Shown piece after piece: positions 1-64,000 of a stretch of 64,000 nt of DNA. Source of the DNA: Sphyrna mokarran (Eukaryota); the NCBI GenBank assembly GCA_024679065.1, contig JAGIQG010000006.1:115320001-115384000 (forward strand), in the 5' to 3' direction. The position numbers and the translations under genes are program-made. Below the pieces are notes generated by a model. It searched no databases. It worked only from the letters and a program-made list of their open reading frames with translations, and had not been told where the DNA came from. The first letter of the stretch is position 1. The number at the start of each line of letters is the position of its first letter.

Positions 1-589
1 CTTTAAAATTGAAACTTTGGAAAATTTGAGAAATTTTTCAAATTAAACAGAAGGAAATAAAGTCCTGTATTTTTAATTTTCTATGTTTCACTTATATTCA
101 ATCGGTAACAAATGGCTTATACATAATTTTTTTTAGAAGTGAATGTAGTAAAGAAAATCTTTTTGGAAAACAAAACAGCAAAATTCAAAGTTGACAGGTC
201 ACTGGATCTTGATGGCACGGGGTCCTGATGGCACACCGCTTGCTGCTGAAGAAGAGGCAGCTTAGGCCACAATTTTCAACATTTCTTAAAAATGCAAATT
301 ATGCTTTGGGATAGAGCAGCAAACTCAGTGCCTTTGTTCAATAAAGACTTGGGGGAAAAAAGGAAAAGCAAGCATCATGTTTTGATGTTTGGAACACATT
401 GTAAGCAAATTAAGTTATTTTCCACATTATTTAAACAAACAACAATTTATTGCCTTCCAGGCTAGTTCAACAATTTCAGGCTGTAATCTCTGCGCCCATT
501 TTGGTTCTTTTCTTTACATATTTTGATAATATCCTTGCTTACCTCTTCTTTTTGCTTTAGGATGGCAACTGTTCACCCAGAATATCATT

Positions 590-870
590 CGTACTTTAAG
601 CACATCTTTTGTTTTTTTTCTTGCCCAATTCACCCTCCCTTTGGCCTTACACGACTCTTGTCATTTAATTTCTCTCGTCTTCCACCCTGTCACAGACCTT
701 CCCTTTTTGTTATTTGTCCCACTCTCTCTTATTTCACCTGCTTAAAGCTTTCCAAGTGTTTCAAGTTCTAGTGAAAGGTCATTGATTTGCAACATTAACT
801 CTCTTTCCCTTTCCCCAGATGCTGCCAACACCTGCTGAGCATTTCTAGCTTTTGTGTCTGTTTATTAGCT
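590..870 (+). mobile_element. Penelope-like pLTR-derived repeat with degenerate hammerhead motif
   Basis: ttctagtgaaaggtcattgatttgcaacattaactc...cagatgctgccaacacctgctgagcatttc; the same motif recurs at about 18670, 24370-24820, 33100, 34560 and 47750. Confidence 0.55.
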
Positions 871-1107
871 TGGCTAGGTAATCCAACAAAAAACTCGCAA
901 AATCCTTTAATTTGTGCAGTATAGGAGAGAGAGTGAGAGAATACATGAAGAGTTCATAGGACAGACATTTTGAAATAGTAACAACATACGGCTCAGAAAA
1001 GCTGGAATATAGTTAAGACATTTTTGCACAAGTTAAATCAATCAATTCACTAGTAAAGGTTACTGTAATGCATTCTTCATTTACTAATATGCAAAATGCA
1101 ATACACT

Positions 1108-1322
1108 AAGAACAAAGAACAAAACAGCACGGGAAACAGGCCCTTCGGCCCAACGAATCGCCACCCCGATGTTCCCACCTCTACCTGCAATCCCTGTCCA
1201 TGTTTATAGACCTACGGATTAAAAACCAAATTTGAGACAATTTAGGGAGAATTTGTTTTGCCAATTAGCCTAAGAGCACATCTTTGGGATGTGGGAGGAA
1301 ACCAGAGTGCCCGGAGAAAACC
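1108..1322 (-). mobile_element. 5'-truncated retroelement: partial V-domain plus CR1-type 3' tail
   Basis: Tail cagcacgggaaacaggcccttcggcccaacga is identical to that at about 54209-54240. The V-domain part tgtgggaggaaaccagagtgcccggagaaaacc is also shared. Ends in (TTCTTTG)n on the minus strand. Confidence 0.8.
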
Positions 1323-2084
1323 TAGTGAACAGAGTCTGATTATCATGGCCATTCTATACAGTAAGGTAAATGAGGAAAAAAAACAGTTTAATATTCACTT
1401 TTAGCCTCATTTCTGAAAAGATTAGTGAATTACATGTGCAAAAGATATGAATATCCAGTTGATGTCAAAAGTGTTCTAATTAGCATACTCTCTGACTGAA
1501 TTATTGAAAGTAAGTTAACCTCTGAGAACATAAGATTGCCAGACGGTTTGCATAAGTAACTGATATCACTGGGACCATGAATTTACCTTGGATGAACATG
1601 TAATTATGATATCACAATTTTTAAAGGTAGATTTCTATTTTGAAGCATTGATATTTGAGTTTATGAGCTTTTTAAAAATTGAAGTATAGAAAGACAACAA
1701 GGCACCTTTAGTGTTTCTTCAAATTTTGCCAGACTCGTATCTCTAGAGCCGAGTATGAAGATTCACAACATACAAAAGACTTTTCCAGGGAAATCCATTG
1801 AAACTTCTCAGAGAGAGAGAGTGGCTACTAAAAATGTGACATGTCTTTTCCAAAGTAATAAGGCAACAAAAGCTGTGCGTTGACCTGCTCTTGTACAACT
1901 CTTGCCCCTTCTGAAACTAAATTGCTTTCTAATGTTTTTTGTTAGAAGGTGGGGGGTGATTCTGAAAGTTGACTTCAAACTGAGGAAAACTTCTACTTGC
2001 AGTGTTTGTTGTCTTGTACTTTAACTAATTAGTCATTCGCCTTGCAGAAAAATGGACAATAGTTATTGGTAGGTTATTAACTAT

Positions 2085-2379
2085 GGGTGGCTTAGTGGTA
2101 TACTAGTTAGCATTCCAGTTCATAGCACCAGGAGCCCAGGTTTGATTTCAGCTTCAGGTTACTATCTATTTGGAGTTTGCATGTTCTTCCTGTGTCTGCG
2201 TGGGTTCCCTACCACACTCCAAAGATGCGCAAGTTAGGTTGATTGGTCATGCAAAATTGCCCTTAGTGTCAGGGAGACTAGCAAGATAAATACGTGGGGA
2301 AAAGGCCTGGATAGAATTGTTGTTGGTGCAGACTCAATGGGCCACATGGCCTCCTTCTGCACTGTCGGGTTTCTACGAT
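2085..2379 (+). mobile_element. V-SINE (HE1-like) with CR1-type tail
   Basis: tRNA head (A box tggcttagtgg, B box ggtttgatttc), V-domain ggagtttgcatgttcttcctgtgtctgcgtggg, tail gggccacatggcctccttctgcactg. Confidence 0.88.
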
Positions 2380-2569
2380 AAAAGGTGAGAAATGCCTTTA
2401 CAGGAAACAGGAAGGGACTTCAAAAGACACAATGTAATTAATTCTTGTCTGGTTAAGAAATTAGTCCTTGAAAATTAACGTAACAGTCATTTAGTATGTT
2501 TAGTATATGTTTTCTGAACTATGTAACAGATATTGTAAGTGGCATCTTGGGAGACTGGTTAGAAAAAGG

Positions 2570-2948
2570 AGATAGCAGCATACTGGTAATATCACTGGAC
2601 TAATAATCCAGATGCCCAGACTCATGCTCTGAGGACTTGGGTTCAAATTCTAGCATGGCCGCTGGTGGAATTTACATTCCAGTAATAAAATCGATTAATT
2701 GGAAATAAAATCTGGAATAAAATCAGTAATGATAACCATGAAACTACCATTGATATTTATAAAAATCTATCTGGTCCACTAATGTCTTTTAGGGAAGGAA
2801 TTCTGGTTACACATGACTCCAGATCCACAACAATGTGGTTGACTCTGAACTGCCTTCTGAAATAAGCACTTAGTTCAAGGACTATTAAGGGATAGGCATC
2901 AAAGGTTGGCTTTGCCAATGACGTCCACATCTCATGAATAAATAAGAA
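2570..2948 (+). mobile_element. tRNA-headed SINE-like element, family 2
   Basis: Colinear with 37990-38378: B box ggttcaaattc, ggtggaattt, ctggtccactaatgtctttagggaagga, and a 3' tail ending catgaataaataa. Confidence 0.85.
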
Positions 2949-3065
2949 TGAACTGCCTGGAAGAACTCAGACAATATCAGAGAGGTTCCTGGATCAAGGA
3001 GGGCAAAAAAGGAAGGTATCAAGGAATTAACTGCTATTCTGCTACATGAGATTATGCTTTCCTCA

Positions 3066-3261
3066 GGCAGTTCTAGTTTTCTCCCACACTTTAAAGATGT
3101 GCAGATTAGGTTGATTTAACCATGGTAAATTATCCCTTAATGTTAGGGGAATTAGCAGGATAAATACGTGGGGTTACGAGGATAGGATGGGATTGTTGTC
3201 AGGGCAGATTTAAATGGGCCTAATAGCCTCTTTCTGCACTGTGAGTTTCTATGATTCTATG
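3066..3261 (+). mobile_element. V-SINE 3' fragment
   Basis: ctcccacactttaaagatgtgcagattagg...ctgcactgtgagtttctatgattctatg tail. Confidence 0.8.
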
Positions 3262-3779
3262 AAACTGCAAATGTCATAACCAATGAATTAGAAATGAAAA
3301 GGAAATGCACCCATCTCCCAAAATCTGCTGACCTGAGACCACCTGAAAAAGCAAGACTCCGGATATTCAACTGAAAAAGTCACCTTCACTGCTAAACCGA
3401 ACCTTAAGTTTCATTCTTTCATTTCAGAAAGGTGGAACTCAAGCAACAAGCCCACACCAATATCTCAGAGATTGATATGAAAATTTCATCTTCAAATATT
3501 TTTCCCTTTATCTGCATTTTAATCTTTGTATCTGTTAATAACTTGTATCACTCTTATGCACGTAACTTCCAGCAGAAGTTTTTTAAATAAGTAAACCTAC
3601 ATATTCTTTCAGAGTAAAGCTTGACTGTTGGGTTATTTTTATATTGAATCACTTGCAAAGTGAAAGGGGGCTAGATATACAGGACCATTTCAAGTAAACA
3701 CCTTTTCCACAGCTGTGCTACTGGATGAATTCTGAGAATTCATTATTTCAGATTTAAATTTAATGAGTATTTTAAAATG

Positions 3780-4660
3780 TCTACAAAATCAAGAGCGTCA
3801 GCATGGGTTTTGTAAAAAGCAAATTGTGTTTAACCAATTTGAGAAACCTTCTGGTTTTTGTTTCTGAAGAAGTGACTAGGCAGATAAAAGGAATGCAATA
3901 GACATAGTGTATAATGATTCATAAAAGGCATTCTATAAACTATCCCACAAGAGACAAGTTGAAAAATTGAGAAAAACATTACATGGAAATATAACAGCAT
4001 GGATAAAAAAAATGACTGTCAAGACATAAAACTGTGTTACAGTAAACATATATTACCTAATCAAGAGATGGATTTCACCTAGTTCTCCCTCATACCTAGA
4101 TGATTTGGACTTGCGCAGAAGGCAGTAGTTGCTGCTAAAACAAATGTTAGAAGATTTGGCAAATAGTAGGGGAGGGGCGCTGTGAAATACTTCAAGACAA
4201 CATAGGTAGTCAGCAGAATGAGCAGGCAAGTGGTGGATGCAAGTTAATGCAGAGTGTGAAGCAGTAATACATTTTGAGAGATTTTTTACACAACGACAAT
4301 ATATTGAATGGTGTGGATGAACAGAGACACCTAGGGGCTCAAGTATATAATCCAGCAAAAAGTAAAAAGAGAAAGGCACAGGAAAGTCATTGGGATCTGG
4401 GTTATAAAAAATAGTGGCATAGAATGTAACAGTAAAAAGCAATGATCAATTTACATAAAATGTTGATTAGTCCTCAATTAGATTACTACATGAAGTTTTG
4501 GGTGCCAAGGATATTGAAATCATGCAGTGAAAGCAGGAGTTCACTAAAACGTCAGGGATAGGAAAATACGTCAGACACTAAATTATTTCCATTTGGGTGC
4601 AGAAGATGAAGGAGATTTACAGACGTTTTAAAATTCTGAAGAGTTTTGACAGTGAGAAGG
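3780..4660 (+). mobile_element. Degenerate CR1 LINE ORF2 fragment
   Basis: Remnants of QHGF (cagcatgggttttgt), D.VY.D..KAF.K..H, W...W.MQ.NAE.C and P.LDY...FW motifs, with many stops and deletions. Confidence 0.75.
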
Positions 4661-5399
4661 GAAAGTTGATAGGCAATTAATTCAAAAAGAGATCCTGCAT
4701 TTTGCCTGTAAAAGAGATGGTCTGTGCATTCCAATTTCCCACAAATTGCCAGGCAATTTGCAATGTTCAACTCTTTAGCCTTAACAAAGCCCACCAAAAT
4801 CTGCCATTACATTGTGAGGCTCCAATTGCAGTTTATTGCAATCATGAATTTGCTTGAATTTTGACAGGAATTCTTCTGCAAGCAGAGAGAGCTGATAAAT
4901 TAGTAATTGCAAGTGCTCTGCCAATGGCGTGACCTTTGGTCCTGACGTGACACTCAGCCTTGCAGTCTACTCCAGCAAGTTCACTGTTTCCAGAGTTTTC
5001 TTTTTGTAATTCATTTCATCTGTTTTGGCAATCTTATTTGCCAAGCTCGTTAATGCTGAAGTTAAACTTGCACTGACATTCAAATGTAAATTAGATAGGT
5101 TTCTTGATGAAAATACATTTTTGGATTTAATATGTGTAATTTGAGACTTGAGATATTACATATAGTGGGCTTGGGAAGAGAAAGGTGACTTTGGATCTAT
5201 AGCTCCCAAAGCTTTTTCACTAGTATTTTCCTTGCATAATTCTGAGCTTATTATGCACTAATTGATAGAGATTGATTGTTGTAATTAATCAATAACTCTA
5301 TTACCATTATATCGTGCAAACACCAGGTAAAAGGCCATCTAAATGAACTCTGGCATGTTCTTCTATAGAAACTCTTCTGTTTTCTTTTTCTTAGATTGT

Positions 5400-6230
5400 G
5401 TCTTAGGGTTGAAGATGACATGCTTCCAAATTAAAAATGAGTTCTCAAGTGACTAAGTAATCCAACGTGTGAACTATAGTCTCTGTCACAGTGGTGGTTG
5501 AAGGAGCAAGTGGGTAGTGTGTCTGGGTTGCCATGCACTCCTTTTGCTGTCGATAATTGACTTCAGCTGGCTCTCGGCAATGAAGCTCAAGGTATTCAGC
5601 TTCTTCCCAGATACTTCTTCTGCACTTTGGCAGTTTTGGGCCCAGGTGTCAGTGAGAATGCTGCATTTATTCCATGGAGGTTTTCTTGGTATCCCTTTGA
5701 GAGTAGAGTGCTTGTTTCAGGACATGAGCGCTTCATGTCAGGTATACAGAGCTGATTGAGCATGACCAATGCTTTGATGCTGGGGGTGTTGGCCTAAGCA
5801 AGAACACTGAAGTTGATGTGCCTATCCTGCCAATGGATTTGCAGGGTCTTTCGGAGGCAGGGCTGATGGTACTTCTCTAGGATTTTGAGGTGCTTGCTGT
5901 AAATAGTCCATGTCTCTGAGTCATATAGGAAGGAGAGTATTACTATTGCTTCATAGACCGTGGGCTTCGACACTCTTCGTCAGGCAACCAAAGGCTGCGG
6001 TGGCATACTGAAGAGTGTTGAAGCTCGCCATTGATGTCTGCCCTTGTTGATAGTAGGCTCCTAAGGTAAGGAAAGTAGTCCACATTATCCAGGGGCCTGT
6101 TGTGGATTTTGAGGGGTATAACAAGGCAAGTTAGTAGAGGACCTTTATCTCATGATATTTAATGTAAGGCCCGTGCTTTCTGATGCCTCAGTCAATGTGT
6201 TGACGATGACTTGGAGTTCGCAAGCACTGT
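5400..6230 (-). mobile_element. RTE-clade LINE 3' fragment
   Basis: Minus strand gives a YFxYLGSLLSTRADI-like segment and LLYDSETWTIYSKHLKILEKYHQPCLRKTLQIHWQDR, typical of the RTE ORF C-terminus. Confidence 0.85.
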
Positions 6231-6429
6231 TACATAGTGTAGTTCAATGACAGAGGATAGGACGACCTTAGACGTTGTGTGTAGGAATTGGAGGCTGAAC
6301 AGATTCTTACATTTCACTATTTTCATAGGAACAATGTATTCAATGGATCTTTCACCGTTCCTGATTGTGATGGCAGGGCCACTTAGTTCAATACCTCATA
6401 GATCGGGAATGTTTGTACATTTTGTATGT

Positions 6430-7275
6430 CTATCTTGACATTCAGGGGCATTTACCTCAAGACTTGTTCAAACTGTGCACTGAAAATATTCTTCAAATTA
6501 TTGAAGACTTTCCTGGATTATCAATTGGAAGTTGCAACTTTAATAATGCAACGTATGTCAATGTTCTTACTGCCAACTTTGAAGCACAACTGCAGAAGAT
6601 TTTGGATGTGGTAGCGAGTGAAAGTGAGAAGAAAGGCTGAGCGTAAATTGTTAGAAAACAAAATGTCATTAGCATCCAAAAAGGATTAAAAAGGTCACAC
6701 AGGTAGGTAAGTTTTGTTATCGAGGAAGTATGTTAATATCGAATGGAAAGTACCACCAAAAAATAAGACAAAAGGATTGGAATGACTATTCCAAGATGCA
6801 TTCCAAAAAAATAAAGATGATCAATTTAAATTTTGCCAATAAGAATAAAGCAGAAAATCATAAAATGTTACATCACACCAGTTTTGACTTGCAGAAGCAA
6901 GTGTTGGACAATCAGTGAAGCAATGTAGAGAAATATTGTATCTGCAATTTTGGTTATTTGAGGCAAATAATGAAGTTATCTTAAACAGGTTACACTGCCA
7001 ACGAAGAGGTGCTAGCAAAAAAATCTGTGAAACAAAGAATTCTGCTGAACAAGATCAGAAAAAGACAAGTTGGAACTTCTTGGGTGTGTAATAAGAAATC
7101 AAGACAGAATGTCAGATGCAAATGAGAAAGATCAATGGTAAAAGAAATCGAGGTGGACGAAGAACAACCTTTCTAAAATTCCTTGCAAATTGGATCAGTG
7201 TAGTATCAAGATGATCCACACTTTCACAGCAAGATTAAAATGGAGATCTATGGTTGCTAATTAGAGCATGTTGTC
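6430..7275 (+). mobile_element. Second, distinct RTE (BovB-like) LINE fragment, old
   Basis: QG..PQDLFKLCTENILQIIEDFPGLSIGSCNFNNATY...LQKILDVVASESEKKG (RT core with decayed YADD), then KCYITPVL....CWTIS, NEEVL and KINGKRNRG. Confidence 0.78.
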
Positions 7276-7924
7276 TGAAGAGAGAGGCATCTTGACCTAT
7301 ATTCATTAACTGCTAAAGAACAAAACAACAATTTCTAAGTACAACTGAGTTACAAGCTCAGTTTCCTCTTCTGCTCTTTCTCTACAAATTATTATTTTTT
7401 TCTTCCTATATCCAATTTTACTTCAGTTCATCACATTTTCTTCCCTACTATTCTCTCCTTCTTTCTCTACTATTTCTTTCAATGCTTAAGGAAATTATTG
7501 AGGTTCTTAATGGAAAATTGACGTCACTGCATTTTTATGACATTCTACTAATTTGTGGCACAAATACAAAAGACGAGAATGATGAAGTACAAGGTCTAAA
7601 AATGCAGCTTTATATATGGCATTGCAACAGTTTATGGCCCTCGTTCCACTGCTTAGGTAGTTGGTGAGGGTGAACAACTTTAAATTATCACATAAGAAAA
7701 TAACAACAGAGATTAGAATTGTTTTTACATGAAAGAAAAGCGTTACTGGACCATGGGATGCTTTATCATAAGAGTGAAGTGGAGATCCTTGCATCTCTTA
7801 AGAAAACGCAGGTTAAATATTTAAAGCAGACAAAAATACTGGTTTATGGAGGAACAGCAAGGTGGCAAGATTAATTCTGAACTGCCGTGTAAAATAGCTG
7901 TTAAAAACATCATGGCTCAAAATC

Positions 7925-10260
7925 ACAGAATTATAGAAACACATCTTATAAGAGGTCATTCACAAATCATGCCTGGGCTGGAATATATCCCACACCCTAG
8001 TTTTTGATTTGCAACCAGGCAAAAGTTCATAATCCTCAAGTCCTTGCCGAACTCCTTATAACATTATTTATGCAATCAACTTCCAATATCTTTTTCAGGT
8101 GCAGCATTTCAGATCCTGACAACAGTGAAAATTATCGTCTCTCACCTGGATCTTAGAGCGATTATTTTAAATCCAATATTGACATCATCAGTGGAGAATA
8201 ATTTTTTCAATGTCTGCTCTAGCAAGACACATCTTAAATTTCTCTTGTACAGGGATAATATAGTTTTATTTTACAATTTTCTACTCATAACTGAAATCCC
8301 CTGTCTCTTGTAACATTCTGCTAAACCTCTTCTATCCTCTGCAAAGGTCTTAGCATTTTCCTCAGATATGGTGAGAATTTTCCACAGTACTCCAAATGAG
8401 GCCAAACCAATGATATAGAAAGTTGTAGCGTAATTTATTAGTTTCTAGATTTTGGCATCTATTTATAAATCCAAGTAACCCATGTGATTTTTAAAAACTA
8501 CTTTATGAACTTGTCCTTTCACCTTTAAAGATTTGTTTAGATGCACACAAAGATTGCCCTATTCATCTGCACTCATCAAAATGTATCATGGATTGGTATA
8601 CTAGTTTTCCAAAAGAATACCACTAAGAAGCATCACTTCACACTTCTATACGTTAAACACCATCTGCTATGCTTCTACCCATTTCACCATCCAGTTTATA
8701 TCATTCTAAAGCCTATACTTATCTAATCATTCATGACTATGTTTTGATTCATCTGCACATTTTAAAAGCTGCTCACTACACCTGAATCTAGGTCATTTAT
8801 AAAAATTGAAAAGAGTAACAGACCCAAACCTGTCAGGGAGCATCTTTGCAAATGACCTCCCAATTTGAAAAGCAATTTGTACTTAAGTTTAGTGTTCCAG
8901 CTTCTTAGCAAATTTCTTCAAAGGAACTTTGTCAAAAACCTTCCAAAAGTCCATATGCACACGTGCATATGCACTAGCTTGTTCAATCTTCTGTGTTACC
9001 TCACTAAAGAAAGCAGTCTAATTAATCATGGTTAGCACATCCCCACTGATTAATCCATTCTCCACAATAATAATTCCTAATTTCCAATAATCTACCGATG
9101 TTAAACTTGCTGACCTGCGGTTTCCCACTTTATGTCCTTGAGGTTTTTTGGGAATATGAATGGCATCCATAAAGGAGACTGTGTATGTGTGTGAGGGCCT
9201 GGAGAAAGGTTAGTAGAGATAGCTTGTCTATAGGAACCGAGAGATAAAAGCGTAACAATTTTATATTCATGCAATTGTAATGAGAGGTTATGATGAGTTA
9301 GAATATACAAATTGGATTTAAAATTTGTCTTATGAGGTATGTTAATGCTTAGCTTTTCAACTGTTGAATTTCAAAGGAAAGACCTAAAGTGGCAAGAAAG
9401 CTTTACACCTTACAAAGGTTTCATAACAAGGGAATGTCTATTAAATTTTATTAACCTGAAAGTGGAGACAATTGGAAAATTCTAACAGTTGGAAAAGCTG
9501 AGGTCAAAGATGGGTTTGAGGACAATGGAAGCAGAGATGAAAGGAAAAAAGGAAGTTTAATGAAAGATATTTAGCTGAGCTGCGATGGCTATGTTTGTGG
9601 GACTGTCCCTATCCATTACTAACTTGTCCATAACTTCCTTCTCCTCATCCATTGTAACCTTCATATTATCTCCTTTCTTTGTGAGATCCACTCAAAGTAT
9701 TCATTTAATCACGTTCCTTGCCTCCACGTAAAGGTTTCCTTTGGGTCTTTAAAACACAGATTTTCCCTTGCTTGCACCAGGTATGTTTTAAAAATATCTG
9801 CGGGTTCAGTTCAATGTTAATCTTTTCTTGTAATTTCCCCTTGCTTCCTGAGTTAACGTTTTCAATTCCCTCCTTTATTTGCTAAGATCTTCCTGCTCAT
9901 TAAGTAAATCTTGCTCCTGATATTTGTCATAAATCTCCTTTTCTGTTTTATTTTAATTTTTATTTTCTTTGTCCTCTAGAGCACATTAGCTTACTGAAAT
10001 CTTTCAAAGAAAGATGCCTTATTTCTACTTTGCTAAATGCCCTCTGTTGCTCCTTTATTGCTTCATTTTGCCTTTTTCAATCTAGCTGTACTTGGTCCCT
10101 TCTTAAATCAGCTCTTCTCCAGTTGAACATTTTTATCTTTGATATTTTCTAGCCTTTTTCCATAACTGCATAACGTTTTGGTCACTGCCAGTTAAATTAT
10201 TTATTAGTCTAACATACCGGGCTTGTCCTATTTTCCAGAGCAAGAATTAACACCACATCC
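7925..10260 (-). mobile_element. Highly degenerate CR1 LINE (interrupted about 9130-9600)
   Basis: Starts with a tail-like atcacagaattatagaa and contains ccacagtactccaaatgaggccaaacc (RPHLEYC on the minus strand) and actttgtcaaaaaccttccaaaagtccatatg (YMDF.K.FDKV). Confidence 0.65.
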
Positions 10261-10268
10261 TTCCTTCA

Positions 10269-10531
10269 GGCAACACAGTGGTTAGCACTGCTGCCTCACT
10301 GTTCCAGGGACCCAGGTCCGGGTCCTGGCTTGGGTCACTGTCTGTGTGGAGTTTGCACATTCTCCCTGTGTCTATGTGGGTTTTCACTAGATTCTTCGGC
10401 TTTTTTCCACAGTATAAGAGACGTGCTGATTAGGTGCACTGGCCATGTTAAATTCTACCTCAGTATACCCGAACAGATGACTATGGGATTTTCACAGTAG
10501 CTTCCATTTTTGACACTAATAAATAAACTTT
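10269..10531 (+). mobile_element. V-SINE, subfamily with tgacactaataaataaac tail
   Basis: cagtggttagcactgctgcctcac head, V-domain, tail gggattttcacagtagcttcc...tgacactaataaataaacttt. Confidence 0.9.
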
Positions 10532-10811
10532 GTTGAGAGAGACCAATTGATCTGTGCACATCAGAAAGTCTTCTCTTTCTCTACCTTTAACACTGCTTCC
10601 TGCCAAGTATACATGAGTAATTAAAATCTCCTAATAATAGGCCTCTGAAATTTGTTCATCTTTTCCTTCTTCTATCAGTAACGGGGAATAATACAAATGC
10701 ATTCCTGCTCTTATTTGAGCCATATCTCTATAAAGACAAATATGCCATTATCTCACTGGTAACCCATGCCTGCAATTCACCAATCTTTAATTAGTTATAT
10801 TACAGACACTG

Positions 10812-10851
10812 ACACACACACACACACACATACTCACACACACACACTCAC
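10812..10851 (+). repeat. Imperfect (CA)n microsatellite
   Basis: acacacacacacacacacatactcacacacacacactcaca. Confidence 0.95.
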
Positions 10852-11774
10852 AATCAGCTCCTTCTTTTCTATAAACTTCTATTGCTCTATGTTCCCCATC
10901 AGCAATTTGACAGATCAGTTCAAAATTATGATCTGAAAGATGCTTCCTCTATTGGATCTTGTTAGCTCAATAAACACACAATGCAAATGCACAGAAGATC
11001 AATCAATATTTATAAAGAGAGAAGATGCACACATGTAACTCTTCTTCGGGTCTGAAATATTCCACTAGACTTATGATGCACTTTTGATGTATAGAAAATA
11101 ACCAATTAAAAATGATCAGTCTAAAGTTTTGACAATGATCAAATACATCCAAGTTAAATATTACAGAATGAGAGATTCTATAAATTATTCTGAAGTTCCT
11201 AATTCAAACCAGTTTTTAAAAAAATTCTCTCACTATTAAATGCTATTAGTAGGCAGCAGTTTGTTGATACTGTTCAATGCATTTTTCCTCAATCAGGCTC
11301 AAATGCTCACTGGTTTGAGTCAAGAAGTATGGTAAGATCAAAGTGCTACATGGTACTGTATTGTGTAACATGGAACTTACCAGCACAAAAACAAATCCTT
11401 CCACCTAAAAGGTCAATATCAATGTTTTTGCTACATACAAGCACCTCCTACTCTCTTTATTTAAACTCTCAATCCATTCATTTCTTTATCGTTTATTGTG
11501 ATCATCCAACTTCCCCTTAAATGCATCTATATTAGCTATATCAACGGCTACTTGAGAAAACGAATTCATATTCTCACCATTCTGAGTAATGATGTCTCTC
11601 CTGAACTCCCTCTTGGACCTAATGCCTGTCCTTATGGCTGCTAAATCTAACTCGGGCCTTAGAGCTAAAATTCCATGATCAAATCTAGGAAAATATTTTT
11701 TGAACATGTGAAAATTGTTCAGATTCATCATCTTACTATTTTTATCTAGCCTTTTGAATAAAATAACAAATTAC

Positions 11775-11956
11775 CTGGTAATAAGGAAAGAAAAGTGAGC
11801 AAATGGCACAATATGGTTCCATTTTTGAAGCTTCTTCATTATACTCCTTCTCTGCTTGAAAATTGTGCGGTTTATTCTGCCAGAGTTGGATAAGAGGTTT
11901 GGCCCAAGGCTCAGATTCATTTACCTCTTCTTCATTGGATGTGGAATCAACCAATT
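11775..11956 (-). CDS. kdm4c: KDM4C coding exon, pre-PHD region (182 nt, phase 1 to 0)
   Basis: Acceptor ttttgttttgtag, donor CAG|gtaatt. Encodes [61 protein letters not shown], the conserved KDM4 WAKPL..LWQ...NF.AE.EYN...PxCAIC block. Confidence 0.96.
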
Positions 11957-12269
11957 CTACAAAACAAAATTATTCTACTTTTACTCTTTGGTTTCCACAA
12001 GAATCAATTAAGTTGCAACATTAACATTTTCCCTTTCTATCAGTGCTATATTAGGGCACAATGCACCTGTTGGATAAGGAAGTAATAGCCTATAGGAAAG
12101 TTACAATACTATTATGGTCTATTCCTGTTTAATACTGTTGTAACTTGTCATTACAGTGCAAGACGCAAATTTTCCTTTATCAATATGCTTCACCTTCAAA
12201 TACAACTAATCCCACAGTGGCCACTTTGATATGTAAAGTAAAGCTGAGCTTCAGCACAATAGCTCAAAT

Positions 12270-12545
12270 GGTGGCACAGTGGTTAGCACTGGTCCCAGCG
12301 CCAGCGACCCAGATTCAATTCCGGCCTCGGGTCACTGTCTTCTATGGAGGTTGCACGTTCTCCCTGTGTCTCTGTGGATTTCCTCTGGCTGCTCTGGTTT
12401 CCTCCCACACTTCAAAGATGTGCAGGTCATGTTGATTGGCCATATTAAATTGTCCCTTGGTATCAGGGATTAGCAGATACATATATTGGGTTAGGGCTGG
12501 GTAGGAATAGCCTTCCTCTGCACTGTAGGGATTCTGTGATTCTAT
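12270..12545 (+). mobile_element. V-SINE (HE1-like, CR1-type tail)
   Basis: ggtggcacagtggttagcact head, V-domain, tail ctctgcactgtagggattctgtgattcta. Confidence 0.9.
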
Positions 12546-12564
12546 ATTAGTTGCAGGGTATTGT

Positions 12565-12875
12565 GGGTGGCACAGTGACACAGTGGTAAGCACTGCTATC
12601 TCACAGCACCAGGGACCTGGGTTTGATTCCTGGCTTGGGTCACTGTTTATGTAGAGTCTGTACATTCTCCCCGTGTCTACGTGGGTTTCCTCTGGGTGTT
12701 CCAATTTCCTTCCACAGTCTGAAAGATGTGCTGGTTAGGTGCATTGACTTGAATTTTTGATCAGTGTACCCGAATAGGCGCCAGAGAGTGGCAACTAGTG
12801 GATTCTCAGAGTAATTTCATTGCAGTGTTAATGCAAGCCTACTTGTGACACTAATGAATAAATGTCTAAACTTCT
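12565..12875 (+). mobile_element. V-SINE, subfamily with tgacactaat tail, in tandem with the previous copy
   Basis: tRNA head, V-domain, tail gtaatttcattgcagtgttaatgcaagcctacttgtgacactaatgaataaa. Confidence 0.9.
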
Positions 12876-14164
12876 AAACCGTTTAGAAAGAAACAGGAGA
12901 AATTATGGAAATGATGAAATTATTTTTCCAGAGATGTAAAGCAATTCTACACTCTGGTCAACATCAGTAGCAATATGTTACAGGAGAAGATGCAAGATCA
13001 CAACAAGTGCAGTATTTCTGCATCCCAAAGTTTGGAGAACCAAATCATCATCATCCAAACAGGAAAAGATAACCCAAACAAATTAAATTCACATTAAATA
13101 TGTAACTCTTAATTATTTACCACTGTTTTATGCTCTGGTGTTTCACTTTTACTGATCAACCCTGGATGCAGATTTAAATGCTGAATATGCTTAACAGAGA
13201 AGTATATTTTATTTAAGGCAATACTATCACATCAGATTTACAAATTAAGTGAGCTCCCGTGACAGAAAATTTCACAATTTTACATTAAAATTAGCCTTTT
13301 AACACTGATTATTTGTATTTTATTTACTTTCTCAGAATATTTTCTTTTAGTCATTCAAGGGATGTGGGCTTCACTGCTGAGGCCAACACTTATTGACCAT
13401 GCTAAATTGCCCCTGAGGTGAAGGTCGTGAGCTGCCATCTTGAACTGCTGTAGCCCATGGCCCAAAATGCTCTCAGAATGGCAATCTCGGCACATCGCTG
13501 CTCTTAATTGACCTATCCACGTCAAAATTGCAAAGCCTCTGTCTCGTCCAACCATTTTCACCCAGGCTGGATCAAACAGGAACAGCGAAGCAACCCCCAG
13601 CTGCATTGTGAAGAATAATTAAGGTACAGAGAATAAAGGAATGTACCCTTTTTATGGCACTAATTGCTATACAGGGGTTGTTTAAAGGGACAATTTAAAA
13701 GAAGAGGTTTTGAAGATGAGTGGTTCAGGCAACTGTTGGGGGCGGGGAGGTGCGGTGGGGGAACAGGGGAAAATGAGATGTCGGGTCAGGCGAGAGGACA
13801 GGGGTGGGTGTGTGTAGGGATGAGGGAGGGGGTGCAGTTTAAGGTAGGGGGTAGGTAAGGTTGGGCTGGAAGGAAATGCCAGACCAGAAGGTGGGATAGA
13901 GGGTTATCAGACTAGCGAGGGGTGGGGGGAGGAGTTCAGACTGGTAGGGGGATCCAGGCCTGTAAGAGGACCAGATTGGGTTAGGTGAGGGGTCACGTGT
14001 GTGCAAGAGGTGTCTGAGAGAGGCTGGGTCCAAGCATTCAGTTACTGTGGACTTAGAAGTGTCTTCAGCATTTTCAGAGTATAACTGGCAGCAGCACCCA
14101 AAGTTAGTGATTTAAATCACTTCTGTCAGATGGTTCTGTCAGATGCATTAGCAGATCAGAACAC

Positions 14165-14295
14165 TGCATTTGCCTGACGAAGGCACATAGTGTCGAAAGC
14201 TCGCAGATTTACTATCAAATAAATTGGTTGGATTTAAAATTGGTGTTGTAAAACTTTACTGAGTTTACCCCAGTCCAATGCCAGCATCTCTACAT
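14165..14295 (+). mobile_element. Penelope pLTR fragment with hammerhead-ribozyme-like core
   Basis: CTGACGA (14174-14180), stem II GGCAC-ata-GTGTC, GAAA (14195-14198), followed by atcaaataaa..gttggatttaa...tggtgttgt as at the Penelope end at 59395-59475. Confidence 0.7.
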
Positions 14296-14524
14296 GATGG
14301 TTCCCAGCCCAGTGCAGTTGTCCAGGGAAAGTCTGAACTTCTAGATGATTGACAGGTAAACCCTTACATGGGAATTTCCCAGAGGGATTTCCCAGCACAT
14401 TACTGGTATATCCCAAGTGCTGGGAACCAAGAGAGTGTGAGTCTCTGTGTTTACCACAGTGTTGTGAGGAGAGTTCCCCAATTTTGACTCAGGTCTTTCT
14501 GCACTTGAACATGGCCTGCTTTAG

Positions 14525-15520
14525 TATCTGAGGGGTCACAAATGGTGCTGAAAATTTAGCAATCATCACTGAACATCTCCATTTTTGACCTTATGAACAA
14601 AGCAAAGTCATTGATGAAGCAGCTGATGGTTGGACCCAAGATACTAACCTGAGGAACTCCTATAGTGATGTCCACAACTATCTTTTGTGCCAAGTATGTC
14701 TCCAACCAGCAGAGAGTTTTCCCCCAATTTCTACTGACTCCAGTTTTGCTCAGGCTCCTTGATACCATACTCAGTTAAATACAGACTTAATGTGAACAGC
14801 AATCACTCCCATTTCATCTTTACAGTTCAGTTCCTTTGTCAATGTTTGAAACAAGGCTATAATGAGGTAGGGAGCTGAATGACATTGGTGGATCCTAAAC
14901 TAAGCATTAGCAAGCAGGTTATTTCTGAGCAAGTGCTGCTTGATAGCACTTTGATGATACCTTCCATCACTTTGCTAATGATCAAGAGTGGACCAATGGG
15001 GTGAACTTGTCCTGTTTCTATACCCACATTGTTGGGTAGATGTTTGTATTGTAGCTGTACTGGAACAACTGCGCCAGCAAGTTAAGTGCACGAGTTTTCA
15101 ATACTATAGGCAGGACCTATAGCCTTTGCAGTATGAAGTTCCTTCAGCCATTTCTTGATATAACGTGGAATGAATCGAATTGGATGAAGACTGGCATCTG
15201 GGATGCTCGGGACCCCTGGAGTAGGCTAAGATGTACCATCCATTCAGCATATCTGGCTAAAAATTATAGCAAATACTGCAGCCTTGTTTTTTTGTACTGA
15301 AGTGCTGGAATCCCCCTTCATTAAGAATGGCGATACTTGTGGAACTGCCCTGACCAATAAGTTAACTGTCCACCACTTGATGTGGTATGATTGCAGAGCT
15401 TAGATGTGGTTATAGAATCGTTTAGCTCTGTCACTTGATGCTTATTCTGTTTGGCACACAAGTAGCCCTGAGTGACAGCTTTAGCTTCGCCAACTGACAC
15501 GTATGTCCTCCTGTACTCTT
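14525..15520 (-). mobile_element. CR1-group LINE ORF2 fragment (same family as 41200-43412)
   Basis: Minus strand WLETYLAQK...GVPQVSILGPTISCFIND....IRSKMEMFSDDC (RT domains); colinear with the plus-strand copy at about 41.4-42.3 kb. Confidence 0.85.
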
Positions 15521-18500
15521 CACTCAACCAGGATTGGTAGCTGTAATAAATGCTTTGCATTCAGCCCAACTAACTATTTTCACCATTCTTCCTATACTCA
15601 TATGTACCTGTGCAAAAATAGGTTTCTGTTCTATCTCAGCAACCTGTGCATACAACTTTAAATATTGTTTGAATGTTTTCTGCAAAATTAATAAATGTAG
15701 AAAAGTGTTTGTGGCAGATGGACAGAAAGTAGCAAGTGGTGAAGTCAATGGTCGAGCATGAGATGAAACAAAAGAGATCAGAGTTCAGCAACGGCAAGTG
15801 AAGAGCCTCCAAATGGGGAAAAAATGGGAGTGAAGCTCATCAGCAAGAAAGTAATCATAGTGGAGTTTCTAAATGACTGGAGAGTGAATTAAGCTTTCAA
15901 AGTCAGAAGGCGTCTTAGGAAAAGTTTCTAAAATGAGATAACAACTTCAGTTGCCGAAATAAATTGAGACATATGTTACTGCTAGCTTGAATATCATCAC
16001 AACACAATGAAAATTAAACTACTGTTATTTTCATCATTGGCTCAGAACTTGAGAGTCAGGCCATTTCCCGACATTGCACTCCAAAGTAAACAAAGTAAAC
16101 AAGCACGCACATAGTATTTTCATCTCGGAGGGGTCAGGAAAGGGCTGAAATCAAACGGGATGATAAGGCGGAAGGTTAGAAGGCTTGCATCTGTTCACAG
16201 GGACATTGGCCCAGTTCTGTTGATGATAATTAGCCCACCCTCATCCAACTCTCCAGTTCCCTCCATATGCCCATCCTTGCTCCAAACACCCATACTGTCT
16301 CCGTATAAACCTACCCTGTATCTGCTACGGATAGAAATTATTAACCCTATAATAACATGAAATCTTCAAAATGCTACTGAAATAAATAATCACCTTCTGG
16401 AAAATAATAAAATTGTCAAATAGAGCCAATGAATCCGTTTGAGATAAAGATCCTTTTAAGTGCTGATAAATCTGCAAACATAAACAACTATTCAAATCCT
16501 CTTCCATATGTCAATTAAATAAACCATACAGTTCCATCCACTGCTGTGTAAATAACCTCTGCTGAGCTAAATCCATTTATGGGATTTGGAACTTAGCCAT
16601 GCATTCATACTGACATTCCTTTGCACACTAAATAAACAAACTCTTCAGAGAAATACAAATGAGTCTTTGATGTTGCCTGACCAAACGCCTGCTACTTTTG
16701 TCCAGAGGGTCAACAGATGGGAGTTAAAGTCAAAGACATTTATCATCTGTTTAGCTACTTCAAAGGTTCAACTGATGTCTGAACTTTCAATTAATGTACA
16801 AAGTAGTGCTCAGATTACACATTAAAATCAGATTATTGATGCTGTGGAACACATAAGAGAACTTTATCCACCAGATAAAATACATAAATGTATGTGAAAA
16901 GCTACAAAATGCTAGTCAATTCAACGAAGATTTACCTTTTATGGAAGAGCCCGGAGATAAATCACGGCATTAAAACATACTTAAAATCATATTCAGCATT
17001 ACATTTGGAGTTGTCAAGAGCGTTTAAACTTACCTGTTAAACTCAATGATGGGCCTTGATGACAGATTCACAACTGACTGATCTGATGTGTCTTACAGAG
17101 GCATCACAAACATACCCACGTCACTGAAGATAGCAATCTCTGGGAAAATCATAATTTAGACTACCATGTAGATGCTGAACCCAATGTCACTCTGAGTGAG
17201 CGTTGGTTTCTCTCATGCTAATCTCATGATTCCTATGCTAATCAAAATGATGGCCGGAGGAAATTGGTTGGAAAATATGAACATAAGGTCTTGCCATCGA
17301 CCTCAATTTGGTTGCCCAATGGATGCTTGTCCAGCATTGGCATGGCAAAATTCAGCTAAGAAATCAAAGCACTGGAAATTAAATAACTGTGTTCAAATTA
17401 GTCTCCAAAAATATAACATATGAACATAAAACATTCAACAAAAATCAAAGAATGCAGGGAATTCTACACAGTTCATGCTGCCTTAACTTATTCTATTAGC
17501 ACATAAATATCATCATTGAGCTAACAGACAGAAATTGTAAACAGATCTTTGATAATGATACGCATGGGCATCTACACACTGAAATTGATCTACTTACACA
17601 TACTAATAGCCATTTCAATAACGACTGTGAACTCTCATAAGACTCATTCTGTTTAGCCATGAAAGAGTTAATGTCCCTGCCATTGGACATGCTATTCACT
17701 GGTTTCCAGTAAAGTTGAATACTTAAGAATCATGATTCGTTAGAACAGTAGGCCCACAGTAATCACAGTCTCTACAGAGAGATTGAGAATGACATATTGC
17801 ATAAAATTATGTAGAATATAGAGCATTAAAACAGATGATTTGGCTCAACTAATTTGTTCTGATGTTGATATTGCAGAGGATGATTTTAAATTTGTTCAGA
17901 CCTCAATTTTTTTAAACCAGGAAATTACAATGATTTCCCCTGTCCCCCTTAAGTTACACAAATCACTGGAATGTGTGAATCCATCCTAATGTAACTGAAC
18001 TACAGTTAAGGTATATCTGCTGACCAACAACAGTTTGGGCTATAAAACCCTGACAACATAATTTTCTAAGCCAGCAAAGAATCTTACCCACCATTTTTGT
18101 TTTTTTCTGATTACGTAGAAATTCACTTAAAAGGAATAAGAACAAACACCACACTAACGTGGTTAGAAACCTCAAATTAGGTGTATGGTGTTCTTTGTAC
18201 AGAACTATATGCACCATCTTTGATAGCTTTGTTGAGTTTTATTGCAAATGTAACTTTTTAAAATGAGGTGAAGAACAAGCTATCAGGAGATTTGAAAGAA
18301 CGACATTGGAGACTACTTGGGAAAAATAGTGGCTTCTCAAAGATTTCAGGATTGGTAAGTTGAAAATAGGCAACTTTCAGATCAATGAACACCAACTGAA
18401 CAATAGCCAGTACAATTTTAGGTTTTACTATAGAAGAGAATGATCCAAAACTGATCCCACTGTCTATTACTCCCCAGAGTTCTATATTGTTCGCTACATC

Positions 18501-19163
18501 AAATATTATCCAAATTTGCTTTAAAAGCTGCAAAACAGCAGAAATACTGGTTTGTGGTTTTTTGAGGCATTTAGTCCAAGGTTGGCAAAAGAATTTCAAT
18601 GAAGCAATGATCTTATTCTAAAAGCAATGGTTATCAAGAGATGGGAGTCAGGTTTCAAGTCAAAGATCTTTCAGAAAGGTCACTGACAGAAAACGTTAAC
18701 ACTTTCGGCAGATATTACTTGATCTGCTGAGTATTTTCTGTTTTCATTTATGTTAAAAATTATTGGTTGCACTCATTCCTTTGGACACTCCACTAAGTCA
18801 TAATGTTTATCCCCTAAATTATGAAGCTCTCCAACTATATATGTATTGCCTGGCAATCTCTAAAATGTATCAACAGTAATTAAATACAACAGTTGGTTTT
18901 CTAAAACACATTTGGAAACATTTTAAAAAAATCCGGTTTTCCCTCTCCTGTCTTTGCATTATCTACCTATTTTTTTCTCATCCAATTCTCAAATGTGTTT
19001 GAATGCATCCAGTTTTCTGTTAGCCATTCTGGAGCTGAACCATATTTTGGTTACTAAATGGCCGAGGAGATTGGGTCTTTAGAGAATTCAGGTGAGAGTT
19101 ATTGTATCAAAGTAATCACGTTAAATCTACGCTGGTTGGCCTCAATAAACTGTGATTGGGTAT

Positions 19164-19452
19164 TGTAACCACCCAATAGCTACATCATTGGTAGTATACC
19201 AAGGGGAGTGACAGTAGAATATGTGGTCTGTAGAGTCATAATGACAAGTACGTTTCGAGTGCAAAAGTCAACAAACTGCAAAGTGTATAGTATCATGACA
19301 CATGACATGACGTTAACATGACGTGCTAACATACAGGAGCAGTAATTCAATAAATACATATGTGCCAGACAGTAGACAACGTCTGTAATGAAAGTAGATT
19401 CACTAAAAATATATCCGAGTGTAAACTTCTCAAAGTCACCAGAGATATTACA
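19164..19452 (+). mobile_element. Possible solo LTR
   Basis: 289 bp bounded by TGTAA...TTACA, with an internal AATAAA near 19348 and repeated catgac motifs. Flanks GTAT/AGAT are not a clean TSD. Confidence 0.35.
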
Positions 19453-22400
19453 AGATTCTGAATTTTACAATGTATAAAACAGCCAGTAATACAATGTTAA
19501 CGTCTGCCGTGATTGGATTCACATTTCACTACGCATTTTTCACTACATGTTTTTTTTGCAAGTCACTCTGATGTAGTGTTGCAATCTGACATATAATATT
19601 TGGAGAGCTTTGAAAAAAACTTATGGTGTTAAGTCTCACTGATGTTTTGCTGCAACTCAAATAGACAAACACAAGTCATCCTACATTCGTATCTGAACAT
19701 AGCAAATGTTGCACACTCAACTACAAATTATAACTTGACATACCTGATGACATATCAGAAAATAGCTTTATATTTTACATATTGATACATCAGAACATAC
19801 CTAATATCTCCAAGTGTTCATTTATTGTTGCTAATTCCAATATTATTATTGTACCATTTTAAACAGAATTTAAACTTTATTAAATATTCTGTCAGACACA
19901 AATGTCCTTTCAGATATTTGTGTTGTCTTAATTAATCCATGACCTTCAGGGATAAACATAAACCTTATTTTCTATCACAATCTCTGGCTGGCTCACCAAA
20001 ACCAATACCGGATTGACTAATCTAAAATCGCTTAAAGTATACCACCTTTTCTTTGGAATTGACATGTTTCCCTCCAGTCCTCTGGTGCAACTTATACATT
20101 CAAGACATTTGAAAGGTTCCACATAATGCAAACTGAGTATCGCACCATTACATTTCCTATTTTTTAACCTTATCCATATGGATTCAATCTCACCACAAAT
20201 CCCAAGACATCTTAACGTTCCAGCCTAGTGACAGAATCTTTTACCAACAGTGCCACACTACTCAGGAGCCTAATTATTTTAAAATTAGGAAAATTCCATG
20301 TAGGTTACAACCACTTCTAAAGCCCCCATGCTGATTGTGAAACAGACAGGAAGAAAATTCAGTTGTAATTTTTCAAATGGCTCGTCTGAGACCACATGGA
20401 ATTGTGTAGCCTTTTCAGAACCAAAAATGCTTCTGCTTACTGGCAACTAATACTAACAATCAGACACTAGCGAGTTCAAGTTTTTGAAAAGCTCACATTC
20501 AAGTAACTGGCTGAGGTCAATTCCATTTTAATCTTGCATGCTTTCAAAAACTAAATACTTTTTTTTGAACACCCTGGTGTACAATAAACAATTGAAATGA
20601 TTTTTTATTGTTACAGTTTAATTAAGTTCAAAATTGGATTGCAGAACAATTTTATGGAAGAGGTTATAATTCTAAAAAACCATGTTGCCAAATACCTAGG
20701 TGCAAATAATTATACCACAGTGTATTTCTCGCTTGTAATGCTGTGAAATTTTATTATAAATACTTAATGAAATGAAAATCCAGAACAAATATATACCAAC
20801 ATCATGAAGAGTAATATAATACTGCTTGTTTTTGAATTGACCTTCCTAATGTTATTTCAACCACTGTCTGCAAGTCTGCTCACATCACCTGTATTTTCCA
20901 GCCAAAATAATCTGATTCATTACAAGTATATGTAACTGTGTTCCTCAAGACAGCTTCATGGTGTTTTATTCAAGAACTACGTTTTTGCACAAAATCAGCC
21001 AATTTCCTCCCTCCCCAACCCCAAGAGTGCACCACTGCAATGTCTATGAATGTTAAGCAAAAGAAAATAAAAAATGAATACCTAGTCCCCAGCGTTCAAG
21101 ACATTCACACTGAAAAACAGGCAGCACTTATGCCATTGAGAAAGCAATAACCATTACCCATTTGCATTAACATCAATTTTAAAGTTGCAGGTTATAGGAC
21201 CTTAAGTTCTTCATTTATTCCAGGCAGAAACAGCTGCATTAAGGGTCTCTGACAATTTAATGAATTACACTATTTTTCATACAAAACACTGCACAACAAT
21301 ATTTCATTTGAATTCAGATATCAAATTAAACTGGATGCATTTTGTGAAATTGAATCAATCTTCTGGTTCGCTCAATGGTTTCTTTGAGGAATCTCTACTG
21401 CATAACGCTAATCCATTGGAGCCATTTTTTTGTAAACATAGGACTTTTACATCCATATTACAGTGTGTTGTGTTAGCCATTAGTTATGGTGAGCAAATCA
21501 TGGGATTTATATATTCAAAATATGAATGATGAAAGGACGAATGCAAAAAAAAGCATAAATCAAAGGCACATATTGATCATAACAGTTCATTCCAAGGCGG
21601 CCTAGTGTACCTCCTGACTAGTTCAAATTGTATTTCCATTTATTCACCAATTACTGCAAAGAATGGTGCTAGGCAAGGATAAATAATCTCAAAGGGAGAG
21701 CACAGCTTAAATTAAGTCTGCAAAAATAAAGTTTTACACTTCATACAATAAATAATTTCACACCCGATATGAAAATATAAAATACCAATTAGTTTCTTAA
21801 TTAAAACTGCAGTATTATAAAATGTACAATGTACTAAATTCAATTTACTATAGCTATCCAAACTGCTGAAATTTTGCAAATTATTCCAAACAATCATACA
21901 CATGGAAACCCACTAGCTGGGAGGTGGGCAGTGGTTAATTGGGTGGGATGTCATAGGAAGAGAGTCAATTGCCTGCAATAATTCTTGGCCAGGAAGGCTG
22001 AGATCGGACTTCACAATCTGAGATCAACCGAAGCCTCTGGAAGTCAATTAATTATCACTTATGGACTTCAACCCACTATCACTGGTATTTTACCATTGGC
22101 GGCAGTTTTGGGATCCAAGCCCTGTGGCCAAGCTGTCAGATGTACCTTGGAACATCAACATATAACCATTGAGGTGAGGTACCTGTGTGCAACAGAGGGC
22201 TCCACCTGGGGCAAGGAGCTCCCCCACGGAAAGACTCCTTGTCTTTTAAACGCCTCCTACCATGACCTGGCCTGACTGAGCCCAGCAAAAAAATCTCATG
22301 CTTGCCGATCTCCACGGGCTTCATGTGATGTTTTTCCTCCCAGTCCTCCCGCAGTACCAACTGCAACCAGCAGCACTGCTTGTATCAAAGAACTGTTGGC

Positions 22401-22729
22401 CTTCAATTAGGCTGGCAGCTCTAAGATACAGGACACCTATCTTGGAGGATTTGGGAACCCTGACAGCAGATAGGTAGGTGCCTGATCGAATTTAAATCAC
22501 ATCAGAGTCCCAGGAATGGCCACAGCAGGGTTGCCACTACCTTGGCCATTAAGTCTAGCCAAACTGCATCTGTGCCAACTGTTTAAATGAATTATGTAAC
22601 TGATCTCATTCCTCTTGGCTTTCCCCAGTGTCCTGCAAATCTGGTATTTTCAATGTATATCTAATTCCATCTGCAAGTTATTTGTTTCCACCACTCTTTC
22701 AGGCAGCACATTCCAAATCAGAAAAAGAT

Positions 22730-22932
22730 AAAGTCCCATATGATCATAGGCTGCTCTCATTAAGGGGGAAAGCTGGCTGATGATTTAACCTGAATATCTC
22801 CACACCTCAGACGAAAGGCAAGGATGAGAAGCTGGGGCCTTCATGAATAACCTCATCAAGTAAGGGAATTGAACCTGTGCTGCTGGCTTTGTTCTGCATC
22901 ACAAACCAGCTGTCAAGCTAACTGAGCTAACT
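22730..22932 (-). mobile_element. Short tRNA-derived SINE, family 3, inserted in an old CR1 3' fragment (about 22560-23380)
   Basis: Minus strand gttagctcagttagc (A box) ... ggttcaattccc (B box) ... ttattcatgaaggccccagcttctc ... cagcctatgatcatatgggacttt. Confidence 0.75.
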
Positions 22933-23429
22933 AACTCCACTCACTGCAGAGAGAACATTTTCATCTCCCCTATGGTTCTTTTGCCAATTATCTTGAATCT
23001 GCGTTATTTATTTACTAATCATCTTGGCAATATCCTTATTTACTTTATCAAAAATCCTTCGTAGTTTTCAGCAAATTTCTCTGACTCCCTCAACCATCTC
23101 TAGTTGAAGTAAAACAATTCCAAATTCTCCAGACCAAAGTCCTTTAGTTCTGCTGCCAATCTAATAAATGTCCCCTGCACCCTCACTAACAGCCTTAACA
23201 TTATTTTGAAAGTGTGGCTCCAGAATTAGACACAATATTCCAGCTGAGGCCTAAGTAACTATTTCAAAAAGTTTGATGTGATTTTCTTGCTTTTATCCTT
23301 TATCTCTTGTTTATAAAATTAAGGATTCCATATGTTATTTTTCAAAACAGCCTTACAGGCCATCACCTTTAAAAGATCTATAAAATGAACTTTCAATAAA
23401 ATTCACTGAATAATAAAAAAAATGCATAA

Positions 23430-23772
23430 ACTTAAGCATTTCTTTAGCACCTGTTCCGAAGTCTTTCATAGCCAATAACAGTAGTAGTAATAATATTAAT
23501 AATCAGTGACTCAATTTTACCTTTGTGAGCTGAGCGGCCAATTTGTGCCAAGCATGATTCCACAACTATCAGTGATAAATGATCAGTCAACCTATTTTCG
23601 TGATGGTGGTTGAGTGGTAATGAGACAGGACATTGGGAGACTGGAGCATTTATTTTCTAGAATTGCCATTATATCTTGACTTGAAAGGGCAGATAGAGCC
23701 TCAATTTAACATCTCTCTGAAAGACAAGACCCTTGAACAGGGCAACATTTCCTCACTACTGCATTGTGCTGT
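23430..23772 (-). mobile_element. DeuSINE (SacSINE1/AmnSINE1-like) remnant
   Basis: gcggccaatttgtgccaagcatgattccacaa...gtgatggtggttgag...gggcagatagagcctcaatttaacatctctctgaaagac...cctcactactgcat follows the recalled reverse Deu-domain consensus. Confidence 0.72.
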
Positions 23773-23782
23773 TGTTCTTACT

Positions 23783-24140
23783 TATTCATTCTGGGATGTG
23801 GCATCACTGGCTGGGTCAGCATTTATTGCCCATCCCTGAAGACACTTAAGTTACACATAGGCCAGACCTGCTCTTAAGTCACATATAGACCAGACCTGCC
23901 CTTCAACCTGAACTAGATGGGGAGGCAGTGGCATAATGATATTATCACTGGATAATAACCCAGAGACCCAGGGTTTTTCTGGGAACCCCGCTTTGAATCC
24001 CACCGTGGCAGATGGTAAAATTTGAACTTAATAAAAAAAATCTGGATTGTTGTAAAACAAAAGTCAAATGGAGTCACATATAGGCCAGACGAGGTAAGGA
24101 CAATAGATTTCCTTATCTAAAGGACATTAATGAACCAGAG
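23783..24140. mobile_element. Internally rearranged copy of tRNA-headed SINE family 2
   Basis: 3' tail on minus (23783-23850), head on plus (about 23895-24058), middle on minus (about 24070-24140). Each block matches 25338-25652. Confidence 0.85.
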
Positions 24141-24360
24141 TTGTGTCTCTTGAACTCACAAGCTTTCAAATCAGAGATAAAATTTAATGAGATCGCTGTT
24201 GTAAATTGTTTACAAATATATTATATTTTTAGATTTATTCAAGTGCATATTAATTTACTAGTTGTCAAAAGCTTTGTACCTTCCTTTGATAGCCTTATGG
24301 TTCTTGCAGTAATTCCTGCAAGATGTCAGGGTACCTTACATTTGAAAGAGATTTTCAAAC

Positions 24361-24834
24361 AATCTAATTTCCTGGAAAATCTCAGCAAGTCTGGCAGCAT
24401 CTGTAAGGAGAGAAAAGAGCTGATGTTTCGAGACCAGATGACCCTTTGTCAAAGCTAAAAGGCATAGAAAGTGGAAGACATTTACAGTGTAGAGTGAGGG
24501 AATGAAAGATGAGTCATAGTCAGCACGCAGAACTGTAAACTTATAGCTTTTCTGCCATTTGGCCATTCACCTGTTTATTCTCTCTGTGGACAGTTGTTAG
24601 CAGTCTTTTCTTCTGACTTCCATGGCTATGACTCATCTTTCATTCTGTCACCCTGCACTATAAATATCTCCCACTTTCTATGCCTTTTAACTTTGACAAA
24701 GGTTATTTGGACTTGGAATGTCAGCTCTTTTCTCTCCTTATAGATGCTGTCAGACCTGCTGAGATTTTCCAGCATTTTTTCTTTTGGCTTCAGATTCCAG
24801 CATTCACAGTAATTTGCTTTTAATCTAATTTCCT
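24361..24834. repeat. Inverted repeat of Penelope-pLTR-type arms flanked by a 13-bp direct repeat
   Basis: Arms about 24372-24521 and 24622-24772 are reverse complements. aatctaatttcct occurs at 24361-24373 and 24822-24834. Confidence 0.88.
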
Positions 24835-25337
24835 TGTTCTTTCCCCATAGTCTTGTGAACCTGGCGTTGTTAATGTATTAATTCCAATTTGGAAGTTACT
24901 GATGAATTTGTTTCTTCCACCATTTCAGGCAATGCACTCAAGATGATCACTTCCCTCCGATTCTTCCATTCTGCAATTTCAGGTATCTAATTATACAATT
25001 ACATAATCCAAGACCTGAATCAAAAACTGGTCTTTTCACATGCACTCATATACATTTCTCTCTCCAACCTTTCACTGAGAAATATTTCATTTGGATGTGA
25101 ATTGTTATGCCATCTTATTTTCAAGTAACAAATGAATATTAACCAAAAGCAACTTCTTCATTCAATTTCATTTTATAAGCTGGAAGAAAATGCTAAATTC
25201 TATACCTGCTCCTTTTGTGGAGGACTTACTAGTGTTTTTACTCCTTGCAAAAGCTGACCTCATGCATCTTAGGTTTCAGAACTAAATTGTTCTTTAAAGA
25301 TTGTGTTTCTTTTTTCTCCTGTGTTATTGTTCATATT

Positions 25338-25652
25338 TATTCATTCTGGGATGTGGGCGTCACTGGCTGGGACAGCGCTTTTTGCTCATCCCTGAAGACA
25401 ACTTAAGAGATCTGGAGTCACATTTAGACCAGACCATGTAAGGACAATAGATTTTCTTACCTAAAGGACATTAGTGAACCAGATGGGTTTTACAACAATC
25501 CAGTTTTTTTTATTAAATTCAAATTTTACCATCTGCCATGGTGGGATTCAAAGCTGGGTTCACAGAACATTATTCTGAGTCTCTGGGTTACTAGTCCAGT
25601 GACAATATCATTATGCCACTACCTCCCCATCTAGTTCAGTTTGAAGGGCAGG
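25338..25652 (-). mobile_element. tRNA-headed SINE family 2, short subfamily
   Basis: Minus strand gtggcataatgatattgtcactggactag...tttgaatcccaccatggcagatggt...gggatgagcaaaaagcgctg...acgcccacatcccagaatgaata. Confidence 0.88.
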
Positions 25653-26944
25653 ACCTTTGACCTCTTGCTTGATTCAGGTGCTAGGCCAGTCAAGCAAATG
25701 CATTGTCGCGTCTCTCGGAGGCACTTTTCACACGACACACTTCATGTAGGGGTCACATGATTAGAAATATCCCAAGTGGAAATGATCACTGGCAGCTCTA
25801 AACTACTTTCCATTATGTCAATGTCGAAGTGAAATTGTGGCAGAAATTTTCCAGTCAGATGCAGTGATCAAAGTACAAACAAAAATAAATGCCATGTCAA
25901 TGCTAACTAAATAAATATGCTTAAGCTGGTGAATAAAGGTAAATAAGCTTAATATTAAACATTATACTATAACCTTGGAACACAGCAGTAACACTGCACT
26001 TGCTTCCCTGATCAACAAATTCCTTCGGACAACTGACAACATATAGTTGATTATAATGGGTAAAGACAAAAATACTTTGGCACACAGGGATAACACCTAA
26101 AAAAAAAGTCATGTTGTAATACAGAATACCAAGTTTAAAAGATGAATTGAAATGTCTCACTGGTACTAGAAATTCAGCCTAAAAGGCAATCATTTCATAT
26201 TAGCTGACAAATATTGGGAAGCGAGATAAAACAATTTAAACTCTGAAATCCTAATCAATGAAAACAAAGGAATCCAATTTAATATTCTATTTGTTGTTAG
26301 CAGTGTATGGTTCACCATTCTTCAAATGGAGGCATAACCTTGGGTAAAAACAGTTTCTTGACATTTTTTCCACTGTCACAAAACGAGCACCCATTTTCTT
26401 TGACCTTGTTATATCAAACAAACATTAGTAAAAACTACAGTTGCTATGAGCAACGAACAGTGACGCTAACAATTTTTTTCCCTGAAGATTCCATTATGAA
26501 ACCCTGTACTTACTGATTTGGTAAGTCAAATATTGATTTTCTTCACCACTTGCAATTATAATTAGTAAACTTCACATTGCTTCCTGAGAGGTTAAACTGC
26601 AAAGGAACTTCCATATCGGTCTTGCACAAGTAAAACTGCGAACAGACTTGGTAATAATGTAACTTGAACCCAATTGCATATCTCAATTCATCAGATACCC
26701 TGCTGTAGATGCCATGCCATGAATTAACAACAATAATGTAACCCAATATATTTTATTTGAATAAATGTCTACTTACTCTTTAAATCATGCAACTATTTAT
26801 ACACTAAAACATGATTTTGATCGTGTTAAAGCAAGCATTACAAGTCACATCTTTATATGTGTTCTTGTAACCATGGAGCAAATGCTTGTACATGAAAAAG
26901 ACAGACTTTCACTTGGGATAAATGATACATAATTATTAAAACAT

Positions 26945-27067
26945 TGGCTGGAAAATCCTACCCTTACTCGCCCCAAGGTCAGAAACTGCCACCCGGAGTC
27001 AACGGACCAACGGTCTTCCCCATCTACTATGATTCCCTTGGCAGGCGGGATAGGAAAATTCTGTCCA
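26945..27067. mobile_element. Short MITE-like repeat (second copy at 52568-52695)
   Basis: Imperfect terminal inverted repeats (ggctggaaaatcct...aggaaaattctgtcc). The internal gtcaac.gacc and ttccctt.gcag.cggg segments are shared by both copies. Confidence 0.55.
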
Positions 27068-27614
27068 CAATGTTACCCTGTTCACAATATTCTTTATTGC
27101 TGTATTGAGGGGAATCCAAATATGACCTGGGTCATTAGAATGGGGGAAGTGGGAAGGGGCTAGGGGAAGTAACTGCATGAAAATTGGAAAAGGATATTCT
27201 GTCAACATTGGAGATCTGACAAATATGATTTTCAGATGGACCTTAATTGAGCTGGTCAGTGCTCCAACCAAAAGGAGGCAGAATAAATTAGCAAAGGTAT
27301 ACAAGGGTCAAAAGTTGCAGTTAAGACTCCAACACCATCTTCATCTATCTACTGTTACCATCAGCCACACAATCTGTCCACAGAAAAGGAGTGTTGTGCA
27401 GGCTGAAAGACAGCGAATTGCTACATGACTTAAAGAGACTCCTTCTTGCAATCTACGAAAGTTGACAGAGATTTGGCAGTCATTTACACTGTATATCTCT
27501 ATGTAGCATAAGTATAACTGACTGATTATCAACTGCGTGAAAATTAGATCTATCCACAAAGATATATTTAGAGGGAGAACGATGCCATAATCAAATATCA
27601 CATTCAAGAAGCAT

Positions 27615-27912
27615 GTGACACACTGGTTAGCACTGCTACCTCTCAGAGCTAGGGAACCGGGTTCGATTCCTGGTCTGGGTCACTTGTCTGTGCAGAGCCT
27701 GCACATTTTCCATGTCTGCATGGGTTTCCTCCAAGTGTTCGATTTTCTCCCACAGTCCAAAAGACAAGCTGATTAGGTGGGTTAGACATGCTAAATTCTC
27801 CCTCGCTGTACCCAAACAGGCGCTAGAATGTGGCAACTAAGGGATTTTCACAGCAACTTCATTGCACCGTTAATAAAATCTACTTGTGACACTAATAAAT
27901 AAACTTAAACTT
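27615..27912 (+). mobile_element. V-SINE, tgacactaat-tail subfamily
   Basis: tggttagcactgctacctc, B box ggttcgattcc, V-domain, tail tacttgtgacactaataaataaacttaaactt. Confidence 0.9.
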
Positions 27913-29199
27913 ACAGGTTTGCGACTAAATTTGTTAAAGCATTGTAAAATGAGAAAGAAAGCTGAGCAAAATTGCTGAAGAAGTTAAAAAAAAATGGATT
28001 TAATGATTGCCATTAAGACACACCAATGTAATTTATTTTCAAGTGATTTAAAGTTTTAATAGTGCAGCATACCTTCCACAAAACATTTTGTGATTTCTCA
28101 CAAGCAGATGTTGAGAAATGTTTGTTTTTGTTAGAAAAAGTATATATTTAGCTTTGGACTTGTAACTAAACTTGCCAACACTGCCCTTTCAGTCTATCTT
28201 TCAGTTTCCAAGAGACGAGTCAGATTTGCTGAGGACATCACTATCTCCATTTGCTCTGGAATAGAAGCTATAATGTTTTAAAGTTTCAGGCTCAATATTT
28301 CATTGGGAATAAAGACTGGACATGTGTACTTTACTCCCCGGAAATTCTAAAATAGAGAAATCTCACCGGTGAAATGGCCTCACAAACTACATACATTTAA
28401 AAATTGTTGCACTTAGATTCTGAGAAACAAAACCATCATGAACTTGCTTTAAGGAAAGAATCCTTCCAGAGCCAGTTATTCTACAGCTTTCCAATAGAGC
28501 CTTACAAACATAATGGAATATGTTACATGTTAGCAACATAACAGGCTGTGTTGCTTCACTGAGATTTTATCATGTCAATTCAAATTATCTTATTCTTTTT
28601 GAGAAATCAGGAATTACAGAAGTTGTTGAAATAAAGCCCTGTTCTTAATTTCAATTCTACCTACCTATGTAGGTCACCAAGATACCACCAACATCTCAAA
28701 GCTCTGAATAACTATCCTGAAAATTACTGATGTTTCTTACTATCTTTAACGTTAATAAATCCAGCACTGACTCCTGATCTTTGAATTATATTATAATAAT
28801 CCATGTTGATACCTCTGAAACAAAAATATCTGATCGCCATTATTTACTCACAAATTGACTTCTTCGCCTAGTCTTTTGCAGGGTTTTAACTTGTCTCACT
28901 CAGAAGTCAATTTATTCTTTTGCTATGTAATTTAAATTTTGTTACTTATTCCAACACTTAACTCAAACCCAAAATGTCCTTGCGTCCTCCAGAGGCATTA
29001 CAAAGTATAATGAGACCTCATTTTTGACTGAACTCATGTCCACAGTGATAAAAACTGTGACAAGCCCTCATCTATTAACTTACATCAACTTGAAGCATTT
29101 TTGTGAGCCTGATGGTTATGATGAAGTTAACAATGCATTTAGTTGAAGCTTATCAATTAAAAGGAAGAGACAAAGGCCAGCATCATAGGTTAAATCCAA

Positions 29200-29515
29200 T
29201 ACAATGAGGGGGCAGGGTAAGGAACTATGTGAAAGATGGGACATGACAGAAAGGAAATGGGGAGGCAGCAGAGGAAGGGAAGGAAAGTGGGATGAAGACT
29301 GGAGGGGGAGAGAGAGTGAGAAGGAGAGCGAGAGAGAAAGTTTGAGGGAGAAAGGGAAGGGAGGGAGAGCGAGGATTATGAGCAAAGGGAGGAGATGTGA
29401 GACGACAGAGAGAGGGATCAGAGACATTGGGCAGAAAGAGGGAGAGCGGGGGAAAAGAGGGTGAGAAAAAGAAAGGGGCGAAGTGTTGGCGTAGGTAGGG
29501 ACGGACGGAGGGGGG
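29200..29515 (+). repeat. Polypurine (GA-rich) low-complexity tract
   Basis: About 300 nt dominated by G/A on the plus strand; explains the spurious 153-aa and 86-aa ORFs. Confidence 0.9.
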
Positions 29516-31567
29516 ATATCATCAGAAAAACTCATGAATATCTTTCGTTCAAGACAAATAGTTCTAAAACTCTGCAACTAAAAACAGATTAATTACATAC
29601 ACATCTCTACATGTTAGCATGATTGACCATAATTGTATAGTAGTATTTGATTTAAAATACTATAATGTACTGATATTTTGAAAGGAATTTCATTATCACC
29701 TATAATATTAAAACACTTTACATGCATAAATCTGGCTTCGATTTCATACTGAATCAATAGCTAAGCAATGTGCAACAAGAACGTCCTCGTGGTCCTTGGC
29801 TGCAACTGACCCAGATTCATCCACACGATGACAGACACAATTCCTCCCTCAACATTGCTCCAAAATATCCCTTTATCCTAGTGCTATGTTCTAGCATTCC
29901 TCTAAAGGTTTATAAACCCAACTCAACACAGAAATTGACAGACTCCTTCAATGTTGATAGTCCTATCTCCAAAGTATTGCTGGATGCCAGAACCCCTTAG
30001 CAATGTGCCTGCCCCAAATTCATGTCCCAAAGCCTCAAAAACAAAATACTTCACTCCAGGTACTCCCAGGCACTGGGGGATCTCGCCCAGTGCTTCCATC
30101 CCCAAGCAACATCACCCCAATTCTACACATTTAGCAACAACCCATTTCCATATTTCAAAGCTCCCAAACTCAAGGTCTTCTGAACAATGCTCCATCAAAG
30201 TTTATTGCTTTGCATAGTCTGTTTGTTGCCCTGAGCATTCCTTTTATGCTGCACAGTCACACATGTGCAGATCTTAAAAGTCACACTGACTGTCCATGGC
30301 GTGTTTATACCCTGTATAGTAAGTTACACATTGCTGAAGGGCCATACACCCATGCAGTTTAGAGGGAACATTGTTTCAAGGTGCAGTACCCTCAAAGATC
30401 CTTTGCAGGTTATAGTGAGCAGCATTCTTCCAAGCACATGCATACCTTAACAGACCACCAGAGTTCCAGCAAGTTAACAAGAAAGTCTTCACATTAAAAT
30501 AACACTGAGAGATTATCCAAAAACGGAGAGATTACAACTAAAATTGTATTTTATCCAAGACTCAATGGATTTTACAAAGTGGAAATACATTGTCTTTAGA
30601 ACAAGAGAATTTATTTCACTTATATGCTTCATTCAATTGAGAGGCTGCCTAGAATATGGGAGGGCTCCCATTCAATTCAGAGATTAGCCAGAGTATGGTT
30701 AGGTTCTGCGAACCTACAAGAACAGGCAATAGGCTGCTATAAACATGTGAGAAGTATTTCAATGTGTGGGAACATAAGCAAACAAGTGCTATGTTTAGGG
30801 GCACTGTGAATGAAGTTTCTAAGACCCAGTAATATGTAATTGGGGTTTTAGAGTCCTTCAGTACTAATGACCTTTATTCAGCTGCTCAATTTTGGAGAAA
30901 AGAAGAAAAATAAATATTTGGCTTAATGACTGCAACGAAGCGCCAAAGAGTGATGCAATATGGACAATGGGAATTACTTGTCTGTTCTCCCAATCAGCTG
31001 CCGAAATTCTAAGCAGTATGCAGACAACTGCTGTGGATTCAGTACTGGAGTAAAAATATACTTGTGGCAAAAAAACTTAATCTAGATTTTGCTGTACTAA
31101 TAATGGTGATGTTATCAGCACTCACCATTACTATGGGGTAAATCAGAGAATAATATCTAGGATCTATATATGCACATTAAATGTAGAAATAGACAAGTTG
31201 CTGTCAGAGATATTGGTTCTTCAACAGGGTGCAATATTGTAGAAAATGAAACATTAAAAATGGCTGCAGCAGAATGAACTTGCCCTACTTGCCCACTTGG
31301 AATGCACTAATACTGGCAGTAGTAGTTGGACTGGTATCCAAATTGACATACTTTGGGATAAATTGCTTTTTAACAGGCTGATAAATGAGTATTGCTGCTG
31401 AACAACCACTCTGGGCCTAAATTATCAATTTTACAAATTTGGAGAATCACTCCTTCAGAAAATTAGTGTAGGGGATAAAAAATGTTCATTTCTTTCTGCT
31501 TTTCTTGGCACTATTTTACCTGTGTCACCATAATTCCATCCGCATTTTCCAATCTTGCTTTGCTTAC

Positions 31568-31700
31568 CATACACCATTTTAGTCTCTTGATCTATGCTTC
31601 CTGTTTTGGACTCTGCATGACTCGATGAAGAATCCTTAACCAGATTGACTGAAGAAACTCTATTGCTTTTATTGCTCACAGACACAATAGATTCTTCACA
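31568..31700 (-). CDS. Candidate alternative KDM4C exon (133 nt, phase 0 to 1; or 168 nt from an acceptor at 31735)
   Basis: Acceptor tgtgttccag, strong donor ATG|gtaagc, open frame CEESIVSVSNKSNRVSSVNLVKDSSSSHAESKTGSIDQETKMVY, non-repetitive sequence. No transcript evidence available. Confidence 0.45.
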
Positions 31701-32298
31701 CTGGAACACACACCAAATGACAGGAAGTCTTTGGTCTAAAGCCAATCAGAGCTTTATGGTTAACCATGAAGTGCACGTTGACCACTATTTCTTTACGACC
31801 GATAGCAAAACCCAGACTGATATATCATTCACTGTTTAGCAGAGTTAAAGACTGAAAATCAAAGAAATTATTCCTATTACCGTACAGAATTGTCCTGCTT
31901 CAAATGAAACTTTATTTGTTTACATCGTTTGAATACATTAGCTATTTCAATGTGCAGCCTACAATCAACTCAAAGAGTAAAGAATGTCCTTTAGAACTAG
32001 AATCTCAGAGATCTATGAAATTAAAAATGTTGCAACTTTTAATTTACTTATGAGAGCAAGAAAATTACTTGAAGCATGACTCATCAGAAGTACCTTGAAT
32101 CTTTTCACCAATATACATCACAGTAATAAACGAGAACACTGCAATATTTGCTTATGAATGCTTTAAACTGCATGCAGTTAAAAAAAAATTATGACAAAAA
32201 TATATTCTGGAAACATTCTGAATATCTACTACAATCTCGAGAAAAATAATTATTGTTTCACAGTTCAAAAATGCAAGCGTGATGTCCCAAATACTAAC

Positions 32299-32425
32299 CT
32301 TCATCACTAACCAATTCCTGTTTGACCAGAGTTGATGGCGATCTAGCAGGTGGTTTGCACAACGGATGGCGTCGACTCTTGGCTGATTTCTTCTTCCCCA
32401 CATTTCTGATGAACTGTTCTGGAAA
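32299..32425 (-). CDS. kdm4c: KDM4C coding exon (127 nt, phase 0 to 1)
   Basis: Acceptor ttttcttctgttttcag, donor AAG|gttagt. Encodes [42 protein letters not shown], matching the conserved KDM4 KS.RHPL.+PPARSP.TLVKQ motif. This frame is not shown in the ORF track. Confidence 0.93.
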
Positions 32426-34269
32426 CTGAAAACAGAAGAAAAATCTTTCACCTATTCAATAACACAAAGCTAGCTTCCCATTAAATAAAATTGTGCATTA
32501 AACACATGCTAAAATAACATACCTTGTTAGAATCAAACTCATGCATTACTTATTCTATGAAGTATTAGTGGAGCACTATGCGACTCACTGTCAAACTTAT
32601 AAACTTTAAGGGCACAGTAAACGCTGGCCTAGTTACAACTATTCTAAGTTCAATAAGCCAGCTGCATTTTCAATTGTTTCCATAAGATAGGCATTTGAAA
32701 AATTAAAATGTTTCTCAGAAGACTCTTGATATTTATCCTGTGAGTGGTTGCGCACACAAATCTCAGTAAGTGTTTGGGGGCGGGGTAGGCATTGGGAATG
32801 TATAGGAAGCAGCAAAGGTAAAAGAGAGGGAGAAAATATTTAGGCAATGTTGCTATGCCTCCAGCAATTCCAAGTATATGAATGTCAGTGGAAAGTGAAT
32901 TAGGATCCACTCTAGTGGCTCCCTCTTCCATTCCTGCAGGCTGAGGTAGTCAAGGCTTAGATACAAGTAACCCTATTTGATGGAGTAGCAGAGTGCAAGC
33001 CAATAGTCTAAAATAAACCTGTGCTTTCACAAGAGCACAGAGATTTTAAGAAAATAATAAAAGTAGCTAAGGGGATAGAAAGCAATACAAGAGCCAAGTA
33101 TCATGGATACTGGAAATCTGAAATAAAAATGCTGAAAATACTTTGTAAGTCTGCCAGCATCTGTGGAGAGAGAAACTGTTAACGTTTCAAGTCAGTGATC
33201 ATTCTAATGCTCTGACAAAGTGTCATTGACTAAAAGCAATTTCTTTCTTCATTGATTTATCAGACCAACTGACAATAAAGGAATGTTAGCCTGAGCTGCC
33301 AATGATTGGAGGAAAATTCTGACTTTGTATATAGATGACGCATTAAAAATTTCTGCACTTCAAATCTTAGCTATATTGTCCCAGAATTTTAAAAAGGACC
33401 TCACACTGTCACTGCTTAAGCTCATATTTATGCCTCCATTTTTTTCTGCATAATTGAGGAGTGGTGTGAAATCATGCCACTTGCACCTAAATGGGAACTC
33501 AAAAGGAGACTTTACAGGAAGAATTAACTCTAATTTTTCACTTCATTAAGTGTCTTATATTTTGCACTGGGATTGACCACAATGAAAATTAATGATTTTG
33601 AAGTTTCCAATAAAAAAAGGAAAGCCATGTTACTATAATGGAAGACAGTCTTCTGTCTTGGAAAATAGCAATAGTGAGTGACCTTGGAAATTACCACAAC
33701 TTAATGGGCATGTTAAGATAAACAGTTTCGCAACACACCAACTCTCACTTTTTGTGAATATTAATAACTATGGCAAAGATTCTAATTCTCTTACAAATAA
33801 AATTGTAACAGTGACCTTTAGTTCTATTAATGAATTAGTGTGTGATGATTCAAGATTCAAAGGGAAAATGCCACTGTCTCAGGCCTTCCTGCGATAAAAT
33901 AACAAAGGGTTGCAAACCATATTATGCTGTATATTTGACATGAAATTAATGCTGTAAATATAATTTGCAATTGTAAGTATAGTGAAGCACTTCAAATGCC
34001 ACAAACTGTATTGAAAGTGGTTTGTTTCGCATTTTATGTCATGTTAAATTTGAACAGTTATATAATATACCTCTATAAATTTTATGAATAAAGTATATTT
34101 TTGTGGAACAAGGTGAATAGTGAATAACATTGGAAAGCCAAAACCTCTTGTTTCTAGTGATCAGTGAAATGTGGCACTTGAAATTAGAATTTTACATAAA
34201 AAAAATCATTATTTGAGCACACGAACATGGAGAATTTCAGACTGGAAGAATGACACAATTTTGTAACAT

Positions 34270-34470
34270 CTCTTCAAACAGCAAAAATCAACTATAATAT
34301 TGGTAACAGATTGCTGTCTGAATGACATGTTGACCCAAACCTTTAGTGTTGACCTTTTTTCTTTCACATTACCAAACGACATGAACTGACACATTTCTAA
34401 AAATTATTAATTCATGATAAAGCATTTAGGTATGTTCTTAAGGTGTGATTGGCACTATATAAATGCCAGA
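34270..34470 (+). mobile_element. Degenerate DeuSINE/L2-type 3' tail
   Basis: ttcacattac...taaagcatttaggtatgttcttaaggtgtgattggcactatataaatgccag resembles the L2-derived tail of SacSINE1/AmnSINE1. Confidence 0.5.
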
Positions 34471-35609
34471 GGGGATGACTGTGGGTGAGAGACTCTGTGT
34501 GCCTTTGCTCTGCTCCTTCTTCTGTGCCTTGTTAAATGTTGTCCATTTATAGTAACTTCAAATTCTGATGAAGGGCCCCTCACCTGAATATTCAATTTGT
34601 CCACTCTCTGTAAATGCTGGTTGACATACTGAATATTCCTAGCAATTACTGTACTTGTTCCACATTAAAATAGTTATTTTTCAACTCAAAATAGTGCCGT
34701 ATATTTACATCATTCCAATTCCTGGAGGGACTTTCTCTGGCCGAAATGGGAGGAATTATTCCTAGGTTCCTAGTCATTATCTCGCAATTAAAACACAAAA
34801 CTAATGAGAGATTACATGTGTCTTCAATTTTAGCAAATATCTAATAAATCTAAATTGAATCTATTGGTCCATAAAGGCCACACATTTATTCTACACATCA
34901 AATATCTGAGAATTCTTCTGATCTTTGATTACATTAATGTACTATACTCACATCTTGCAGCACTGCAATCACATCTAATTTAAATATTTTATGACATCTC
35001 CAATACCTGTATTCTAAATATCTGAGGCATAAACCAGCTCCATCTCCTCATAACTTCACCAATTTTTTCCTCAATGAAAATAAGTTCAATGTTATCAGTC
35101 TGTTTTCAAAATAGGATATTGTCCCAGAAGTCACCCCTCTGTACCTTTTCCAATCTATATTGTTCTTTTCAAAATAGATTGCTTAAAATTGGAAACATCA
35201 TGTTAAATGCAGCTTGAACAGTAAGTTAGCCAGTTTAACATTATTTTATAAGAAAAACTGAAAGATTGGGGTTAACACATCCTGTGCCTCCCTCATATTT
35301 AATCAGCTAACTGTAAGGATCTTGCACCAAATGTTTATGAACAACTTTAACCAAGGTGATTACAGAAAGCTTGTCAGAAAATAACAATTTTATCAGATAT
35401 CACGTGGTCCCTTCAGAAGAGAAAAGCAGACAACTCAATTTTAAGAATACTCATCATATTTCCATTGTCTTATTTTGGAATACATGCATAATTGCCCTCT
35501 TTGGAAGTAAAGATTTTCATCAGTTGGGACTGAAATACATTGTGATAGAATATAGAGAGTGTCACTGAGCCATGTCAAGCGCCAGACTGCTCCATAAAAG
35601 CAGCATCAA

Positions 35610-36220
35610 AATCATAAAATTATACAGCACAGGAGACACTGCTGCCCATTATGCCTCTGTGAGAGCTATCAAATAAATCAACTTCCCTGCTCTTTCCCCA
35701 TAGCCCCATAAAAAACATTTCTCTTCAAGTATTCATTCAATTCCCTTTTCAATGTTATTATTCAATCTGATTTCACCACCCTTTCAGGTAGTGTATTCCC
35801 AATCACAACAACTCTCCTCTTTCCCCATGTTGCCTCTAGTTCTTTTCTCAATCGCCTGAAATCTGTGCCTTATGTTTGCTGACCTTTCCGCCACTGGAAA
35901 GTTTCTCCTCATTTACTTTTTTAAATGCACTCACAGTTTTGAACACCACTACTAAATCATTTTTTAACCCTCTCTGCTCTAAGGACAATATTCCCAATTT
36001 CTCACGTCTTCATGACTGAAATCTTTCATGACTGAAGTCTCTCATCCCTGCTACTATTCTTGAACTATTTTTCTGCACCCTTTCCAAGGCATCAGTAGCC
36101 TTCCTAAAACATTGGCCTATCAGAACTGAACACAATTGACACCTTACAAGTATGTTAGGAAGGTTTTGCTTAACCTTCTTACTTTTGTGTTCTGTACCTC
36201 TATTTAAAAAGCCAAGGAAG
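35610..36220 (-). mobile_element. CR1 LINE 3' fragment
   Basis: Tail atcataaaattatacagcacagg, then ctctgctctaaggacaata (FSLE.R-like) and cagaactgaacacaat (CVQFW-like) on the minus strand. Confidence 0.75.
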
Positions 36221-37150
36221 CAAAACGGGGAAAATATATCAGCCAGTGCATGAAAGGATGTAATACTTTAAAAAAATATGCAGACTCTTGTTTTTCAATA
36301 ACAAGCACCATAGGGTGCTTCCATATAGGAAAGTGGGCTAAACACAAGGTAAGGAAGCTCAGTATTCAGTTGTGAAGAGGATCCTCACAGATAAAATTCT
36401 ACAGCAGCTATTTGGTGCTACAAAAACACCTTGTTTACAGAAATAAGAAGTCCTGCCCATTTTTGCTTCTTGCACTTAAAAGCAATGTTTCAAATGGTCC
36501 GACTATTATTGTTCAGTGCCAATAAAATACTGAAGTATAAATTCTGTGGGACACACAGCAGCTTCACTGAGCAATAATTCTCCCCAATGCATTTCTAATT
36601 GTAAATGTTTAAAGGATTCAGCAGTAATAAAAAAAAGTTTTCAGATGTTGGCCCTGAGCCTACTAAATTTATAAACTGCTGGTTTCCTGCATTTTTCTTT
36701 TATTACACATTTCAAAGATTAGCAGCAGCGCTGCACAACACAGACCTCCAGGTTAACAATGCCAATTGCAGCACTGAGATCCACAGGTTGCAATTCAATT
36801 AATTCGGTTAACGAAAGGAAGGCAAATCATGTACTCCATCCCAGTGTTTACTTATCTTGCCAGTTTTACGCAGGATCCAGGATCCAAACTCATTCATCTG
36901 CGAGTGAAGCTGAAGACTTCACCGCAACAATTATGTAGGTTTTCTGGGAAAACTGGCACCTGAAATTCCAATGGTTGGAAGTTCAGTTTTTATTTCCAAT
37001 TATGCTGAACAATTCTTACCCACATTGTACTGCTAAATTTGAGCCGCAATGGTTAAATGCAGCAGTGTTTATGTACACTGGAGGAAAGAAAGTGTTACAC
37101 ATTAATTTACCGCAGGCATTTCTTGGACATATTTTTAAAAGTATTATTAC

Positions 37151-37515
37151 ACTTGGTATTTCTCCAGGCTCTAAGCCATTTTCTCCACTCTCAGCTTCGC
37201 TGGTTTCCTCCTCCGTGGAGACACTGCTGGTTTCGTGTCGTTTCCAGCAGCTCTGTTCAGTTTCTGTATCAATGTCTTCAAATGATTTCTGACATAATTC
37301 GACTTTGGTGTGGAGCACATCCTCCTCCTTGCACGTCTGCAGACCCTTGCTCTCTACTTTGATTTTAAGGTCAACATTGGTATCCTCTGAGTATTCTGAA
37401 GAGCTGTCGACTACATCAAGTTTGTCTGTCGATGTTACTGATGAGCAATTATCCAGTTTTCTCTTTCCATTAGCTTTATTTTTGCACTTGTTGCTGGTAA
37501 GATTAGAACAAGAAT
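37151..37515 (-). CDS. kdm4c: KDM4C coding exon, linker (365 nt, phase 1 to 0)
   Basis: Acceptor tttttgtcctgcag. Open frame DSCSNLTSNK...LKIKVES...EAESGENGLEPGEIPS; NGLEPGEIP is a recalled KDM4C motif. Donor AGT|gtaata is weak and was chosen because it fits the phase of the next exon. Confidence 0.9.
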
Positions 37516-37989
37516 CTGCAGGACAAAAATGAATACTTTGACTTCAGTTGCTACACAAAGTAATGTCAGATGTTAACTATAAAGAAAAATACCACACATG
37601 CTGTGTAGTTATTATAAAGGGATATGTTATTTGTGTTATTTCAAATAACTATTACTGTAAATCAGTATTGAAGCAGGTCCATTGGCAAAATGTCAGTAAA
37701 TTAACTGAAGTCAATACAACATTGAAAAAAGAACACAGAGGGATCCCTAATCATATTATTTAGCAATAATGCTCGAACATTAAGTGCAATATGGGATAGC
37801 ATTACATGGTGTTTGCAGAGCACTCAGCCAACAGATTTAAAATAAAAGCACCTTCAGGTGTCACAGTTCCACAGAGGAAACACAGGCTTATAGAGCTGAA
37901 TTTACGAATGATAGCAAAATGGGAGGCTTGTTAATTCCTTATAAGGTAAAAGCAAGCAGCAAAGGTTTATTAGAGAGAGAAAAGAATAT

Positions 37990-38378
37990 GGAGGGAAGGC
38001 GATGGCCTAGTGGTATTATCGTTAGACTATTAATCCAAAAGCTCAATTAATGTTCAGAGGACCTGGGTTTGAATTCTGTCATGGCAGATAGTGGAATTTA
38101 AATTCAATAAAAACATCTGGAATTAAGAATCTCCTAGTGACCACGAAACCATTGTTAATTGTCAGAAACACCCATTTGGTTCACCAATTTATTTCAAGGA
38201 AGAAAATCTGCCATCCTTACCTAATCTGGTCTACATATGACTCCAGAACCCCTCAGCACTGTGGCTGACACTCAACTGTCCTCTGAAATGGCCTAGCAAG
38301 CCAGTCAGATCCAGGGCAACTAGGGATTTGCAATAATTGCTGGACAACCAATGACACCCATGTCTCACGAATGAATAA
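37990..38378 (+). mobile_element. Full-length tRNA-headed SINE family 2
   Basis: A box tggcctagtgg (38003-38013), B box ggtttgaattc (38066-38076). The 3' tail cagggcaactagggatttgcaataattgctgg...cacgaatgaataaaa is shared with the LINE end at about 43340-43412. Confidence 0.92.
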
Positions 38379-38564
38379 AACAATTTTTTTAGAAACTGAC
38401 ATGATAGAAGAAGGGCTAAAATGTGGCAGATGGAATTCAATCTCAGGTCAGTTTGAGCTAATTTTTCTTGGTTTCCAAAAATGAAGTAGCTTAATGAAGA
38501 AATGCAAACACGAAACATGACAACGTTCGTTAGAACAACACAGTCAATTGGCTGCTTAAAAAAA

Positions 38565-40560
38565 AACATGAGAAACAGGAGAGAGGTAAACCAGCTGTTT
38601 GAGCCCACTCAATTTTTCAGTAAGGTCAGGTTGACCTTCCATATTAACTTTACTTTCTTGCTCTATCCCTTGACTTCCTTAGTATCTAAAAATCTATCAA
38701 CCAGAGTCTTAAATCTATGCATCATGGGCATCAACAACAGCTCTCTGTTGTAAAGGATTCCAAAGGTTCAAGGAATTTCTAATTTCAGTCCTAAATGGCT
38801 GCACCCTTATCCTGACACCATTATTCCTATTCTGCAGCTAGGTGGAAAATACCTCTCAGCACCCTTGCAGATTTTTTGCTCCTCAATGAAATCATAATCT
38901 TCAAAATCATAAAATAGGCCCATTGTATTCTACACTACTCAAAAGACAGGCCTCTTATCCCACAAACCAATTCAGTGAACCTTCACTGCATATTTTGAAT
39001 GTAAGCATATCCTTCCTTAGGTTAGGAGATCAAAACTACACATAGTTCTACCATCACTACTCGACACCAAAGCCTGATATAAATCCCTCAAGTCTTCCTT
39101 GCTCTTCAATATCAACCCCTTTGAAATATAGTAAAAACAAAAAATATTTGCTTCCCTAATTGCTCGTTAAGATAACTTACTGTCTTCTGTGAAGAAGGAT
39201 GCTAAAATTCCTCTTAATATCACATTTTGATCCTGCTTTTCCATTCTTCGTTATGAAGTGAATAATTTCATACTTCCACCCCTATCATTGTATTCCACTT
39301 TCTTACCCAATCACTTAGCAGGTTCATATCCTTTTGCAACCTTCCTCCGCTGTCCGTACTTTCCCAGCTACTACTGCATCACCAACAAACTAAGACACAT
39401 TGCTGCCTCCGCCCTCATCTAAGTCATTGGCATAGGTTGTAAATATCCAATGCTCAAGTGCCAATTCTTGCAGAATTCCACTATTTATTCCTGCCATTCT
39501 GGAAATTCTCATTTATTCCTACTCTCTGCCCACGAACCAATCTTCTTTCTCTGAGCCCTTCTTGGCACCTTATCTAATCCCTTCAGAAAATCTGACTATA
39601 TCACAACCATTTATTCCAGTATATCTCTCCTGATGGTTAAATCTTCAAAAGCACTATTTAATTTGTCAAACACAATTTCCCTTTCTTAAAAGGATGCTGA
39701 CTCTGCCAAATTGGATCGTGATTTTCCAACTGCCCTGTTATCATGACCTTAGTAACAGATTCTAGTATTTTTCCTATTATTATTGATGTCAGCTACCTGG
39801 ATTTTAGTTTCCTGTTTTCACTGTCCCCCCTTCCTTGAGCAACAGGGTTTCATTTACTCCCTTCCAGAATTCGAGATTCTAGAATGGTCCCTGGGGATTG
39901 GAAATTAGGACTTCTTTTAAAGTCCTAAGAATATACCAACATGTCTAGAGAACTTGCCAGTTTTCGTTCCAATTTATCTTTCCATTGTTTTTTCTTTACC
40001 AATATTCTTCTTTTCAATACTTCACAGTCACAGGACCTGTCCTTCTCTGGACAGGTCTTTAAGTTTGCTCTTAGTAACTTCTGCAACAGATGCAAAGCAT
40101 TTGTTTAGTATTTCTGCCATTTTTGTATTGTCCATTACAGTTTTTCCTGCCTCTAAGAAACGCACATTTAATTTTTTCTACTTTACGTTAAGAAAAGTTT
40201 GACGATTCTTTTTATATATTTCTTTTGCCCCCCACAACCCCCCACCCACCCACCAATTTCTCAGTCGTCCTTTGGGGAATGCTTCCAATCCTCAAATTGA
40301 TTATTCTTATCAGCATATTGTAAAGCAAGATTTAAATCTAAACTTCTCTAGTTAACCACTGTGGTATAACTTTTCCATTGGAGTTTTTAAAATGATTACA
40401 CATTTCCTTGAAGGAAAGAGTTCCAATAATTTCCTTAAACCTTTGTCATTGCTTATTGACCAATATAGCTTAAGGTCCAATTTTGCAAATCTAGCTTCAG
40501 CCAGATCGCTTCCAGTTTTGCTGATTTCCAAACTTCCCTTTCTTAATACTGCTTTATCTA
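38565..40560 (-). mobile_element. Long degenerate CR1 LINE
   Basis: Tail aacatgagaaacagga. Internal minus-strand remnants of CSFDL (YC..FW region), VI.IDF.KAFDKV (ccttatctaatcccttcagaaaatc) and QHPF.KGK.CLTN (tttgtcaaacacaatttccctttcttaaaaggatgctgac). Confidence 0.7.
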
Positions 40561-40589
40561 ACCTTTTATCAGAGCTTAACCATGCACCT

Positions 40590-40716
40590 TAGTTGATAAG
40601 TATATGGATGAGAAGGGAATGGTTTAGTTAGGAGGGGCATTGCTTTTTATTTTGGTCGGCACAACATCGAAGGCCGAAGGGCCTGTTCTGTGCTGTATTG
40701 TTCTATGTTCTATGTT
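40590..40716 (+). mobile_element. Very short young CR1 3' insertion with 5-bp TSD
   Basis: Closely matches 60370-60500; (tgttcta)n tail; CACCT at 40585-40589 and 40717-40721. Confidence 0.9.
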
Positions 40717-41199
40717 CACCTCCTTTACCATTTTCTCTAATTTTTCTATAAGTCACAAACCTTGAAATAATGCACAGATCAATACTTGATCAACCTTGCC
40801 TGAGTGATGCCTATTGAATCAAAACCCATGTGTCTCTATGCGTGCCACCAATTCATCTGTTATATTAAAAAAGCTTTATGCATTCAGATATAGTACCTTC
40901 AATTTTAACTTCGTTATTTTGGCCTAGTGTAGCCTTGTGCACTGTTGCCCCATTATTATTGAGAAACTCCTGACAAACTGCTTGATTCTACCCAAATCAC
41001 TCCTCTGCTCCAAAAACTTCACCTTTCCCAAGTCCAGTGCAGTGCATCACAACAGAACATACTCTCTGTCCCCAGGACTGTGCAGATACTCCATGAAATG
41101 AAATTCCCACATCCCACTGCACTACTTCAACCACACATTTAAATCTCTAATCTGTTCGTTCGTATGCCAATGTGCGTGTGATTTGGGAAATAATCCAGA

Positions 41200-43412
41200 A
41201 AAAAGGCTACAAAACAGGAAGACTTATGTGCCAAGCACATAAGCAGCAAGTCACTGACAGAGCTAAGTCAGAGACAAATCCCACAATGGCTCAAATCTAA
41301 GCTCTGCAGTCTTGCCACATCAAGCCATGCATAGTGGTGGACAATTAAACAATTCACTGTAAGATGAGGCTCCACATATATCCTTATCCTCAATGATGGA
41401 AGAGCCCAGCACATTGGTGCAAAAAAAATAAGGTTAATATTCACAACAATCTTCAGCCAGAAGTGCTGAATGGATGATCCATTTCAGCCTCCTCTAGAGG
41501 TCCTCAGCATCACAGATGTCAGTCTTCAGCTAATTCTACTCACACCTGTGTGATATCAAGAAACGGCGAAAGGCAACGGATGGATATTGCAAAAGCATTG
41601 GCTCTGACAACATTCTTGCAAAAACACTGAAAGCTTGTGCAGCAGAATCTTGTTACCTCACTAGCCAACCTGTCCGAGTATAATGTTCCAACACTGACAT
41701 CTACCCAGCAATGTGGAAGATTGTCCAGGTATGTCTTGCATACAGCAGACAGGACAAATGCAACCCAAGTAAGTACTGCCCCATCAGTTTACTCTCGATC
41801 ATCAGTAAAGTGTTGGAAGAAGTCATCAACAGTGTTATCAAGGGACACTTACTTGGCAATAGCATGCTCATTGACACTGAATTTGGGTTCTACTAGGGTC
41901 GCCGAGCTCATGACCGCATTACAGCTTGGGTTCAAATATAAAGATACAAACCGAATTTGAGGTGAGAATGATTGCCCATCACACTGTGGCTATATTTGAC
42001 TGAGTACAGTATCAAGAAGCTCTAGAAAACAAGTCGATGGGAATCAGAAGGGGGAACTTTCCACTGTTTGAAGTCATACCTGGCACAAAGAAAGTTGACT
42101 GTAGTGACTGCAGCTCAATCATCTCATTCCAGGACATCACTGCAGGAGTTCCTTAGTGCAGTGTCTAGGCCCATCTTCAGCTGCTTCATCAATAAGCTTT
42201 CTTCCATCAGAAGTTCAGAAGTGAGATGTTTGCTAATGACTGCACAATGTCCAGTATTATTCATGATTCTTCACGATACTGAAGTAGTCCATGTCCAAAT
42301 GCAGCAAAACCCGGACACAATCCAGCATTGGGCTGACAAGTGGCACATAACATTCACTCCGTACAAGTGCCAAACAATGACAATCTTCAACAAGAAATAA
42401 TCTAATTCTCACCCCTTCTCATTCAATCGCATTACCATTGCTGTATTCACTATTATCAACATCCTGGGGATTACCATTGACCAGAATTCAAACTGGACTA
42501 GCCAGATAAGTATTGTGGCTACAAAAACAGTTCAGAGGCAAGGAATCCTGCAGCAAGTAAATCACCCATTGACATTCCAAAGCCTGTCCACCAACCACAA
42601 GGCCACAAAACTTTTTAAAATTAAAATTAATTTATTTGTGTCACAGGTAGGCTTACATTAACATTGCAATGAAGTTACTGTTAAAATCCTCTAGTTGCCA
42701 CACTCCGGTGCCTGTTCGGGTATACAGAGGGAAAATTTAGCATGGTCAATGCATCAAACCAGCACATCTCTCAAACTGTGGGAGGAAACCCATGCAAACA
42801 TGGGGAGAATGCACAGACTCCGCACAATGATCCAAGCCAGGAATCAAATGTGGGTCCCTGGCACTGAGAGGCAGCAGTGCTAACCACAATGCCTCCCTCA
42901 GGAGTGTGATGGAATACTCTCCGCTTGCCTAAATGAGTGCAGCTCCAACAACACTCAAGAAGCTTGACACCATCCAGGACAAAGCAGCCAACTTGACTGC
43001 TATCCCTTCAAACATTCAATCGATCTACCATCGATGAATAGTGGCAGTCATGTATACATTCTGCAAGATACACTTCAGGAACTCGGCAAGGTTCCTTAGG
43101 TAGGGGCTTCCAAACTCACAACCACTACCACCTCAAAGAACAAGAACAACAGGTACTTGGAAACATCACCATCTGGGGAGGTTCTCAGGTACCATCACAT
43201 ACCATCCTGACTTGGAAATATATTGCTTTTTTATCACTGTTGCGAGGTCAAAATCCTGGAACTCCCTAACAGCAGCGTGAGTGTATCTACACCTCAGGGA
43301 TTGCATCAGTATACGAAGACAACTCACTACCACCAGTTCTCAAGGGCAACTAGGGATGGGCAATAAAAGCTGGTCTGGCCAGCAATGCCCACATCCCATA
43401 AATGAATGAAGA
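41200..43412 (+). mobile_element. CR1-group LINE ORF2 (RT) with 3' end, interrupted by a V-SINE
   Basis: WKIVQVCL...QDKCNPSKYCPISLLSIISKVLEEVIN...EFGF, CFIN.L, IQHWADKWHITFTPYKCQ, RSVMEYSPLA; tail caagggcaactagggatgggcaataaa...aatgaatgaag. Confidence 0.9.
42612..42897 (-). mobile_element. V-SINE (tgacac tail subfamily) nested in the LINE
   Basis: tttatttgtgtcacaggtaggcttacattaacattgcaatgaagttactg...tgggaggaaaccc...gaggcagcagtgctaaccac. The LINE resumes at tcaggagtgtgatgg. Confidence 0.9.
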
Positions 43413-44082
43413 AAAATAAATTCTGTGTTGGGATTAATCTAATGATTCAATGTATACTAAAGCCAAATAGAAATAAATTATAAAAACATTAACCAATTGG
43501 GTAATTGTAATAGATTAATTATCAGTGATTGAAATATTATCTTGGGATTTTTTTTTCCAGACGGGAGGTGAAACATTACCTGACGCTGGTTACTTTATCA
43601 ATTTTAATAGCCAATGTCATTAATGGAATATGCATTATTTATCATTCTGAATTTGGGCTTTATTTGTATATACATTTGCATTTAACAACATAATTTATTT
43701 AACAACTTCTGTGGCAATATAAATATATACAGATTGGAGAAGAACATTTTCTATTTGGCAGACACATTACCAAGAAATAATCAGGCATTATGCATGCAGG
43801 TTTCTTGAATCAGTAATATATTCACCAACTGGATAGCAGGGTGGTCCGCTTATTAAGTTGATGTATATTCAATAGAAAAAAAATGCAGAATTTGGCCCAT
43901 CAACTTTGAAGCATGCTGCAAACAACAAAGGACTGCCTATTACTATGATATATTCCTAACCATTTATTACACTGCTGCCCATACACAAGTTAGTATTTGG
44001 AACCTGCTTGAAGAAGACATTTATAATGTCTTTCAAAATTATCAATGATAAGTTTACAGAAAATGTTTCCTTTTTTAAAACT

Positions 44083-44440
44083 TCTTTCCTGGGATGTGTG
44101 GGTCACCAATAAGGCCAGCATTTAGTACCAATCTCTAATTCTCTTGAACTCAGTGGCTTGCCAGGCAATTTCAAAGGGCATTTAAGAGCCAAATACATTG
44201 GAATCACATGAAAGCCAAACCAGATAAGGATATTTAACCAGTTGGGTTTTTATAACAATCATTGATTGTTATGATAATCATAATCGTCATGGTAACCATT
44301 ACTGTGATTAGCTTTATATTCTACATTTATTAATTGAATTCAAATTCTGTTACTTTATTGTGGTAGATTTGAATCCAATGTCCTCGGGCATTAGCTTGTG
44401 TCACTGGATTACTAGTCCGGACATTACCACTATCTCATTC
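44083..44440 (-). mobile_element. tRNA-headed SINE family 2, degenerate
   Basis: tcctgggatgtgtgggtcaccaataaggccagcattt...gatttgaatcc...ctggattactagtccggacattaccact. Confidence 0.8.
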
Positions 44441-45519
44441 CTTTGAATGAATTTCCTCTCTTGAGATTAAGTTTAAATATTGAGATTATGACAAGATGTG
44501 AGTAATAAATCGGCACTTTTAATATTGGAAGAGTGGACAGGCAGTGAATTAAAACTCAAAACTTTAAGCCAGTAAATTGAGAAAAGATAAAAGGAAACAA
44601 GATTGAAGAGAAAAGGTTTAACATTTAAGAATTGAAAAGCACAATGAATAACAAAACAATGTCGATCAAAGTCATGTAAACAATGTGTAGCAATAATAAA
44701 TGTATAGCAGACAAGGAAGAATGCAAATAATTCATTAGAATAGAAATGAACTAAGAACACATGAATTACAAATCTCAAAGCAAATAAATTAAATACAATG
44801 AAATTTTAAATAAAAAGGTCTGTCACAACGTTTACGTTCTCTACTTCAGCATTGTACATGGTATTCATTCCAATGATTGGTAAAGTCCATTTTACCATCT
44901 ACAACACTAAAATGATAAAGAATGTGAATTATAACATGGACTGTTGGCCAGATAGCAATTTTAGATTAATGACTTCCTTTAACACAAATTAAAACTCAAC
45001 AAGCCATTATATATTCATTCTTTCCATTTTCATGCAATCAATCTTTCAGCAGAACCTCATTCACTTAATCAAAGTTTGAGACTAATCTCTCCAAGTAATC
45101 TCACCAGCTTTTTGGCTTGTTAACAGTGGCAGACCAAGTGAAGTTTGAACTTAACTGAGTAATTTAGCCTACTTTTGAAAGACAGCATGCTAACTTAAAG
45201 AAATTGCATATATTAAAGTTTTAGTAATGAAATGGACCATGTCATGGTCCATTTAACAAAGTTATGAAAAATTTTAAACAAAATTTTTCATACATATTTT
45301 CTGAAAATAACTCAAATCCAGATCTTGTTCGTAATGAATGGAAATTATGAATCCACCCCGCACATTTGTCATCCCTTTGAATCTATCCTCGGCACCCCAG
45401 CCATTCTCTCATCCTCCTTTAAATGTTTGTTCCCTATTGATAACATGGTATCAGGTTCCAGTGAACATGCCCAGTTCAATATCTCTGTAACCAATTATCC
45501 ACCAACGATTAATTTTCTC

Positions 45520-46318
45520 CATGGTGGAATTTGAGAAGTAAAAAATTTAGAATTTTTTTTTAAGTCAAATAATTACTATGCAATCATTGTTGGTTGTCAT
45601 AAAAACTCATCTGGTTCACTGATGTTGCTTAGGGTAGGAAATCCACCATCCTTATCTGGTCTGACCTTCATGTAACTCCAGATCCACACAACGTGTCGAC
45701 TTTTAAACGGCCTCTGAAATGGCCTAGCAAGCCACTCAGTTGTCTCAAACCATTAGCAAGTCTATAAGGAATGAAACTGGATAGATCACCAGGCACAGAT
45801 CTTGGCTCCAAAAATGACAAGAGCAAACTCAGCCCTGCTGATCTTGCAAGTCCTCTTTACTAATATCTGGAGGCCTGTGCCAAAATCTGGAATGCTAACT
45901 CAGAATGGCCAAGCAACAACTCAACATAATCACACTCACAAAAATATATCTTGCACATAATGTTTCCAAACACAACCACTGGCAAGACACCATACACAAG
46001 GTGAGCTGGAGGAACCCACCAATGTTGGGTACCTTTCAAACCCATGACCGTTACCATCTAGAAGGTCAAGGGCAGTAGTTGCAAAGGAACGCCACTACCT
46101 GGAAGTTTCCCTTCAAGTCATACATCAGCCTGAGATAGAAATATTTCTTCGGTCGAGATCCTGGAACTCCCTCCCTACAGCACTACAGGTGTACCTAAAC
46201 TATATGGATTGCAGCGGTTCAAGAAGGCAAGTCGTCATTACCTTCTCAAAAGCAATTAGAGGTGGACACTAAATACAGGTCTACCCAGCAATACCCATAT
46301 TCCATGAATGAGTAAACA
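45520..46318 (+). mobile_element. Internally deleted LINE: SINE-family-2 body, AP-endonuclease start and LINE 3' end
   Basis: 45520-45741 matches the SINE body. About 45850-45980 translates VLFTNIWRPVPK / AKQQLNIITLTKIYL (APE N-terminal motifs, with a frameshift). About 46030-46318 matches 43110-43412. Confidence 0.75.
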
Positions 46319-46539
46319 AGACATCGTGACATTGAAAAAACAGATGGGTTCTTCTTCGGGCTTCAAACATATAGTCAATATCCGATCAGATTCCATCCCT
46401 TTCCTTGGCCACTAGCTCAAGTTCAAAATAACTGTGACTTTGGCTTTTCATCTGGCATCGTAAGGAACATCTACTTCTACCCCTGTCTTTGTAACATATC
46501 TATCTTCCCCTTGTACTGCTAAAAGCCTCAATGTGTTTT

Positions 46540-47070
46540 TGTCATCTACAAACTCAACCTGCTGACCTCCAACTCTCCATAAGATTCAGTCATATAAAAC
46601 TCTGCTGTTTGTGTCTGAACACACACCAAATCTCAATTTAGCTCATTGCTTCTGTGACTATTGGCCTATATTAGTTCCTATTCCTCCAAAACCTCCCATA
46701 TAAAATTCTCATCCTCATGTAAAAATCCAACAATGGACTTGGCCCTCCTTATTCCTGTACCCAGCTCCAACCCTAGCTCTCTTGGGGACTTCTAACTCTA
46801 ACCTCCTGTGCATCACTGTCTTACCAGTGGAATTATCTGCCTTCTGTGATACGAACAAGTTTTAAATTTACTCCATAAACCTCTCTGATTCACCAACTGT
46901 TTTGATCCTTTAAAATTCTCCTTGAAAACGAGCTCTTTGACTATTTTTAAGCTCCCATTCTAATATCTCCATATATTGCTCAGTGTAAAATATTGTCTGA
47001 TTACTCTTCTTTGAAGCACCTTCAGAGATTTTTATATGTTAAAAATGCTATACAACGCTAGCTGACATTG
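46540..47070 (+). mobile_element. L2 LINE 3' fragment
   Basis: LHKIQ.I.NSA..., YKILILM.KS.NGLGPPY and tail tgaagcaccttcagagatt...ttaaaaatgctatac are typical of L2. Confidence 0.75.
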
Positions 47071-48278
47071 TTCGCCTAAAATGCACCTGAACCAACCCAC
47101 TTTAGGAATCTTATTAAGCTTGCACTGATACAAGCCATCATTTTGACATCTTAGAATGGTCCCCATTGCTGAATGATACCAGAGAAACAAAGGAACTCAG
47201 AGTTCAATTCCTCATGCATTAGAATTGAAGGGGATCTCATCAATCCAGAAGTATCACAATTCCCAGTTCTCCAACTTTCTGTGCCCACATTTCCTCCACC
47301 AATTCTTTTGCCTTGTACTTCCCAGTATTTCAGCCTAAGCATTATTGAGATTAAGGATTTGAATCTTAATCACCACTCCAACATTCTTTTAGACAGTAAA
47401 AGCTGGTAGTGAAGGATGGCTATTGCTAGAGCAGGAAACTGAGCTGGTGTGGGCCAATCTACGTGACAGGGATTCCCTACAAGTTCACAGAAAATGGGAT
47501 GATCTGCATCCCTGAGTTTCACTGCAATTCCTTCCATAACCTATTTTCTATTTCCATATTGATCTCATTATCACCCGATTTTCCTTTGCACCATTGTCAC
47601 TTTTGTCACCCATTCATCGCTACAACATATGACAGAAGCCTCACTTTTCTCACCTTGCCCTAACCCCATCATCACCCTTCTCCACACACCCTTCAGCCCC
47701 ACTCCAGCTCATCCCTGACAACATTTAAAGGCATTCATCTTGAACACTTTTCTGTGCTGATGAGAGATCAAGCTGAAAAATTAACTCCATTTCTTTCTCC
47801 ACACATGTTGCTTGACTTGCTGAGAGTTTTCAGCATTTTCTGTTATAATTTATACCTTATTTAAATGTTAAAAGGCAATTCAACTGTGCAAACCTAAGCC
47901 TGACCTCATCTTCGCCCAGCATCCAGTAATATGCATTTTAAGGAAGGGTGACAGGAAAGGATCCAAGGCAAACCATGTGGCCTATTTTCTTAAACTGGGC
48001 TAAGCAGCCAACATGAACTTTAGCTATCCAACAGCCTCTCCAATTAGAAAGAATAACTTGGGCACAGCAATAATGAAACCAAATACCTTATATTTAGCAT
48101 TGCACGATGCAGTACGATATTCACCAACTCAGTGAGAATAATGTCACATTCAGAACATTTCTGTAGATTAACTGACATTGGAAGGCATAATGAAATAGAT
48201 AACATGATATTGCAACTGTCAAGATTCTTGGCTTTGAACTGTTTATAAAAGTGAACACAAAAACATTTTCTTTCTTAC

Positions 48279-48526
48279 CTGGTAACTGGGTCTTATCCAA
48301 TTGGTTCTGATCCAACTGGATTTCCTCAATACTTTCTTCTCCAGTACTCATTACTTCTGCATTGCTAGACTGTTCTTTCTGTGCTCCCCCACTGGGCTCT
48401 TCTTTGATACTGATAGCATCTGTAAATGTTTTAGCTGCAGCTGTTTCTTTAGTCACAGGTTTGCACAATGTGGTTTCATCTTCCAGGGCTTTTAGCTTTT
48501 TAGATCGAGTTCTTAACTGATAGAGA
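48279..48526 (-). CDS. kdm4c: KDM4C coding exon, acidic linker (248 nt, phase 2 to 1)
   Basis: Acceptor tcttctgtag, donor CAG|gtaaga. Continues the frame as (S)LYQLRTRSKKLKALEDETTLCKPVTKE...IKEEPSGG...QLDQNQLDKTQLP. Phase matches both neighbours. Confidence 0.9.
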
Positions 48527-48918
48527 CTACAGAAGATATGACAATTAGGTTAAAACTACCATGAATAAAATTATATGCATCCTTATAAATTTTTTGCCCA
48601 AACAATTACTCCTGAATTATATCTATTCATTTCTACAGCATTGCCATATCAAAATGTTTTGAGAAGTTATTTTCTAAACAAGGCTTTAAACTTTAATGGC
48701 ATGCAATGAATATTTTCAAACTGCATATTTAATGTTCAGATAAAATGGCCCATGACTCAAAATACTTACATATCTATGAAACAAGGTTTATTCAAGAAAA
48801 ATATCAGAAATAACAAGATTACCACTTTTGCAAACAAATTAACTGACTTTGAAAAATTTTAACACCGTAACAAACTCAGCATTGCATACCTCAGGTTTAA
48901 ACGAGTTGGATATGTTAC

Positions 48919-49124
48919 CTGTTCATAGACATTTCAGACTTCTTTGGAGTTGCTTTTCTTTGTTTCTGCCAAGTCTCCAGCTCAGGAGTTGATTCTGGAG
49001 TGGGTTTAGTGTGATCAATAGTTTGAATATCTTTTCCTTGTTTCCAGAGTGTGTACCTGCTTGGCTGAAATTTTTCTACAAAGATGTCCATGGATATCTT
49101 GACCATGTCGTTTCGGCAGGTACA
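48919..49124 (-). CDS. kdm4c: KDM4C coding exon immediately after the JmjC domain (206 nt, phase 0 to 2)
   Basis: Translates [57 protein letters not shown]..., the KDM4 CxC zinc-ligand/post-JmjC segment. DIFV and [13 protein letters not shown] match KDM4C rather than KDM4A/B as recalled. Acceptor ttag at 49125-49128, donor AG|gtaaca. Confidence 0.96.
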
Positions 49125-49699
49125 CTAAGTAATTGAAAAGAAAAGAACTGGAATTAAAGAAAAATTGATAAACTTGTAAAAGCATCTACACATTCAAAAA
49201 TACTGAGTGTTACTCTTTTTATTCCTTCATGGAATGCGTGTGTTTCTTACAAAGCCAATATTTGCTGTCCATCATTAACTGCCCTAAAGGTATTGGTGCC
49301 AGCTTCTTGAACCACTGAAGTTCATCTGATATAGATACACCTACTATTCTGGAAGGGAGTCCTCAGAATTTGATCCAGAGACAGTGAAGAAATGGTAATA
49401 TAGTTCCAAGTGAGAATGGTGTGTGGCTTGAAGGGACTTGCAAGTGATGGTTAAAAAAAAAATTGACAGATATCATGTTGATACAGATAAGAGCCTGGCT
49501 AGATATAGGAAGGTTCAGAAGGCAAGTGGAAAAGGAAATGAGAGGCAAAGACAGTAACAGAAGAAACCAAAAGTTAACAAAGAAGAATCCAAACGACTCC
49601 GATAAGAATATAAGTAGAAAAATGGTGGCAAAAAAAAAAAAAGGGATGAGGCTAATTAGAGGCAAAAAGAGGATCTGCACACGAAGGCAGAGATCTGGG

Positions 49700-51945
49700 T
49701 TGAGGTACTAAATAAATACATTACACCTGCCTTTACCAAGGAAGAGACTACTGCTGAAGTCATAGTGAAGGCCAAGATAGTTAAGATGCTAAATGGACAA
49801 AAATTGCTTTGGTTTGGAATGGCTGGCTCTCGTTAAAGTTGTTGTGTCAAAAGGAGTGGGTGGGCTACATCTCAAGAAAGCTAAGGAGAGTTGGAGTAGA
49901 AATTGAAAGGCACTGGCCATCCAAGCTTCCTTAGATATAGGCGTAGTGCTAGGGGTCTGTAAAGTTGCACATATTAAACACTTTCTCAAAAAGAGATACA
50001 AGGATAACCCCAGCAATTAAAAACCAATCAATTTAACCTCCATGGTGTTAAAAGTTTTAGACAGGATAATCTGGCACAAAATTAATAGCCAATTGGACAA
50101 GTTTGGGTTAACTAAGGAAAGCCATCATGAGTTGGTTACAAAAATTTCAATGAGATAACAGAAATGTTTGATGAGGGTAGTACAATTGACATACTGCATA
50201 TGGACTTCCAAAAGGTGTTTGCTGAAGTCCCAAATAATAAACTTGTCAGCAAAATTGAAACCTATGGAATAAAAATATGACTGCAATATACAAAGTTAGC
50301 TGAGTGACAGAAAGCAGAGAGTGGTGCTAAACAGTCATTCCTTGGACTAGAGGAAAACATGCAACGAAGTTCCCAAGGGTCAGGACTAGGACCTTGCTTT
50401 CCTTGATTTGATTTATTATTGTCACATGTATTACAATGAAAAGTATTGTTTCTTGCGTGCTATACAGATAAAGCATACCATTCATACAGAAGGAAATAAG
50501 AGTGTGCAAAATGTAGTGCTATAGTCATAACTAGGGTGTAGGGAAAGATTAACTTAATGCAAGATAAGTCCATTCAAAAGTCTGATAGCAGCAGGGAAGA
50601 AGCTGTTCTTGAGTCAGCTGGTACATGACCTCAGTCTTTTACATCTTTTTTCCGAAGGAAGAAGGGGAAGATTCAACGTCCGGGTTGCACGGGGTCCTTA
50701 ATTACGTTGGCTGCTTTGCCGAGACAGTGGAAGTGTAGGCAGAGTCAATGGATGGGATGCTGGTTTGCATGATGGAATGGGCGACATTCATGATCTTTTG
50801 TAGATCCTTGCTATCTTGGGCAGAGTAGAGACATACCAAGCTGTGATACAACCAGAAAAAATGCTTTCTACGGCACATCTGTAAATGTTGGTAAGAGTTG
50901 TAGCTGAGATGCCAAATTTCTTTAGTCTTCTGAGAAAGCAGATGCATTGGTGGGCTTTCTTAACTATAGTGTTGGCATGGGAGGGACCAGGACAGGTTGT
51001 TGGCGATCTGGACACCTAAAAACTTGAAGCTCTTGACCCTCTCTTTATATGTAAATAGCCTGGATTTGAGTATTCGAGATACAATTTCAAAATGCGCATA
51101 AAATTTGGAAGTGTTGTGAATTGTGAGAGGAATAATAATAGATTTCAAGAGGACATAGGCTGGTTGAATGGGTGGACAGGTGGTAGATGAAATATAGTGC
51201 AGGAAATGTAAAGCGATACATTATGTTTAAAGAATGAGATGCATTACAAAATCAATTATATAATTTTAAAAGGGTGATGAGAATGAGAGATCCGGAAGCA
51301 CAAATCACTTGAAGATTCTGGACTTTGCCAGTGGAGATATAGCGTGCAAAACAAAGCAACTGTGAAGTACCTTTATAAAACTCTACCTCAATCTTGATTG
51401 AATTGCATTAATTCTGGACATCTTGCTTTAGGTGGAACATGGAGGCTTTAGAGAAAGCGTAGAAAAGATTACAAGAATGGTTCTAGATATAATAGATTAC
51501 AGTTACGTGGATAGCTGGGAGAAGCTAGGGTTGTTCTCCTTAGAGAAAACACAGGTGACAGAAGGTTTCCTTGAAGTTGTTAAAGTCATGAAGTTTCTAG
51601 ACAGAGATTTTAAAGAGAAACTGTTCTCATTGTTAGAAGGGTTCAGAGCCAGAGGGCACAGATTTAAGGTTATTGGCAAAAGAACCAATAGCAAAATGAG
51701 GAAAAACATTTTTTTTTTTTACGCAGTGGATGGTTAGGATTTGAAAAACACTCCCCGAGTGCATGGGAGAAGCAAATTTAATGAGAGTTTTCAAAATGGA
51801 ATTGGTTAAATACACAAAGAGAAAGAAGTCGCAAGGTTACATTCAAAAGGCAAGAAAGTGGGATTAGCAGAGTTGCTCTGCTAGTTGCAGGGAGGCAGCA
51901 TTGATGCAATGGTTTGAATGACCTCTTCTAAACTATTCTGTGATT
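49700..51945 (+). mobile_element. CR1 LINE ORF2 with 3' end, split by a Rex1/Babar insertion
   Basis: KDNPSN..PINLTS.V.KVL, DILHMDFQKVF.EVP, VPKGQ.LGP, then EKLGLFSLEK, RARGHRFKV and a 3' UTR. Confidence 0.85.
50403..51042 (-). mobile_element. Rex1/Babar LINE 3' fragment
   Basis: ERVKSFKFLGVQIANNLSW, IVKKAHQCICFLRRLKKFGISATTLTNIYRCAVESIFSGCITAWY; tail tacatgtgacaataataaatcaaatcaa. Confidence 0.9.
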
Positions 51946-54190
51946 TAAGACTCAAAATATTGTGGGAAAAAAATGCAACTGATCTTCAGCTGTGGGCAAT
52001 ACAAGTAAAAGAACATGCTCTTGAAAGTTAAATAAGTAAATTTGCCTAAACTATGAGAAGCACAATTGAAAAGGTATCCAGGAACAGATCTAAATTCTAA
52101 AACTTAAAGGTTTATCAATAATAAATAAAATATCTAATATAATTGGCATCAAAGAGATGCTAAATACACTTTTACAGAAGAACTGCAACCACAAATAATT
52201 GATAATACTTTTTTATGTTACTTAATGCAAAAGAATCAGAGGTTTTTATTAAACTGATTTTGGACACTACGTTTGTTACATTTTTCTTGCATTTTTATCA
52301 TTAATTTTGTTGTTATCTTCATAATCTAGGATTAATAACATTAAGCAATTGCGTTATTGCAATTTATGTGAGTTAAAAGGTGCATAAGACACTTGCTTAA
52401 AACAAAGTAATCTTCACCATTAGCAGACACCACAATAACTTGCTATACATGTTTTGAACTTTTAAAGAAGAATCATTTAAAACTTTGTTTACGTCATTAC
52501 CAAAGGATAACAAATAGTTGCTTAATGAACTGTTTATAGAGATTACTGCCTGCTATCGAACATACAATGGGTGGGTTTTTCTGGCCGCGCTTGTTCCAGA
52601 ACTGTAAAATCTCATCCAAGGTCAACAGACCTTTTCATGCTCCACCTCTCAGCTCTCTGTTTCCCTTTGCAGACGGGCAGGTAAAATACCAGCCAAAGTA
52701 GCAACAACACAAGATTATTACGTTATTAATAATTTTATATTTAACTTCATTACAAACAATCAGTTAACTTTGTTAGATGTTCTTTGCAGAATAAAGTAGG
52801 GTTTATTAGAAATAGGGCACATAATAGAATTATGCTAGGGAGTCTACGTCAAGTTTTTTAAAGAGCGAACTGCAGCTACAAACAAACCGTACAACTGCTT
52901 GTGTACATTAATGCAGAGACTTTGCCTTGAGAGAACAAACAATAAATAAAACGTTTTATGATAAGTGAGGCAGAAGAGGAGGAGGTGTGCGTGCATGTGG
53001 GGCAGAAGGTCGGTTCTGTAGTTACCCAGTAGGTTAAACTAGGATTTTTCTGTTTTCTGTTTAGCATTTCCTGTACAACTGTCCAAGTGAATAGCACAAA
53101 CTATCCAATATCTTCAACTCTAACTCAGGTTTGGAGACTTCCGTGGCGGGTCACGGGGAGCAGGAGAATTACCCATCAGAAGTTCAACCTTCCACAGCAT
53201 TCCCATAGACATCAATGTGTCAGAACATCTGTGGAATCCAGGCATGCAAATTGGGTTGTGGATCCAAACTCCAGACACCAGAAGATCTGGGCCATTATAT
53301 CTGTATAAAATATTTTATGTTGAAGTTGTTGAATATGTTTCATAACTAAAATACATTATTGTTTGTTAATACACCCAATCAGTTTCTGGCTATGAATTCA
53401 AAAGATTGAGTTCACCATCCCACAGTAATTTATCTGTTTGCCAAAATATTGATATTTTAGGTTTATTTCTCCAAGCTAATAATCATGCATACAAAAACAG
53501 AATGTCTCACTTTGCCAATTTATTTCTACTAATCCAATACGTGATGAAGAAATTACTTTGGCTCAAGTTACACTGTACTCAAATCAGCACATGATAACAC
53601 CTGAAGACCTTTCATTTAATTTCAATGATTTAGTTAACAACCTGATTTCTACTGCAACTATTACACTAATATCCATTTAAAAATACTTCACTAAAATTTC
53701 AGATTTTTAAGTTTGATTAAAATCTAACACATTTGCTAACATTGTGATGTCACAAGTCAACGTTAATCAATTATTAAGATCACTCAAATATTAAAATATT
53801 TTTCTGATAAATGTTGATGGGCCAATTTTAACAAAGAGTCAACATCAGACATATTACTCTCTCTTTCAGATGCTGAAGTATTTTTCCTATATATTCTATT
53901 TTTGTTGTAATATCTTTAAACTTTGTGTTCCTTTCAGGTTACACAACATTGTCTTTTGAAGTCAAGCACACACATGATCTCTGTAAGGTCATGGAGATGG
54001 GAAAGCAAAGCTGTTACTTCAGGGAGCCGCAAAGTAACAGGCAAGACAGGCCATACAACCACATTCCACCCTCAGAACATCTATGTTTCTATATTATAGG
54101 AGAACACAACTTCAATTAATATTAAATTTAAAAAATTTGAGAATAAAATCTCCTTCTACAAATTAATGTTATTTCTGTTCCAATGATTTC

Positions 54191-55400
54191 TTTTTTTTTT
54201 AAGCAACACAGCACGGGAAACAGGCCCTTCGGCCCAACGAGCCCGCGCCACCGTAATACCAAATCATTATCCTATTTTAATAGTCCTATATAATAATATA
54301 TATATTAATCCTAATTTGGAAAATTTTCACCATAGGGACAATTTGTTACCCAATCAGCCTAAGAGCGAATTTTTGGGTTGTGGGAGGAAACCGGAGTGCC
54401 CGGAGAAAACCCACGCAACCACGGGGAGAACGCGCAAACTCCCGCAGACACCGGCCCAATTCCAAGTGTCTGCACAGCCACATCGATAGTCTCTGAGCTG
54501 TCATGGTGCCCTTCAGATGGTCCACATAAAGCACTCATTTACGACATGAGGTACCAGGCAACCCATGAATCAACATCCAAGAGCTGTACCCGCACCACCT
54601 GCCGAATGCGTGCTCAAATGATGGACCGAATTACCTGTGGAAAAAAGCCGTAGTTAAACAGTCCTAATATATCCCTCTATCTGCATACCGCTCATGTGGC
54701 TGTCCAAGAGACCCTTAAACAGCCCCAGCGTGCCTGCTCCCACCACCTTACTCGGCAGTGCATTCCACACCCCCACTACCCTTTGTGTGAAAAACTGCCC
54801 TCTAATATTCGTCCTATACATAGCCCCCCTCACCCTATGGCCATGACCTCTCGTCCTATCCATTTCTAAAGGTGGAAAAAGTTTACCTCCATTTACTCTA
54901 TCTATACCCCTTATAATCTTATACACCTCTATGAGATCCCCTCTAAGCCGACGTCTTTCAAGGGAAAACAACCCCAGTCTATCTAATCGTTCCTCATAAG
55001 ACAGTCCTTCCATACCAGGCAGCATCCTGGTAAACCTCCTCTGCACTCTCTCCAAGGACTCCACATCCTTCCGATAGTACGGAGACCAGAACTGGGCGCA
55101 GTATTCCAAGTGAGGCCTAACCAAAGTTGTATACAACTGCAACATCAAACTCCTACTCTTATATTCTATACCCTTTTCTATGAAAGCTAACATACTATAC
55201 GCCTTCTTTGTCACCTTCTCCACCTGTGAGGACACCTTCAGAGACTTGTGAACCTGCACCCCCAAGTCTCTCTGCGTCTCTATGCTCCTTATAGTTTTAC
55301 CTTTTATCCTATAATTCTCTTCTACATTTTTCCGGCCAAAATGCATCACCTCGCATTTTTCCGGATTAAATTCCATTTGCCATCTATCTGCCCAATCTGT
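54191..55400 (-). mobile_element. Young 5'-truncated CR1 LINE with uninterrupted ORF2 C-terminus and a long V-domain-containing 3' UTR
   Basis: About 249 open codons (WADRWQMEFNPEKCEVMHFG...LVRPHLEYCAQFWSP...FFTQRVVGVWNALP), stop at 54654-54656, V-domain about 54333-54452, tail gggccgaagggcctgtttcccgtgctg followed by an A run; CpGs retained. Confidence 0.92.
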
Positions 55401-57564
55401 CTTTGTTAAAGGGATAACAGCTAAATAAGTAAAATTACTAAACGAATTGCAAAAGCCTGCACTTATTCGTTGGAACACCATACTGCCTAACTAAAGCTGA
55501 TGAGTCTTTTTCATCTTGTTGACGTGTGAAAACAGCTCACTGGATGCTAATGCTCAAGATTTATAACACTTATAAAATAGCCATTTTTATATATGTGATA
55601 AATCTGGTTTTTTTCCCCTAAAATAGACTTCCTGGTTTACTATTATGAAGCCACCATGGATTAGTATACCAGATTTAACTTGTTTACACAATATACCTCC
55701 ATTAACTCAGATTGCCATTCCACTGGAAGTTATCACGTTGAATTGCATCTTTGCTTGGAAGTTCTTAGCTGAAAAGCTAGCCGATCCTAACTTGCCCAAC
55801 CTTCCAACTCAGGCTGAGAGACTTGAGCAATGCAGCACATCTCTGGGGTCTCGTGTTGAAGTAAATAAGTTGTGCCCTCTTTCCACTAGCTGCAATAAGC
55901 CAGGTAAGTTTAAATGTCCAGCCAGATTCAAGATAAAGTGGTAGTGGGGTAGGGTGTCATGGCGGGGTGGCGGGGAGTGGTGGAAGGAGTGGGGAGGTGG
56001 GTTTACCTCTAGTTTGACAGATGGGGTAATGGGGATATGAGAAGACAATTCTAGCCACAGTTATTGCAAAAGCATTCATGGACCATTTCTCTCATATTCA
56101 ATTCTTTGTACTTTTCCATACTCGCCTTCACTTGGCATTAGATTGCCCACCTAAATAGCTGATCCATATCATTTGATAGAACATAGATCTACCTTACCCT
56201 CACCCAAATTGCAAATGTGACCATTTTGCACTGAGCCACTGAATGCAGATTGTAACACCAATTAGAAACAGTTCACTAGTTCATTACATCACACCATTCT
56301 TTGCTTTTGTGTTTCGCTTGCCTATTTTGACTTATGGTGAATCAACCTGAAAGACTGTCTGCTGAAGTCTGTAATCACACAATTTAATACTTTGCACATT
56401 AAAAATTAATTATAGAGCACGGTTTTGAAATGCACAACAATGTTCTATTAATATGGAACATTCTGAATAAAAAGAGCTAATCTACAGCAATAAAAATAAA
56501 AAAAATCCAGAGATTTGAATGCCCATGTGCAACTGCTAATCTACAATAATGTTATACCAAATCCAAAATTAATTACACTCCTGGAAACATTTAATTATAT
56601 TCAAACCACTAGAGCAGTTGGGTCACGTTCCTACAATAAAGTTAGAAAGACAATTCTTAAATACTACCAACACATCTTTGGGTTTCTACAATCCTAGTAA
56701 TAAACATTTATAATCAGTTATAACCACTTGTGCTTATTAGCAGATTCCTCATGATATCATTCAAAGGAAAATCAAGTTGCATAGTGCCAAAAGTTTTATT
56801 CCACACAATTGTTTTTCTGTTGTGTCTTGATTCAAGCCACAAAATCTAACTGCCCGAAATGTAGATACCCAAGATCAATTCAAATATCACTTGAGGAGGG
56901 AACTTTACTGATTGGAACATAGTCATTCATTTCAAGCTGCGATTCAGAAATCAAGGAAACAAAAGAGATGGAAATGAAACTGAAAGATGAGTGAAAATTG
57001 GGAGCAAAGTTGAAGAGGTTTTCCAATTTGGGCAAGAGCAGGAAATGGCACAGATACAGTCACCTGTGCACTGGAAATCAAGGAGAGAGAAGGGCTCCTT
57101 TAATAGGAGTGAAACAAGAAATGTTTCATGTATGCCATAAGAAGGCAAGCATAGCTAAGACCTAAGTGCATACCCAGAGCAACAGCTCTTATTTGGAGGA
57201 GGTAGGATGAATTAAAAGAGCAATTGTTCAGTGAGAAAAGAAATTCAACCAGACAGAGAAGTGAGTAGGAAGATGGTCAATGGGAACTAGTTGGGTTTCC
57301 ATTCAATGAAGAGAAGGATATAAAGTGAAGAAAAGAAGGGCCTTCAGACTGTTCTGGTGCTCAATGCTCTATCCTTAGCAAAGGACTCAGCATTATTCCC
57401 TTACAATCCCAGCTTAACAAATAAAGCTCAGCATGAAGTTAAACTCCTCTTCCGACACATTTATCTCTGTGTCCATTTCTTTGGCCAGACGTCCTTCTTT
57501 GCTCAATGGATCCATTCATCTGCCTCCAGTGTTCTCTCTTCACTAATCAATTGGAACATGATCA

Positions 57565-58290
57565 TTATTGGCTGGCCAACATTTACTGCACATCCCTAGT
57601 TACCCTTTAGAAGGTGGTGGTGGTGAGCTGTCTTCAAATGCTGCAGTGATGTGGGTTGACCCACAATGTTCTCTGGGAGGGAATTCCAGGATTTTGACTC
57701 AGCAACTGTGAAGGAACAGCGATATATTTCCAAGTCCATGGTGAGTGGCTTGATTAACTTGCAGGTGGGGTGTTCCCATTTATCTGCAGTCCTTGTTCTT
57801 CTAGATGGAAGTAATCATGGGTTTGGAAGGTGCTGTCTAAGTAGCTTGATGAATTTGTGCAGTGCATCTGGTAGATAGTACACATTGCAGCTACTGAGCA
57901 TCAGTGGTGGAGGGAATCTATGTTTGTGGATGTGTGCCAATCAAGTGTGCTGCTTTGTTCTGGATGGCGTCATGCTTCTTGAGTATTGTTGGAGCTGCAC
58001 CCATCCATGGAAGTGGGCAGCATTTCATAATACTCCTTACATGTGCCTTGTAGATGGAGGGCAGACTTTGTGGAGATAGGAGACGAGTTACTCGTCACAG
58101 TACCCCGAGCCTTTAACCTGTTCCTGGAGCCACTATGTTTATCTGGCGTGTTCAGTTGAACTTCTATTCAATGATAACCCCAAGGATGTTGACAGTGGGG
58201 GATTCAGGGATGGAAACATCATTGAATGTCAAGGGGCAGTGGTTAGAGTGTTTCTTATTGGTGATAGTCATTGCCTCGCATTTGTGTGGA
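57565..58290 (-). mobile_element. CR1-group LINE 3' fragment (family of 41200-43412)
   Basis: ctggccaacatttactgcacatccctag tail; gtgccttgtagatgg (IYKA) and gttcagttgaacttctattcaatgataaccccaaggatgttg (NILGVII...LN). Smaller tails of this family lie at about 13351-13460 and 49222-49450. Confidence 0.85.
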
Positions 58291-59439
58291 CCCTGCCTTC
58301 TATCCTGTCACCTCCAAATTTTGTCTATATAAATCCCGAGGTCTCTCTATTCTGGCTGCCCTTTAATATTGTACCATTTGCTTCATATTTCCTTTCACAT
58401 TATTCCTACCAAAATTAATCACTTCACACTATGTTAAAAGTTTATTTTTCACTAGATAGAGTACAACGTAAATGCTCGTGAATCATTACATTCTCATAAC
58501 CATTCGGAAGTCACATCTCCAAGCATATTCAATGTCCACGCAACGTGAATATCACACTAATCGTGCTTAACAATGTGATGACTGCCTTATTCAATCAGAT
58601 ACCACTCTTATCATTTGGAACATCAAAGCTTGTTGATGGCAATGCATTTAAACACTTCAGAAAGCTTTTAATGGTGACTTAGACAGTCAGTATGTTTATA
58701 CGTAGACACCAAATAGTAGAATGACACAATGCCGAATACACATCCAGCTCATAGCCATTCCCGATTTGGACCCCAAGAGCAAGGGCAAATCTTACCAAAA
58801 AAATGGTAAGATGACTAAACCTAGTGTTTCTCTGCTGAGAAAGACGCAGGTTTTTTTCACCAGATCTAATGGCACTTTGTCAAAAAAATAGTGGAGTGTG
58901 TTTCACATCATCATGTTAAGGCATGGGGCCTCAATTTACCAGTGAATGCACTGATTGGCACCCTGATCAAACCTAGAAATCACTCCTCTTCCCACCCTCC
59001 TCACCAAAATCTTCCTCTCTCCGCGCCACTGTGCACATATGCTGTTCTCCACCCAATGAGGCTCCTACTAGGTCCCCCCTCATACTGCCCTGGTACAGAT
59101 TGGCAATGCTAGGGCACTCTCCTCCAGGGACTATATTCACCTTTGCGCCCTAGAGGAGGGCAGGAGGTTCTCTATGACATTTCACATCTATGTGAACCTA
59201 TTGTAAGCCAATATGTCAAGTCAGGCAAAGCTTTGAAAATATGGTGAGGGGCGGAGAATTATGTGGCAAGGGCATCTTTAATTATGTTCAAATGTTTTTA
59301 AGTGCATTGTAATCAGGTTCACACTCATCGCTTGCTAGGTGTGGTAAAATCAGAGATCATAATCTCACTGGTGAGATTTACAATGTAATATGTCTCACAA
59401 CACCAGGTTAAAGTCCAACAGATTTATTTGATACCAGGC

Positions 59440-59478
59440 TCAACTAGCTTTCAGAGCACTGCTCCGTCATCAGGTGAG
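59440..59478 (-). ncRNA. Hammerhead-ribozyme-like motif in the Penelope pLTR
   Basis: Minus strand CTGATGA-cGGAGC-agt-GCTCT-GAAA-gctag: both catalytic boxes and stem II are present; stem III and the cleavage triplet are imperfect. Confidence 0.6.
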
Positions 59479-59656
59479 TGGGAGTTCTGTTCACAAAAAG
59501 GGCATATAAAGACACAAACTCAGTTTACAAAATAATGATTGGAATGCAAGTCTTTATAGGTAACAAGTCTTAAAGTTACAGTCAATGTGAGTGGAAAGAG
59601 CATTAACCACAAGTTAAAGAGATGTGTATTGTCTCCAGACAGGACAGTCAGTGAGA

Positions 59657-60507
59657 TTTGCAGAGAGACTTGGACAAGTTGCAGAGCTGGGCTGAGAGGT
59701 GGCAAATGGAGTTTAATGTGGAAAAGTGTGAGGTAATGCACTTTGGCAGGAACAATAAATGTGTAGCGTATAGGGCTAATGGTAGGGCTCTTAATAGTGT
59801 TGAGGAACAGAAGGATCTTGGTGTATGTGTCAATAGATCCCTGAAAGTAGGCAGTCAAGTGGATAAAGTTGTTAAGAAGGCATATGGAGTCTAGCTTTTA
59901 TTGGTAGGGGGATTGAATTTAGGAGCCGCAGCATCATGTTGCAACTGTACAAAACTCTAGTGCGGCCGCACTTGGAGTATTGTGTGCAGTTCTGGTCCCC
60001 ACTTTATAAGAAAGATGTGAAGGCATTGGAGAGGGTACAGAGGAGGTTTACCAGGATGTTGCCTGGTATGGAGGGCAGGTCCTATGAAGAGAGGTTGAAG
60101 GATTTGAGGTTGTTTCGTTAGAAAGGAGGCGGCTAAGAGGGGATCTTATTGAAGCATATAAGATGATTAGAGGTTTAGATAGGGTGGACCGTGATAGCCT
60201 TTTTCCTAGGATGGAGAAAGCTAGCACGAGGGGACACAGCTTTAAATTAAGGGGTGATAGTTATAGGACGGATATCAGAGGTAGGTTCTTTACCCAGAGG
60301 GTGATTAGGGAGTGGAATGCCCTGCCTGCGTCAGTTGTAGATGCGCCAAGTTTGGTGGCGTTTAAGAGATTAGTTGATAAGTTTATGGAAGAGAAGGGAA
60401 TGGTTTAGTTTGGAGGGTCATTGCTTTTTTTTTCCATAATTGGCCGGCGCAACATCGAAGGCCGAAGGGCCTGTTCTGCGCTGTAACGTTCTACGTTCTA
60501 TTTTGCA
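59657..60507 (+). mobile_element. Young 5'-truncated CR1 LINE nested in the Penelope element
   Basis: LQRDLDKLQSWAERWQMEFNVEKC...RPHLEYCVQFWSP...FFTQRVIREWNALP with only two frameshifts; (cgttcta)n tail; TTTGCA at 59657-59662 and 60502-60507 as probable TSD. Confidence 0.93.
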
Positions 60508-63500
60508 AGTCCAGGCAAGTCGTGGGGGTTACAGATAGTGTGACATGATCCCAGTTGAGGTCATCCCCATGTGTGCAAAACTTGGCTATGAATCTCTGCT
60601 CAGCGACTCTGCGCTGTCGTGTATCAGGAAAGCCATCTTGGAGAATGCTTATCTGAAGATCAGAGGCTGAATGCCTATAATTGCTGAAGTATTCGCCAAC
60701 AGGAAGAGAACAGCCCTGCCTGGTGATTGTCAAGTGGTGTTTATTGATCCATTGTCATAGCATTGCATGGTCTCCCCAATGTACCATGCCTCAGGACATT
60801 CTTTCATGCAGCGCATCAGGTAGACAATGTAGGCTGAGTTGCAAGAGTAGATACAATGTACGTAGTATATGGAGCACTCCTCGTCATAATGATGTCTCAG
60901 CACTCTACATCAGCATTGCTCACGAAGATGGCGTTGCTGCAACTGCCTCAGTATTCAATGCTGACAACTGCCAGTTTCCAGATGCAATTTTGAAGTGAAT
61001 GAGTCACCTTCAACAACCAATTCTTCATCCAGACACACAGAGCAGCCTTGGGGACCAAATCCACACCTCAATATGCCAACATTTTCATGCACAGGTTTGA
61101 ACAAGACTTCTTCACCGCACAGGACCTCCTTTCGATGTTATATACTAGATACATCGATGACATTTTCATCCTTTGGATTCATGATGTCACTTTTTTGTCT
61201 ACTTAATTACTTGAAATCAGTATGAATGTACATGCATGTGATTTATCATTTTCTTTCCTTTAGTAGTTAATAAACTCACTATCTTTAATTCAAGATTGGT
61301 TTCTTTTAGAATATTGGGTCTGGGGAAAGGTATCTGCAAAAGGAGGGATTATTTTTAAACTAATTTTATGAACAGCAGAAGGGGTTAAATAAGAAAGGGA
61401 GCTAGTTCATCCTTCCTTACCCAGGGTAAATAATTTGGGGTATTAGTCGGACAGCAACAAATTGAGGGATCCCACCTGAGTTAACAAATTTGTAACACAA
61501 CCTATAAAATCTTTCCTTCGTCTAGTCCACAGCAGTTATCCTAACATTGTGAAAATGTGCCAGGAAATTGCTGCTTTCAGATTCAGCATTCAAGAGACCT
61601 AAAGGGGATCAGTCCCTAATAACAAATATAATATAGGACTGCAATGCATTGAAGCATTTGGCATAACTTTCTTGTAAATATGTATGGCAATAGGTATTTA
61701 TATGATATGTGCCTCTGTTGGACAGCAATATTTAATTAGTAGTGAGGTATTAAAGTCATCTATTCAGATAATAGTAAACATTTTCTAAGTTGAGCAGTGA
61801 ATTTCAAACCTATTGCTGAAGCATGCAGATAATGAACTGTAATACAAATAAATTTGTGGAAGTGTTTTTTTTAAATGGGCATATATTTGTATGACTTACT
61901 GTTGCAATATAAATTTTTTACATGCAAAAGCTATTCAAAATTCTTTCAATCTGTCACACTTCCATTACTAGTTAGTATTTCCATATATGAAATTAGAAAT
62001 TGTAGCCAGCCAACTTCATAAGAAAATAATGTATTTTTCTTTAGAATTCTGTTCCATAATCAGTATATACATTATTAGCTACAAGTTCTCAGAACCATAA
62101 TTTTTCCAAACAGGACACACTTGCTGTGCCACATTTCTTTTTGTCTTAAGCACTGAAACTGGAGTAAACCATCTGGTTGCATCACTGATTTGTTACAACA
62201 CTTTTATTTTAAAAGTAAAAAGGGGCATATATGTATTACAATCAAGAATATCTGACAAAAGATTCATTCCGTTCTATTTTCATTTCCTAAGCATTGATCA
62301 CAGTTGCTCAGGCAGCAAGTATTCAACGCCCATTGCCAATTCCGTGATTAAATGCAGCTCTAGAATTTGGCCCTCAAGGTTCTTGAGGTCCCTGAGGCAA
62401 TTGCTGGCTTCTCTATTTATACATGAATTCCCACATGATGCAAGTTGCTGATGAAAAATACAGCTGTTTTATGATAGTTCATAGCTCACATAATGATGAA
62501 GAGAAAATGGCATTTGGGAGCCTTATAATTTTACAGCTTTGACTTCCTTTTTCTAGTCATGGTTCCTGTGCAACTCTCCCCTTTGTGGGTTGATTCCTCC
62601 AATTAAAATCCATAAAGAAAGAACACAGGTGCAACCTGGTCCCTAAACTACATTTTATTTTTAATTTTAAAAATATTTGCAGCTGTTTTACAGTCATCTT
62701 GTGTCAAGGTAGTTCAAAAGCTGCATTCCAATATCATTGCAAAATATGCTATACATGACACAGTTCAGTGTATGGTTTATGCGTCCCAACATAGAAACCT
62801 GTGTTCATTTGTATTATGGTTGTCTTGGAGGTAGGAATGAGATATTTGAAGCAAGATTAGGAGATTTTTTTGTGAACAAATTCTTGTTTGTGTATCTCTT
62901 GCTTGCCTGCAGAGTTGATGTAGAGGATAATCATCACACTGTCTCAGGCAGGTACTCAAAAATGGGAGATTAAATCTCCACTAAGTTCTTCTGGCTTAAG
63001 CTCAATTTGTGTTTCTACACATTTATCCAAGCCATAAAGTTCAACTATTATAAAGTAACAAACATTTTTACAGACAGATGTAAGGTAACGACTTCGGTTC
63101 TATGTATATTCAACCTTGACATTAAATTTGGACTTAATTAAAATTAGAAATGAATATACAATTGATATTTTTACTAAATATATACAACATACTGGCAATA
63201 TATTTTTTTTCTTTTATATTATCTAGTGTGTTTTTTTTTGCCAGTTATAGACAAGCAATTTCCCCACAACAGTGAAACACAAAATTTGCATTTCATTCCA
63301 ACCTATATATTTCAGATCTGCATATTAAAATAAAATGGGTCAATTAACAATGCATATTAAAAGATTATTCCATTAAGTTGTTCTGTACCACTGCTGTGTT
63401 TTATAGTATGAGATAGTGATGCAGAATCATGGAAGATGATGAACTGATGAATATACTTATGAACAGAAAGATCCCAACAAAATGAGGATTTTATAGAGAG

Positions 63501-64000
63501 TTATTGTAAAAGTCTCAACAAGATGATCTTTTTTGGTAACTGCCTTGGCTTCACAGTCCTTCCACACTTCAAAGTCAATCCTTAGTCCTCTGACATTCAT
63601 GATTCTGCACATTTTAGACTGGATGTGAACCTCGGAACCCAATCAGACTGAAAAGGACAATGACAAATGATCAAAAAGAATAACCCTTAACTCACTTGCA
63701 CTTATTTTTAAAGACCGCCCTGTCTGAAAAATCACTATTACTGAGCCGAAGATTTTTTGTTGCCAAAGACCAAAATTCTCCAACAATTCTGTTAGGCAAT
63801 GAAAATTAGCAAAAAAATTGTGCAATGTTTTATAATCAATAATGTAGTCTCCAAGCTCTTCCATGCTGAGAAGGAGGCGGATGGATTATAGGAACTTTCC
63901 ACAAAAGTTTCAACTCCACTGCAAAATATGCATTAGTTCATTCAGGATGCCATAATGTGACGGATTGTTTAATTTTTGAACTGCTTTTTTGTTTTGGTCT

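What the first reader, a model, noticed from the sequence alone, without database searches (positions are those of the whole stretch)
54191..55400. CR1 LINE that carries a V-SINE core domain inside its own 3' UTR
Seen: an uninterrupted CR1 ORF2 C-terminus stops at 54654. On the same strand it is followed by about 200 nt of unique sequence with no clear A/B box pair, then a CpG-intact V-domain (gtctgcgggagtttgcgcgttctccccgtggttgcgtgggttttctccgggcactccggtttcctcccac), an AT spacer and the CR1 3' stem-loop tail. The other young CR1 in the window (59657-60507) has only about 90 nt of UTR and no V-domain. A second truncated copy at 1108-1322 has the identical 32-nt tail and the same V-domain variants (gggcact.., gctcttaggct.attgg), which argues for a family. 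Established: SINEs normally borrow LINE tails. Inference: here an autonomous LINE appears to have captured the conserved SINE core, reversing the usual direction and bearing on the unknown function of V-domains.
Basis: partly seen in the sequence, partly recalled or inferred. Interest (0 to 1): 0.75.

Follow-up and report, generated by a model that had tools for sequence, protein, structure and literature searches.

The report
Shark LINE carrying a V-SINE core
A young shark CR1 retrotransposon copy ends in the conserved core and tail of a normally parasitic short element, which would be an unusual host-takes-from-parasite capture if further copies confirm it is a family rather than a one-off hybrid.

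Summary
The anatomy is real. On the minus strand, a 5'-truncated CR1 ORF2 is open to its stop at 54654. It is followed by 194 nt with no tRNA head, a V-domain (profile E=1.6e-19; 57/64 identical to a published frog V-domain), an AT-rich spacer, the only CR1 tail at the locus and an A-run. A weak 5-bp flanking repeat and uniform CpG retention fit one insertion. The ORF2 belongs to a distinct CR1 lineage (100/99 support) whose relatives also lack the canonical C-terminus, so the altered coding end is a family trait. What is not shown is a second copy of the ORF2-to-V junction. The copy at 1108-1322 is cut inside the V-domain, has a 52%-identical spacer and could be a plain SINE, and proxy searches found no junction copy. 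Best reading (0.6): a CR1 subfamily captured a headless V-SINE body plus tail by template switching. Main rival: a one-off chimera (0.25). Precedent exists for a DNA transposon (MER6), but a 2016 paper states that no such domain is known in LINEs.

The parts
55400..55404 (-). Candidate target-site duplication, 5' copy (AAAGA), abutting the start of CR1 homology
   Evidence: a match this good arises with random flanks in 0.097 of 20000 trials, so weak
54654..55399 (-). 5'-truncated CR1 ORF2 C-terminus, no stop or frame break, ending ...IEGYIRTV-stop
   Evidence: relatives; clade 100/99
54629..54653 (-). First 25 nt of the 3' UTR with a T-run; weakly like the start of the short UTR of the CR1 at 60409
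   Evidence: 0.4% of random pieces score as well against 60409-60455, but 30% against the copy at 40626; inconclusive
54519..54628 (-). Predicted 110-nt imperfect hairpin (43 pairs, 7 G-U) of unknown origin
   Evidence: z=-2.9 for a sub-window chosen after looking, z=-1.9 for the whole 194-nt segment, a level reached by 6 of 64 background windows
54444..54473 (-). Perfect 8-bp stem straddling the junction between unique sequence and the V-domain
   Evidence: 1.4% of window positions lie in or near such a loop; noticed post hoc
54379..54459 (-). V-domain without tRNA head
   Evidence: E=1.6e-19, alignment starts at profile position 68 of about 297, head ends about 73; by-eye comparison with published V-SINEs
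54330..54378 (-). V-SINE body segment downstream of the core
   Evidence: 76% identical to the copy at 1240-1289
54253..54329 (-). AT-rich spacer (18% GC against 42-45% in four other V-bearing copies)
54201..54252 (-). CR1-type 3' tail stem-loop, the only one at this locus
54189..54200 (-). A-run, overlapping the 3' copy of the candidate target-site duplication (54193-54189)
1108..1322 (-). Related 5'-truncated copy: 3' half of V, body, GC-neutral spacer, same tail; LINE or SINE origin cannot be told

Best explanation
This is a young, 5'-truncated copy of an elasmobranch CR1 subfamily whose 3' UTR (about 455 nt) includes the body and tail of an HE1-type V-SINE. Shown: the order of parts, a single tail, the missing tRNA head, and the separate ORF2 lineage with a changed C-terminus. 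Inferred mechanism: CR1 ORF2 primed reverse transcription on the tail of a partner V-SINE RNA, copied through the V-domain, and at the head/body boundary switched template to a CR1 mRNA within its UTR. The switch may have been helped by the 8-bp complementarity across that junction. The product was a full LINE that kept a tail its own protein recognises and lost the Pol III head, which a Pol II-transcribed LINE does not need. It then multiplied as a master element long enough for the spacer to drift to 18% GC while V and tail stayed intact. Most likely role of V: it came in as a passenger of a tail swap and is kept as a structured RNA module of the retrotransposition RNP. This last step is the least supported.
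For: Only one tail at the locus, downstream of V, and none between the stop and V or after the A-run. V-SINE homology begins at the head/body boundary. CpG o/e is 0.50, 0.59, 0.93 and 0.93 in ORF2, unique segment, V and tail, against 0.26 for the window and 0.21-0.39 for six old SINE copies, which fits one young insertion. A 5-bp repeat flanks the whole, and the other young CR1 has a 6-bp one. ORF2 groups with 6 unnamed proteins at 100/99 support, apart from the window's other CR1. Its closest relative P0090 (90%) ends in the same RTV-stop. None of the 7 relatives with a visible C-terminus (P0090, P0002, P0198, P0045, P0200, P0201, P0202) has the G-P-x-A-G-x-W-D end seen in P0005 and P0049. 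The candidate's spacer is unlike that of 4 of 4 other V-bearing copies measured. V and tail are 97% identical to the 1108 copy while the spacer is 52%. MER6 shows the same cut: SINE body and tail without head (PMC6887750).
Against: No second ORF2-to-V or unique-to-V junction was found in the window, among proteins (no candidate; 0 of 77 hits at E<=1e-30, and matches are essentially confined to the V part), or in bacterial assemblies. These sources hold little shark DNA, so the negatives are weak. The flanking repeat has a chance rate of 0.10. The 1108 copy has a different spacer and terminal repeat and may be a SINE. A changed C-terminus in relatives does not show that their UTRs carry V. The hairpin signal is modest once the whole segment is scored.
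Confidence: 0.6

Rival explanations
1. One-off chimeric retrocopy: a single template switch from a V-SINE RNA to a CR1 mRNA during this insertion, never amplified. The 194 nt are the ordinary UTR of this CR1 lineage.
For: It predicts one tail, one flanking repeat and uniform age, just as observed. No second junction was found. Template switching is the accepted route of SINE module exchange (passages of PMC4758252, PMC5499810). The scan that produced this finding selects for oddities.
Against: It needs a young SINE subfamily with an 18% GC spacer; 0 of the 4 other copies measured has one. It needs the switch to fall right at the head/body boundary. Such chimeras are a small minority of insertions (own knowledge).
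Confidence: 0.25
2. Two neighbouring insertions: a SINE-like element with a non-tRNA head (the 194 nt) or a truncated V-SINE landed in or beside a CR1 3' end.
For: The window is dense in V-SINEs (9 hits at E<1e-10). V-SINEs with other heads exist: a 5S-headed CORE+V element in PMC5804259 and LINE-headed LP-SINEs in PMC4758252.
Against: An insertion into a UTR should leave the rest of the UTR and a second tail, and none is present. There is no Rfam match for a head. The flanking repeat encloses both parts.
Confidence: 0.08
3. The direction is LINE to SINE: the V-domain is native to a CR1 3' UTR and V-SINEs took it from there.
For: Kojima 2018 (PMC5786205) shows that LINE pieces can become SINE bodies and proposes that conserved bodies came from lost LINEs. 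This V is closer to invertebrate V-SINEs (32/33 to BivaV-SINE2) than to the window's decayed SINEs (58-74%).
Against: The V-bearing lineage is nested among elasmobranch CR1s, and the other CR1 ends in the window have short UTRs without V. V occurs from cnidarians to vertebrates with several LINE tails (PMC4824008, PMC11481361). The low identity to window SINEs is explained by their age.
Confidence: 0.05
4. Assembly artefact joining a CR1 and a SINE.
For: Both parts are high-copy repeats; reads were not available.
Against: Misjoins need shared sequence at the junction, but here 194 nt of unique sequence separate the parts, and a flanking repeat encloses both.
Confidence: 0.02

Closest known systems
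HER1 LINE / HE1 V-SINE pair of sharks and rays (listed in PMC3747384; primary papers Ogiwara 1999, 2002 not held)
   Same: CR1-clade ORF2, V-domain, shared 3' stem-loop tail, elasmobranch host
   Different: HE1 has a tRNA head and no ORF, and the described sharing with HER1 is the tail. Here V sits on the ORF2-bearing molecule with no head. The HER1 consensus itself could not be inspected.
MER6/MER6A MITE (PMC6887750)
   Same: Another transposon carries a V-SINE body plus tail without the tRNA head and spreads it
   Different: MER6 is a non-autonomous DNA element, formed by SINE insertion into a MITE, where the tail is unused. Here the carrier is a coding LINE and the captured tail is the functional 3' end.
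Ingi-3_AC and R4-1_ADi (PMC5786205)
   Same: LINEs with a segment shared with a SINE body; recombination with a Ceph-SINE is suggested for Ingi-3_AC
   Different: There the segment is in the 5' UTR and is itself RTE-derived; here it is a true highly conserved domain in the 3' UTR.
LP-SINEs of molluscs (PMC4758252)
   Same: LINE sequence fused 5' of a conserved SINE body, replacing the tRNA head, probably by template switching
   Different: LP-SINEs are short and non-coding and use a LINE 5' UTR; here the LINE part is the coding 3' end.

Membership tests
CR1 clade LINE | ORF2 homologous to vertebrate CR1 ORF2 | tested here: met
   7042 hits at E<=1e-20; named top hits are shark, ray, turtle and bird retroelement proteins; tree. 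Pfam found nothing significant because the fragment starts at the end of the RT domain.
CR1 clade LINE | 3' stem-loop tail shared with partner SINEs | tested here: met
CR1 clade LINE | Terminal short tandem repeat rather than poly(A) | tested here: not met
   Ends in about one repeat unit plus a 10-nt A-run; the window's other CR1 ends and the 1108 copy end in 7-nt repeats. PMC13343379 says poly-A is peculiar to Zenon within the group; the A-run may be target sequence.
CR1 clade LINE | Full-length element with ORF1, endonuclease and RT (autonomy) | not testable with these tools
   Copy is 5'-truncated at about 55398; no shark genome collection was open
V-SINE (HE1 type) | V-domain of about 80 bp | tested here: met
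   57/64 to Racla (by eye); 32/33 to BivaV-SINE2 and 19/20 to its primer
V-SINE (HE1 type) | tRNA-derived head with A and B boxes directly 5' of V | tested here: not met
   Head profile finds all 6 training heads (E<=2e-16) and nothing at this locus; 12 pairwise tests against shuffles give p 0.03-0.87; negative
V-SINE (HE1 type) | Short, non-coding element | tested here: not met
   Contiguous with 248 open ORF2 codons inside one candidate flanking repeat
V-bearing CR1 family (proposed) | Several independent copies with the same ORF2-UTR-V junction | tested here: inconclusive
   None found, but these sources hold almost no shark DNA
Already curated consensus (Repbase, Dfam, Stuart 2026) | V-domain present in the 3' UTR of a deposited CR1 consensus | not testable with these tools
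   Consensus cells in the supplement of PMC13343379 are cut at 400 characters; Repbase and Dfam are not available

The most novel reading that the evidence does not exclude
A whole clade of autonomous shark CR1 LINEs (the lineage with RTV, RRLF and GRGH ends) captured a headless V-SINE module long ago and has kept the V-domain under selection in its 3' UTR, inside a structured RNA, while the spacer drifted. This would be the first SINE highly conserved domain maintained in a LINE, showing that V works in cis in retrotransposition independently of Pol III transcription.
Probability: 0.35. Interest if true: 0.78.

Novelty: new variant of a known kind. Interest (0 to 1): 0.52.

Why it matters
Why SINE core domains such as V stay conserved for over 600 million years is open. 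Luchetti and Mantovani 2016 (PMC5804259) discount the idea that they mediate SINE-LINE tail exchange because no such domain had been found in LINEs. A V-bearing LINE family would remove that argument. It would also give a direct test: an autonomous element in which V can be deleted or scrambled in a standard retrotransposition reporter. It affects annotation too, since some truncated shark 'V-SINE' copies would be LINE 3' ends. If the junction is unique, it is an ordinary chimeric retrocopy of little weight.

Tried and rejected
tRNA head in the unique segment: rejected. A recalled resemblance to 5S rRNA: not supported, Rfam gave 0 hits at E<=10 on 241 nt and 0 in the whole window at E<=1. A second V remnant right after the stop: a 16-mer there is identical to the V end of the decayed SINE at 10397, but a matrix of six other V ends (one row misregistered by a base) ranks the site 239 of 127,952, so it is treated as probable coincidence. 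SINE insertion into the UTR: no second tail. Proxy search for junction copies through the antisense frame 54363-54650: no candidate. The profile search gave 77 hits, the best at 5e-15; the few whose best stretch runs past the V part have only 39-51% identity (judged from the table alone). Exact look-up of two sense junction frames: absent. Bacterial assemblies as a source of contaminating shark DNA: pattern scan 0; protein scan gave 1 distant LINE contig, L001, 43% identical and without V. Plasmid and phage collections: no match. Short ORF2 C-terminal fragments: only 2 hits and no evident read-through into this UTR. Host gene identity: unresolved.

Full report
Setting. The window is elasmobranch DNA, inferred from the named relatives of its CR1 proteins and the tree; the species is not known. 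It holds 9 V-domain-bearing repeats at E<1e-10 to a profile built from 6 of them, and several CR1 fragments.

Observation. On the minus strand the frame is open from 55400 to the stop at 54656-54654. Relatives read R-L-V-D-W-A-D-R-W at this point, so CR1 homology starts at about 55398 and the copy is 5'-truncated. After the stop come 194 nt with no match elsewhere in the window by BLASTN or nhmmer, then the V-domain (54459-54379), about 50 nt of further V-SINE body, a 77-nt spacer of 18% GC, a tail hairpin (54250-54201) and 10 A. The V-domain is certain: E=1.6e-19 to the in-window profile. By eye it is 57 of 64 identical to the frog V-SINE Racla (supplement of PMC5804259) and 32 of 33 identical to BivaV-SINE2 (supplement of PMC4824008). 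There is no tRNA head. A head-only profile recovers its 6 training copies at E<=2e-16 and nothing here, and 12 pairwise tests against shuffles give p from 0.03 to 0.87. ARAGORN and Rfam are negative, though ARAGORN also finds none of the real, decayed heads. The profile match starts at position 68, where the head ends at about 73.

One unit or two? The tail profile finds one tail at this locus, after V, and none between the stop and V or beyond the A-run, which argues against a SINE dropped into a UTR. The repeat AAAGA flanks the whole element (55404-55400 and 54193-54189), right at the homology edges. Random flanks give such a match in 9.7% of 20000 trials, so this is weak support. CpG o/e is 0.50, 0.59, 0.93 and 0.93 in ORF2, unique segment, V and tail, against 0.26 for the window and 0.21-0.39 in six older SINEs. 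All this fits one young insertion but cannot separate a family copy from a one-off chimera.

Family evidence. The ORF2 fragment groups with six unnamed proteins at 100/99 support, away from the window's other young CR1 (44 rows: 42 proteins chosen from the 122 hits, plus two window rows; P0005 is labelled unnamed there but carries a bacterial NCBI name, probably a contaminant). P0090 is 90% identical and ends in the same RTV-stop. Seven relatives with visible ends all lack the G-P-x-A-G-x-W-D end of P0005 and P0049, so the altered coding end is a lineage trait and not damage to this copy. Their UTRs cannot be seen. The candidate's spacer is AT-rich where 4 of 4 other copies measured are 42-45% GC, which suggests a separate replicating lineage.

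Negative results. No second junction was found. The antisense frame spanning V and the unique segment had no candidate and no full-length match among 77 hits. Two sense junction frames are absent from the protein collection. Bacterial assemblies, plasmids and phages gave nothing relevant. These sources hold very little shark DNA, so the family question stays open.

Structure. The UTR (54660-54195) folds at z=-3.2, with 1 of 100 shuffles as stable. A 110-nt hairpin at 54628-54519 has 43 pairs with mean probability 0.92, and the 194-nt segment folds better on the sense strand (-68.6 against -47.4 kcal/mol). However, that whole segment scores only z=-1.9, a level reached by 6 of 64 background windows. 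A perfect 8-bp stem straddles the unique/V junction; 1.4% of window positions lie at such a loop. Both were noticed after the fact and have no covariation support.

Mechanism. Best reading (0.6): a template switch from a partner V-SINE RNA to a CR1 mRNA made a LINE with a SINE-derived 3' end, which then amplified. Shown are the order of parts, the single tail, the lack of a head and the ORF2 lineage. Inferred are the switch, the amplification and any role of V. The main rival is the same switch as a dead-end single event (0.25). Adjacent insertion (0.08), LINE origin of V (0.05) and misassembly (0.02) are less likely.

Comparison with what is known. It works like a stringent CR1 LINE that shares its tail with an HE1-type SINE. 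It is a CR1 by ORF2 and tail, and it is not a V-SINE (no head, coding). PMC6887750 (parts 1-3 of 5 read) shows that MER6 carries a V-SINE body and tail without head. PMC5786205 (parts 1-4 of 5 read, supplement searched) compared all Repbase LINEs and SINEs and reports only RTE and Vingi 5' pieces in SINE middles, plus possible uptake of a Ceph-SINE piece by Ingi-3_AC. PMC5804259 (passages, supplement search) states that no highly conserved domain has been found in LINE sequences. Seen as passages only: PMC4824008 (plus supplement part 1 and searched rows), PMC4758252, PMC3747384, PMC7245038, PMC11481361, PMC5499810. PMC13343379 was seen as abstract, passages and supplement searches; its shark CR1 consensus sequences are cut at 400 characters, so their 3' ends may already contain this architecture. 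Ogiwara 2002 was not held, Ogiwara 1999 was not requested, and the names HER1 and HE1 come from the table in PMC3747384. Ten searches returned no paper whose listing or read passages describe a V-domain in a LINE 3' UTR; the library lacks most subscription papers and Repbase Reports.

Verdict. The anatomy is real and a single insertion is likely, but family status is unproven. New variant of a known kind, interest 0.52. If a V-bearing CR1 clade is confirmed, interest rises to about 0.78, because it makes the function of the V-domain testable in an autonomous element.

Noticed in passing
window 10270-10530, 12575-12865, 27615-27906, 42618-42896 against 2084-2379, 3058-3255, 12271-12530: Two V-SINE subfamilies share head and V but have different tails: four end in a non-CR1 tail with AATAAA repeats, three in the CR1 stem-loop. 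This is a tail exchange within one genome.
   Followed up: partly
window 54660-54629 (-): The start of the UTR reads like a branch point, pyrimidine tract and AG directly followed by GT (overlapping acceptor and donor, as in recursive splice sites). It is in the same orientation as the probable host gene. Judged by eye only.
   Followed up: no
window 54650-54635 (-) and 10397-10412 (+): An exact 16-mer is shared between the UTR start and the V end of a decayed SINE; probably coincidence.
   Followed up: yes
window 59657-60507 (+) and 40589-40716 (+): A second CR1 lineage with a short UTR (93 nt). The 59657 copy has two frame breaks and a 6-bp target-site duplication, and it sits inside another, older repeat-like sequence.
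   Followed up: partly
window 48121-48549 (-) and 37016-37543 (-): Probable exons of a minus-strand host gene with acidic, low-complexity sequence; not identified by Pfam or the Atlas.
   Followed up: partly
window 24372-24772: A 400-nt self-complementary element (arms 85-89% complementary), MITE-like.
   Followed up: no
L001 2501-3364 and protein P0005: Animal-type LINE sequence in a bacterial MAG contig, and a shark-like CR1 protein under a Proteus mirabilis name; both are probably host contamination in public bacterial records.
   Followed up: no
window 2568-2863, 23765-24139, 25320-25652, 38003-38308, 45582-45741: A third dispersed short-repeat family, distinct from the V-SINEs.
   Followed up: no
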